The translations under genes were made by a program, and so were the position numbers. Of a DNA stretch of 64,000 nt, positions 1-64,000 are shown piece by piece. A model generated the notes under the pieces. That model saw nothing but the letters and a program-made list of their open reading frames with translations. It searched no databases and was not told where the DNA came from. How positions within the stretch are numbered: position 1 is the stretch's first letter; every line of letters starts with the position of its first letter. This DNA comes from Adineta vaga (taxonomy: Eukaryota > Animalia > Rotifera), in assembly GCA_021613535.1 (NCBI GenBank), contig CP075495.1, positions 4,030,001 through 4,094,000 of the forward strand, read 5' to 3'.

Positions 1-1119
1 TCGAATACAAATCCAAAAATTCCAATCGAATTTTTTCATAATACAATTTCAATCTATCATTTAATTATAGCTAATCCTTCATTTACCGGTTTTCTTTCAT
101 CATCATCATCACAAATATTTACTTTTCAAGTTTATAAAATTTCAATTAAAGATATTAGTATTCGTTCATTACAAGGCAAACATTTTCCAATTATTTTCAA
201 TTCTGTTCGAGAATTAGTTTTAGAAAATTATCATGCTAATGGAGGATTCAAATCATTTCATAATCGTGAATTAGCACAATGCTTTCCACAATTACAATCT
301 CTAACAATATTTTCACGTTCAATTCAACATTTAACAAAACGAATGTTTGAATCTTTTACTCAATTGGAATATTTAAGATTGAATGGTATAACAACAATTG
401 AAAACGAAGCATTTTATAATTTATATAATTTAAAAGAATTATATTTGGGAAAACATATTCGTCGATTAGATCCATATGCATTTCTTCATATGAATACAAG
501 ATTTTTATATTTAAATGAAAGTTTAGATTTTCAAATGAATGATGATCAACATTTTTGTGTTTTTGCTCAATTTTCACCGTTAACAAATATGAAAACATTG
601 ATTATATTTCCAAAACATCTCGACAAATGCTCATGTACTCTTCGTTATTTATATCGACATTTAGATAAATCATGGTTGTCAACAACACCATATTGTTATT
701 CAAATTCAAGTTTATATATTTTATCACAAGAAGAACGCTTATGTTATTTTGAACAACGTTTACTTCAATGTCATGTTTTACCTGATGAAGGTATTACAAT
801 CTTTGGTAAACATTATAATGTCTCATATTTTTATCAACAACAAATATCAAAACAACGTCATCATTTTACATTATTCTATCAATATCGAATATATTTGTTC
901 TTAGGAATACCTTTACTACTTGTAGGTATCTGTTTAATTGTATGTATGATTCGTCAATATAGACAACGTAAAACGACAACATATCGACATTTAAATCGTC
1001 TATTAAATCGAACACAACGAACAGGAAATGAACAGATTACAATGGATATTATTTATCATCATACAAATGATCAACCAGATATTCTTCTTCCAACAATACC
1101 AATTACAACTAAAGTGTAA
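1..1119 (+). CDS. Leucine-rich-repeat single-pass membrane protein (5' end outside window)
   Basis: Frame is open from base 1 to TAA at 1119. LRR-type segments (LEYLRLNGITTIENEAFYNLYNLKELYLG), LRRCT-like CSCTL..C motif, TM helix IYLFLGIPLLLVGICLIVCMI followed by basic residues. Confidence 0.75.
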   Translation, partial: SNTNPKIPIEFFHNTISIYHLIIANPSFTGFLSSSSSQIFTFQVYKISIKDISIRSLQGKHFPIIFNSVRELVLENYHANGGFKSFHNRELAQCFPQLQSLTIFSRSIQHLTKRMFESFTQLEYLRLNGITTIENEAFYNLYNLKELYLGKHIRRLDPYAFLHMNTRFLYLNESLDFQMNDDQHFCVFAQFSPLTNMKTLIIFPKHLDKCSCTLRYLYRHLDKSWLSTTPYCYSNSSLYILSQEERLCYFEQRLLQCHVLPDEGITIFGKHYNVSYFYQQQISKQRHHFTLFYQYRIYLFLGIPLLLVGICLIVCMIRQYRQRKTTTYRHLNRLLNRTQRTGNEQITMDIIYHHTNDQPDILLPTIPITTKV

Positions 1120-1284
1120 TTCAAATTCACTCAGAAAAAGGAATTATTTTTTATTGTATATACCTGAATTCAAAGCGAAATAAAACAAAAGAAAACGTAC
1201 AATATAGAATGATTATTTTTTTTGCATTTTTGTTCGTTGGTTTTGTTTTCTTTTTCTTTTGTATGAAATTTAATAAAACTAGTG

Positions 1285-2505
1285 TCATTGATTGAGATTA
1301 CTTAAACGACGTGCTGGACGATTAATCGCTGTCGGACGATTCGTATTATTAGCGGATGGTGTTACACTTTGACGTCCATTTAGATTTGCAGCTGCCGATG
1401 CTCGACTATTTGGCGATCGATATCGTGGATTAAATGGTTGAAATGTTGATGCAGTTACACGAGTTGGACCACCAGCAAAAAATGGCGAAGTAGAAGGAGC
1501 TGGTAATGCACTTTTAAACCAAAAAAATAAAAGATTCCTAGTATTATGAAATATTTACTAAACATATTTACAAAGGATCTCGACAACATGATAAATTTTG
1601 ATCGATACAATGTGATTCACCAGATATACTTCGATCAAGGTGCTTTCCTTCTGGATAATTATGAAAATATTGATTTTGTTGGATAGATTTTTATAGAAAA
1701 TAGTTACCTTTACTATGTTTTAATGCATCCATTAAATATTCGAAATGTTTCATTTTTGCTCGAATTAATGCTAATTCTTCTGATTGTTCACTTATAACTT
1801 GATTTTGATGATCAAGATAATCCATACAATGTTCTAACATCTAGAAATAATTTTGTTTTTTCTTTTGAACTAAAATGAAATTTAAAAGAAAATTTAGTTT
1901 GGTTTACATATTGATATTCTAGAACTTGTTCTTGAATATCCATTTGACCTTGTAAAACTTGTGAACCCATTTGAGTAAGATTCATATTCTAAAATAGAGA
2001 AAATTATTTATGAAACTTATAAATATTTTATTACCGCATGTCGTCGATCTTCATTTTCATTTTCAAGTTGATTTAATCTTCTTTGATATGCTTCATTTTG
2101 AGCGTCTTGAGCTGGATTTCGTATCTGATTATTATTATTTAATCAAAAATGGAATAAATAACTAGTCTCTTTCCTTCCCTAAACTACGTTACATACTAAA
2201 CCCATTGCCGCAGGATTCATAGCTGGTAGTGTATTCGTTGTTGCATATGGATTCGAAATAAGACTATTCGGTGCACCTGCTGGTCGAATCGAAGGAAAAG
2301 GTGTACGTGGTACCTATGAAAGAGGTGAAGATAAATAGTCTGATTCTGAAGAAATAAGTACTGGTAAATTTGAATTATTCACAGTTGGTAGAGTTGTTGG
2401 ACCGCCGCCAAGAGGTATAGCTCCCGCCATCGATGGACCTGTTGATGTATTCATACCTCGAGGCCATACGCCAGTAGTTGCTGAAGGTAGAGGTAATCCA
2501 GACAT
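1285..2505 (-). CDS. Uncharacterised multi-exon protein with Pro/Gly-rich N-terminus, central coiled coil and Arg/Ser/Pro-rich tail
   Basis: Short GT-AG introns join MSGLPLPSATT.../VPRTPFPSIRP.../EAYQRRLNQLENENED.../MLEHCMDYLDHQNQVISEQSEELALIRAKMK.../...RPARRLSNLNQ*. Confidence 0.6.
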
Positions 2506-2667
2506 TGTATTACTTCGGTTGACAAAAACGCCTACAACTAATAGTAATAAATAACAACGTTCGTTTTTTTTTACCTTCAGAAAAAAAGTCCAATCGTTGT
2601 GTGCGTTCATGTGTATCGATAAAAAAAACCAAATATATAGGAATACAAAATGTATACTTATATAATG

Positions 2668-2742
2668 TGACTCATTCTAAAGACGTGACATTAGTATTTC
2701 ACATAAATTATATCACTTTCGATTGGAGTACGTATCACGTGA
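2668..2742. promoter_or_regulatory. Divergent promoter with AP-1-like TGACTCA (2668-2674) and palindromic E-box TCACGTGA (2735-2742)
   Basis: Both motifs lie in the 240-bp gap between two head-to-head start codons. Confidence 0.4.
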
Positions 2743-2745
2743 AAT

Positions 2746-4630
2746 ATGGCGGATGAATTTGATCCTTTAAAACAAACTCCTAGTCCACCACCAACAGAAG
2801 GACTCTATTGTAAGAATGTCATGTTTGTATTGTATGGATATTCAATCTTTCTCTTTGATTGATAGCTACTGTACAAAAGAATGTGCCAAATAAAGACGAT
2901 CTTCTTCGTCCTCAATATGAAATTGTGATGAAAAGAGATCAGGTTGAAACAAATACGTCAACAGAAGAAACTCCTGCATCACCTATCTATCACAAACTTG
3001 ATTTCACTAGTAATGCAAGTAAAGCTCCAATTCGAACAGCAAATTTATTTGAAGATGCCCAAAAATCATCACCATCCACATCTCAAGTTACGCAGCAAAC
3101 TCCAGCAAAACCTTCGCCTCCACTTCCTCCACCAATGGTGAAAGCATCCGAAGAACGAACAGCATCTCATTGGGACAATTCTGAATATTATGAAGGTAAA
3201 TAATTGTAAATAATGTTCTTCAACTTTGATTTCCAAATTAAAATAGAAGAAAGCTATGGACCACCACCAGCTTATTATCCCGAAGAATATTATGAAGATG
3301 AATCGGGATATAAACGACGAGGAATATCTGTACGTGTTTTTCGAATTGTAAATCATTGAATATAGGTTCTATTTAGGCTACTCTTGATCGTATTGTTCAA
3401 CGTTTTCCTGCTTTAGGTATATTCATTAAACCATCTGGAAGTTCAGAAATATATGAAACTGAACAAGGTGGACATGAGTATATCGAAGAAGAGTATGCAG
3501 GTGATCAAGCCCCACAATTAGTTGATGCAAATACATTAGCACGTGAATTAACAGCTGATGAATTAGCTTTAGGTGAACGTTATTCCAATAAATCACGTAC
3601 ACAAATTATTGAACTTCAAAAGAAAGATCAAACACAGCCAGTTGATGTCGCTATTCATCATGATACATATACAATTTATGTATGTGATGTTGGACGAAGT
3701 GTTGTAGAAATCTTTGATATGTATGGTAAACTTCAACATGTTATTGATGATCAAACAACACTAAAATTTCAACCAACTTCTATTGCTGTTGCATTTGATG
3801 GTACAGTTATCGTTGGAAGTCATTTTAATCATCGTTTTCATATGTATTCACCTCTTGATCCATCTGAAGATGAACACAATAATTCGAATGCTAATTCTCA
3901 GCATGTTTATCAGTATCAACAATATAAATTAGGTGGACCGGGAAATAATCTTCATGAATTTCAACATCCTGCTGGTCTTTCAATTGATTATACTGATGGT
4001 TATCTATATATTTGTGATCGAGGAAATTATCGTATACAAGTTTTACGACCGGAAGGTGTTTGTGAACGAACGATTGAATTATTTCTACAAGACGAAGAGT
4101 TAAATCATATAGCTCCTATACAAATAGCTCATCAACAAATTGGTGATCAAGTTGTTTGTATTATTGGTACAGGTGATGCTATATGTTTTATTCCAAAATA
4201 TAGTGATGGGTAAAATAGAATTCTTTCAAAATATCAATTCTCGCTTTTGTTTTCTAGTGAAGTTTATATTGAACCATTGTATATTATGGACAACGATGGT
4301 GTTGGTCTTCAAGGTGCATCTGGTATAGCCATTGATTCTAATGATCGAATCTTTATTTCTGATACTGGTCATAATCGTATTGTTATTTGTACACCAGAAG
4401 GTAGTTATATAACACATTTTGGTAAAGAAGGGAGTGGATCAGGTGAATTAAAACGTCCATGTGGTTTGGATATTACGCCCGATGGTACAATTATTGTTGC
4501 TGATGGTGGAAATAAACGATTACAACTATTTGGTTCTGTACGTGAGCAAGCAGGTAATGAAACGAAACCATCTGAAGAAACGAAATCATCACCAGAAAAA
4601 TCGACTACGCAATATAATCCATTTGCTTAA
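2746..4630 (+). CDS. NHL-repeat (beta-propeller) protein with disordered acidic/Pro-rich N-terminus
   Basis: ATG at 2746 (MADEFDPLK). NHL repeats FQHPAGLSID..GYLYICDRGNYRIQV, ASGIAIDSNDRIFISDTGHNRI, ELKRPCGLDITPDGTIIVADGGNKRLQLF. Multiple short introns. Confidence 0.85.
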
Positions 4631-5698
4631 CAAAAATGAATCATACAATTCCTTTTAAGACACTCACAATTTTTTCTTTAAATATTTTTTCCCACAATCG
4701 AGTGTTATTTTATCGGAATAATACTTTATATTAAGTTTCACTAACATATCATTATTATGAATACTACTATTATTACTAACCGAAAAAGAACAATTATTCT
4801 ATATATTCGCTATTATAACTGATCAATTTAACAGCTAAAAGCATTGTACCAAAGATTCGAACAGATTATTACGTTTATCCGTTTGTTATCTTTTCATTTT
4901 ATTTTGAATAAATAATTTCGTATTAAAAGATTTAAAACTAATATTTTTGTTATTTCCGAACGAAATCGATTGTTTATTATATAATTCATCAAATAGACGT
5001 TCGACTGTTGATTTACAAGATGTGTATTAGAAAAACGAATGAATATTAAATTCCAATTAACAATACATCCCTATCCATGATCATCGTCTAATCTTTTGTC
5101 AGTAATCCAAATTTTACTCGACATGATTCTAATATTTGAATATTAAAAAAAGAATTATTCTTCTCAATACAAATTTCGAAAATAGTATTCGGTTGGAATT
5201 GCTTCTTGAACAAGAAACTATGTATTCTGTAAAGAATTATAAAGTAATGTCTTTGAATGGTGATTGAACATGATCTACGAATGCATCTGGTCAATTCAAT
5301 ATCTCATCTGTACAATTAATTGATGAAATACAAAATGCATCAATTTGAAATATATTATCAAATACGACATACATTATACGACTATCAGGACGAAGAACAA
5401 CATCTAATGCTTCAAAATAATGTGGAATAGTAATCTTTTCATTATACTTTTTATATAAAATATTCGTCTTAATCGTTCTAAAGATTTTGATAGATACAAC
5501 TTTAGACTGATACACTATGATTTTCCATCTTATACTTTATGTGTGTATATATATATATTATTTTAAAACAGCAGAAATATATAGATTAAGCCTTTTGGGT
5601 AGAAAAGAAAACGTATAGTGGCTATAGAAAAAGAAAAGATAAATTACAAATGCACTCGATCATCGAATGTATTTATGTTCTATACAGTTGATGAAGAA

Positions 5699-6600
5699 CT
5701 AATTTCGACGTAATGCTTCTAAACGAGCTTCTAAATCAGCATCAGCAGTGGATACTGCTTGTGCTTGTTGTCCTTGTCCAGGATTAGCTACACGACCACC
5801 TAAAGCACCATTTTGTGCCACTAGAAAGTAAATGAAACAATAGTAGTTCATTTTTAACCTTTTTATTTAAAAATAACTTACCAGGAATTTGATTAGCCAC
5901 AGTAATATTCAGTTCATTAAGTACTTGATCGACAAGTTCTTCACTAGAAATTTCAAATAATCTTTTAAAACATAAACAAAGTTCATTTTCTTTTCTTAAC
6001 TTACGTTGCTTCTTCATCATCATCACCTTCGAAAGCAGCATCCATAGCATCATTCATCATCTCTTGTTTGATATTATTGGCAGTCATATTTTGTTCAAAC
6101 ATTTGCATCGTTTTTTGAAATTCAGCTAATGGCATCTAAATCAACAACAAAAGATATTCTTGAAAAGAATGATTCGACAAAAAAACAAACCATTCGATTT
6201 AATCTTGATAATGTTTTAGTTGTTTTAACCATAACATTTGCCATTGTCATTTGAGCATTCATTGATGATGCTTCAGATTCCAGTGTCGATAGTGTGGCAT
6301 CCATAGCACCTAATTTATTGATTTGATTACGTTGATTAACAATATTTTTTGCATAAGTTCGTAACGCTTTCTATGAAAGAGATTTTTTTTTAACATTAAA
6401 GGAATAGTTGAAGATATTCAAAATACCTGTTCGCCTTTTGCAGCTAATTTTCGAATTTCATTTTCGTTTCGTGTTTTTTCGTTATTTAGCCGGTTTTTCT
6501 CACGTTCAAGTTCACGACGGGCACGTCGTATTGCTCGTTTATTTTCTTGCATCATTTCTTTGGGTGTTTTAGTATGAAATAATTCTTTTAATCTGTCCAT
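5699..6600 (-). CDS. CHMP2: ESCRT-III subunit Vps2/CHMP2 (CHMP2A-like, divergent)
   Basis: KTPKEMMQENKRAIRRARRELERE N-terminus, KQEMMNDAMDAAFEGDDEE, EELVDQVLNEL, C-terminal MIM1-type ADADLEARLEALRRN*. Five exons. Confidence 0.85.
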
Positions 6601-7492
6601 GTTGTTTGAGAACTTCTAATAATTAATTTGGATATAAAAGAAAAGCAAATCTTTTCAATAATATATGTAAGAAAGACGTAGGTGGGAAGAAAAATGAGTC
6701 AATAACGAAAACAATATGAGTGAACAATCATTGAGACGAGAAGCTCTTTCACTCATGAGATGAGTCATATCAAATTCAAGTAATTAACCAATAAAATATT
6801 TGAATATTGAACGACTATGACATGATCGTATTTGAATAGAAATCAAAAGTGTTTCCTAGAAAGCAATCGGAAAAATGTATATATTCAATTATGATCGCTA
6901 GATGGCGCTAAATACTCAGCGCGATTATTGATAGTTATAATATTTGTTAAGAACCGAGAATCTTCTGTAACATGATTATCCTATGCTGTTCTATCATCAA
7001 CTGATGTATGGTATCAAGATGAAGAAGTGACTTATCAATTATTTTATTGATCTAATCTATTTCAATATTTCGCATGATTATAATATGAAAAAAATGGTCA
7101 ATACAACGTATAACGTACACTTTGTCAACTTACTAAGGTGAAATATTACGTCGAGTTCATTAGATAGTAGAACACAGATTATATATACATGAACTATTAT
7201 CAACGAACTGATGTTTATGAAATAACAAGTACCATATTTGGATATTTTTAAATGTAGAATAAGATGTTTAAAAGAGAAGTCAATTTATGGACATATATGA
7301 AATTTTTATCGAATTCTTTATTAAATAAGAGCACCGTCTTGTATGTAAGTACATAAAAACAAAACTCAACCTAATCGTGATTTATTCTTTTTGCTTTTTG
7401 TTTTGTAAAAAACAACTCCAATTGATATGTCTCTACCTATGATAATAAAAAGAAAAATATGAATAGAGCACCGATAATAGACATTTCAGAAA

Positions 7493-10400
7493 TCATTTAT
7501 GTTCAATAGTTGCTGGTCGTAATGGAAGTTGAAAATGATGTACACGTGTTGGTTCTTGTATAAATTTTTGCCATGCGACCTTTTCTGCTTTTGTTGAATC
7601 TGACCAAGTCACTGGCTTATTATCAAAATGTCCTTGTGCAAGATTAAGACGGACAAAACCAAACATAAATTTTCGAAAACGTTCTTGAATCCAAATACTT
7701 ATTTCTATGGATGTATTTTTCAAATTATCACGGCGTATTCCTTCCCATCTTAAAGGTATTTCCCATTTTGGTGTTGGTCCTTTTCGTAGATTCGGTATTT
7801 TACGCTTAACTTTATCAGGCATCAATACACTATATCAAATTGCCGTATTATTTAAATATCAAGAAGCATAAGAGACATCTTACCCTTTACAAACAGCATC
7901 AACTTGATGTTTACCAAAGAAAATTGATTTAGCCTGAACATTATGTACTTGTATAGTTCCAATATCTTTATTCTTTGCATTTTCAATAAATGTCAATTGA
8001 AAGATAATTTCTGCTGGATCCATCGTTGGTTCAATATTTGGTGCTAACTAAAGTTTCAAAGATGTTCTTTCGAAAAAGAATATTTCAATGAAGTAAACTT
8101 ACATCATTTTTCTTTTTTTGTGCCATTAATGGATATTCTTGAACTGTATCTAATGTACAATTAGCTAATGGAATATGTATTTCACCAAGAAAATCATTAT
8201 GTCCTAATGATGCTAGACTCCATACTGATATCCATAAAACTCGCGTTTCAAATTCTTGTTTAGTTACGTGATACTAAATATCAACGAGATATGAAAAAGA
8301 TTCATTTTCTAATAAAGAAAAACAAAAACTTACACGAAATTTTTCATCAAAAACAGGATCGATGGTATTTTTCTTTAAACCAGATTTTCTTTTACTATTC
8401 TTCGATCGATCAGGTAATAGATAAACTTTAACGAATCTAAAATAATAAGTCTATCAATGATTATTTCTTTTCAATTTACAATCGAATTCTTACGGATCAG
8501 ATGTTTGACTCTTTTTTGCTTTTGCTAAATTTTTGCAACTATTTATGTAAACATCGAATGCACCTGTTACTAATGCATATGTTAATTTCAATTCAATTGT
8601 ACCAGTTACATCAAGACCATAATGAGCTTTTGTTTCACTTGCAACACTATTTAAACTTAATTGTGAACCCTAAAGAATCCATAGTCATTATAATATTTGT
8701 AAGAAAAGATATCAAATCGAATCGTTTGTTTAGTATTTCAATACAAAGCATTAGAAAATATCATTCAATCAAGCTTGATTTTCAAACTTACACGCATATC
8801 CATGCAGGAAGAGGCACGCATTTGTAATTTCTATTATTATAAAAATCCTCACCACTTTAGGTTTATTATCAGTTATAGTTAGAAAGTATTCCTGAACAAG
8901 TTAATTTTTTTGTTTTATTCATTCAAAAAACGGAATCAATCCTTGTTTGTTTTGTGTTCACTTACCAATTTAGCTTCTTCAAATGTTTTATCAATATCAT
9001 CATCATCATCACTATCAGCAGCTTCAAGATGTCCAACACTACCAAAGTTTTCTGATCTTATTTGTTTTAAAGTGGAATTTGTTGATACAAGTGTATTCGT
9101 GGATTCTTTATGATGATTATTTGAAAGAGGTTGTAAATCATCTTTTATGGTCGATTCTAAATCAATAAAAAAGTTTCAAAAATATATATACAAATCAAAA
9201 GAAACTTGAAATATTTATTCGATAGAAGTAAGAAATGATTAAAAACATAATGACTATGGGATTCTTTTCATCGTGTTTGATAGCGTTTTTTATCCGATGA
9301 TCGATGTACAGTACGTTTCTTCGGAGGATTCGTTACTATTGTTGTTATTGTTGTTGATATTGGTGACATATCCGATTCATCATCCTTACTGGATGATGTC
9401 AAACGCAATTTCATGAGAATATATTTCGTTTTCGATAATTTTACAGGTGGAGTGTCAGTATGTTTTGTTGTTATACTTGCTGCACTAGGCATTTTCATTA
9501 ATGATGTTTTTGATAAAGATGCTTGTTGTTTATCTTGATCAACAATACCGTCACTCCATCGTCGACCTAAGGGCTCTTTATCATCAGTTTCTTCACGATC
9601 TTTATTCTGTACATCGCTATTTAATTGATGTGATCGTTTGGATGCTTCAATACGTTCAAGTTCTTTGGAGAGAATATTTACATTAACATGATTATCTTCA
9701 TCTTCTTCTTCTTCACCAATACTATGTAAACGATGTTTCTCAAGAATTGATGATGGAGATATTAAAATGTCGGACAATGAAGAAAGATCCATTGAATTAT
9801 TCGAAATTGCTGAATTGAAATCCGTATCAATTGTTTGATCGTGTGAGTCATGTCTTTCTGATAAATCATGATCAACATCGAACGTATGTGAATATCCATG
9901 TGGATCAGTAATAAAGATTGTGGGTAGAAAATTGAAACAGGATGGCGCCGATTTATTCAATTGATGATCTTTAATATGAGACATTTTCTTTCGTATTAAT
10001 AAACTTTCATGATCACTTTCATCACTAAATTGTTCGTCGTCAAGTGAACTAGCTGAGGAATGACTATAAGAATGTGCCATGCTTGAAAAATTCGGATGAT
10101 CATCACTCGTTGCTGTTTGACGTTCGAGAGTATATTTTCGTTTAGGATGATGTAATTCATCGAAAGGAAGAGTTGAATAAGTATGTTGTTGATGATGAGA
10201 CATTTTTTTGGGTGCAATAAAAATAGGTGCTGATTTTACGGGCTTCTTTATTGTTGTTCCTCCAAGTCTATTTTTATTATTTGGCGTAAGTAAATTCACT
10301 TTTGAAGAATCAGTTTTTATATTTGCTCTACGACGACTATAAGAAGCCGGGATTGGTGTCGTTCGTTTTTTCATTGCTATCGATGATTTATCTGATTCGT

Positions 10401-12845
10401 TATAGCTGGATTGTTGTAATTCATCTTTATTACTAGGCTTATCAGTTGAATTTGATACATGACAAGTCGTATTGTTATTTGATGAAGTTTGATCATCAAA
10501 TATTGAAGCAACATATGTATTAGACGTTTGTAAATGTCCTTGTTGAGCTACTTGAGTGATACGCGTATTTTTACATATTTCATTATCATGTTCATTATGA
10601 TTATTTAAAGATTGATTTATAAATAACGGATTTCTCGATGATGGATTTAGAGCTGACATTTCTACGGGTAATTGATTAGGAATGTGTTGTTGTTGTTGTT
10701 GTTGATGTTCCCGTTCATGGAATTCATTCATGATTGAAACGTATATCGTTGTTATTCATTGATAGATAAAAATATACTGACACAGTTGACGTAACGCACT
10801 AGTTTTTTTCCTTTTTCTTATATAAAAATAATATTGTATATTTCACGTGTAATTTTTTACAATACAAAAATGTAATTGTCGTTAACTTAACGATATTCGT
10901 TCAAGTGTGACCGATTAGTCACATAAAAAACATTATATAGAATCTAATGTGTCGATATTTCTTTTTGGTCGACTAGTAGTACGTATTGCATACGTCAGAG
11001 CAAAAAGAAAAAGGTTTTATTTCGTATTTGATGGCGTCCATTATATTTCGGCACAGTAAGCTATTTTTTACCTGTAATAGGCAATGATGAATAGTATGGA
11101 CGCCGTTTATCCATCTGTGTAAGTATTCGCATAAAAAGGCGATTTTATTTATAGGTATTGAAAGAAAAATAAACGAAAAAAAACGTATTCCGACGCCGGG
11201 AATCGAACCCGGGCCTCCTGCGTGAAAGGCAGAAATCCTAACCACTAGACCACGTCGGATATATATGTATGCTGTCTGACTTACCTCGCATTTTCATCGA
11301 TGTGGTATCTGCTGATTCCGGTTTTGTACTGTTTAATGATGTTCGTGACGCTGATATATGTCGTTTTGAATGAACAGCATCTCGTAAACTTTGAATCGAA
11401 CCACCTAAATGCACTCGTGATGCTAGACTTTTTTTCGATCCACCTAATCAATTGATACGTAAATTAAAAGCAATAGAAGATGTTGTCTAAGTTGAACTTA
11501 CGTTTTTTTGTGGCATTCGACTCTCGAATAACTGATTCGCCTCTTTCAGATTCACCACCCCATTCTGATGATGTAACTGATGCACAATCAATACTAACTT
11601 TATTTCGGTCATTATAATAATCTCGTTCAGTTTGCATTGTTGACGATGAATCAAGACGTTTGGTCTCTACTGGATCTCTTTGTGATGATTTGTCATTATC
11701 ATTATTATTATTATTTATTTGACCACTAGATGTTGACATACGAGTTGTTTGATTGGGTGAATGATCAAATACGGAATCAACATCATCTGACGATCCTCCA
11801 GTTAATATATTAGAATTGGTTTTAGTTAAAACACGAGATTCTTGATGTGTTGACCTTCTCGATGCAGGTTTCTTCAGGGAATTTAATTTTTCTTCATCCA
11901 TCAATGATTGAACAATCATACGATTACCATTATTAGATGAGATTGGTTGACTAAATCGAGTTTGTAATAATCTTGGACCTCTATTCTCCGATGAATTGAC
12001 TGTACTTTCAGTTTCTGTGTCTGAACTTGATATTTGATTAAGATCTATTTCAGAAAACGACAAGAGAAAGAATAAAATTATTCGAGTACATTAAACTATC
12101 ATTGTTACCTTGCATGGAAACGGAAGGTGTGAGTGATTTGCGTATAATTTCAGATGCAGTTATAGAATCTTTACGAAGATTACTTCGAAAAGAATAGATC
12201 CATTCACCTGAATAACTCATTAATTGCCTAAAATAGAATTCATTTTAGACTTCATATTATGAATTTCTCTAAAATTATTATTCACATATCCGACGTGGTC
12301 TAGTGGTTAGGATTTCTGCCTTTCACGCAGGAGGCCCGGGTTCGATTCCCGGCGTCGGAATATTCTTTTTATTTTTCATGAACTTACATCTGTTTACAAC
12401 ATAACTGACACAACCATCCATTATCATTAACATTATACATAAGTCGACATTGTTTGCAAACTTTTGCACCACATTTTGGACAGGCATCACCTGTATTAAA
12501 TATAAAACCAAATGCTGTTTGACATCGGGCACATACAGATGTTGATGTTGTTTGCGGTTTTTGTTCAAGATCAGCAACTTCTTTCCTTAATTGCCTATTA
12601 TATACAAAATTGATTTCATTGATAAAACTCATATTATCCTATTTATATACATACATAAAACGTGCTAAGTGTTTATTTCGTAGATTTTCATCTCGTAATA
12701 AAACATTTAATATATGTCGTTTTTCCTCTTCTTTTAAACCAGAAAGATCAGGTAAATTGACAAAATTATCACTAGTCGAACTAAAATCTGTTCTCGTTGA
12801 ACGTGTTGGTGAAGAAGTATTTTTCGAGTTATAATTTCGTGTCAT
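7493..12845 (-). CDS. Synaptotagmin-like Rab27-effector (Slp/SYTL family): Rab-binding SHD with Zn finger plus tandem C2A/C2B
   Basis: DLSGLKEEEKRHILNVLLRDE (SHD1), CARC..CPKC..VCKQC..WLCQLC, SGEWIY (SHD2), C2A FVKVYLLPDRSKNSKRK..KKNTIDPVFDE, C2B DAVCK..LMPDK..KRK. Confidence 0.85.
9268..10731 (-). CDS. 487-aa intronless, low-complexity ORF nested in the largest Slp intron
   Basis: 1464-nt ORF with its own ATG (in-frame TGA just upstream), its own stop and an AATAAA ~50 nt downstream. Rich in S/H/D/N/Q. Confidence 0.6.
   Translation of the reverse strand: MNEFHEREHQQQQQQHIPNQLPVEMSALNPSSRNPLFINQSLNNHNEHDNEICKNTRITQVAQQGHLQTSNTYVASIFDDQTSSNNNTTCHVSNSTDKPSNKDELQQSSYNESDKSSIAMKKRTTPIPASYSRRRANIKTDSSKVNLLTPNNKNRLGGTTIKKPVKSAPIFIAPKKMSHHQQHTYSTLPFDELHHPKRKYTLERQTATSDDHPNFSSMAHSYSHSSASSLDDEQFSDESDHESLLIRKKMSHIKDHQLNKSAPSCFNFLPTIFITDPHGYSHTFDVDHDLSERHDSHDQTIDTDFNSAISNNSMDLSSLSDILISPSSILEKHRLHSIGEEEEDEDNHVNVNILSKELERIEASKRSHQLNSDVQNKDREETDDKEPLGRRWSDGIVDQDKQQASLSKTSLMKMPSAASITTKHTDTPPVKLSKTKYILMKLRLTSSSKDDESDMSPISTTITTIVTNPPKKRTVHRSSDKKRYQTR
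11188..11259 (-). tRNA. tRNA-Glu (TTC), intronic
   Basis: 72-nt cloverleaf TCCGACGTGGTCTAGTGGTTAGGATTTCTGCC-T-TTC-ACGCAGGAGGCCCGGGTTCGATTCCCGGCGTCGGAA, with a T-run terminator downstream. Confidence 0.97.
12289..12360 (+). tRNA. tRNA-Glu (TTC), intronic, antisense to host gene
   Basis: Identical to the copy at 11188-11259, followed by TTTTT. Confidence 0.97.
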
Positions 12846-13734
12846 CTTATAAACATTCTAATCAAGTCTAAAAGAAATAGAAAAAAAGAAATTAACTTAG
12901 ATCAATATGTAGTTGAATTCTGAAACCATCTTTTATATAAAAACAAAGGAAAACAAATCTAGTTAGCAAATACACTAGTAAATCTATCTGTCAACAAAAT
13001 AGCTTAAAGGTAACTATCACACGTGTATGAACGCATGTTAATAAATAAGAAAAAAAAGGCATCAATATATATATATATATATACAACGACGGTTTTTGTT
13101 AAAGAGAATCTAAAGAAAACTATTTGTATTAGATAATTAATGTAAAAGGTTTTTTTCCTCTTCTCTTTTTCTTGAAAATAAAACTGAAAACTTGCTGCAT
13201 ATATGCTAATAAATGATGATGACATGTATATATAACAAATATACATTATCCTGTAAGCTATTATCGTACAGCAATGAGAAAGGAGCGAGCGAGGGAACGA
13301 GAGAGAGCCAGAGAAAAAGCGGTAAAAAGAAAAAAAAAATTTTTATACGTTTTGGGATGTATGCCTATGTGTGTTCTTCCCGTATTTTTTCTTTAGATGA
13401 AAGAAATATGAGCGTGCTTTCATCCAGAAACTTGTTGTTACACATTTGACTTGCTTGTATATTCTCATATTTTCCCCTTCGTTCTGTCTACTTTAAAATT
13501 ATTACATGAAAAAGTTTTTATATAAATTAACATTCACTTAGCATATGTTTCTTTCAAATTTCCTTAGAAATCTTTCAGCATATCTTCTAACTATATATAT
13601 CCGAAAAATAAAATAAAGAACGAAATATTGAATCAAAATAATCAGATTTTATTTGTATGCATCAATATTACTCTAAATAATAAGTAATGAAACATAGACA
13701 TGACCAACTTACTGATTTCTACGTCGTTTTTCTT

Positions 13735-13738
<4 letters not shown>

Positions 13739-13764
<26 letters not shown>
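13739..13764. repeat. (TA)n microsatellite
   Basis: Uninterrupted TA dinucleotide run. Confidence 0.9.
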
Positions 13765-13769
<5 letters not shown>

Positions 13770-15396
13770 GTATACATACGTATATCAAAACGCATGTATT
13801 GTCGTAGTTTCGTGAACAGAACAAAAAATGAAGGAAAAAAAGCACCATTACCATCGGAACGCGACATGGTAGAGGAAGAAAAACGAAAAAAACGCATAAT
13901 CATCATTGATCAGTCAATAATGATAAAAAAAAAGGTATGAATAACGATAGTGTAGAAGAACAGAACAGTTTGATCTTAAATTCATGCATATTTATTTATG
14001 AAAGAAAGAAAGAAAGAAAGAAAAAATGTTCAAAACATAGTATTTAATATAACATTTAATGAAAAAAGGAAATCATATTGAAAAATGTCTAGAATCTAAT
14101 GAGACATTCGATTCTCGTGAGATTTTGAATAACTAAAAAGTTGATTTATATATTTTCTTAGCTTAATCGCCATTTACATACCACGATAGCGCGTGTGATT
14201 ACTGATTTTCAATCATGAGTCACATTGATAAGTGATGCTTTTTATTTTCACCGTCATAAGTCAATGTGTTTACATTTTGTTTTCTATTCGACACATTAAC
14301 TTATTAATCATTCACATCGTATATATTTTATGATTATATTGTTCGAGAAGAAATGCACTTTTTTGCCATCCAATAAAAATAGCTATACTAATAGTTCATC
14401 GATCGGGCTTTACGTTTAACGAACGTTTAGGAAAGAAAACACGATTAGTCTATTCATCGAATCTTTTTTCTGTTTGAATCCAAACTTTCCTTTGGATTTA
14501 TGTTATTTTTCAGTAATGAGAAAGAAAAACAAATAGCTTACCTTATTATTGCTGTTATTTTTCTCGTCTTTTGGATCTCTCGTTTTTCTTTTTTTTTATG
14601 GTAGACATCGATGGCTTCGACAAACTATTATTAATAACGATCACTTAGTTGTACCAGTCCCTTTTTTTCCCTTTCTTCTGTCACTATTTGCTGCAATAAA
14701 TAACGCTGAACTGGAAGAAAAACGCCATAAATGTTGTACCTACACATACACACACTTCCATATCGTATTTTTTTCTCTCTCTTCTTTTTTACCAGTCAGA
14801 ACAAATACATATTGGACGACTTGTTAGTACGTCAATATACATCATGCACTTTGTCATACATCGTAGCGCATAATCTTTTGTGGGCAGTGAAACAAATAAT
14901 GATAGTTAGTATGTTGTCATCAAGCAAACAAATACATCAGAATATGTCTTGCTTTGTTAGTTTGTATTTAATAAAAATAACATAAACGATAAATGGAAAG
15001 AAATTCTTCTTGTTGACATGCAATGATGCAGATAACAACATATGTAGATAAACGAAGACATCTATTTTAATACATTAGATTTAACTAATGAATATAATAT
15101 TGATCGTCTTTAGTTTTTTTTGAAAAGACAAAACAAGAAGAAAATAATGTCTTTCTGCTTTGGATCAAATTTTCTTTTCATGTTGTTGACAGTCATTGGA
15201 ATGAGTACATTACTCTTCAATTGGCATTCAGTCAGACAAAAGTCTTTTTTTAACAATACTTACGTGAGATTATTTTACGTAAAATAGATTGAAAAGAATT
15301 TATTATTCATGAGCAAATATAATAGAAATCAACTGTCAAAGGCGCTCTCATTAGTTGATTCAATCAAGAAGAAAAAAGAAGAAGAAGAAGAAAGGA

Positions 15397-15826
15397 ATGG
15401 CTTTTACAATAATTATCATGTTTATTTTCATGAATCTTTTTCAAATGATCAAATCGATTGAATATCAAAATGATCAGAAAGAATGTACATGTGAATGTTG
15501 TTTAGATGATAATCTAAATTGTACACCAACATTTCGATCTGCTATCAACGTAAATCCATTATTAGATTGTAATAATATAACGTGTAATCAAGAATCATGT
15601 TTAACATTTTCTCAATGTTCAACTGCATTTGGGTATTTTTAATAGCTTTTTGTTTCTAAAGATTTATGATTTTTCTTCTAAAACAAGGAAGATTGTTGTT
15701 TCATGTCAGGATGTATTGACTTTATCATCATTGTCGATACAAACAACATTTCAATTTTCTATTTATTTTATAATATTCAATCTTGTAATTCTATATTTGT
15801 CATGTCTTCTTTCGTATGAAGAATAA
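15397..15826 (+). CDS. Small Cys-rich secreted/GPI-anchored-like protein (2 exons)
   Basis: Signal-like MAFTIIIMFIFMNLFQMIKS, CTCECC..C..C..C..C..C core, intron ~15633-15687, hydrophobic C-terminal tail. Confidence 0.6.
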
Positions 15827-16340
15827 ATATATGTATATACAAATATTAATCGAAAATAACTAAATTTAAATATCAGAACTTTTCCACAAGACAATTCATT
15901 TTGAAATTCGGATTCTCTGTATAGGTTTTATTTTTTTCCTAATAAGAATAAGTGCTTTAATTTGAATTTAATCTAGGAACACATTAACAGAAGAAATGTC
16001 ACTCTCAGCTGGAAAGAGAGAGTATTACCGCACCGTATAATGAAAAGTTTTTGACAACATAAAACCAATATATTTTCATGCATGTTCTCACATCATTAGT
16101 CATATTTCTGGCACGCAAGTCTATCAAAATATGTGGGATGTGGTTATTAAATATTGTCGTACTTTCCTTCGCCATTACTAAACATAAAACAATGACAAAA
16201 TAGTCTAAGATGTGAATATATCCAAACAAAACATCGATCGTCAGGCGGTTATTAAATTCTATACTCGGTCACGTGAGAGAAAAAGAAGAGAATGTAAACA
16301 TCAGTTCTATATTCTTCATTTTTCATACATACACATAATC

Positions 16341-16553
16341 ATGCGTTGGTTACTTTTCTTTACCATCATTATTCATCTACTCGGTATATTTGTCGTTTCA
16401 AGCAATGACCGTATTCTATTAAGATCAAAACGGTTTTTATTTTCATCATCATCATCATCATGTAAGAGAATGCATCGATCATGCAGTTATCATTATGACT
16501 GTTGTCCACCATTACGATGTAGTTTCATTGATGATACATGCCAACCACGATAA
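16341..16553 (+). CDS. Inhibitor cystine knot (knottin) prepropeptide, 70 aa
   Basis: Signal MRWLLFFTIIIHLLGIFVVSS, furin-type RSKR site, mature C-x6-C-x5-CC-x4-C-x6-C. Confidence 0.75.
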   Translation: MRWLLFFTIIIHLLGIFVVSSNDRILLRSKRFLFSSSSSSCKRMHRSCSYHYDCCPPLRCSFIDDTCQPR

Positions 16554-16737
16554 ACAATCGAACAAAAAAATTTCTTTTTTGTTATGTAAATATTTTCTAA
16601 GTTCAATAAATTCAACATCAAATTGTAGATATGTCTTCATAGAGAATCTTTTCATTAATCAATTTGTGAAGTATATGTAACAAAAAACAACAATCTTTCG
16701 TTTAGTAAAAAATATTCACAAAAACAGAAAAATAGAA

Positions 16738-17674
16738 TCAATTGTTATTAGTCGTTGTTTTGAGTGATTCGATTGGTAGTGATACTTTTTCACCCCGTGA
16801 ATTTTCTACCGAGCGAAAGTATCGAGTGGGAATATAACCATCTTCATTACCCGGTGAAAGGATGACATTATTAGTAGATAGAAAAAACTTCAGACCGTCT
16901 GAAAATAAACAAAATATATTTTTTGAAAAAACTATTTAAATCTAGATGATTTTCTAACCTTTTAAAGCTTTTTCCATATCAATATAAATGTACAAATTAG
17001 CACTGGATCGCATCCCTTCGAAGCAAAATTTAAAGACAGTTTTTTTAAAAGAAATCAACAAGATTACATACCACTTATCACACCAGATGCTGTGGGTAGT
17101 CCTGGTGCAAAATGAATATGTGTTCGATTCATTTTTGATAAACCCTGGAAAAATTCAATAAAAATGATTAGATGAAAACACAACCGATTCTTTTCTATTT
17201 TACTTTATTACTAATCGATGACCAATGTCGTGTATATGTTCCATGCAAAACAATGGGAAACTCTTTTGGATCTGTGATTTCTCTCATATCAATATTTGCT
17301 TCTTCAATTGAATGTCCTTGATGTGCACGAATCATTTCTTTACCCGTTAATTCATCAATTTTCAATCCAAAACGTTTCTTTTCATTTTGTTCTACACAGA
17401 CATGAACATCTTCAATTGTATATTTATTAGCAAATGATGGATGTCGAAGAATATCATCAACAAAAACATAACCATCAGCTTGAAATTGTAAGCCTTCTTT
17501 TATCACAGCATGACGAAGTAACCATGATAATGCTTTCGATAATTGTACTACTTTACCCGAACTATTTTGAGATCTACTGTTTCCACTCTATATAATGAAA
17601 GATTTAGTTGAAAATAGATTCAGATAATTTCTGAAACTTACATGTTGATATCGTTGAATATTTCTAGCTGCCAT
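16738..17674 (-). CDS. TRPT1: tRNA 2'-phosphotransferase (Tpt1/KptA)
   Basis: LSKALSWLLRH, KKRF, IRAHQGHS, LHGT, GLSKMNRTHIHFA, SGMRSS, FFLSTNNVILSPGN motifs. Five exons. Confidence 0.93.
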
Positions 17675-18039
17675 GTTATTTAAAATACGAATAACTGATA
17701 CTAATGATGCATTATAATACACAGCCAACTTTATAATATATAGAAAACGTGATGAGTCACAGTGTTACACAAGAAATCGACAAAGAAAAGGAAATGACGT
17801 GAAATTTTACCTTTTGACAGAATCTGAAAGAAGGAAAAGAAAATCTTTTTTCCTATGACACATGATTATTTATATTTTTCAAATCAAACAGCTGTATTTT
17901 GTGTCATTGCATTAGACTAATTGAAAATAAAACATGAAGATATTTTAAAATGACTTTATTGCTCAAATATCTTTCACAAAGTAAAACAATAAAATGTGTA
18001 TAATGTTTCTTTTTAAGAGAGAAAAATGACATATGAATT

Positions 18040-18804
<765 letters not shown>

Positions 18805-19216
18805 TTAATCAAAATGCTTTTCAAGAATTCAATTACAAGAAAAATAAAGAGAGAGAAAAAAGTCAGCTGGAATAGCTGAGATTAACAATCCATCATTTAT
18901 CGATTTATTTTTTTCTTTTCATTTTCATATTCCGGATTGTTCAGAAAACGTTTTTCTTTTACTTTTAAATACACCCACAAACACATACATGCACACACAC
19001 ACACACGCACAATAAAGAATAAATACATAGGTATACTCATATGATTGATTAAATGGGACACAAGAAATCGAAAAGATGAGCATCTATATGAGAGAAGAAT
19101 GTTTTTGTTAGGCTTTTTTTCGATACGTTTCACCTGGTAGTTTATACAGAAAAAAAAGAGAATAGAAGAAAAACGCTGAAGTTACAATGAAATAAAGATA
19201 AGATAGAAATCGATAG

Positions 19217-20243
19217 TTAGAATAATGTACAACATCGATTGGTTTTTCGAGCCTAAATGTAAAAGGGAATAAAGTTCAAATCAAGTGAAAATGTGTTTCA
19301 TCATACCGTTTTATAAAATGCTTTTGCTTCGAAACTTAAATCATTTGATCGAGCAACAAGATCATCAATTTTCTCACCACGTTCAAGAACATTAACCAAT
19401 GTATTTTTCTAAAATGAAAATAAGTGATGATCTTTTATGTTCGAAAGACAAAATTCAATATAAAAATGAACACTTACAAGAATATCTTTAGTATCATCAA
19501 GATCCTTTTGTAAGCGCATTAATGGATCAGCTTCTTGAGGATTCTAAATCAAAAGAAACGGTACAAATCACTGAAGTATGTATAAACCACTATCAAACCT
19601 GATATTTTCGTAAAGTTTCACCTAACGATGGCATTTTAACCGTTCTAAATACAATCAAATAAAATTTCCAAAAGATTATAGAAAATAAATAACTTACTGT
19701 TCACCTAGACCTGCCCATGTAGATGGTGGATATGCATTAGTAAAATCATCCATAACCTACGAAATAAAATACGTATATATTTATGCATGAAAGGTAAAGT
19801 GTTCATTTTTCTCTCGTAAAATGACTTACTTTACTAAGAAGCGTGTGTGCAACTCGCTGTGGATATTCATTATCAGATATGATAACTGATGCTAATCCAT
19901 CGGGACGAACATAAACATGAACCATAGCTGAAATAAATAAGAAAAATAAAACTTTTCCGAACATATGTAGTAATATTTTCTACCATTAACATTTTGATCA
20001 GCTTCAACAGATTGTCTCGTATTGACAGCTGTACGTTCAGTAACCGTTCGTGCTGAGAAGACAAGTAATGGTTGTACACTATTGAAAAAATAATAAATAT
20101 TAAAACAAAAATAAATACTTTCAAATATTATCATACCTGCGACGTTCAAAATAACCAAAACTCTCCAAATTAAATTCGTCTTGAAGAATTTTTACTTTTC
20201 TATCACCTTCTTTATGTAAAACGAATATTGCCAATAGTTTCAT
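19217..20243 (-). CDS. YKT6: Longin R-SNARE Ykt6
   Basis: [71 protein letters not shown]. Eight exons. Confidence 0.95.
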
Positions 20244-20986
20244 TGTTTAAAATGGATTTAGATTTTTTCTTTATAGAATTATTTAACAAAAAAAAGAAAC
20301 AAAAATCTGAAAAAAATGTTTGTGAAGAATAAAGTTTGTATCTTCCAGATATCAATGAAAGAAATTATTGAAATAGAAAATGCTGATGCTGACGTCAACG
20401 AAGGTTATTTTTATGACTCACTTTTCGATGATATGGCATAGAGGAACCAATAGACACTTTGATTCCAGTACAGATGTCACTTATTTGCAAACAAGCATAG
20501 TCATTCTTTGTGAATTTATTGCTCAACTGAATCACTAATAAGTTTTTTGTGTTCCCGTATCTGAGTCATAATCGTTAAATCTTATTTCTCTTTGATTCAG
20601 AAATTAATGACATTTAGTCACCAGACATCTTCAATTGAGTGTTATTTGTAGAATTATGCAAGACAAACATATTTGCGAAACTAATTTTTATTTTGGTCAA
20701 ACAAAACAAGAACAAGTTTTCGCAGCAATAATGCTTTTCATTAGATTTATTTTATTAAAAAAAGTTCATAAATATTGTGAAAACAATTTTGAATCATTTA
20801 TTTCTTAAGAAAAAAGAATAAAATGTTTTTCACATAACTTATGGGATTTGTGGTAAAGGCACTATTTATCAAAGAGTTCATGACGAGTTTTATCTCTTAT
20901 CTCATCTATATATTTATATTCATAGTTAACAAAATGAAGTATAAACATAAGAACAACAATGACACTAGAATAAAATAAAAACATTT

Positions 20987-22116
20987 TCATTTTTTCTGTG
21001 AATATATTCCAAGTCGTTGATTTTTTCCAAAAAGAACAAGATCAGCATGAAGAGATTTCGTTTGAATCGCTTTATATATTTTCTTTGATACATCATATCT
21101 CATCTTATGATATAAATGAAAATGATTAACCATTGATGGTAATGTGAGTTGCTTTTTTGTACATGGTATATTCTTTAATGAGGATAATTCTGTACTTGAA
21201 CCATAGATATTTGTTGGATCAGTCAATGGACAATCAACACGATAGTCTTGATTCTAATCAAGTAATAAGCTTATTTTCTTTTTCTTTTAATACTACTTAC
21301 GAGAAGAATATCAGTATCTGAAAACAATTTCGTTTCAGGAGATAATTTATCGTCAACAATAGCATTGCGTAATCGAAGTGCACAATCGGGTAACATACGA
21401 TGATAGTATTCAAAATGTTTAAGTATACTATATTTTAGATGGTATGATCCATCACAATCAAAACGAATCTTATGTTCCAATGTAATACCAAAAACATTTG
21501 ACCGAGTTAAAGGACATTGATACATTCTAGAATCATGAATATCTAGTTGACGACTAGAAGAAAATATTGATAGTCATCAGAAGAAATTATGCAAAATAAG
21601 TTTTACATACGGAGTAAAAGATTTTTCTTGTTTTACATCTGTAGCATTTTTTATTTGAATTGTATATATTCTGATTTGTTCAAGATCATGTTGAGTTATG
21701 TGACATTCATTGGGTGGTTTGGAATTTGTTAATATATCTTGTTTTTCTTTCACAAATGCATTAGTTGCTTCAGCAAATGCAAGTCGTTTTCGAAGAACTT
21801 GTTGTTCTTCATCATACATACGATTAATACGTGTGATTTCACATTGACGTTGTTCGACAATCTATGTATTATTTATAATAGAAGAAAAATAGAATTCAAA
21901 TCTAATTAATTAATTTTTACTCACTGATGTTGTAGTATTATTGGCTGCTTTCGTTAAACAAACTGCTGCTTTATCTACTTGATCAATTAAATTGGTAAAA
22001 TCAAGTATAAATGTATCCCCATGTTCAATTAAATGTTCCAAACAAACATTTTTTTTACAATGATTTGTACATGTCGAAAATATAGTTAATGAACAACCAG
22101 GATGTTCACATGCCAT
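20987..22116 (-). CDS. B-box-like/coiled-coil/tandem CPL Cys-His repeat protein, paralog 3
   Basis: MACEHPGC..CTNHCKKNVCLEHLIEH, coiled coil, two CPLT..C..H..H repeats. Four exons. Confidence 0.75.
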
Positions 22117-22217
22117 AAGAAATAAAATATCTAAAACACAAAAACGATCTATTTCAATCAGAAATAATCATCTTCTAATAACTAGAACAATTAGATAAAG
22201 AATGCTTTTGTTTTTGT

Positions 22218-23126
22218 TTAATCTTCAAATTCCATTGGTTTAAGAATTGCTTCGATTTGTGCTAATCGAAGATGATGAGTAACTTTAAGATGAACGGGTA
22301 GGTATCGATTGGATACTAAGTCTGAACATGGTGTACAACGAATTCCACATTCTTTTTTGGTATTTTGGAGTGGACATGGATGTTTTTCATGATGATTGGT
22401 AATCAATGCATCAGATGGGAAAAGTATCGTTTTCGCTGGATCAAGATTTTCTGTGATGGCATTGAGTAAAATATTCGCATATGCATCTGTTAGATGATGA
22501 TATTTTCGAAAATGTTCAAATAAATAACGAATCTTTTTCTTAGATTTACATAATTGTACATTATGTGATGAAGAGAGACCGTAAACGTTAAGACTGGTCA
22601 ATGGACAATAGGTTGGTTCAAGTTGTTTTTCAGATATGTAAGTATCTAAATGAAGAAAACCTGATTAATATAGATTTTCTTAAATTAACACTTAGAATAA
22701 ACCTGTTGAAGGAGTATTAAATTGATTGATTTCTTGTATTAAATTTTCCACCTGTTGAAAATCATATTGTGTTAAAATACTTTCGTTTTGTTTGATTTTA
22801 ATGATGTGTTCAGAAATTTGATAAGATTGATTTTTTATTCGATTAATATTTGTTAATTTCTGTTCGAGTATTTTGAGTTGATTATCATGAGATTTTTGTA
22901 GACAATCGAGTTCATTTTGTTGATCTTTAGTGATGGTTTCTTTCATTTGTTCAATCGATTTTGAAAGTGTATTCGTAGGTTTTATTAAATCTTGTAGAAC
23001 TTGTTCAAATTCATTAAAAAGAAGTGTTTTATGTTCATTTATATGTTGTGAACAGAGTGACCAATAACAATGATTTGAACATGTAGAATATCGTGGACGA
23101 GAACAATAAGGATGCTGACATGTCAT
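22218..23126 (-). CDS. B-box-like/coiled-coil/tandem CPL Cys-His repeat protein, paralog 2
   Basis: MTCQHPYC..CSNHCYWSLCSQHINEH, coiled coil, CPLTSLNVYGL..C..FEHFRKYHHL and CPLQ..C..VHLKVTHHL. Two exons. Confidence 0.75.
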
Positions 23127-23439
23127 CTAAAATAACAGATGTTAAGTTTAAGATAATTATAGTATAGGAAAAAGAAAACAATGAAAACAAAGTTTTTATG
23201 ATTATTCCATCGAAGAACGAATTGATTTTTTTCGATAATAGATTGATTGCCTAAAATAAATAAAACATCGAATAGTTTTGAAATTATCTATTATTTAATA
23301 AAGAAGATATTTGTCTACTTTTTGAATGAGATCGTTTGTGTGAAACGATTCTATTTCATATTTCTCAATCTCAACTGCGAATATCGATCATCATATGAAA
23401 AACATGTATATAACGAACCTTTTTTATTGTGGTTATTCT

Positions 23440-24528
23440 TTATTGGAACTCCTCTTCATCAAGATCCAAATTGCTTATATCACCATAAGTTCTAACTGCA
23501 TCTACAATTCTATTGCTTGTTTTCAATGTTAATTGATGTACATTTAATAAATGCAACTTTAATGAACATCTGAAAAATTTGCTTTTACAATCAGCAAGTT
23601 TGATTTTCTTCAATGGACATTCAATTGTATCATAACGTTTATCAATCACCTTTCGTTCTGATGAAAAAATACATGTTGTTAATGGATTCCATCCATATCG
23701 GATTGCTTTTGTTATTCGATAGGCTATGGATGATGTTAAATGATGATAATGATGTAAATGTGAAAATAATTGACGATCATCACGATTTTTATCTTCTGAA
23801 CAGAGACGAATATTGTGTCTTTTCTCCAGTCCAAATGCACCATAGCAAGTTAAGGGACAAGCAGCACGATATATTATAGTTCGAGTAGATTCTCTATTTG
23901 AATTCGTTCGAGAATAGTTGAAATCATCATCATCATCGTCATCGTCGTTGTCATTGTCACCTTCATCCTCCTCTTTTTCTTCTTCTCCATCTTCTTCATC
24001 AACACTTGAATTAACTGGTACTGTTTCATCACTACAAAATCAGACTGTAATATTCTCTTTCTTTTATAAATTATTTAAGTTTCCTTACTTTTTAATCGTA
24101 ACTTCCTCTTGAGGATATTCTTGAAGTTTGTTTAAATACAATTTCATCTGTTCAATATCGTATTGATTTAATACTGCTTTATCATGTTTTATATCAGTTA
24201 ATAATTGAACTTTTTTTTCTATTAATTTTTGTGTTGACATAATCAATCGAGATTTTTCATTGATTTCATTCAATTTCATTTGATATTTTTCATGAATTGA
24301 AGAAAATCCTTTTTGATAATCAAAATTAACATTTGATTTTTGTTCTTCAATCGAATGAAGCGATTCATTCAATAATTTCGTAAGATTAATAAACGATTTT
24401 TCATATTGAGCAAGAAAGAGATTTTTATGTTCAATAATATGTTCTTCACATAGATCTAATTGACAATGATTCGAACATTTTTGTAATATAGAACGAGTAC
24501 AAAATGGATGCTCGCACGTTTCAGACAT
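23440..24528 (-). CDS. B-box-like/coiled-coil/tandem CPL Cys-His repeat protein, paralog 1 (acidic linker)
   Basis: MSETCEHPFC..CSNHCQLDLCEEHIIEH, coiled coil, poly-D/E linker, CPLTCYGAFGL..C..FSHLHHYHHL and CPLK..C..LHLLNVHQL. Confidence 0.75.
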
Positions 24529-24859
24529 GATTGAAGAAGAATAAGAAACTAATCTAATCAAACAGCAGATTTTGAATGTTTCGAGCGAGGGGTTGATGAG
24601 AAAGAAAATAGATTCGTTTTAATTGAACAGGATAGATGTCACTGATAGAAGAAGACTTGCTTAGCACATGTTTCATTACGTGATATGAAATAATAGAATT
24701 TATCTAACATGATTCTAGTTTTATTATGAGTACCAAATCTCAATCTATCAGTTATCATATAATAACATATTAAGTTTTGTATGTTTATCTTACAAAACAT
24801 CACGATCTTGAACTATATGTACTTAATCAAAATTTCATTAGAAATTACACGCAAACATA

Positions 24860-27800
24860 ATGAATCATTCTTCTAACTCTAAAGGTTAATTTTCAATCTT
24901 TTCCTCCTTAATTAACATTTCAATCTGTTTCCATTTCAATTCAGATATTTCATTTCAATTAAACCTTGATTTCACTTTATCTGCTACTACTCAATCGAAC
25001 AATCTCAATCGACATGATAAAAATGACTCTCATTTACAATCGACCGCCCCTGCACATCCTATCGATACTGGAATTACTTATCTTCCTTTACCTGAACCAC
25101 GTTTACAACTTGTTAAACCTCGACAATCAATCGACTACAAATATCAATTAGAACAGGATTTTCGTGTACGTTATCAGAATATAAATGAAAATGAATTAAA
25201 TCAAATCCTATATAATATCGATGCGAATGTTGCTCATCGATATAAAATCAGTTATCAACATTTATGTGAAAGTTTACTTTCTTCAATTCTGAGAATTGTT
25301 GATTTAGATGAAGAGATTCTTCAAGTAAAACATTCAATATTATATCAAAATGAAATTTTACCAACTCTACTTCATAATCATAAATTAGCAAAACGAGAAA
25401 AAAAGATTCTATATAATCTTGCCACGAAAACTTGGCACAAATTTGATCAATGTATACAGAATGAAATCAATGTTCAATATCAATTGAAACAAATTCAAGA
25501 AGAGCACGAAAATTTATTGAATATTAAAATTAAACAAGAACAATATCAAAGATTCTATTTTGAAATACAAGAAATAAACAATGAGATTATTTACCTTCAA
25601 AAAGGTTTGTCTATTTGATCGATGAACAATTCTTCTATTCAATTAAAATAACAAAATTCTTTTCTAGAAATTCAACAATTACATGATTCGAAATGTAAGT
25701 AAAAAACTATTCTTCAAGTTTCGTCGATATTCTTTCCTAGATCAATTAAAAACTGATCTTCATGAAAGTCAAACACGTTGTTCTCATTATTTAATTCAAT
25801 TAAATTTTCTTCAATCTAATCTTATACGATCACATACTATGGAATTGAATCATCTTCAACTCGAACGTGATTCTCTAATAACACAAACCGAATTAATCAA
25901 ATATAATCTTTTCGAACAAATACAACAATATGATTATGTTTTGAAAAATTATCGTGTAAGTTTAGATAGTTTTCGTTCAACATTACATGAACTTGAACAA
26001 CAATTAAAACAACAAACTGATCAAGAATTGAATTATTTACAAATTGTCAATGCATTTCAACGACAAACAATTACAAATGATACTCAACAATTAATATTCA
26101 TCTTCGAAAATAAAATCGATGAAAAGAAATTTTTAAATGTTCAATTAGAAAAAACTATTGAAGATTTTCAAGAGAAAATTTATAAAATCAAACAAAAAAT
26201 AATCAAAAAAGAAAATAATTATCAAACAATGATTTATAATGAAAAACAACTAAATGAAACTATTCATGTAAATTAGAAATCAAATCTCAAATAGATTCTT
26301 AATGGTTTTTTTTTAGATTCATCGAGAAATTTATCTTCAACTTAAAGTTTATTTTGTTTTTTTTTCGATTATTCTAATCTAGTATTTTTTCATCTTCTAG
26401 ATTGAACGTCGATTACTTGAACGTCAATTGACCATCAAATCCAAACAATATTCCAATGATGACCGTCTCAATCATACATTCAGCCAACAATACGATTCAT
26501 TATTAGCACGAAAGAAACTAGAACAAATACGAATGAATACATTCAATGATCAAATTCATCCATTAATTGATGAAAATATTCGTCTAAAAACATCCTTTGA
26601 TCAACTCTATCAACAATATACAGAAATTAATCCAAATCATTTATTTAAATTACGACAAGATATTGTTAATCTTAAAAAAATCCAACAAACATTCATTGAA
26701 CAGAAAATTCAGGATCGACAGATTAAAATGAATTATAAAACACAAGATGAACAATTACAAATAAAAAATAATCGAATAGCTAATCGAATTAACCATATTT
26801 TATATCTTCTCAAAGAAAATAATATCAAATTGAAAGATAATACAGAACATATTCATACATTAGGTAGGTAATGTTCTTATCAGTTCGTTCTTCAATTGTA
26901 TATTTTTGTAGAAAATACACTTACCGAAGAACAAAACTTCTGTTTACAATCGAAATATTTCTTAACTCGAATGAAAAATCGATCGGAATCGTATCGAACT
27001 AAGCAAAATTCAATACAAATGCAAATACAAATAGCATTTAATAATATCAAGTATGTAAATGCAGTAAGATCGTTGACTGAAACTTCTTCATTTTCAATTC
27101 AGAATAGTATTTTATGTTCATTATTTAGACATTCTCAATATAATTTAAAAATATTTACTAATCAATTATCTATTTGTCATAATGATTTAATCGTTCAACA
27201 AACATCTTTAAATAAATTACGTGTTCATTATTCTATTCTGCAAGAACAGGATGAGATGCATTCGAAAAAACTCTTCACTCTTCATGGTCATACAAAGGAT
27301 CTTGAAAAGCAATATAAAATTTCGGTTCATTCTCGTCAAAAACTACAAGATGATGTTTTGAAATACTCGAATAATCGATTCATTTTCGGTCGTATGATTG
27401 TTCGACGAATTGATTTATGTCAATTACTTTATAGAAAATTAGCTCGATATGACGAACATATTCATGAACAAGAAAACTACATTCAGATTATTACGAAACG
27501 TATTAATTCATTAAAAATACAAATTCATCAAATTCGATGTGAAAATAAAAAATCTATTGAAAAACAAGATCGATTTCAACTTGAAGTAAAGTATTTTGGT
27601 TTATCAAGATGCGTAGAATACATTCAAGGAGTTAAATCTAGATTGTTAAAGTTCATATGGAAAAACTACTTGATCAATCATTTGTAAAACAACGAACACT
27701 TACTAAACAAATATTTCAACGACGTTTCTACATTAAACATTCACGTCAGTGTTCATTTGATCGAAATTATAACTTATTCCTCTTTTCTTTAGTCGATCCT

Positions 27801-28130
27801 TTACCACACGAAGATATGACGTATTTGAAGACAAAATTTAACATCCTAAAAACTCGTCTTATTAAGATAATCTGCCATGGAATTCTTTGTAATTTCATTT
27901 TGATGGCAATTCAACGAGAGTATTCACATCATCTAGAATATTATTTCTCTAAAACATATCGAAATAATTGTTCAAATCTCAATTCTTTACGAAGAAATCT
28001 CTCTGAATTAATGCAACAATTAAAAGCTAAAACAGCAGAAAATAACATGTTGATTAATTATCGAGATTGTACTCAAATGATTCATATGGATGTTATTCAA
28101 CAAATCTTACAATTGAATAATAAGCTATGA
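24860..28130 (+). CDS. Large coiled-coil protein, possibly a divergent CFAP58/CCDC146-family member
   Basis: Multi-exon Q/K/E/L heptad-rich ORFs. NRFIFGRMIVRRIDLCQLLYRKL resembles the recalled CFAP58 segment RDILGxQLVRRNDELxLLYEK. Exon structure approximate. Confidence 0.5.
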
Positions 28131-28597
28131 GAAAATTGGCATAGTTTTTCTTTTGATTACCTGTATGAGATTAATATGATGATTACGAAGGATGTATCGC
28201 GTCCCTATCAAAGCAATCTATATTAAAATAAAAATTTATGAATAGAATATCATCCAAACGTTTTTGATAGACTATAGATGACAGCAGTTACGAACGTAAC
28301 AATAGAATTCCCTTGACATCAAGCAAGTTTGATCTTTTGTTTCATGAAAAGAAAATCTAATTATATCTAATGTGCATATCTTATTAATAGCAGTAAATTT
28401 ACCATGTTCATTATTTTATTTGTACTATATTCATCCAATGAAATTTTACAGGAATGAAGGAAAAGTAGACGCATATGTATGTATGTATTATGCCGCTGTC
28501 GGAATATATATTTTGGACGAAAAACAACTGATGTTTCGAATAATTCATTATTCTTCTTTTCTGTTATTCTCTAGTTATCAGCATTTGACCATTACTA

Positions 28598-30267
28598 ATG
28601 GCTTCATCTATTGCTGCTGCAATTGGTAACAATAAACCATCAAAAGAATTATGCCAGTACAAACTTTAATCGTTTTATATTCATTTTAATTTCAAGTACT
28701 TTTTTTGTTTATTTAGATATTTTCTTTCGAATGCATGTCGTTATGGTGATAAATGCTTCTACTCACATGATCGTTCAAATAATCAATCAAATAGGATTTG
28801 TCAATATTATTTAAGAGGCAAATGTATGTACGGTGATCGATGCAGGTAAAGCAAGAATCTTTGTCTTTTATTCTCTATCATAGATATTCTTTTCTTTAGA
28901 TATGATCATGTACGACCGAAACCACCATTGCCTTTTCGTCCTATTGATTCAATACCAGGATCTTATCAACAAGATTTTGTTCGTGATAGACCACAATCTA
29001 CTAATGATACGAATAATGAAGGTAATAAACAACTATGTTAACGATAGAAGTCATAGATAATATTGTTTTTCTCATCATTGACATAATTAATATGTATATA
29101 GTCTTTTTTTACAAGGAAATATAGATGAAATACTTTCATTTGCATTGTCAATTGTATATTTAGTTTATTATCAACCATCGAATTCCAATGAAGAAGAAGA
29201 ACAAGAAGATTCTGCTAATTTTACTCTACAAACATTGTGTCCATATGCTAAAAAAGATGGATTATGTGAAGCATTAGAAACTGGTCGTTTTTGTCCTTAT
29301 CTTCATGGTGATATGTGTGATCTTTGTGAATTATCTGTCTTAGATCCAACAAATGAAAAGCAACGAGAACAACATCGTTTAGTAAGAATATTTCGTTGAC
29401 ATTTGCAAGATTATTTATTCTATTGAATAATAAAAAAAACATAGGAATGCTCGAAAAAACACGAAGCAAATTGTGAAGAAGCGTTGGCTATGCAACGTAG
29501 TCAAGATAAAAAATGTGGTATCTGTCTTGAAAAAGTATGGGATCGTGAAGGCGATAAACGATTTGGTTTATTAGAAAATTGTGATCATATATTTTGTTTG
29601 GAATGTATAAGAAAATGGCGATCATCATCAAATTATGAACATAAAGTTGTGAAAGCTTGGTGAGAAAAGTTGAATGAATTAGAAAATCTCTTTACATTTG
29701 TATATTTCAGTCCTGAGTGTCGAACAAAATCTGATTTTGTTACTCCAACAAAATATTGGCCGGAAAATGATCAAGCTAAAAACGCTTCCATTCAAGCTTA
29801 TAAAGAAAATCTACAGTAAATAAGACAAGGATGAAAAAACAATGAATCGTATTGTTTTCTTTAGGAAAATTCATTGTAAATTGTTTAAACGTGGAGATGG
29901 TGTATGTCCATTTGGTTCAAAATGTTTCTATTTACATGTTGATAAACGTGGACGATATGTTCAATTAGCACCACCACGTCGTCGACGACGATCGAATACT
30001 CAACTAGAGTTTGAAAATTTGGCGGATATATTCATGGTTTCAATTCTTTCGACAGTTGATGTTGGAAGATTTTTTGATGAGTATATATCTACAAAATGAA
30101 TTTTTGCCATATATTTCTGATATTTTCTCTTTAGATTAGATTATCTATTTAATGACGATGATGATATGGAATCATATGGATCATATTTAACTGATGAAGA
30201 TGAATTTCGTCTTGTTGAAGGACATGATTTAACTGATAATGAAGAAGATTTTCGAATATGGCATTGA
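28598..30267 (+). CDS. MKRN: Makorin-family C3H zinc finger/RING E3 ligase
   Basis: C3H fingers (CRYGDKCFYSH, CMYGDRCRYDH), makorin Cys-His motif (HGDMCDLC..LDP..H..C), RING CGICLE..RFGLLENCDHIFCLECIRKWR..CPECR, terminal CPFGSKCFYLH. Confidence 0.92.
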
Positions 30268-31383
30268 ATAACAAATCTCTCAGAAATCAATTTGAATAGA
30301 TGTATATTAAGATAATTTGAATAACAGTATAAAACTACAGATCTTCTCTTCTTTTGTATATATACATATTATATAAAAAAAAACTTCTTATTGTATGAAT
30401 TTCTGGTGATGTTTTTCTTTTGTTAATCTTATATAGAAAGTATAATAAATATGAATATATTCTCTTATTTCTTTTTTTAGTTTGAAATAACTTATAAAAT
30501 ATTAATTTCTCTCTTTTAATCTCACATCAATAGAAATTAATGACAGAAATGTATGCTTTTTATAGCATCGCATGTATTCGTCATTGATATCTGTGATTAA
30601 AAAGTACATTTATCTAATTCAATCACGCCTACTTTGTTCTTATTTTCGATGTCGAAATATCACAATATTCATCTATGATAAAATAGTTTCTACTTAAATA
30701 CCGTTCATCTCTTCTTTATCTTTTATTGCTATATACTGATCAGTGTATAATTCGATTTGCCTTCTTAGAAAAAGAATCTGGATTCTTGTTCAATGAACGT
30801 ACCATATCAACATGCTTTTGAACAGGTCAAGCGTACTCATTCGATAATGAAATAATTTTAGATACATCTCGTTCTTAAAGTATGTTATACCTACCTTTAC
30901 GAGTACTCCCCTTTTTTCTATTATTTGACACAAAGTAAATGGAAAAAAAATTGATATTATCTTAATATCAATATTTTTGTCATTTGATAGTATTCTTTTA
31001 AAATCGAGATAGTATCCAATTACACTACTCTTCGATGAAACGAAGTAATCTTTTTTCCCTAATTGGCAAAAAAGAGTCTATATTTGTTTTTATAGACCAA
31101 TGATTGTCAAGGCTAGGGGATTCTAATGGATAAGAGCAGTAGGTCAATTAATTATGTACCAAAACGAAATGAAATTTACAACCTGATAGTTCGAATGTAT
31201 GAATTATTTTCGATTCACTTTGCTATATTAATATTTAATTTCTTCAATTTCACAAATATTTTTTTCTATATCATATTACATACTTATTTGTCAATAAACC
31301 TAACCCTTGCCTTACCCATCCCTATATAATAATCAATTCAATTCCGAATTATTTCATACTAATCAAAGTGACAACTTAATAGA

Positions 31384-32698
31384 ATGTGGACAATATTTTG
31401 TGCTGCTCTTCTTATTGCTTCAATGGCTGAAGCTAAACCTCGAACAGATGTAACTGTCTCAGGTATATCTGCCGGTGGTTCAATGGCATCTCAACTACAT
31501 CTTGCTTTCTCATCGGAAATTAGTGGTTGCGGTATTGTTGCTGGTCCTCCATATTATTGTGCACAAGGTAGTATGATGACAGCAATTGGTGCATGTATGA
31601 GAGGTCCAGCTACTTCGGTCTCTGTCAGTAACATTCAGAATAAATTGAAATCGTACGTTACATCGGGTAGTGCTGATTCAACAGCTAATGTCAAAGATGA
31701 TCCCGTTTACATTTTTACTGGTAAAAATGATGGAACTGTTATTCCTGGTGTTGCAAAAATTAGCGAACAATTATATTCACCATTGGGTGCCAATATTAAA
31801 ACGAACTACAATTTACCAGCTAATCATGGTTTTCCAACAGAAAATTTTGGTGGAAAATGTGAAGTTCTTTCATCAGCTAACTATATTAACAATTGGTAAG
31901 TATATCCTTAAGAAAATCAACAATTTTAATTATCGTTTCTTTCTTCTTTTCAATAGTAATTTCAATTTGGCTTATGATATGTTAAATCATTTGTTTGATG
32001 GTAATCTTGTTAAACCACCAAGTGGCACAGCTGTTCCACTCTCTGGACAATTCATCGCTTTTGATCAAGCAGCATTTATGAATCCAAAAAATGTTGCTAG
32101 ATCTGATTCTCGAGCTACAGATATTTTGTCATTATGGTCAAATTGGATGCAAACAACAATGGCATTGTACAATCCATTGACTTATTTACCTTCATTGAAT
32201 CTACCAACATTAACATTACCAGGTATGACTCTTCCTGGTTCAACTGGTGGTGTTACTGGAGCATCATCATCAAATGCTGGATATGGTTTTGATTCACAAG
32301 GTTATGTTTATTTTCCATCAGCTTGTTCGCAAGGAAAGAAATGTCCCATTCACGTTGCTCTTCACGGATGTAAACAAGGTAAAAATGATTTGTTTGCTTC
32401 TTTCTTTAACAAACTTATCTGTTGTTTCTTTGATTTTATCCATTTAGGTAAATCATTCATTGGTGATGTCTTTGCTAAGAAAACCGGTTATTTGGAAGTC
32501 GCTGAACTTAATGATATCATTGTTTTATTTCCACAAGTTCTTCAATCATCACTAAATCCACAAAATCCCAACGGTTGTTTCGATTGGTGGGGTTATGGTT
32601 CCACTAATTATGCTAATAAATTAGGTCCACAAATGGTTGGTATCAAGAAAATGGTCGATACTGTTCGAGGTATCAATACTGCTTCAGCTGCTAAATAA
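31384..32698 (+). CDS. Secreted poly(3-hydroxybutyrate) depolymerase-like serine esterase
   Basis: Signal peptide, [11 protein letters not shown] nucleophile elbow, [13 protein letters not shown] (Asp), NHGFP (His), [17 protein letters not shown]. Introns 31896-31956 and 32379-32447. Confidence 0.85.
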
Positions 32699-32837
32699 TT
32701 GTTTTTCAATTTTTGTTTTGACAGTAAAAAATAAACCATCGTATATATTGATATAAACATGCACATAATATTCTAATCTACTATATTTATTTTTTTGTAT
32801 AAAGTATCAATCAATATGGTAGAAAACGAAAGTCGAA

Positions 32838-32926
32838 TCCCACGAACCGGAGTCGAACCAGTGACCTAAAGATTACAGTTATTTCTCATCTACAGTCTTC
32901 CGCTCTACCAAATGAGCTATCGCGGG
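32838..32926 (-). tRNA. tRNA-Tyr (GTA) with ~16-nt intron
   Basis: CCCGCGATAGCTCATTTGGTAGAGCGGAAGACT-GTA-G[ATGAGAAATAACTGTA]ATCTTTAGGTCACTGGTTCGACTCCGGTTCGTGGGA; 89 nt = 73 + 16. Confidence 0.93.
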
Positions 32927-33354
32927 TTCAGTGAATTTGTTCATGAGAACGAAAAACTCAATCGACTGTTGATCATCAATGTAATAAGAAAAGTTGTTGT
33001 TTTTTTTTCGCTGCTAAACTCTATCGTTAATATGCTACGTCATAGTGACTCATGAAAATATTTTATGAGTATAGTTTTAGCTTATTATCAATTCATATAT
33101 TAGATAAGGATCAACCTGTTCTTTTTCTATTTTTGATTAAATAAACATGATTGACAAATAGGTAGAAATATAATTAAAATCTTGGGATCACTGGTACGCC
33201 ACTGTCAATGGTAATAAGGATATAAAAAAATATTGTCAACGTCATTAGTTTTATGATATACTTCACTTCTCATAATGCACATATAAATTATAATCTTTAT
33301 CTCATTTACTATTTTGTTTTGTCTGCGATGACATTGAGATAAATAAAATAGAAG

Positions 33355-34636
33355 ATGTCATTGAATAATCTAACGAATTTCTCTTGTACAAATGATGATA
33401 TTCATTTCGTTTTAAATTTTGGAATAATTATTGGTGGATGGTCATCTATGATTACATGTATCTTAGGTTTATTAGCAAATACATTTTCCATTATTATTCT
33501 TGTTCAAGAACGAATGAGAACATTATCAACAAATATATATTTAATTGCATTAGCTATTGTGAATTTTCTTTGGCTTATTTTATTTTTTATATTCTATGCA
33601 CTTCGATTAACTCTTATTCTTCCATTATTTATTTCTTCAAATAATGAAGATACTTATAGTACCTATAATCAAATATTTCATCGGTAAGATTTATCAATAT
33701 ATATTATTGATTAATTTCTTTATATCTATTTCTAGGTTATCACCATATATCGTTCCTTTAATGAATACTTTACAATTATGTATTATTTATTATACAGTTG
33801 CAGTATCCGTTGATCGTTATTTATATATTTCTACGGGTTTAAATCCAAGTCAATATTGTACTGTACGAAATGCTTTACGAATTATTTTTTTCTTAACAAT
33901 CTTTGCAATTGTTTTCACTTTACCACATTGGTTTAAATTTCGTGTTTTGACATATATTGATGATAAAAATCGAACACATTATCAAATAACATGTAAGTTT
34001 ATACCTATATCTATCAAGAATTTCTTGTAGAATCATCTTTTCTTTTCTTCTAATTTAGATACGACTCTTGCTCAAGAAAAAATCTTTCAAAAATTAATAA
34101 ATATTTATATTTATGTTCCCATTGTTCATGTTATTCCATTGATAACATTGAGCATAATCAATATGTTAACTGTTCGTCGTTTAATTCAATATCATGATGA
34201 ACATCGTCGTTTATTATCAAAATCTATTCGACAAATGACATTAATTCGAACAAAAGTTATCTATTCACGACGACATTATCATGTTTCAATTATGCTTATT
34301 GCTGTTGTACTTTTATTTCTTCTATGTCGTTTTCCAATGCTTATAACTAATCTTTATGAAGTTCAACATTCTATAATTGATGATAAATTAACGAAAGATA
34401 ATCTCTATTTTCAATGTCGAATACAATTAACATTTAATACATTTGCAAATTTTATGCAAACAATTAATTCAAATGGAAATCTAATTATTTATTTACTTTG
34501 TTGTCACAATTTTCGTGAAACAACTAGAGAAGTCTTTGATAAATTAGTTAATTTATTTCGATTTCATTCCACTGAAAATCTATTATCAATGATGCATATA
34601 CGTTCAAGAACAAGTACACGTTCAACAGTTATGTAA
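33355..34636 (+). CDS. Class A (rhodopsin-like) GPCR, FMRFamide/peptide-receptor-like
   Basis: GLLAN (TM1), STNIYLIALA (TM2), VAVSVDRY (TM3), FLLCRFP (TM6), INSNGNLIIY (TM7). Three exons. Confidence 0.85.
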
Positions 34637-36483
34637 AAACCAATTTCCACGATGAAGACATAGTTTTAATACTGGTAAAATGAAAATCAATTCTATTAAA
34701 TGTTTAATGTTGTTTGTTAATCATATAGTGAATGAATAAATCTATGTTTACTTACTTAAGAATATTTTATTTAGTTTTTCATGAAGGAAAATTTTCTATT
34801 TCATCATTAGATTCTTCATGTGAACACATAAATTATATATATTGATATTACATGTCGATGGATATTTTGAATTTTATCAAAATAAATTTACATAGAAAAT
34901 AATTAGTGTTAATTAAGTCATTGTTACAATTATTTCTTCACTCTATGTAACAAACGAAAAGAATTTATAAATAGCGGATTTTTTTACATAAAATATGAGA
35001 AATATAGAATTTGAAAACACTTGAAACCGTTTTTTTTGTGAATACTTCTGATTACATGAAGCAACTTTTCTTGACACCTTGTCAGTTGTAATATTTTATT
35101 ATATATTTCATTTCTTGACAGATGCTTTTTACTTACATGGAACATTATATTAAACTATACCCAAGCAGACAAGAATTGCCAAAAATGCGTGTTCACGCTC
35201 AAAAGGAGCGATTTTTAAGTGATTACACGGATGTAGAGAAAAACGGTCGTGTAAACACCAATAGTTCAAGTTTTTTGACGAACAAACGCAAACAATTGTA
35301 GTCTCCATCATTTTTTACTGCGCAGACACATATAAAACTCATTTTTAAGGTGAGTACACGTTGATTTTTTTCAATTTGCGTGTTTTAAGTAGAAATTTGT
35401 TATCATTAGGTATTTTTACATCACATTTCTGTTGAAAAACTAACGATATTTAATAATTGACGTGGATTCATGAACTAGTTACAATTTTGAAGCGTTTAGA
35501 CGCAGAACATATTTCTTCATTTTATTATTTGAAAAACTCTGCTGTGATAATTGTGAAAATCGATCCAACAACGGATATTCCTTAAGAGAATTTTTATTGT
35601 TATTTTCACTCAATATTTTTCAGCGTTTTAACGGATATAAAATTATATCACGATTATTCTTATCCTATTAGACGCACAATGTCCGAAAGTTTTTGCAGTT
35701 TGAATGCTTTTAATTATGAAACATATTGTTGAGGGTGAAGCTGAGTGAGGGCATGCCTGAAGGTGTTTTCTTTCTTTACTCTCACCCTCAGTTTACAAAA
35801 CATTTACATGATCTATCAAACTAACAGTAGTTTCACGAAACGAGTGCTGAATTTTTTCTAAATTTACGAAACTAATAGGAATTTTGTATTTTACGTACCG
35901 AACTATGTGTAGTTTCATACAATCACAACGGAACTAGTATCGAACTTAACAATTTTAGAAGATTTTCTGTAATAAATATGAATGCGTACACTATTGTATG
36001 ACACAATATTCATTATTTTGTCAGTGCTTACATTAATTCAATTCACTCTCATCCTATCTATAACGGTGATTGTTATCCATTAGAATTCTTCTTATAATTA
36101 TCGATCACTATTAATCAAAGCAGCTCATATCAACGTGACAAAAGCGTGAGAAAGACATCGACTATGACTTTTCACCAAGACCGACTATATTGATTAGTCT
36201 ACAAGTAAGATTACCTTCTGAACTACTGACTATCACTAATGAGGACCAATATCTGGTAGTTGATCAGTAGAGAATGAGTCATTCTTATTCAACTAATATC
36301 TAGTTATCAGGATCATCCGTACGTTGATAATTCCAAATCGTAGTATCATCTGTGATGTTGCTAGTTATGAAAATGCGTTTATGTGAGAATTATACAGTGC
36401 TGACCAAAATTATAGGAATTGGCTATGTCCACCCAGGTGTACATAGTCAAGTGGCTATGCACATCCGGATACACATAGCCACA

Positions 36484-37394
36484 TGACTATATGCACCCAG
36501 CTACATATAATAGACTGGTCAGCATAAATCAAGCATTATAATAAAATTAGTATAGAAAAATCAACTTAACTTAAATAAGGAACAACTATTTTGCAAAAAT
36601 TTCTAGTATAATCTGTCCAAAAAGTTCGTTTGTGTGAATGTTTTGTTTTATAAATAATTCGAGAACGCAAACAACTAGAGATCTGCAGGTTTCATCAAAT
36701 GAAAGAGAGGGACTTATGATATCTTTTTCTATGATATTTTGTAAGATAAAGTTCTTCTGAAATTCATCGTCGCCGAAAAACATGAAAAAAAGAATGCATC
36801 TAAGTGACTGGTAATCGACATGAAGTTTCAATTATAGTCTTTGATTTAGAAGACAGATTTGAAATCTATGATTCAGGATACAATACAAATGGTTATCTTA
36901 TTGCGACGTAACGTTGACCCAATAAAATCGCGTATGTGGATACACAAATAATAGGATTTTGGACTGATATTTCATCACATTTTCACATTTTTATCGTAAC
37001 AAGTAAATATTGCAATGAAAATGTTGTGAAAGGTGAGAAAGCGCATTATATCCTGAATCATAGATTACAAGTCCCTTAGGTACATTCTTTTTTCATGTTT
37101 TTCGGCGACGATGAATTTCAGAAGAACTTTATCTTACAAAATATCATAGAAAAAGATATCATAAGTCCCTCTCTTTCATTTGATGAAACCTGCGGATCTC
37201 TAGTTGTTTGCGTTCTCGAATTATTTATAAAACAAAACATTCACACAAACGAACTTTTTGGACAGATTATACTAGAAATTTTTGCAAAATAGTTGTTCCT
37301 TATTTAAATTAAGTTGATTTTTCTATACTAATTTTATTATAATGCTTGATTTATGCTGACCAGTCTATTATATGTCGCTGGGTGCATATAGCCA
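36484..37394. repeat. Long inverted repeat (~330-bp arms, ~250-bp spacer)
   Basis: 36484-36816 is the near-identical reverse complement of ~37063-37394. This also produces the mirror ORFs 36586-36831(-) and 37095-37292(+). Confidence 0.9.
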
Positions 37395-37397
37395 CTT

Positions 37398-37599
37398 CCA
37401 AAATTATAAGAACAAATTTTTTTCAAATTGTTTGCGTGTTCTCGTCTCCTCTTTCCCTGCTTAGATTGATTTATAGATCAGTATATATACATTCAAGTAC
37501 TTGAATGTATATATACTGATCTATAAATCAATCTAAGCAGGGAAAGAGGAGACGAGAACACGCAAACAATTTGAAAAAAATTTGTTCTTATAATTTTGG
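37398..37599. repeat. Perfect 202-bp palindrome without spacer
   Basis: Centre ...TTCAAGT|ACTTGAA... between 37498 and 37499; arms match out to 37398/37599. Confidence 0.93.
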
Positions 37600-37622
37600 T
37601 CACCACTATAGATTTCAGTAAA

Positions 37623-38045
37623 ATCAGATAAGACTATACAGCAGTGGATCTAATGAGTTCTTCTTTCGAATGTTACCTTTATGTTCGTATAATTGTAATC
37701 GAATACTAACCAAAATTTCCATGTAACTATCAAATTGATTTTAAATTTTATTCATGAATGTCAAATATGTTTATAAAAAACTAGAACAGTGCAAGTCCTC
37801 GTAAGTTTTCCTTTGGAATTTTTAATCCTTCCATTTTACTTTTATTTTATAGTGTCATGGATAAAAAGTGACAGGATTAGAGAAGCCGAAGCAAAATTTA
37901 TTAATACTTGCATCCTTGTAGTTTTTCATAAACATATTTGACAGTTGAATGGAGAGTCTTGCTAATATTCGACCGCAATCCTATTAATATAAAGGTAACG
38001 TTCAAAACAAGAACTAATCCAATAAACTAGTGTAGTCTTTCTGAT
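37623..38045. mobile_element. Degenerate MITE/foldback relic
   Basis: ATCAGATAAGACTATAC..GTTCTT..GTTACCTTTAT and TGTCAAATATGTTTAT..AAAACTA have diverged reverse complements at ~37990-38045 and ~37905-37942. Confidence 0.55.
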
Positions 38046-38429
38046 ATACAGAGACCAAACTTGAAAAGAATTTGTTACCTACAAAACCCTCATCGATTAG
38101 ACATTGCCAGAAGGAGCTACAGTTTGTATGTATGTAAACATTGGTACGAAATCTTTTGCATATTCTCCTTGAAAAAGTTTGATGCTGAATCTTTTAGATG
38201 AAAACTGTTTTATCTTTTTTTTTACTTTGGTAGTGAACCATACGTGCGAAACCTTTGAGACTTTTGCGCTAATACTTCCGTACGAAACCTTATATCAGAA
38301 GCTTTTCCCTCATTGATCAAGAAATAGTTTCAAGCAAAACCATCTTCTTGCAAACGAAATTTAACTCTAGGAAAATCGTTGAATGTTTTCAAGGAGAGCA
38401 TATGAGAAATATATGTTGACAGACATTTC

Positions 38430-38536
38430 TAGGAGTGGCACTTTAAATTTATTTTACTTCAGAAAAGTAAAGTGAATTAAAGTATAGAGGCAAATTTACT
38501 CTTGTCAGGTAAAGTAAATATAAAGTGCCACCTCTA
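38430..38536. mobile_element. 107-bp hAT-type MITE
   Basis: TIRs TAGGAGTGGCACTTTA / TAAAGTGCCACCTCTA flanked by an exact 8-bp TSD GACATTTC (38422-38429, 38537-38544). Confidence 0.8.
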
Positions 38537-39744
38537 GACATTTCTTACATTTCTTTGATTTACTTTGTAAAATAAGTAAATAGAAGAATTATTCTTTAGC
38601 TCATCATTTGATGTTTGAAATGTACGAAGTAACTATCTCTAGGAAAGAAGACCGTTTCCCGCCATTTTAACTCTGAATGATTGATTGCTGTCAGTCATTT
38701 TTAGAATTTCTTTACAATGATTATCAGTCGTTCGTCAGTCTGTAGTATCGATAGATCGATCGAAACTTTTCTATGAATGATCAATATTGAAAAATGAGAT
38801 GTGGGATATTTTCCATCAAAAAAAACACGTCCGATTCCTGTCATGTTTAATAATAATGAAAAAGAAACCGATCCAAATGAAGGATATAAGGCCATATGAT
38901 CGCAAATAGTCACGATCACGGAGCATAGGATGGTAAGCGTACGTAGGTAAGACAATATTTGTCGTAATAGAGCTGTATAAATCGATAGACGATACATCCA
39001 CCTTATTGATAATATCCTTGTGTAAATATGAAAGATGCTACAGAAATAAATTTACGTTCGATGATTTCAAAACCAATATTTTACTATTGATATCAACACA
39101 GCATATTCATTGTGGTAAATATAGAAAGATCATATGAATGTTTTGACATATACTCCACTTCTTTCTATGCAGTTAACTCTCCGATCATTCAACGTGAGAC
39201 CTATGATAGTAAAAATTTTTTTTAGAAATATGCAATAAAGTCACTGTGAACAGAGACTTTTCTTCTAAGTAATAGAAATAAATACATTCGAAGTTTTTAT
39301 GTAAAATCCAGACAGAATGTTATTTATACATCTAAGTTCGAAATATTAATATTAGTCACGAGCTGAAATACTGCATTACTAATAATATGAATAAAAATCA
39401 TATTATTTTAATCAAACTCAACATATTTATTCGTTTAACATAATATTATTCCGATTCGATAGTAATAGAAACTGAGAAGAGTAGTGAAAGCAACAGGATT
39501 TCTTTTGAGAATAATTCACTACTAAAATGTATTTCTTCATGAATATACGTCACGTTTGTCAATATTTTATGATATCCATATCGGAAGCATGTATCCATTT
39601 ACAAAGACTTCATTAATAAGAATATGCAAACGTGTTCTTTGAATAATGATGTTAAATTTCAACATAAGTAACAGTAAAAGTATGACATTATTTCAATTTA
39701 GATATTTTATAATGACTTCTTCACTAATCTTAATATCGTTAAAA

Positions 39745-40933
39745 ATGATTAGAAAAGGATTTCCAGTCGTTATGATCATTTTGATCTTTTATTTATATCT
39801 TTTTCCTTCGATAAGATCTTATTATCAAAATTTAAATCAATCATTACCTTTGATTTTACTTTTCACGTATAATCATTCTATCAAAACACGTTCAAATATC
39901 TGTCAAGGTACTCGAAATGGTGGACATATTGTAAATTTTGATCGTTGTCCAATGAAATGTGAATTTTCATGTCAAATAAATGACTTTAAACAACGCTCAC
40001 CACATGCTGTACTCTTCTTTGGAGAAGATTTTACTTGGTCATTCAAAATAACGAATCAAAATCGATCATCATCCAATCAAAGATGGGTGTTTTGGTCATG
40101 GGAAGCACCGATTCATCATCAAGAATATACTCAATCGCGTTTAACATTCAATTGGTACGAAAAAGAAATCTTTCATGATTGTTATTTCTAAATTTTCTCT
40201 CACGATTTCGTTTTGTCTTAGGACAATGACCTATCGACAAGATTCGGATATTGTTCATGCTTATGGTCGTTATATCGCACGTAATTTATCTTATACGATT
40301 CATGATAATCAAGTAATCGATTTCTATTTATCATCGAAAAATAATCGATCAACATTTGATATTGAAGAAGAATTCCGAAGACGAGAAAATAAAACCTTAT
40401 GGTTTGTATCAAATTGTCGTGCACGAACACAACGATATAAAATTGCCGATAAATTAAGTCAGTATTTTCCCAATGATCGTTATGGTCAATGTTTACAAAC
40501 GAAACATTACATGTCCACTATAGAATTTGAACAAACACTCTTTCGATATAAATTTTATTTGGCTTTTGAGAATGCACATTGTCAAGATTATATAACAGAA
40601 AAAGCTTTTTATAATGCTTTAGCACATGGAAGTATTCCGATTGTTCTTGGACCGAATAAAAAGAATTATCAAGAGATTTTACCACCGAATTCTTTTATTC
40701 ATATAAATGATTTTCAAAATTTAACAGAACTTGCTAATGAACTTAATGAAATCACTCATAATCTTCAACGATTTACATTTTATCATCAATGGCGTAAGGA
40801 TTATCGATTGATTGTATGGCCATCAAATTATTTTATTGATGGTCTCTTTTGTAATTTATGTCAGAAATTATATTATGATGAAAAACCGAAAAGTTATAAG
40901 AATTTTTCAAATTGGTTGAATAAATGTAATTAA
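39745..40933 (+). CDS. Alpha-1,3/4-fucosyltransferase (GT10), type II membrane
   Basis: N-terminal TM, QRWVFWSWEAP, FNW/TMTYRQDSDI across an intron, WFVSNC, YKFYLAFENAHCQDYITEK..NAL..PIVLG. Start codon uncertain (39712 or 39745). Confidence 0.9.
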
Positions 40934-41410
40934 ACTCCGTAAATTTCTGTAGAGAAAATATGACAGTTGTTATCCTTTTATTTTTTTTAATAAAAATTAA
41001 TATTAATTGTTGAATGAACTATGTATACGTTACCATTGAAGAAAAATGAAGTTGAGCTGAAACTTTAGATATTTGCTTTCTTTTGTATTTGTTATAGAAG
41101 ATGACGAAATTCAATACAATAGGAAGGTCGATCGATATCACCTGAATGTCATGTTTTAATTACGAATTTGCTCAAATGTTGTTTTGTACAACAACGATGA
41201 TCATTCTCAAAAAGTAAAATAATGAATGTATTTGTGAGGAAAAACAGCAACTCATTTTCTTTGTTTGTCATGTCATTTGAACCGATTTTGGAAGAACATT
41301 AATTATTCTCCGAGACTTTTTTTCAAGAAATCCATCACACAATGTTTATCATGCAAGATTTGATAATTAAATAAATTGTTTGATTACACATAACTATTTC
41401 ATTTGAGAAA

Positions 41411-41874
41411 ATGTCTACTAAAAAGAAACAGGACACTAATATTGCTCGCAATGCGCCTACTAGCACGAATATCAAACAAGTACACACACTTTCTTTCTCT
41501 ACTATTTGAATAATTTCTTTTTCTTCTAGCCAATATCATTCTCAAATCGAAACAATGTCAAAACACAAAAATCTATATCAACAAAACAAAAAACGTCACG
41601 GCCTGTACCAATACTATTACCATATGTACCACCCGATGGACTTATGTCTGATCTATTCAATGCTATACAGCGTAGAGCATGGGCACGAGCAAAATCTTTA
41701 TGTTATGAATTGATTCTATGTGATCCATATAGAAAGAATTATTATGATTTGTATGAACGTATTGTACAAATCATAAAAATTAATAATGAACGTCGTCGTC
41801 CACGACAATATATGAGAAGAATTGCTACTGCAAGTAGTGATAGTAGTGATCAAACAACAACAAATCGACGATGA
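41411..41874 (+). CDS. Small basic protein with a TPR-like (ERICH2-like) helical hairpin, 2 exons
   Basis: MSTKKKQD..IKQ / PISFS..PDGLMSDLFNAIQRRAWARAKSLCYELILCDP. GT-AG intron ~41480-41530. The family resemblance is from memory only. Confidence 0.5.
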
Positions 41875-42646
41875 TCGTATAAAGATGATTACGACTATAA
41901 AGATTTTCATTCACTTCTGATACATTTTCGACTACATGATCGAATACATCTTATTTGGTTGTATAAATTCAGCGAAGTCGATTTGTACAATCAAAATAGA
42001 CATGTATTTTTTGAAAGATTGCAATCAAAAATATATATTTGTTTACTTGAATAAAATGAAGTTATATTCTACGAAAAATTAGAAATAACAAAAAACAATT
42101 TACTTCATATCAGATAGTTATTCTTATCTAATACTAGTTTTCATTAGGAATAGAAGATAAAATATCTCACTTTATTATTTATTCGCAATTCTATCTTGTT
42201 TCGTAACGAGACTATTATTTTTAGATTTACTATGTGTTTTTTTTACAATATTTGACAAAAAATATTATTTCATGCTTCATTATTTTTCACAATTCCTTGA
42301 AAAAAAAAATTCGGAGTCTTCGGGCGCATCGTACACAGATGATTCCATAGTTACTTTCAATGAAAAAAGTGAAATGAGAACGACGCCATTCACAACTACG
42401 TAGGAAAAAAACCATTTCTATTTGTCTTCTTTTTTCTTTTACATTCTCTTGATTCCTTGGACTACTTAATGGCATACACTCACATATGTGTAAACCATTT
42501 GAACCGTTCTACTATTGGTTGAGAAGAAAGATAAGAAAAGAAAAAAAAATAATACACTATATATAGAGCGAATTCTTGACCTCAGTTCATTTTTATATAG
42601 TCTTCAAACGCGCACAACTTGCTTCTACTCTTACAAGTTTTAAAAC

Positions 42647-42932
42647 ATGTCAAACAAAGCACAAGGTGAAGGTCACTGGGAATCACATTCCTATTCAGCT
42701 CAAACAACAAAAATTGGTGACAATCCATCGGTTACTGTTGGAAAAGAAGCTTCTGCTGAAGGAACTTTCGATGTAAGACAATTTGTCAATAGTGATATGA
42801 TTATTTTTCTCTTCTATTTATGACTTGTAGCATGGTAAACCAGTAGTAACTGAAACTCATGCAACTACATTTAGCGATAAAGATCATCCAGGATCACTCG
42901 AATACAAAGATCAACAAAAAAGTATCAAATAA
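42647..42932 (+). CDS. 75-aa hydrophilic protein (2 exons), not in the ORF track
   Basis: TATA-like TTTATATAG upstream, AAAACATG start, intron 42773-42830 (GTAAG..TGTAG), frame preserved to TAA at 42932. Confidence 0.7.
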
Positions 42933-43388
42933 AATACAAATATAAGAAGATCAGAACATTTCTAAGAATGTTTTTTGCGTATGTTTTGGTTTTATTATAA
43001 ATATCCTCTATTCAGATTTGATGTTTTCTAAAAAGAAAAAAAATTTCTGTACTGCTTGTAGGTCTTAAAGTTATTCAATAAATAAGATTTTCGTTCGAAA
43101 ACTTGACAAAAAAAAATTATATTCTACTCGATGTAAAATTGAAAATCATTAGAAAAGGATGTATTTTTTTCATTCTGTATGCATGACATAAAAATGTTAG
43201 ATTCATTTGATGAGTAACATTTTTTTAATATAGACAAAATACGATATGTCTATCGCGAATGTTGTATTTTTTCTCCTCAATAAATTACCTCTATATTGGT
43301 ACTTTCTTATAAATGAAAAACAACAACAACAGTCAATAGCTTACATTAATAGAGCAAATAATAATACAAAATAGATTGATTGTAGTAT

Positions 43389-44570
43389 TTAGCCAACAGG
43401 TGAAGTCGAATCAGGAGGAAGAAGTTTATCTCTAGCTGCGTCTGATTCAGCAACAACTGTGTTTCTCAACGAATCCGATATACTTGGTTGATTTTGTATT
43501 TCTGATAAGTCAAGATCTACTTGTTTAGGTGGTTCAACACGTGATAATGTATCATTGAAACTACCTGGACGTGAACTTGATGTTTTACATACGGTATATA
43601 GAGCAAATGATGGTTTAAGATTTTTCAATGCAGAAATAATATCTTCAACTAGAATCGAATCACTTTTTCTAACAGCAAAGTATAAAGACATATTTATGGA
43701 TATAATAGATCGATGACCAGTCGCATTTGCGGGTGCTTTACATTCATTCTCGACAGTAGTCGTAGTAGTTGTAGTAGTCGCAGTAGCTGTAGCAGTCGTA
43801 GTATTCGTTGATGCTGTTAGTTTCCCAGTTGTTGTTGATATTTTTGGTGGTGTTACAGTAGGTAACATTGTCGTAGAAGCCGACGAATTGGATATACCAT
43901 CACAGTTTTCTGGTACTGTTATTGTCGTATCATTGCAATTAATAATATTGTCTGTAGAATTAGAACAATTATAAATTGATACTGTTTGATTGACACATTC
44001 CAAAACATCCATATCAGGTTTCGTACAGGGGTTAATAGAGAATATTATATTATCACAATGTTTCATATGACTCCTATCAGATGACTGTTTGGTGCAGTTA
44101 AAGGTTGAAACGACTATTTTACAACTATCATTAAGAGAAGTCGTATTGTGTTCAATTACAATGGGCACTGGTGGGGGAAATATATCACCAGATACACCAA
44201 AATCTATCTTCTTTTCTAATATAGTTGTTTTGGGATCATTAGATGTAACATTGGGTGTAGGAGAAAAAGTTTCGAATTGAACATGAGCAAATCTATCACC
44301 AAATTTCTGTCTCAAAACTTCCTTTACCTCATCAGCCAACATAGTCATTGTATCAACAGCATCATAAAATAATGCTAATTCATTTGTTTCAATATATCTG
44401 TTCAGTGCAACATTTGCTGATGATAGTAGAACTACATTGCTTTCTCGTAGAATTCCATCTTGTCGGCTAACCAACACACCGATGGCAATACCAGCAGATA
44501 TGACACCTACACCTGTACCAACTGATACTACCATCAAAGCAATACGTATAACAAGTGTTGGATCAAACAT
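43389..44570 (-). CDS. Intronless type II membrane mucin-like glycoprotein (Cys-rich and Thr-rich, possible split SEA fold)
   Basis: N-terminal TM, many NxS/T sequons, Cys-repeat region, poly-Thr tract; CTATAAATA upstream. Confidence 0.7.
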   Translation of the reverse strand: MFDPTLVIRIALMVVSVGTGVGVISAGIAIGVLVSRQDGILRESNVVLLSSANVALNRYIETNELALFYDAVDTMTMLADEVKEVLRQKFGDRFAHVQFETFSPTPNVTSNDPKTTILEKKIDFGVSGDIFPPPVPIVIEHNTTSLNDSCKIVVSTFNCTKQSSDRSHMKHCDNIIFSINPCTKPDMDVLECVNQTVSIYNCSNSTDNIINCNDTTITVPENCDGISNSSASTTMLPTVTPPKISTTTGKLTASTNTTTATATATTTTTTTTVENECKAPANATGHRSIISINMSLYFAVRKSDSILVEDIISALKNLKPSFALYTVCKTSSSRPGSFNDTLSRVEPPKQVDLDLSEIQNQPSISDSLRNTVVAESDAARDKLLPPDSTSPVG

Positions 44571-47059
44571 TATTGTTTTGTGACTTATCGAATTTTCCTA
44601 TTCTAAAGCATATGAAAAACTTTTTTTTCGAATAATATAAATCAATCAGTATTTATAGTGAGTGACCAAGAAAAACAACGACGATATTATGTGAATATAT
44701 ATGTGCTGATTAATTGATAGGTAACTATTAAAAAAAAAAGAAGAACGATAGAACACGCCAGAACAGAAAAGGGAAGTGATTATAAGGAGTCAGCTAAGAA
44801 CAAAATAGAAACGTCAAAGGTAAAGTTGAGTAATGTGATTGCAAGGATTGTCTTTTCATATTCATTTCTGTCACATTACTTTATACACAATCTACCTGTG
44901 CATCTAATTTATATATTTTTGTGACGATAAATGATTCGGTAGAATACTGATGCTATTGATATTATTGAACTCAATATATCTATGATTGAAATGATTTTTC
45001 TTCTCGTCTATGACGATGAACAAAACTGAAATAAAATTTTATCGAAAATATAATAAAATAAATCTTAAATTTAACAACTGATTACGTAATAAACCAAATA
45101 GATTCTTAGTTTGTTTCTTTTTTACGAAAGAAGAAGTTTTATTGTTAGAAATCCATAAATAGAAAATACAATTAGATATGATTTTCAGCGCAATCGTCAT
45201 CATATAGACAACAGTATAAAATAAACGAAAATCATGCTTTGCATACAATGAAGCAATAGATCGCATTTCATGATTTGATAAAAGGTAATCCAGCGACATA
45301 ATCACGTCTAATACCGATGAGTAAGTTATTTATTCAATCCAATTTATACATTTCCTATTATCTACCGTTCATGACAACAATATACCGTGTCTTTCATACA
45401 TGGTAACAAAGAAACAAATATTTTCACTTTTATAGCATGTTTTATTTGTATAGATTTGTCTGAATAAAGTATCCTGAATTAAATTTTATCATGCTTTCAT
45501 TTGCATTGTATTAAACTCAACACAATTACATGTGTTTGAAAAATCCGAAGCAATAAGAAAAGCGAAGTTGATCAAGATTCGAATTCTTTCAGATAAACAA
45601 AGAATATTATTATTATCCGAAAAGAAAACCTGACTAGAAATGATTAATCAATGTAAAATGAAACTATAAAAAAAACCATATTAAATATAAAGTAATTGGT
45701 GAAGTTCATCATCTGGCGGTGTGTATTGATATGAATCCATATTAGTCGTCAATTGAGTATTTTGTCTTTTTACTAAAGATAAAAATGAAATATAAGATAA
45801 TGATGATGCAAGGATTTACTTTTCATTGAACGACGTTTCTTGCGATGGAATAGATGATGTACAACACGATTTGTTAGACGTAAAACCTGCGAAGAAGAAT
45901 GAATGTAAAGAATCAAAAGAGATATAGAAATATAGTACTGGATTTGGAAAACAAGAGAATTTGAATTTGATTGAAGACGAAATGGATCGAAAAGAATGAT
46001 CTTGAAAATTTGGCATACTACTTTCGAAGAATTCTATCACACTGAAGAAGGAATAGGAGAAAAAAGATCTCTCTATATATATAAATGTACGCAAGTAATA
46101 ATATAAATCAGTGAATAACTTCGATAATGTGGGTGGATGAATAATAAACGAACGAAAGTGTAAATTCTACTTAGAAGATGATCGATGACTACTAACGTCC
46201 TCTCGTGTTCTCTACAACATAAAACAAGGACATATATTTTAGTATAGTACTTTCAAAGTCATATACTGAACAAGCCAGCTGTTTCATGCTGTGTTTTATA
46301 TCGTATGAGCACCACTTTCATTCATATCTAATAAACTTTGTTTTCTGTCCTTGCAATTTACAATTGGAAAATGTACTGTTGTTCATTGTCAAGAGAGGAA
46401 CGCATATGTATATATATCAAATTGAGATCGGTTTGTTTAAATAACGAACGTTGATCTTATTTATTCGCAAAGACAAATAACAAAGTTTATTCTCGACAAA
46501 TTCTATACTCTATCTCATTTCAATAGTTAATATTTGATTTTTCGATGTTATGATCGGTAAAATATAATACGTATTTGATCAAACGTTCATAACTAAAATA
46601 AAATGAGTGCATAACAAAGCTTTCAACAAGGATTTTTATAAAAATAAAGAGGTGACTATATAGATAATCCATAGGAGTATAAGTTACAAACAATACAATC
46701 GAATCGTTTAGTTATGCAATGAAAAATTCGAATGATTTTCATTTAGGGAATATTATGAAGTATAAAAGAGGTGGAAAACAGATTGAATATATTTTACCGA
46801 TGTTTTTTTCTTTATTGATTTTTTTAAAAATGCACGTTAAAAATTTTAATTAAGTTTTGAGTTGAGTGAATATTTCGATAAAAAACAAGAAATATATACA
46901 TATAAAATCATATAATCATTGTGTTTGTTCTCTTCATTGGAGAACTAGATCGATACAAGTTTCTTTTCTTGCAAAGAAATCTTTACTGCAGCCTTTATTG
47001 TTTGACAAGTATCATTGGAAAAGAAATTAAATACGAGAACAGTGTTGAATTTTTTTATC

Positions 47060-50000
47060 ATGATATCATTTTATGATATCATCATGTGGTTATTTCTGTT
47101 GATTATTGGACAAGTATCAGGTAAATAATCTATCATATGAATTTAATTCTAACAATTGTTTGTGATGCCTTAACATAAGATTCACTCTGACAGCTGTCTT
47201 AAGCATTTCATCGCTTTTATGTAATGTCAAACTTTTATTTTAGGTCTATCTTTTAATCAACCAAAATTGTGTCATAATGCGACATGGAATGAAAATGCCA
47301 CTACTTTTGCAGATAACAGAACAGTTGGTATTAAGCCTCAAGGTATCTTTGTTACGAGCAACAACACAATTTATGTGGCTAATCGAGCGAGTAATCGTAT
47401 TGTTGTATGGTTTGAAGGAAATAATGTATCAGTGAAGAATCTTTCAAACAAGATATCGCTTCCATACAGTGTTTTTGTTACAACAACAGATGAGATCTAT
47501 ATTGATAGTAGCAATGGCACGGGTAGAATTGATAAATGGACATTAACTTCAACAACTGGTGTACCAACAATGTATACGTGTGCTAAATGTTATGATATTC
47601 ATATCGACATGAATAATAATCTCTATTGTTCATTGAATGATGTTCATCAAATTGTCGCGAAATCGTTAAATATGATATCAAATACATTGAAGATTATGGC
47701 TGGAACAGGTACTCCTGGTAACAGTTCGAATATGTTGAACAGGCCATTTGGAATTTATGTTGATAATTATTTCAATCTATATGTAGCGGATCGTTATAAT
47801 CATCGTATTCAATTTTTTCCACCAGAACAATTAAATGGAACTACAATTGCAGGAAATAGTTCTTTAAATTTTACTATTACATTGAATTATCCAAGTGATA
47901 TTACTCTAGATAGCGATAATTACATGTTTATTGTGGATAGTGGAAATAATCGTATTATTAGATCAGGACCAAATGGTTTTGACTGTTTGATTGGATGTTC
48001 TCTTTCATCTGGATCAGCAGCTAATCAATTAAATAATCCAACTATGTTAAGTTTTGATAGTTATGGAAATATATTTGTCGTCGATTCTATAAATAATCGA
48101 ATACAACAATTTGCATTAGTAACGAATGTGTGCAGTAAGTCGAACAAAATAAATACTTTTTTGTAAATTTAAGTTTATTTATGTTAGGCAACAATAATGC
48201 AACACCCATAAATAATAGTAAGAGAAGCTCTTTATTCACCTTCTTTAATTCAATCTAAATCTAGATAGTACAAGTCAATCGAATTTGTTATCAACAACAA
48301 CAACTGTTCAATCAAATCTTGTAACGCTAGCTTCGTCACAAAACGGTAAGTCTATTAAAACTTACACAATACGCCTAGGAATTTTTCATGACGAAAATCT
48401 TTCTTTTAGTTGTTTCGTACAATCGACCTAAACTCGATCCATACGCTACATGGAGTGCTAATGCCATTACGTTTGCTGATAACAACACCGTTGGCACCAA
48501 TCCACTTGGTATATTTATCAATATCAACAACACAATTTATAGTATGAGTCAAACAAATGGTTATATTCAAATATGGTCGAACAATAGTATTTCTCCAACA
48601 AAAACAATTTTCAATGCTTCAGTGTATCCATGTTCGTTTTTCGTAACATCAAATGGTGATATCTATATTGATAATGGATTGTTGAACGGTCAAGTTACAC
48701 AATGGAAATTGAATGCAAATACTGGTATTCCTGTTATGTCCATTGATACGTATTGTTTTGGTCTTTTTGTTGATATTAGTAATACTCTTTACTGTTCAAT
48801 GCCTAGCAAACATCGAGTAATTACAAAATCATTAAACAGTAATTCAAATATAATAACAATTGTTGCTGGTACTGGATGTCCTGGATCCACCTCTTATGCT
48901 TTCTGGTCCTTACGGAATCTTCGTTAATACCAATTTTGATTTATATGTTGCAGATTGTTTCAATAATCGAATTCAAGTTTTTCAATCCGGGCAATTAAAT
49001 GCAATTACCGTGGCAGGAAATACTTCTTTAAATACAACAATTATATTAAATTATCCAGTAGCAGTTATTTTGGATGCTGATAGTTATTTATTTATTGTGG
49101 ACAACAATGCTCATCGTATTGTAGGATCAGGACCGAATGGTTTCCGGTGTTTAGTTGGATGTTTCCGTTCACCAGGTTTTGCGTCGAACCAATTAGACAG
49201 TCCAGCTACTCTTAGTTTTGACAGTTTTGGAAACTTATTTGTCGCAGATTATGGAAATAATCGAGTTCAAAAATTTACTTTACTCAATAATAGTCTCGGT
49301 AAGTAGCACTAAAATAATAAAGATGTGAAATATATAAAACCTTTTTTACTTTTAGTTCCATCGTATAATCAACCAATATTTTGTCCTAATGCAACATGGA
49401 CTGCAAATGCGGATACATTTGCTAATTTATCTACAGTTGGATCAACTCCTTTCGACATATTCATAGATATTAATAATACAATTTATGTTGTTGATAATAC
49501 GAATTCTACAATTCAAATATGGTCTAACAATAGTATTCTTCCAGCACAGACAATCTCTGGATTTATGACAAAGCCATTTGCACTTTTTGTAACTAATAAT
49601 GATAATATCTATATCGATAATGGAAACTCGAGATATCAAGTTGATAAATATTCATTGACTGCACTTATTTCAAATCCTATTATGTATGTTAATGACAGTT
49701 GTTATGGTCTTTTTGTTGATATCAGTAATAATCTTTATTGTTCATTGTCTACCTTTCATCAAGTTGTCAAAAGATATGTGAATGATAATTCAACTACGTT
49801 AACAATAGTTGCTGGAACAGGTACTGCTGGTTTAACTTCACAAATGCTTAACAATCCACGTCGAATCTTTGTTGATATTTACTTTGATCTTTACGTAGCT
49901 GATTGTGATAACGATCGAATACAACGTTTTCATCAAGGACAATTGGATGGAATAACAGTTGCCGGAAATGGTTCTTTGAATATCACTATTGAACTCAATC

Positions 50001-53000
50001 GACCACATGGAATAGTTCTCGATGGTAATAAATATATGTTCATTTCGGACCGTGACAATCATCGCATTATCAGATCGGGACCCTATGGTTTTTATTGTAT
50101 ATTCGGATGTTCTGGTTCATTCGGCTCAGCATCTAATCTATTGAATAAACCATCGACTCTTAGCTTTGATAGTTATGGAAACATATTCGTTGTGGATACT
50201 AATAATGGTCGAATTCAAAAATTTCCTCTAGCAACAAATTCTTGTGGTACGTACAGATAATCATTAGTTCACTTTCGTCACTTCTTTCATGTAACATTTT
50301 CTGATGAGAGAACACATTTTTATTTTGTTTATTACTCAGTATCTTTTATAACCTATGCGTTTATTGAAGATTTATTATATTACCTGATAATATAATTGCT
50401 ATTGTTTTAATATAGATGAACTTACAACAACAATGATTCAAAATCCAAGTACTGCACAGATTTCAACAGGTATGTTACTAAAAGTAATACTGAAGAAAAT
50501 AAATTGAAATTTTTGTACAACAATTTATAGCACCATCACCAATATCCTTAGTTCAACAAGGTAAAACTTGTTCTTTTTTGAAAAACAAGAATATCATTTT
50601 TAGCTAATGGTTATTTTAGTATGTTTTGCACCAACAATTACACTCGTTCCTGGTCTATCAACATTGTCATCACCGATTCAGTATCGTCGAAGTCAAGATT
50701 TTTTCATCGTCTCAATCATTACATTGAATTGCAATAATTCATTATCATTTAAGATTCAATGGACTGTAATGAATTGTACTTCATTTTGCTCGAATTCAAT
50801 ACAATTAGATTCAACAATAGCTACTACATTAAGTGAATTATATATTCCAGCACGAACTTTATCCTATGGTTTATATAAATTGACACTTACTGTTACTATG
50901 GTTAATATGTCAAGTTTATCATCATCATCATCTGTTTATGTTCAAATCTCGGCAACAGGTATAGTAGCAAATTTGGTACAATATGGCACATCAATGATTA
51001 CTCGTGGTAATCAGCAAAAGCTTCAATTAGATCCAGGATCATATTCTGTTGATCTTGATGGAGATTCTTTTAATGCTAGCGTAAGTTCATCTTTAGAAAA
51101 TGAGTCTGTTTTATTTGTTCTACTTGTCATATAGAATTGGAAATACAAATATTATTGTCGAATCTATGGTTTCTTTACATTTCCAAATCTGCAAGGTTCA
51201 CTTCTGACAATTGATGATATGAGAAATGACACATCAAATCCTTCATGTTTATCCAATCGAACAGGATGGCAATTAGATAATTCGACGAATTCATCATTGA
51301 CAATTCTTCCTGGTTCACTTCAATCAAATCGAACCTATCAATTCATGGTTCACATGGAAAATCGTCAGAACTCATCAACGCAAGCAGCAGGTTATGTTCT
51401 CGTTAAAGTTGAAGATAGCAGTCCACAATTGATTCTCATCAGGTAACTATATTTGCTTTGTATTTTGTATCAAAGAAAAGAAGGATATTCTTTTTCATTA
51501 GTTGTGTTATATGGACATTATGTGAACCAAATCTAGAATATCAACGTGTAAATCCAACAACACAAGTTGCTTTATTCTCTGTATGTGCTGGAAATTGTAC
51601 AGGCATTCAAAATATTACATGGAATATTTATTATGGTACATTAAATACATCAACAAATTTTACACAATGGACATTATTCAATCAAATGTCGGCTTATAGA
51701 GATATTTGGTTTTTTGGTAAAGATTTTCGATTTTTTTTCTTCTATTCAATAAAAACTTTTCGTTTATTTTATTCAGGTGCGAATACAAGTAATTTCACTG
51801 CTTCTAATCAATTGTTTACATCCAATTCACAAATCAAACTTTGGCGATTTGAAGTTGTTTATACATTTACATCGGAGAGAAGTTTAAGTTCATTAAATTT
51901 TATTATCAATCAACCACCTGAAAATGGTTCATGTTCGATCAATCCTTCGAATGGAACAACAAGTAGTCTATTCAATATTTCATGTTTAAATTGGTTCGAT
52001 GAAGATTCAATTAAAGATTATGCTGTTTACGGTAAGCTATATTTTTCTTTCATAACAGATTATCATTTCTTTCTTAATTCAGCGTGGACGACTGATCCAA
52101 CATATAAAATAATCGTTGCTTATTCAACATTATCCATATTTTCAGTTCAATTACCTGTTGGAGATAATCAAACATCATTACTTCATCTATCTGTTAATAT
52201 TCGAGATCAATTAGATTGTATTACTGAATTAAATATTTCCGCAGTCACTGTGATTTCAGACACAGTGGCAATGACAAATTTAATTAGTGATATTCAAAGT
52301 TCATCAAGTGGAAATACAACAAATCCCATCATTCAATTACTTGCTAGTGAAAATCAAAATATAGTTGGACAAGTATTAACATCAGTTTCACAACAATTCA
52401 ATCAAATGAATAATGATATTGTTGATAAAGCTATTTCAAGTAAATCTTATTTTAATAGGAATTAAATGAATCTTTCTTCTTCTCTAGATGGTATTCCAGT
52501 TACAAGTATTTCAATTTCATCATTGTCAACTCAAAGTGGACAACAAGTAATTTGATTTAATCGATATTTTTCATTTAATTTATGTTTTTCATTCTTAGCC
52601 ATCAATATCAGTGAATCAATCAGTATTGAATGAATATAATAAACAATTAAATTCACATGCAACTGTACGAGATTATCTTATTTCATTCACAACACAACTT
52701 CCTATAACAACAGCAAATAGTATTAAACTACAAGCATCATCGTTAGTTCAATTAACAAAATCTACAAATGAATTAACACGAGCAGCTTTAGTAATTATCT
52801 TCTTATTTCATTTCATTTTAATAATGAAGTCTGTTTTTAGACAGTCGCATCAGATAGATGTTATCGATTAACAATGGCTCTGTATTCGATGAGAACGAGA
52901 ATACCATTTGAAGATGTTCAAACAGCAGCATCTGATCTACTTCAATGTGCTGCTAATGTTTTAAGTGTACGTAATTATTCTGAAATATAATTTAGAATTT

Positions 53001-56000
53001 CTCATAGAACCTATTTAGGCTGTAAATGGTCCACTACAACAACGAACAACTATCTTAGATTTAGATTCATCACGTGCAACAACATTTCCTCAAGATTATG
53101 ATACTGATCTCGAATCGGAATGGGCCAATCCGAGTAAGATTTCAACTTTATTAGATATTGTAAATATTATTTGTCTAATTATCTAGATTTATTTTCTGAT
53201 GGAAATGATTTTTCTTGGGAAACGATACAAAAAAATCGAAATAGTTATTATCAAAATGAATTAGCAAATCAAATTATGATTCAAATGAAGGAATTAATTA
53301 CGTTAATAACATCATCATTGAATATTCATTTAAATATTGGACAAGATTTCATTGTTGATACATCACAAGTTTTGATGTCTTTAGAAACGAAATCATTTGA
53401 ATCGTTTTCGAATCAATTTAATAAACAAATTGGAAATGGTCAAATTCAATTACCTCTAAATTTCAATTCATTTCTTAATACCAATGAAAAAGTTTCTATT
53501 CGAGTAAGTTTCTTATCATTAACTTTGAGTACAATATCTCCCTGTTTTTCTCTAGTCAATCATGGAACCATTAGCTGCATTTGGTAATTCAAAATCTCAA
53601 TCGAATACGAATCTTTCCAGATCAATTTCATTTTCATTTCTTGATTCGAATCAAAATGAACTTTCAATTCAAACTGATCTTAATCATTCAATAACAATCA
53701 TTGTACCACGTGATCCAAATCTGATTATTCCACCAATGATTCTACAAAATGTTACATCGCTTAATTCGACACCTCATAATTTAATATTTCATTATCATTA
53801 TTTAAATCTTACGACAACTCTTCCTGTTTCAGTACATTGGGAAATTCAACCATTGAACACAACTGTTGCTTATTTATTTATCTATAGATTTGATCAAATT
53901 CCACAATTAAATAGTTCAATCAATCAAGTCGATGGATGGACACTTTTATGCCCATCGAGTAAGTCTTTTTTCTAAATCGAAACAACCAATCTAATGGATA
54001 ATTTTTTTCCCCTTTGATAGATTTAATTAATAATACTACTTATCGATATTTTATTGATAATCAACTTACAGTAAATCATCAAGCAATCATTTTTGGTTTA
54101 CGTGAACTGAATTCAACAGAAATCAATCAAGGATGTTTCAATCCTTCGATTAATTATCTTCCTATTACCAATGAACATTATCATTTTTCAACAAATTATC
54201 AATTGAGAATTTATACATCGGGTTGTTATTATCTTGATACAAATAATCAATGGAAAGCAGATGGAGTAGTAGTTGGATCTTTAACAAATCATTATGAAAC
54301 TCAATGTTTTTCAACTCATTTAACAAGTTTTTCTGGTGGTTTTACTGTTTTACCTGAATCGGTTAATTGGAGTTATGTCTTTGCAAATGCAGATTTTATG
54401 AAGAATAAAACAATTTATATAACAGTCATTTGTGTGTCGGCCATTTATATTATTCTATTAGTTTATTCCCGATATAAAGATAAGAAAGATATTGAAAAAT
54501 TAGGTGTAACACCACTATCGGATAATCATCCGACAGATCAATATTTCTATCAAATTATTGTTTTTACTGGTCAACGAAAAGATGCAGGAACTAAATCAAA
54601 CGTAAGATAGAAATAATACAGCAGGAAAAAGAGTTATTGAACATATGGTTCTATTGAATAGGTTTGTTTTGTTCTACATGGTGATAATGATGATACACAA
54701 ATTCGTCGATTAGCTGATCCGCAACGACCTGTTCTTCAACGTGGTGGAATTAATGCATTTATAATGAGTGTTCCAAAGTAATTCTCTCTTGATAGAACGA
54801 ACAAACAAAAGAGAGAAAGATTTGATTTTTAGATCATTAGGATTATTGAGTTGTATTCGTCTATGGCATGATAATAGTGGTAAAGGTTCTTCATCATCAT
54901 GGTTTTTAAAATACATAATTATTCGTGATTTACAAACTATGGAAAAATTTCATTTTATTTGTCAACGATGGTTTGCTGTTGAGGAAGATGATGGAAAAGT
55001 ATTTATTCAATTTGTTGTTCATAATTTTCTATCTTATCTTTAAATAGATCGAACGTGTTTTACCTGTTGCAAGTGAAATTGAAAAAAGACGATTTTCTTA
55101 TCTATTAACAAAACGTACATATCATAGTATATCCGATGGTCATTTATGGTTTTCAATCTTTTCTCGACCACCATCAAATACATTTACACGTGTACAACGA
55201 TGTACATGTTGTTTTGTATTATTATTTACATCAATGTTTCTGAATATAATGTATTATGATTTATCAAATGAAACAAACATGAATCTTGGAACTGATTCTG
55301 CTCGATTATCGTTTGGCTCATTTTATATTAGTCCTCAACAAGTAAGAGAAGTGATGAGTTAAATTTTGATTGTTATTTGAATATTTTCCAGATTATAATC
55401 GGTATCATTGTTGAATTCTTTGCTTTGATTCCAAGTTTATTACTCGTACAATTATTTCGACGTCTTCGTTCTCGTCAACAGGGAGAATCATCTTTGCAAC
55501 AAACTCTATATCGAATCAAACCAGATCTAAAAATGTATGTAAATTTCAACATATGTTTTGAAAAAAGATGTTGTCTTTGATGATTCTAGAAGAAATGATG
55601 TTAGTCGAAAGAAATCACTTACATTTCCATGGTGGTGTATATTTATTGCCTACGGACTTTGTATAGCATTAGTGGGTGTATCGATTCTCTTTATAATTGC
55701 TCGTGGAATTGAATTTGGTGATGTGAAAACTCAAAAATGGTTAGCATCGATTTTAAGTGGATTTTTCTCGTCGATGCTGTTGACACAACCATTGAAAGTA
55801 AATTCTTGCTTTTCATTTCAATCAGAGAATTTAAATATTTATATTGAAGATTATATCGTTGGCAATATTATTTGCTTGTTTTTGTGGAAAATCAAATGAT
55901 GATAAAGAAGCAAATGAATTCTTGGATGATAATCAAATCGATTTAGATTATGATGAAGAATATCTTCATTCAATGGAGGTTTGTTCAATTAGTTTATGAG

Positions 56001-58030
56001 AAGACAAAAAGTCGATGCAATTTTGTTTTCTAGGACAATGTTCTCTATACGAATCGATCTTCATCTCGTGTCAATCGTTTAGATGATGGCGAAGTTGATT
56101 GGGCTCGTAATCAACGTTTAAAAGAAATTCATATGTGGGCAATCATTCGTGAAGTAGCTATTTACATATGGTTTCTATCCCTTCTTTATATTGTTATCTA
56201 TGCAAATCGAAATTCCAATTCATATCTTCCTGTTAAACACTTACGAAGTTATTTTTTCAATTCTAGACAAAACAATATGGATTACACAAAAGTTCGTTGT
56301 TTCTATTCGATTGTGTATTTTTTCCTTCTTTGAATAATGCATTATATGTTTAGATTTCAACAATTAATCAATATTGGAATTGGTTAGAAAACAGTTTTGT
56401 GGAAAATATTCGTGCTCAACAATGGTACAATGGTGATTTACCTCGAAATCTTAGTGGGTTTATTAATGATAAAACAAATCGATTGATGGGTTGGCCTACA
56501 ATCCGACAAATTCGTATTAAATCCACACCATGTCATCTTCAAAATTCGATTGCATCAACTTGTCTATACGATTATAGTTTATTCGATGAAGATAATGAAT
56601 CTTATCAACCTGGATGGATCAATCATACGCTAGGAACATTCAGTTCATCGATTAATCAAGCCTTTGTATATAAATCAAGAAAAGAATTGAATACCTATAT
56701 GTATATAGGTGATCATGAAACGTATGGAGGTGGTGGTTATACCTATGAGCTTCGCGGTCGTTTATCGGATCTTCGAAGTAATTTATCTGAACTTCATCGT
56801 TTAGGATGGATCGATAATCGAACACGTGCAGTCATTATTCAAATGACATTATACAATCCAAATGTTGATGTCTTCATTTTTACTACGTTTCTTCTGGAAT
56901 TTCTTTCAACAGGTGGAATACATCCAACCGCTCGTTTTGAACCATTGAATTTTTATGGTAAAACATTCCATGTCTATTTTTTTCTTTGTTTCTAATGTTT
57001 CATTATTATTTGTTTAGCATTCACATCGATCTTTCAATTAATTTGTACAATTCTTTATCTGATAATGATTATTTATCTTATGTATATTGAAATTCGATCA
57101 ATGATTGAATTGAAAATGAATTATTTTCGTCGTTTTTGGTCTTATATTGAACTTGGAATTATTATTTGTTCATGGATAAGTGTAGGAATTTACATTTGGC
57201 GTCATTTTCAATTTCAACACATCGGTGATCTATTCAAAGAAACAAATGGATATGTTTACGTTAATTTACAATCAGCCGCTTATGTCAATGATATTTTAAC
57301 ATATTTATTAAGTTTCTGTTGCTTTTTTGGAACCATCAAGTGTATTCGTTTATGTCGTTTTAATCAACGTCTTTGTTTATTTATTCATACACTTCAATAT
57401 GCAAGCAAAGAACTTTTCTCATTTGCTATCATGTTTTCTGTCGTATTTATATCGTTTATTTCACTTTTTTATCTTATATTTACATCGACAATTTGGTCAT
57501 GTTCAACATTATTAACAACAACACAAATGTTATTTGAAATGACATTAATGAAGTTTGATGCACATGAATTAGTTGATGCTGCTGCATTTTTGGGACCGTT
57601 CTGTTTCAGTTTATTTATTATTTTTGTTGTATTTATTTGTATGAGTATGTTTCTTTCGATTATTAATCGAAATTTTCAACGTGCAAGAGAAAATCTTGTT
57701 AATGATGATCAAATGATATTTTCTTATATGATGAAACGATTTCAACGTGCAACAGGTATTGATCGATTTTGTAGAAAAATGAAATTATTGTTAAATTTAT
57801 TTTAGGTTTACTAAAACTTAATGAAGAAGAAGTTCAAGCAGAACGAGATGCTTTAATGCGATTAGATTACCATGATCCAATTGAACGTTTTCCTGACAAA
57901 ATCGATCAATTATTAGAAACATTGAATCGAGTATGTTGTTCTTCTATCTGATGAGAAATGTCTAATCAGTATTTCTTTTTCCTTTCAGTTATATATGAAT
58001 CAAAAAATGGACGCAAAGAAAAAGATATAA
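47060..58030 (+). CDS. Polycystin-1-like (PKD1L/REJ) receptor-channel with three N-terminal NHL propellers; frameshift at ~48895
   Basis: Signal exon MISFYDIIMWLFLLIIGQVS; three NHL exons; REJ (LDPGSYSVD, INQPPENGSCSINP); GPS CYY..W..G..CFSTHL/TSF; PLAT (FTGQRKDAGT, IRLWHDNSG..SWFL); FTRVQRCTCC; TOP domain GWIDNRTRAV; channel TMs. Confidence 0.88.
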
Positions 58031-58297
58031 AAACTTATTGATAAACTATGATTTTCTTCTTTCAATAATCATTGCTTAATGTTGTGTTGTTTCTCAAATT
58101 CATTTATTCATATATATATATATATATTTAAAGCATTTTAATAAACGATTAATTCATTCCAAAATAAGATTTTGGTTTTGGTGAAAGGAAGATTAAGCTA
58201 TTTGTTAAATCACTATATCTAGATGACAGATAATTTTTATCAAGGTAAGTTTGTATCACATCAATTGTAGTAAATAAAAAAAAAACGAATCGATAGT

Positions 58298-59460
58298 TTA
58301 GTTTTGTTTGATATCTTTCAATTTTTCATAGATAATTTTTTCTGAAAAATTCCACCATTCCTCTGCTAATTTATCATCTTTTGCATATTTATGAAAAACT
58401 GGCATTGGTCGACAATCCGTATGATATTCACCTGGCTGTGCATCATTTGATAAGGCACAATAAAGATTTGTTTGTGCTCCTTCTAATGGTGATTTAAATA
58501 TTAAATATCTAATTGGTTTTATCAATTGTCGTAGAATATTATTCATAGACATATGTCGATCTAATTCTGTATTGACAGTACCAGGATGTAATGAATACGC
58601 AGTTATATTATGTGTTGAAAAATATCGTCGTTGAAGTTCTCGTGTAAATAAGATATTAGCTGATTTACTCAATGAATAAGCCGAGAATGGATGATATGTA
58701 TTTGGATTGCACATTTGATTGTAGTGCGCTGCATCGCAAGGTACTTGCCACATAAAATGAGCAGCAGATGAAACATTAACAATACGTGCTGACCGAAGTC
58801 GAGGAAGAAGTAATTGTGTAAAATAAAAATGACCAAAATGATTAGTACCCATTTGTAATTCCAATCCATCTTTGGTTTTTCCATAAGGACAAGCCATAAT
58901 TCCAGCATTGTTGATCAATGCTATGATTTTTATATTTCTAAATACAGAATAACATTATTGAGGAGAGAGAGACAGAGAAAAGAGAATTTTTACTCATTTT
59001 CATTTTTGATAAATGTTTCAACACAACTTCTTATTGATTGTAAATCAGATAAATCTAAACCATAACCAGTAACATTATCTGGTAGTCGAGTAAATTTCTT
59101 TACATCATTAATTGTTTGGGATATTTTCGATGGTCGAGTGAAAAGTATAACTCGAGCATTTCGTTTAACAAGTTCAATGGCTGTTTCTTTTCCAATACCA
59201 CTAGCAGCACCTGTGATTAGAAATGTTTGTCCAGTTAAATTTGCTGTTTCAACTTCTTTACATTGTCCACCACGAGCAAACCATCGTGTAAGTAATAGAA
59301 ATGGAATGAAATACAGTAAAATTAATATATAACTAGATGATATCCATGTCCAAATAAAACTGGGTAGAAGAATAGAATAAGCAGATAGAATTAGAATAAT
59401 AAACGGAGAAATTAATGTTAAAATTGATTCGATCTCAGCGAGCCGTAAATGTTCCAACAT
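58298..59460 (-). CDS. Short-chain dehydrogenase/reductase, retinol dehydrogenase (RDH11/12/13)-like
   Basis: N-terminal [53 protein letters not shown]. One intron. Confidence 0.92.
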
Positions 59461-59753
59461 TTTATCTAAAAACTAACTATATTCTGTTCGGACTTCTCTG
59501 CTATCATCATCAAGTGTTATTTTAATAATGATTGGAGAAAACAGACAAACTGCAAATGAGATATTTTAGTAAATGTTTTTAAGAGCGACATCTGTAGTAC
59601 AATTGAAAAATCACAATCATATGATCAACATTGAACTTTTTAAAATCTATCATTGTCAGATTATCTGTTTATTTTGTATTTGTTTTAAAATAATCAAAAT
59701 TTATTCACCAAACGAGAAAAGAATCAATTGAATATATATATTTATAATAATGT

Positions 59754-60385
59754 CTATGTTGATTGTTTTCGTTTTACAGATATATGTTTAACAGTTACAT
59801 GTGTATCTTGTTGACACATCATTTTAAATGGTAGTTCAGAAAATGATACACGTGTAATTGTAGGCTTAGCAGCAGTAACTTTTTGTTCAAGATCTATTTC
59901 TTTATTATCAGTTATGGATGTTTGAATCATAATATGAATAGGATTTTGACGAAATGTTAGTTTTGATATTTCTCGATCTGTTGAATGATTATTTGAACGA
60001 GAAACATGAACATTTCCAGTACTTTTTCGTCTTGAACATGCACTTGTTTTCAAGAGTGTCATTTCAGCATTTAAACTATGTAAACTAGTACGATTTATTC
60101 TGGATACTTTTACATGTTCATCAGAGATAAGTTGTTTTTCATTATTATCTTCTATTTGATGAACTGGATTATTGTTTAATTCATTAACTGCATCATGTTG
60201 ATCGTCAATTTTCACAAGATCTTGACGTGTGTACTACTATTACTACTATTGGTTTGTTGTTTTTTGTTTTCACAAGCAATCATTGTTATTATTTCACTTA
60301 AATTATCATTTGATGAACATTGACCATTCGAAGATGTTTGTCGATCATCATCTGTCATCATGGAATTATCAGTATCAACATCCAT
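59754..60385 (-). pseudogene. Uncharacterised hydrophilic protein ORF split by a frameshift
   Basis: MDVDTDNS..NSSNSST continues as RQDLVKIDDQH.. if one AC unit is removed from the (AC)3 at 60227-60232, giving 209 aa. Confidence 0.45.
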
Positions 60386-62978
60386 CGAATTCGTAATAAA
60401 TATTTTTACAAATTGCATATAAAAAAACTTTCGTTTGTGATGATTCGAAAGCTGACAGAATGAATAATGAATAAGACCAAAATCTAAAAATATTCGTCTT
60501 TTATTCATTATGTAAATTTATCAAATACAAAAAAAAACAATTGTTATATATATAAATCCATAAAAATGATTTTTAGTGTATTTTATTCATGAATATTTCA
60601 TTAATATAACACGAAGGCTATAACTCCCATTTGACGAACATAATTTATTATAGAGAAATTAACAATGTAGGCGATAGAATTGTGAAAAGAAAAGGCGATT
60701 CAGATAATTTCTCCTTGTTAACAAGGTAGAATTTTTTATCTATATCTTGTAGAAAAAATTTGCTTTTCAAATTGATTTATCAAACTTTTCCAAATAAGAT
60801 TCGAATATGTCGCCGAAACAATATGTTCAATTGAGTGTATCGAAATTTCATTGTTCTAGACGTAGACAAGATGATTTTCTCTCGTATGAAAAAAAAGATA
60901 ACATCAGTTGTATATAGTAAATTTGAAATGATGATGTTGACAATGATCAAATTAAATTTCCGTTTCTAACGATTGTCGCTTATCGTAGAAGCGAAAAGAA
61001 TGAGTTATTCTTCTTTTTTTTCTTCTTTATGTGATGCTATATCTCTAACTTGATCATATATTTACAACAACATATTGAAGAGAAAGAAAATCGATTATTG
61101 TTCATTGAAAATTTAGTCTTCAAGATGCTTTTATTTTATATTTTAACAAACAATTCATTCGATTTCTAAGTAAGCAATAAATTTAAAGTCATCATCGATT
61201 TTCTATAGTTAAAATTAAGTTCAGATAGAAAGAAGTCTATTAGAATAAAAGATTATTTGTAATGTCATTTTAGTTAACAAGAGAATGATAGAAGCAAAAG
61301 TGAAACGTGCCTTTTTTTAAATAATATTAATTGTATATCTCGACAATCTTTCTTTTTATACGGAAGATTCCAGAACTTGATCGCCTTGAGTTATTTTTAA
61401 ACAATGATGAGAACGAAAAAGTTTTGTAATCGTCTTTTTTCTATTTTCGAAAAGAAAAGATTAATGATATTATTGATCAATTTTCGCATTACTTTTATTA
61501 CAAATCCGTATGTCTGAATGAGTAACAAAATATTAATTGTCGTTAAATACCTCGATAACATCTGGGTAGGAAAATCAAATGTCAAACATATGCTCTATTT
61601 TCTTTTAATGCAGAAGAAAGAAGAAAAAAATGAGTTTAGAGACTTCCAGTACTTATATTTCCTATAGGAAAATATAAATGGCGTCTATCATTGCCATAAA
61701 AGATTATTTCTCTAAAAAAGAAAGTGTTTTTCGCTCAAGTTCATCTAAATAATAAATAAATAACTGAGATTATTTTTAAGAAATTAGTCATTAATATTAA
61801 TAGGTTGTCTTTACATTTACAATATTTATTCGATGACATTCAAAGACATGCTAATTAATAATTATATTTCTTGTTTTTCTCGAAAACATCTATGACAAAA
61901 GCTAAGAATGATTTTGAATTTAACGTCGTATCTGAATAATACAATCAAAACGCGAATATCTTTCTTTTATTTGCTTGATCAATCATTCATGAAACTAATG
62001 AATTTTAGTTCTAGTTTATTAGTTATTCATAATATTCTACAATATATCTTTTTTCAAAAGATTTTGTTTAGAAATCTGAATTGTAATTAACTATCGTATA
62101 CAATTTCAATTTGATTGTATTAATATGCAAATAAATTCAATTATCGGTTATATTTACTTCAAAAAAATCCTAACTGTTGTTAATAAGTCATGAATTCTTA
62201 AAGTTATCTTTAGTTTGAGGGGAAAAAACAGAAGTGAGAAAATGTATCTATCACTTTCAAAATGACGATTTCATATCGTTGTAGTAGTTCGATCCACCTT
62301 TTTTTTTCACCCGGAAACAATTTTCAATCAGGTAGATCAATGACAGTTTGTCAGGAATATTTCTACTAACAAATGGATATGAATAATTTTCTAAGAAGAA
62401 AAGAAAAACAATAACATAGAAACATTTCTGTCAACACTTCGATTTCATTTATTCTAACGAGGATAATATCCGGTTTGTTCGACTTTTTCTTATCATAAGA
62501 ACATAGTTGTACTTCAAGGCACAAAGATTTTTTCATTTTACATAGAGAATCATAGCCTACAGCTAATCATATAGATTCTCATTGACATTATCTGTCTGAT
62601 TTTAATGATTGAACATTAATGTACATCAAAAGACTAATGGAGAAATGATAAATATAATGAAAAAAGGATTTTAATTCACTTTGATTTTAGAGATATGTTC
62701 GATGAACTATAAATTTCATTGGAATTTTTCTCCTCATTTATATTTATAGATTATAAATAAAAAATTAGAATACGAAGATTAAAAGCTTATAACTTTTGAA
62801 AGATTTGTCATGAATTTACTGACGTAGAAAAATTGAGTTAAATATCATCAGAAGAGAATGTCTTTTGACTTTTATATATATATATTGCTTTTTTTTGTCT
62901 TTTATTCGACAGAAATGAGATACATTGTTGTCTTACTAATAATATTTCGACATTATAAATTGAATATGAGAAAAGACG

Positions 62979-63009
<31 letters not shown>
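62979..63009. repeat. (TA)n(GA)n compound microsatellite
   Basis: Directly visible dinucleotide runs. Confidence 0.85.
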
Positions 63010-64000
63010 TAAAGAGAGAGAAAAAGAAAGAAAAAGGAAAATGAGAAAGAGAAAGATATAGAGTAGAAAAGAACGTGAAAAAAAACCAAGAAACCGTCTT
63101 TTACTCTTTTTCCTTTCCGTGATTACTTCTCCTACTTAGAATTCACAACAAACACACACTTTCTTGATTTCTTACTCTAACATAGTTCAAAATACAAATT
63201 CTCAATCAATAATCCAACAATGACATCCGGTAGGTTGATATCCATCTAGAATATGTTCATGAACATACGTAACAATATACTTACACATGAAATCTTTTCT
63301 ATAGTTAATGTCGAAAAACATGAATAGTAGTAATATCAAATGTATTACTTTGTTGTTGACAAAAACTAAAACTCTTTGAGATAATTATTTTCATGTAAGA
63401 AGAGAAGATAAATGATATATTTAACGAGCAAAACAATATATCATGTCGCAATTGTGACAGTCCTATCTTTTGTTTTCTAGTCAAACCTATTTTAACGATT
63501 TGTTATTCGTATATCTATTTTGTTAATGTTTAACACACGATATGGGGACTGTATTTTCTGCCTCGAAATGATCCTATTAAATAGCTATTAGTCTTCAAGA
63601 TAATTTAAACATCTCGCTTTTGTTTACGAAACAATCATCACTTATTCTTTGACACTAGTTCTGTTTATAAAAAAAGATTAGTAATTCTTTGATTCGATAA
63701 GGATAGAACGATTTTCTCTTCAAACTGAGCTTTTATCTCATATATACCATAAGAAACAAAACCATCTTGAGAATGTATGCGTGTACAATTACTACTGAAA
63801 ATGTTAGTGATGATTGCATTATCATGTTTTCTTCTATTTGTATATATTTGCAACCATTACCTCCTAATCGATATATGTGATCTTCCTTCTAATGAATACA
63901 TCTTCTCTTCCATATTTTGCTTTGTTTTTGTCATCAATGCTTTATTATTAAATTCAGAGTATACTTCAATGAAATAGAATTTCCGTTCAATGATAATAGC

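What the first reader, a model, noticed from the sequence alone, without database searches (positions are those of the whole stretch)
11186..12362. Identical inverted tRNA-Glu pair brackets three Slp exons: tRNAs positioned like circRNA-promoting inverted repeats
Seen: two 100%-identical tRNA-Glu genes on opposite strands (~78-bp perfect inverted repeat with flanks). One sits in a 160-nt intron (12228-12387), 61 nt before the acceptor at 12227. The other starts 25 nt after the donor at 11285. They enclose exons 12109-12227, 11502-12044 and 11285-11443 (821 nt). Known: flanking intronic reverse-complementary sequences such as Alu pairs promote back-splicing and exon skipping. Inference: in the pre-mRNA the sense and antisense tRNA could pair and yield an 821-nt circRNA or a frameshifting skip. 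Alternatively, RNase P/Z cleavage of the sense copy could separate the Rab-binding half from the C2 half.
Basis: partly seen in the sequence, partly recalled or inferred. Interest (0 to 1): 0.8.

Follow-up and report, generated by a model that had tools for sequence, protein, structure and literature searches.

The report
Ancient tRNA pair inside rotifer gene
Two identical, oppositely oriented tRNA genes have sat in two introns of a rotifer vesicle-trafficking gene since before the bdelloid genome doubled, but other tRNA genes in these animals stay in place just as often and the available RNA data show only normal splicing, so the proposed circular-RNA role is possible but unsupported.

Summary
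Observation confirmed: two 72/72-identical tRNA-Glu(TTC) genes (11188-11259 minus, 12289-12360 plus; exact inverted repeat 77 nt) lie in introns 2 and 5 of a bdelloid (Adineta vaga-like) synaptotagmin-like gene. RNA contigs confirm the exon model. Identity is uninformative: all ten genomic copies are identical. The arrangement is ancient: 12 of 13 orthologous or ohnologous loci (Adineta, Rotaria, metagenomes) keep both copies, in both duplication lineages; only the A. vaga C5 ohnolog lost the antisense copy. A control intergenic tRNA-Thr is retained at the same rate (9/10, Fisher p=1). Every copy keeps a Pol III T-run terminator, inner flanks are not complementary, and spacing to splice sites drifts (7-25 and 28-62 nt). 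Contigs from three studies show only canonical splicing, with no back-splice or skip; this is weak evidence of absence. Best reading: ordinary Pol III tRNA genes nested in a host gene, a known class, conserved by positional inertia. A by-product circle is plausible (about 0.3); a selected circRNA or skip function is unlikely (about 0.08). Side find: a conserved, transcribed 487-aa intronless ORF with its own upstream element inside intron 5. No earlier scan note covered this locus.

The parts
12289..12360 (+). tRNA-Glu(TTC) gene, antisense to the host gene, in intron 2; T5 terminator 5 nt after its 3' end
   Evidence: present in 12/13 bdelloid loci, absent without remnant from the A. vaga C5 ohnolog
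11188..11259 (-). tRNA-Glu(TTC) gene, sense to the host gene, 25 nt into intron 5; T8 terminator 4 nt after its 3' end
   Evidence: present in all 13 loci
12654..12845 (-). First coding exon of the Slp-like gene (N-terminal helix of the Rab-binding domain)
   Evidence: weak FYVE_2 hit; splice joint 12593/12654
12388..12593 (-). Exon 2, FYVE-type zinc finger of the Rab-binding domain
   Evidence: Pfam FYVE_2 E=2.5e-10; nearest solved structures melanophilin and Slp4
12228..12387 (-). Intron 2 (160 nt) holding the antisense tRNA gene; 49 nt in the C5 ohnolog that lacks it
   Evidence: spliced in 3 studies
12109..12227 (-). Exon 3 (119 nt); encodes the SGEW motif, invariant in 13 loci
11502..12044 (-). 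Exon 4 (543 nt), Ser/Thr-rich linker
11285..11443 (-). Exon 5 (159 nt); its donor lies 25 nt before the sense tRNA (7 nt in six other loci, 24-25 nt in the rest)
9157..11284 (-). Intron 5 (2128 nt) holding the sense tRNA, a conserved non-coding element and a nested ORF
   Evidence: joint 9156/11285 in 3 studies
10897..10921 (-). Conserved 25-nt non-coding element (TGAC-N6-GTCA core), 162-262 nt before the nested ORF's ATG in all 13 loci; probable internal promoter element
   Evidence: best match 17-25 of 25 in each locus; function inferred
9268..10731 (-). Nested, same-strand, intronless 487-aa ORF; 435-554 aa in all 13 loci with a conserved C-terminal RYQT motif; transcribed unspliced from about 10810-10833
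   Evidence: no Pfam hit, no Atlas hit at 0.9 or above
7493..9156 (-). 3' exons of the host gene encoding two C2 domains
   Evidence: Pfam C2 hits, splice joints

Best explanation
Both copies are ordinary, independently transcribed RNA polymerase III tRNA-Glu(UUC) genes nested divergently (5' ends 1029 nt apart) in introns 2 and 5 of a synaptotagmin-like (Slp) Rab-effector gene. They are identical because the mature tRNA sequence is under purifying selection across the whole family (family-wide identity shown; cause inferred). The pair probably arose by an old local inverted duplication (inferred) before the bdelloid whole-genome duplication (supported by the tree). It has stayed put because bdelloid tRNA loci rarely move or disappear (shown with controls). 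The host pre-mRNA is spliced canonically around both genes (shown). Any pairing between the two copies in the pre-mRNA is a side effect, not the reason they are kept (inferred). Pol III occupancy itself was not tested.
For: All 10 genomic copies and all copies in other bdelloids are 72/72 identical. All 25 copies in 13 loci keep a run of 5 or more T within 4-11 nt of the tRNA 3' end on their own strand; pre-mRNA pairing would not need this. Exact complementarity extends only 0-5 nt on the inner side. Spacing to splice sites drifts: 7 or 24-25 nt to the donor, 28-62 nt to the acceptor. The A. vaga C5 ohnolog lost the antisense copy cleanly and keeps its reading frames. Cross-species control: an intergenic tRNA-Thr(TGT) from a multi-copy family is kept in place and orientation in 9 of 10 distinct loci (7 of 8 outside A. 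vaga), against 12 of 13 here, Fisher p=1. All three tRNA-Glu loci have syntenic ohnologs. Seven C3/C6 and four C2/C5 same-anticodon loci are perfectly collinear. Other inverted same-anticodon pairs exist: Arg-TCG with 84-88 nt at 100%, and Phe-GAA. Only canonical joints in RNA contigs. In C. elegans 44% of tRNA genes are intronic, in both orientations, and 32-52% of tRNA-host pairs are conserved across Caenorhabditis (PMC4999229).
Against: The control is one intergenic locus with about ten lineages, so the test has little power to detect a modest excess. The collinear ohnolog pairs were picked because both members were found. An inverted pair that brackets exons inside one pre-mRNA was seen at no other cluster I examined. 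The duplex is thermodynamically dominant in the full pre-mRNA. RNA contigs cannot exclude rare circles.
Confidence: 0.72

Rival explanations
1. The two copies are kept, at least partly, because they pair in the pre-mRNA and drive a functional 821-nt circRNA of exons 3-5 or an NMD-coupled skip. A weaker version, a low-level by-product circle without selected function, is compatible with the best explanation and I put it near 0.3.
For: All 72 pairs form in the minimum-energy fold of the 1271-nt segment (-384.8 against -240.8 kcal/mol for local folds only). The 61-nt and 25-nt spacings are close to minimal constructs of 87 nt (40 repeat) and 59 nt (36 repeat) that circularise in human cells (PMC4201285). 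The pair is present in 12/13 loci and both ohnolog lineages.
Against: No back-splice or skip joint in contigs of three studies that cover the place (weak). Retention equals the control. One ohnolog lost a partner. In six loci the sense copy starts 7 nt after the donor, and in two (L026, L036) the duplex would extend over intron positions +3 to +7, which should hinder rather than help use of that donor (inference). Each copy can fold locally (-24 to -29 kcal/mol), and a 160-nt intron is probably removed quickly (inference). Hairpin stability does not predict circularisation (PMC4201285). Invariant tRNA sequence leaves no covariation to test.
Confidence: 0.08
2. The tRNA genes act at the DNA level on the host: Pol III or TFIIIB/C complexes slow Pol II (the antisense copy meets it head-on), or the sense copy insulates or opens the internal promoter of the nested ORF; conversely the host promoter may tune the tRNA genes.
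For: Precedents: an antisense Pol III unit in Polr3e intron 1 lowers host expression about 1.5-fold by interference (PMC5358760); host promoters restrict intronic tRNAs in C. elegans (PMC4999229). The sense copy is kept in 13/13 loci, upstream of a conserved element and a transcribed nested ORF.
Against: No occupancy or expression data here. The distance from the tRNA to the conserved element varies from 266 to 675 nt, while the distance from element to ATG is steadier. Retention does not exceed the control.
Confidence: 0.15
3. The sense cloverleaf works inside the pre-mRNA: RNase P/Z cut it out and separate the Rab-binding half from the C2 half (possibly releasing the nested-ORF message), or it acts as an intronic splicing element like the human nimtRNAs.
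For: The sense copy lies only 7-25 nt from the donor in all loci. nimtRNA cloverleaves enhance splicing (PMC7722341). C2 exons show higher contig depth than the 5' exons.
Against: One contig path joins exons 2-5 to exon 6 at constant depth, so full-length mRNA is made. The nested transcript begins about 350 nt past the tRNA, behind its own conserved element, with a coverage gap between. Its depth roughly accounts for the C2 excess (contig depth is a poor measure). Intronic nimtRNAs were not processed out of pre-mRNA (PMC7722341). No leader-like loose end was seen at the nested transcript's 5' end.
Confidence: 0.05

Closest known systems
Intronic tRNA genes conserved with their host genes in Caenorhabditis (Sagi et al. 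2016, PMC4999229)
   Same: Intact, identical-sequence tRNA genes inside introns, in either orientation, with the same anticodon in the same host gene across species.
   Different: Here two copies of one anticodon are inverted around three exons and the pairing is older than a whole-genome duplication; host-promoter control was not tested.
Inverted intronic repeats (Alu pairs) that promote back-splicing (Liang and Wilusz 2014, PMC4201285)
   Same: Complementary sequences in the two introns flanking an exon block, close to the splice sites, long enough to pair.
   Different: The repeats are Pol III tRNA genes with their own folds and terminators; no circle was detected; pairing dependence is untested.
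Antisense Pol III MIR in Polr3e intron 1 (Yeganeh et al. 2017, PMC5358760)
   Same: A conserved antisense Pol III unit near the 5' end of a Pol II gene.
   Different: A true tRNA gene rather than a SINE; a second sense copy is present; no interference data.
nimtRNAs, intronic tRNA look-alikes that enhance splicing (Hoser et al. 2020, PMC7722341)
   Same: A tRNA cloverleaf in a pre-mRNA intron near a splice site.
   Different: These are nuclear cytosolic tRNA genes with Pol III terminators and no divergence, not mitochondrial look-alikes.
Synaptotagmin-like proteins (Slp4/granuphilin; Drosophila Bitesize from own knowledge)
   Same: Host gene has a FYVE_2 Rab-binding domain with an SGEW motif and two C2 domains.
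   Different: Orthology to one vertebrate Slp was not resolved; the bdelloid gene carries a nested intronless ORF with only rotifer-like homologs.

Membership tests
Nuclear Pol III tRNA gene | Canonical cloverleaf with anticodon, above the Rfam cut-off | tested here: met
   RF00005 65.9 bits, full length, both copies
Nuclear Pol III tRNA gene | Oligo-T terminator just downstream on the gene's own strand | tested here: met
   T5 or longer within 4-11 nt in all 25 copies
Nuclear Pol III tRNA gene | Pol III/TFIIIC occupancy and precursor transcripts | not testable with these tools
   Only assembled contigs were available; identical mature sequences cannot be assigned to a locus
Conserved intronic tRNA-host gene pair | Gene lies inside a spliced intron of a Pol II gene | tested here: met
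   Joints 12226/12387 and 9156/11285 in three studies
Conserved intronic tRNA-host gene pair | Same anticodon in the same host gene across species | tested here: met
   12/13 and 13/13 loci
circRNA-promoting inverted intronic repeats | Reverse-complementary sequences of 30-40 nt or more in both flanking introns | tested here: met
   77-nt exact inverted repeat; duplex -160.9 kcal/mol
circRNA-promoting inverted intronic repeats | A back-splice junction exists in RNA | tested here: inconclusive
   None in contigs of three covering studies; contigs drop rare forms and library type is not on record
circRNA-promoting inverted intronic repeats | Circle depends on pairing (mutation and compensatory rescue, or covariation) | not testable with these tools
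   Needs a minigene; the tRNA is invariant so the alignment holds no covariation
circRNA-promoting inverted intronic repeats | Co-retention of both arms above background (my proxy for selection on pairing) | tested here: not met
   12/13 against a control of 9/10, Fisher p=1; low power
circRNA-promoting inverted intronic repeats | A-to-I editing in the paired arms | tested here: inconclusive
   No listed difference falls in either tRNA copy, but the spliced contigs skip both
tRNA-punctuated transcript cut by RNase P/Z | RNA ends at the tRNA borders | tested here: inconclusive
   Contigs cannot show ends; the nested transcript's contigs begin about 350 nt past the tRNA
Synaptotagmin-like protein (host gene) | N-terminal Slp homology domain plus tandem C-terminal C2 domains in one transcript | tested here: met
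   Pfam FYVE_2 and C2 hits exon by exon, PDB melanophilin/Slp4, joints linking all exons

The most novel reading that the evidence does not exclude
Two working tRNA genes double as the complementary arms of an ancient RNA switch: since before the bdelloid genome duplication they have paired in the Slp pre-mRNA to make a regulated circRNA of exons 3-5 or a non-productive skip. This would be tRNA genes serving as circRNA-promoting repeats, which I did not find described in one targeted paper search.
Probability: 0.08. Interest if true: 0.75.

Novelty: new member of a known kind. Interest (0 to 1): 0.3.

Why it matters
As read here it is a well-documented case of a known thing: intronic tRNA genes kept with their host gene, with a matched control showing that bdelloid tRNA loci are simply stable. 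Its practical value is as a natural experiment. One ohnolog has both copies and the other has one, in the same cell, so a single RNase R RNA-seq run would show whether inverted tRNA genes can drive back-splicing. If they do, tRNA genes would join transposon repeats as a source of circRNA arms. The nested ORF in intron 5 is an unexplained conserved gene-in-gene and may deserve its own follow-up.

Tried and rejected
(1) Recent local duplication or gene conversion as the cause of identity: rejected; flanks of the two copies match at 15/40 and 13/30 positions, like unrelated copies, and the whole family is identical. (2) Assembly artefact: rejected; the same pair occurs in independent assemblies of other species. 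(3) Conservation as proof of pairing: not supported once the tRNA-Thr control was run. (4) Local flank synteny for nine guessed ohnologous tRNA pairs: only 2 showed flanking homology within 2.5 kb; chromosome-scale collinearity supported most of the others, but these pairs were chosen by score and are not an unbiased rate. (5) The FYVE-exon DNA tree was unresolved; only the nested-ORF tree placed the ohnologs. (6) Nested ORF as a cassette exon or trans-spliced cistron: no joint into it, no leader-like loose end and no conserved acceptor before the ATG. (7) Pfam and Atlas gave nothing for the nested ORF; the costly representative-protein search was not run because the verdict does not rest on it. 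(8) The intron-length output was wrong (the pattern matched inside the tRNA) and was replaced.

Full report
VERDICT. The circRNA reading remains possible and is unsupported. Interest 0.3.

WHAT IS THERE. The window holds exactly two tRNA genes, both Glu(TTC): 11188-11259 on the minus strand and 12289-12360 on the plus strand. They are identical over 72 nt, and the exact inverted match is 77 nt. The host gene runs on the minus strand. Its exons hit Pfam FYVE_2 and C2, and the zinc-finger exon's nearest solved structures are melanophilin and Slp4, so it is a synaptotagmin-like Rab effector. The genome is 100.8 Mb in six contigs. Named homologs come from Adineta and Rotaria, so I take it for the bdelloid rotifer Adineta vaga (inference).

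THE EXON MODEL HOLDS. Logan contigs of four studies were laid on 7400-13300; three cover the 5' half. No joint goes back from 11285 to 12227 and none skips from 12388 to 9156. This is weak evidence of absence: contigs drop rare forms, the library type is not on record, and no raw reads were offered. A-to-I editing could not be judged because the spliced contigs skip both tRNA copies.

IDENTITY SAYS NOTHING. All ten Glu-TTC copies found in the genome are 100% identical, as are all copies in other bdelloids. The flanks of the two Slp copies are no more alike than those of unrelated copies. Other clusters also hold inverted same-anticodon pairs 0.6-3 kb apart: Arg-TCG on C4, with 84-88 nt at 100%, and Phe-GAA on C2. 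The Arg cluster appears intergenic; I saw no second case of a pair bracketing exons.

THE PAIR IS ANCIENT. I fetched related loci through the ORF nested in intron 5, so they were not selected for having tRNAs. A. ricciae, Rotaria socialis, R. magnacalcarata and eight distinct metagenome loci (five from one assembly; bdelloid by similarity) all carry both genes in the same introns and orientations. The only exception among 13 fully covered loci is the A. vaga ohnolog on C5. It has the sense copy, but its intron 2 is 49 nt with no remnant of the other. In the ORF tree that ohnolog groups at 100/99 support with four loci that keep both copies. The pair is therefore older than the genome duplication, which is placed in a common bdelloid ancestor (PMC6264785), and C5 lost one copy later (inference; the tree is rooted at the midpoint only).

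BUT THAT CONSERVATION IS THE LOCAL NORM. As a control I took an intergenic tRNA-Thr(TGT), from a family with at least seven copies, lying between a DGAT-like gene and a neuropeptide-like gene. It was fetched by the neighbouring exon. It is in place and in the same orientation in 9 of 10 distinct loci, 7 of 8 outside A. vaga. Against 12 of 13 this gives Fisher p=1. The test is small and the control is a single locus. Within the genome, all three tRNA-Glu loci have syntenic ohnologs with copy numbers 2/1, 5/2 and 1/1, and eleven same-anticodon pairs are perfectly collinear between ohnologous chromosomes (chosen because both members were found). In nematodes 44% of tRNA genes are intronic, in both orientations, and 32-52% of tRNA-host pairs are conserved between species (PMC4999229).

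BOTH COPIES LOOK LIKE WORKING POL III GENES. All 25 copies keep a run of five or more T within 4-11 nt of the 3' end on their own strand. Complementarity between the copies reaches only 0-5 nt into the inner flanks; on the outer side it reaches 11-15 nt in three loci, through the shared terminator. Spacing to the splice sites is loose: 28-62 nt to the acceptor, and either 7 or 24-25 nt from the donor. In two loci the duplex would cover intron positions +3 to +7 of the donor, which should hinder its use (inference).

If both arms are in one molecule the duplex wins: -160.9 kcal/mol against -28.7 and -24.2 for the local folds, and all 72 pairs form in the fold of the 1271-nt segment. Mini-introns of 87 and 59 nt with 36-40 nt repeats circularise exons in human cells, even with the repeat next to the donor (PMC4201285), although the same paper finds stability a poor predictor. 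I put a low-level by-product circle near 0.3 and a selected function near 0.08. A skip would delete the exon with the invariant SGEW motif and stop within six codons, so it could only be non-productive. DNA-level interplay between Pol III and Pol II, as at Polr3e (PMC5358760), is a somewhat likelier add-on (0.15) but is untested. RNase P/Z cleavage has no support: full-length mRNA is made, and intronic tRNA look-alikes were not processed from pre-mRNA in the one study read (PMC7722341).

MECHANISM COMMITTED TO (0.72). Pol III transcribes the two genes divergently from internal promoters and stops at the T-runs (inferred from anatomy). Pol II transcribes the host across both, and the spliceosome removes introns 2 and 5 canonically (shown). 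Selection on tRNA function keeps the arms identical, and low turnover of tRNA loci keeps them in place (identity and low turnover shown; cause inferred).

SIDE FINDING. Intron 5 contains a same-strand, intronless ORF of 487 aa (10731-9268). It is present in all 13 loci at 435-554 aa with a conserved C-terminus, has no Pfam or convincing Atlas match, and its 47 database hits are rotifer where named. A 25-nt element (10897-10921) is conserved 162-262 nt before its ATG in all loci. Unspliced contigs cover it from about 10810-10833 and run on into the exon at 9156. Its depth added to that of the 5' exons roughly gives the depth of the C2 exons (a rough measure). An internal promoter is the simplest reading. 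How a message with a stop upstream of many junctions is used is unexplained.

NOVELTY. New member of a known kind (conserved intronic tRNA genes). One paper search for tRNA genes as back-splicing repeats returned only reviews. The scan's earlier notes held nothing on this locus.

Noticed in passing
window 9268-10731 (-): Nested same-strand intronless 487-aa ORF in Slp intron 5, conserved in all 13 bdelloid loci, transcribed unspliced and apparently reading on into the C2 exons. Low-complexity protein with short conserved motifs; no Pfam or Atlas match. A public record calls the A. vaga relative 'PKD channel', which nothing here supports.
   Followed up: partly
window 10897-10921 (-): Conserved non-coding element with a TGAC-N6-GTCA core upstream of the nested ORF in all 13 loci. 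It contains GGTCACACT, which resembles Drosophila promoter motif 1 (resemblance from memory, not tested; one match in the window, 0.11 expected by chance).
   Followed up: partly
window 11260-11303 (-) and L016, L022-L036: The exon 5 donor lies either 7 nt or 24-25 nt before the sense tRNA. A. vaga C2 and Rotaria align without gaps here, which suggests the donor slid by 18 nt in frame while the tRNA stayed put.
   Followed up: partly
window 8791-8890 (-): Minor alternative exon inside the 296-nt intron 8669-8964, seen in contigs of one study only.
   Followed up: no
L038:2743-5519 (G000 C4 about 877-880 kb): Four tRNA-Arg(TCG) genes, two per strand; the outer two share a 158-nt inverted repeat at 96% including flanks, suggesting recent inverted duplication or conversion.
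   Followed up: no
L039:2299-7289 (G000 C2 about 15.68 Mb): Three tRNA-Phe(GAA) genes in alternating orientation with 166-289 nt of flank similarity at 83-85%.
   Followed up: no
L061, about 1250 nt upstream of the DGAT-like exon: A 28-nt decayed remnant marks a lost tRNA-Thr(TGT); L062-L064 instead carry a tandem duplicate.
   Followed up: no
L044:2824-3186: Neuropeptide-precursor-like ORF with repeated PYRFGKR units beside the control tRNA-Thr, conserved across bdelloid loci.
   Followed up: no
L019 (G000 C3 about 5.66 Mb): A distant third FYVE_2-like gene (35% identity) with no tRNA within about 5 kb.
   Followed up: no
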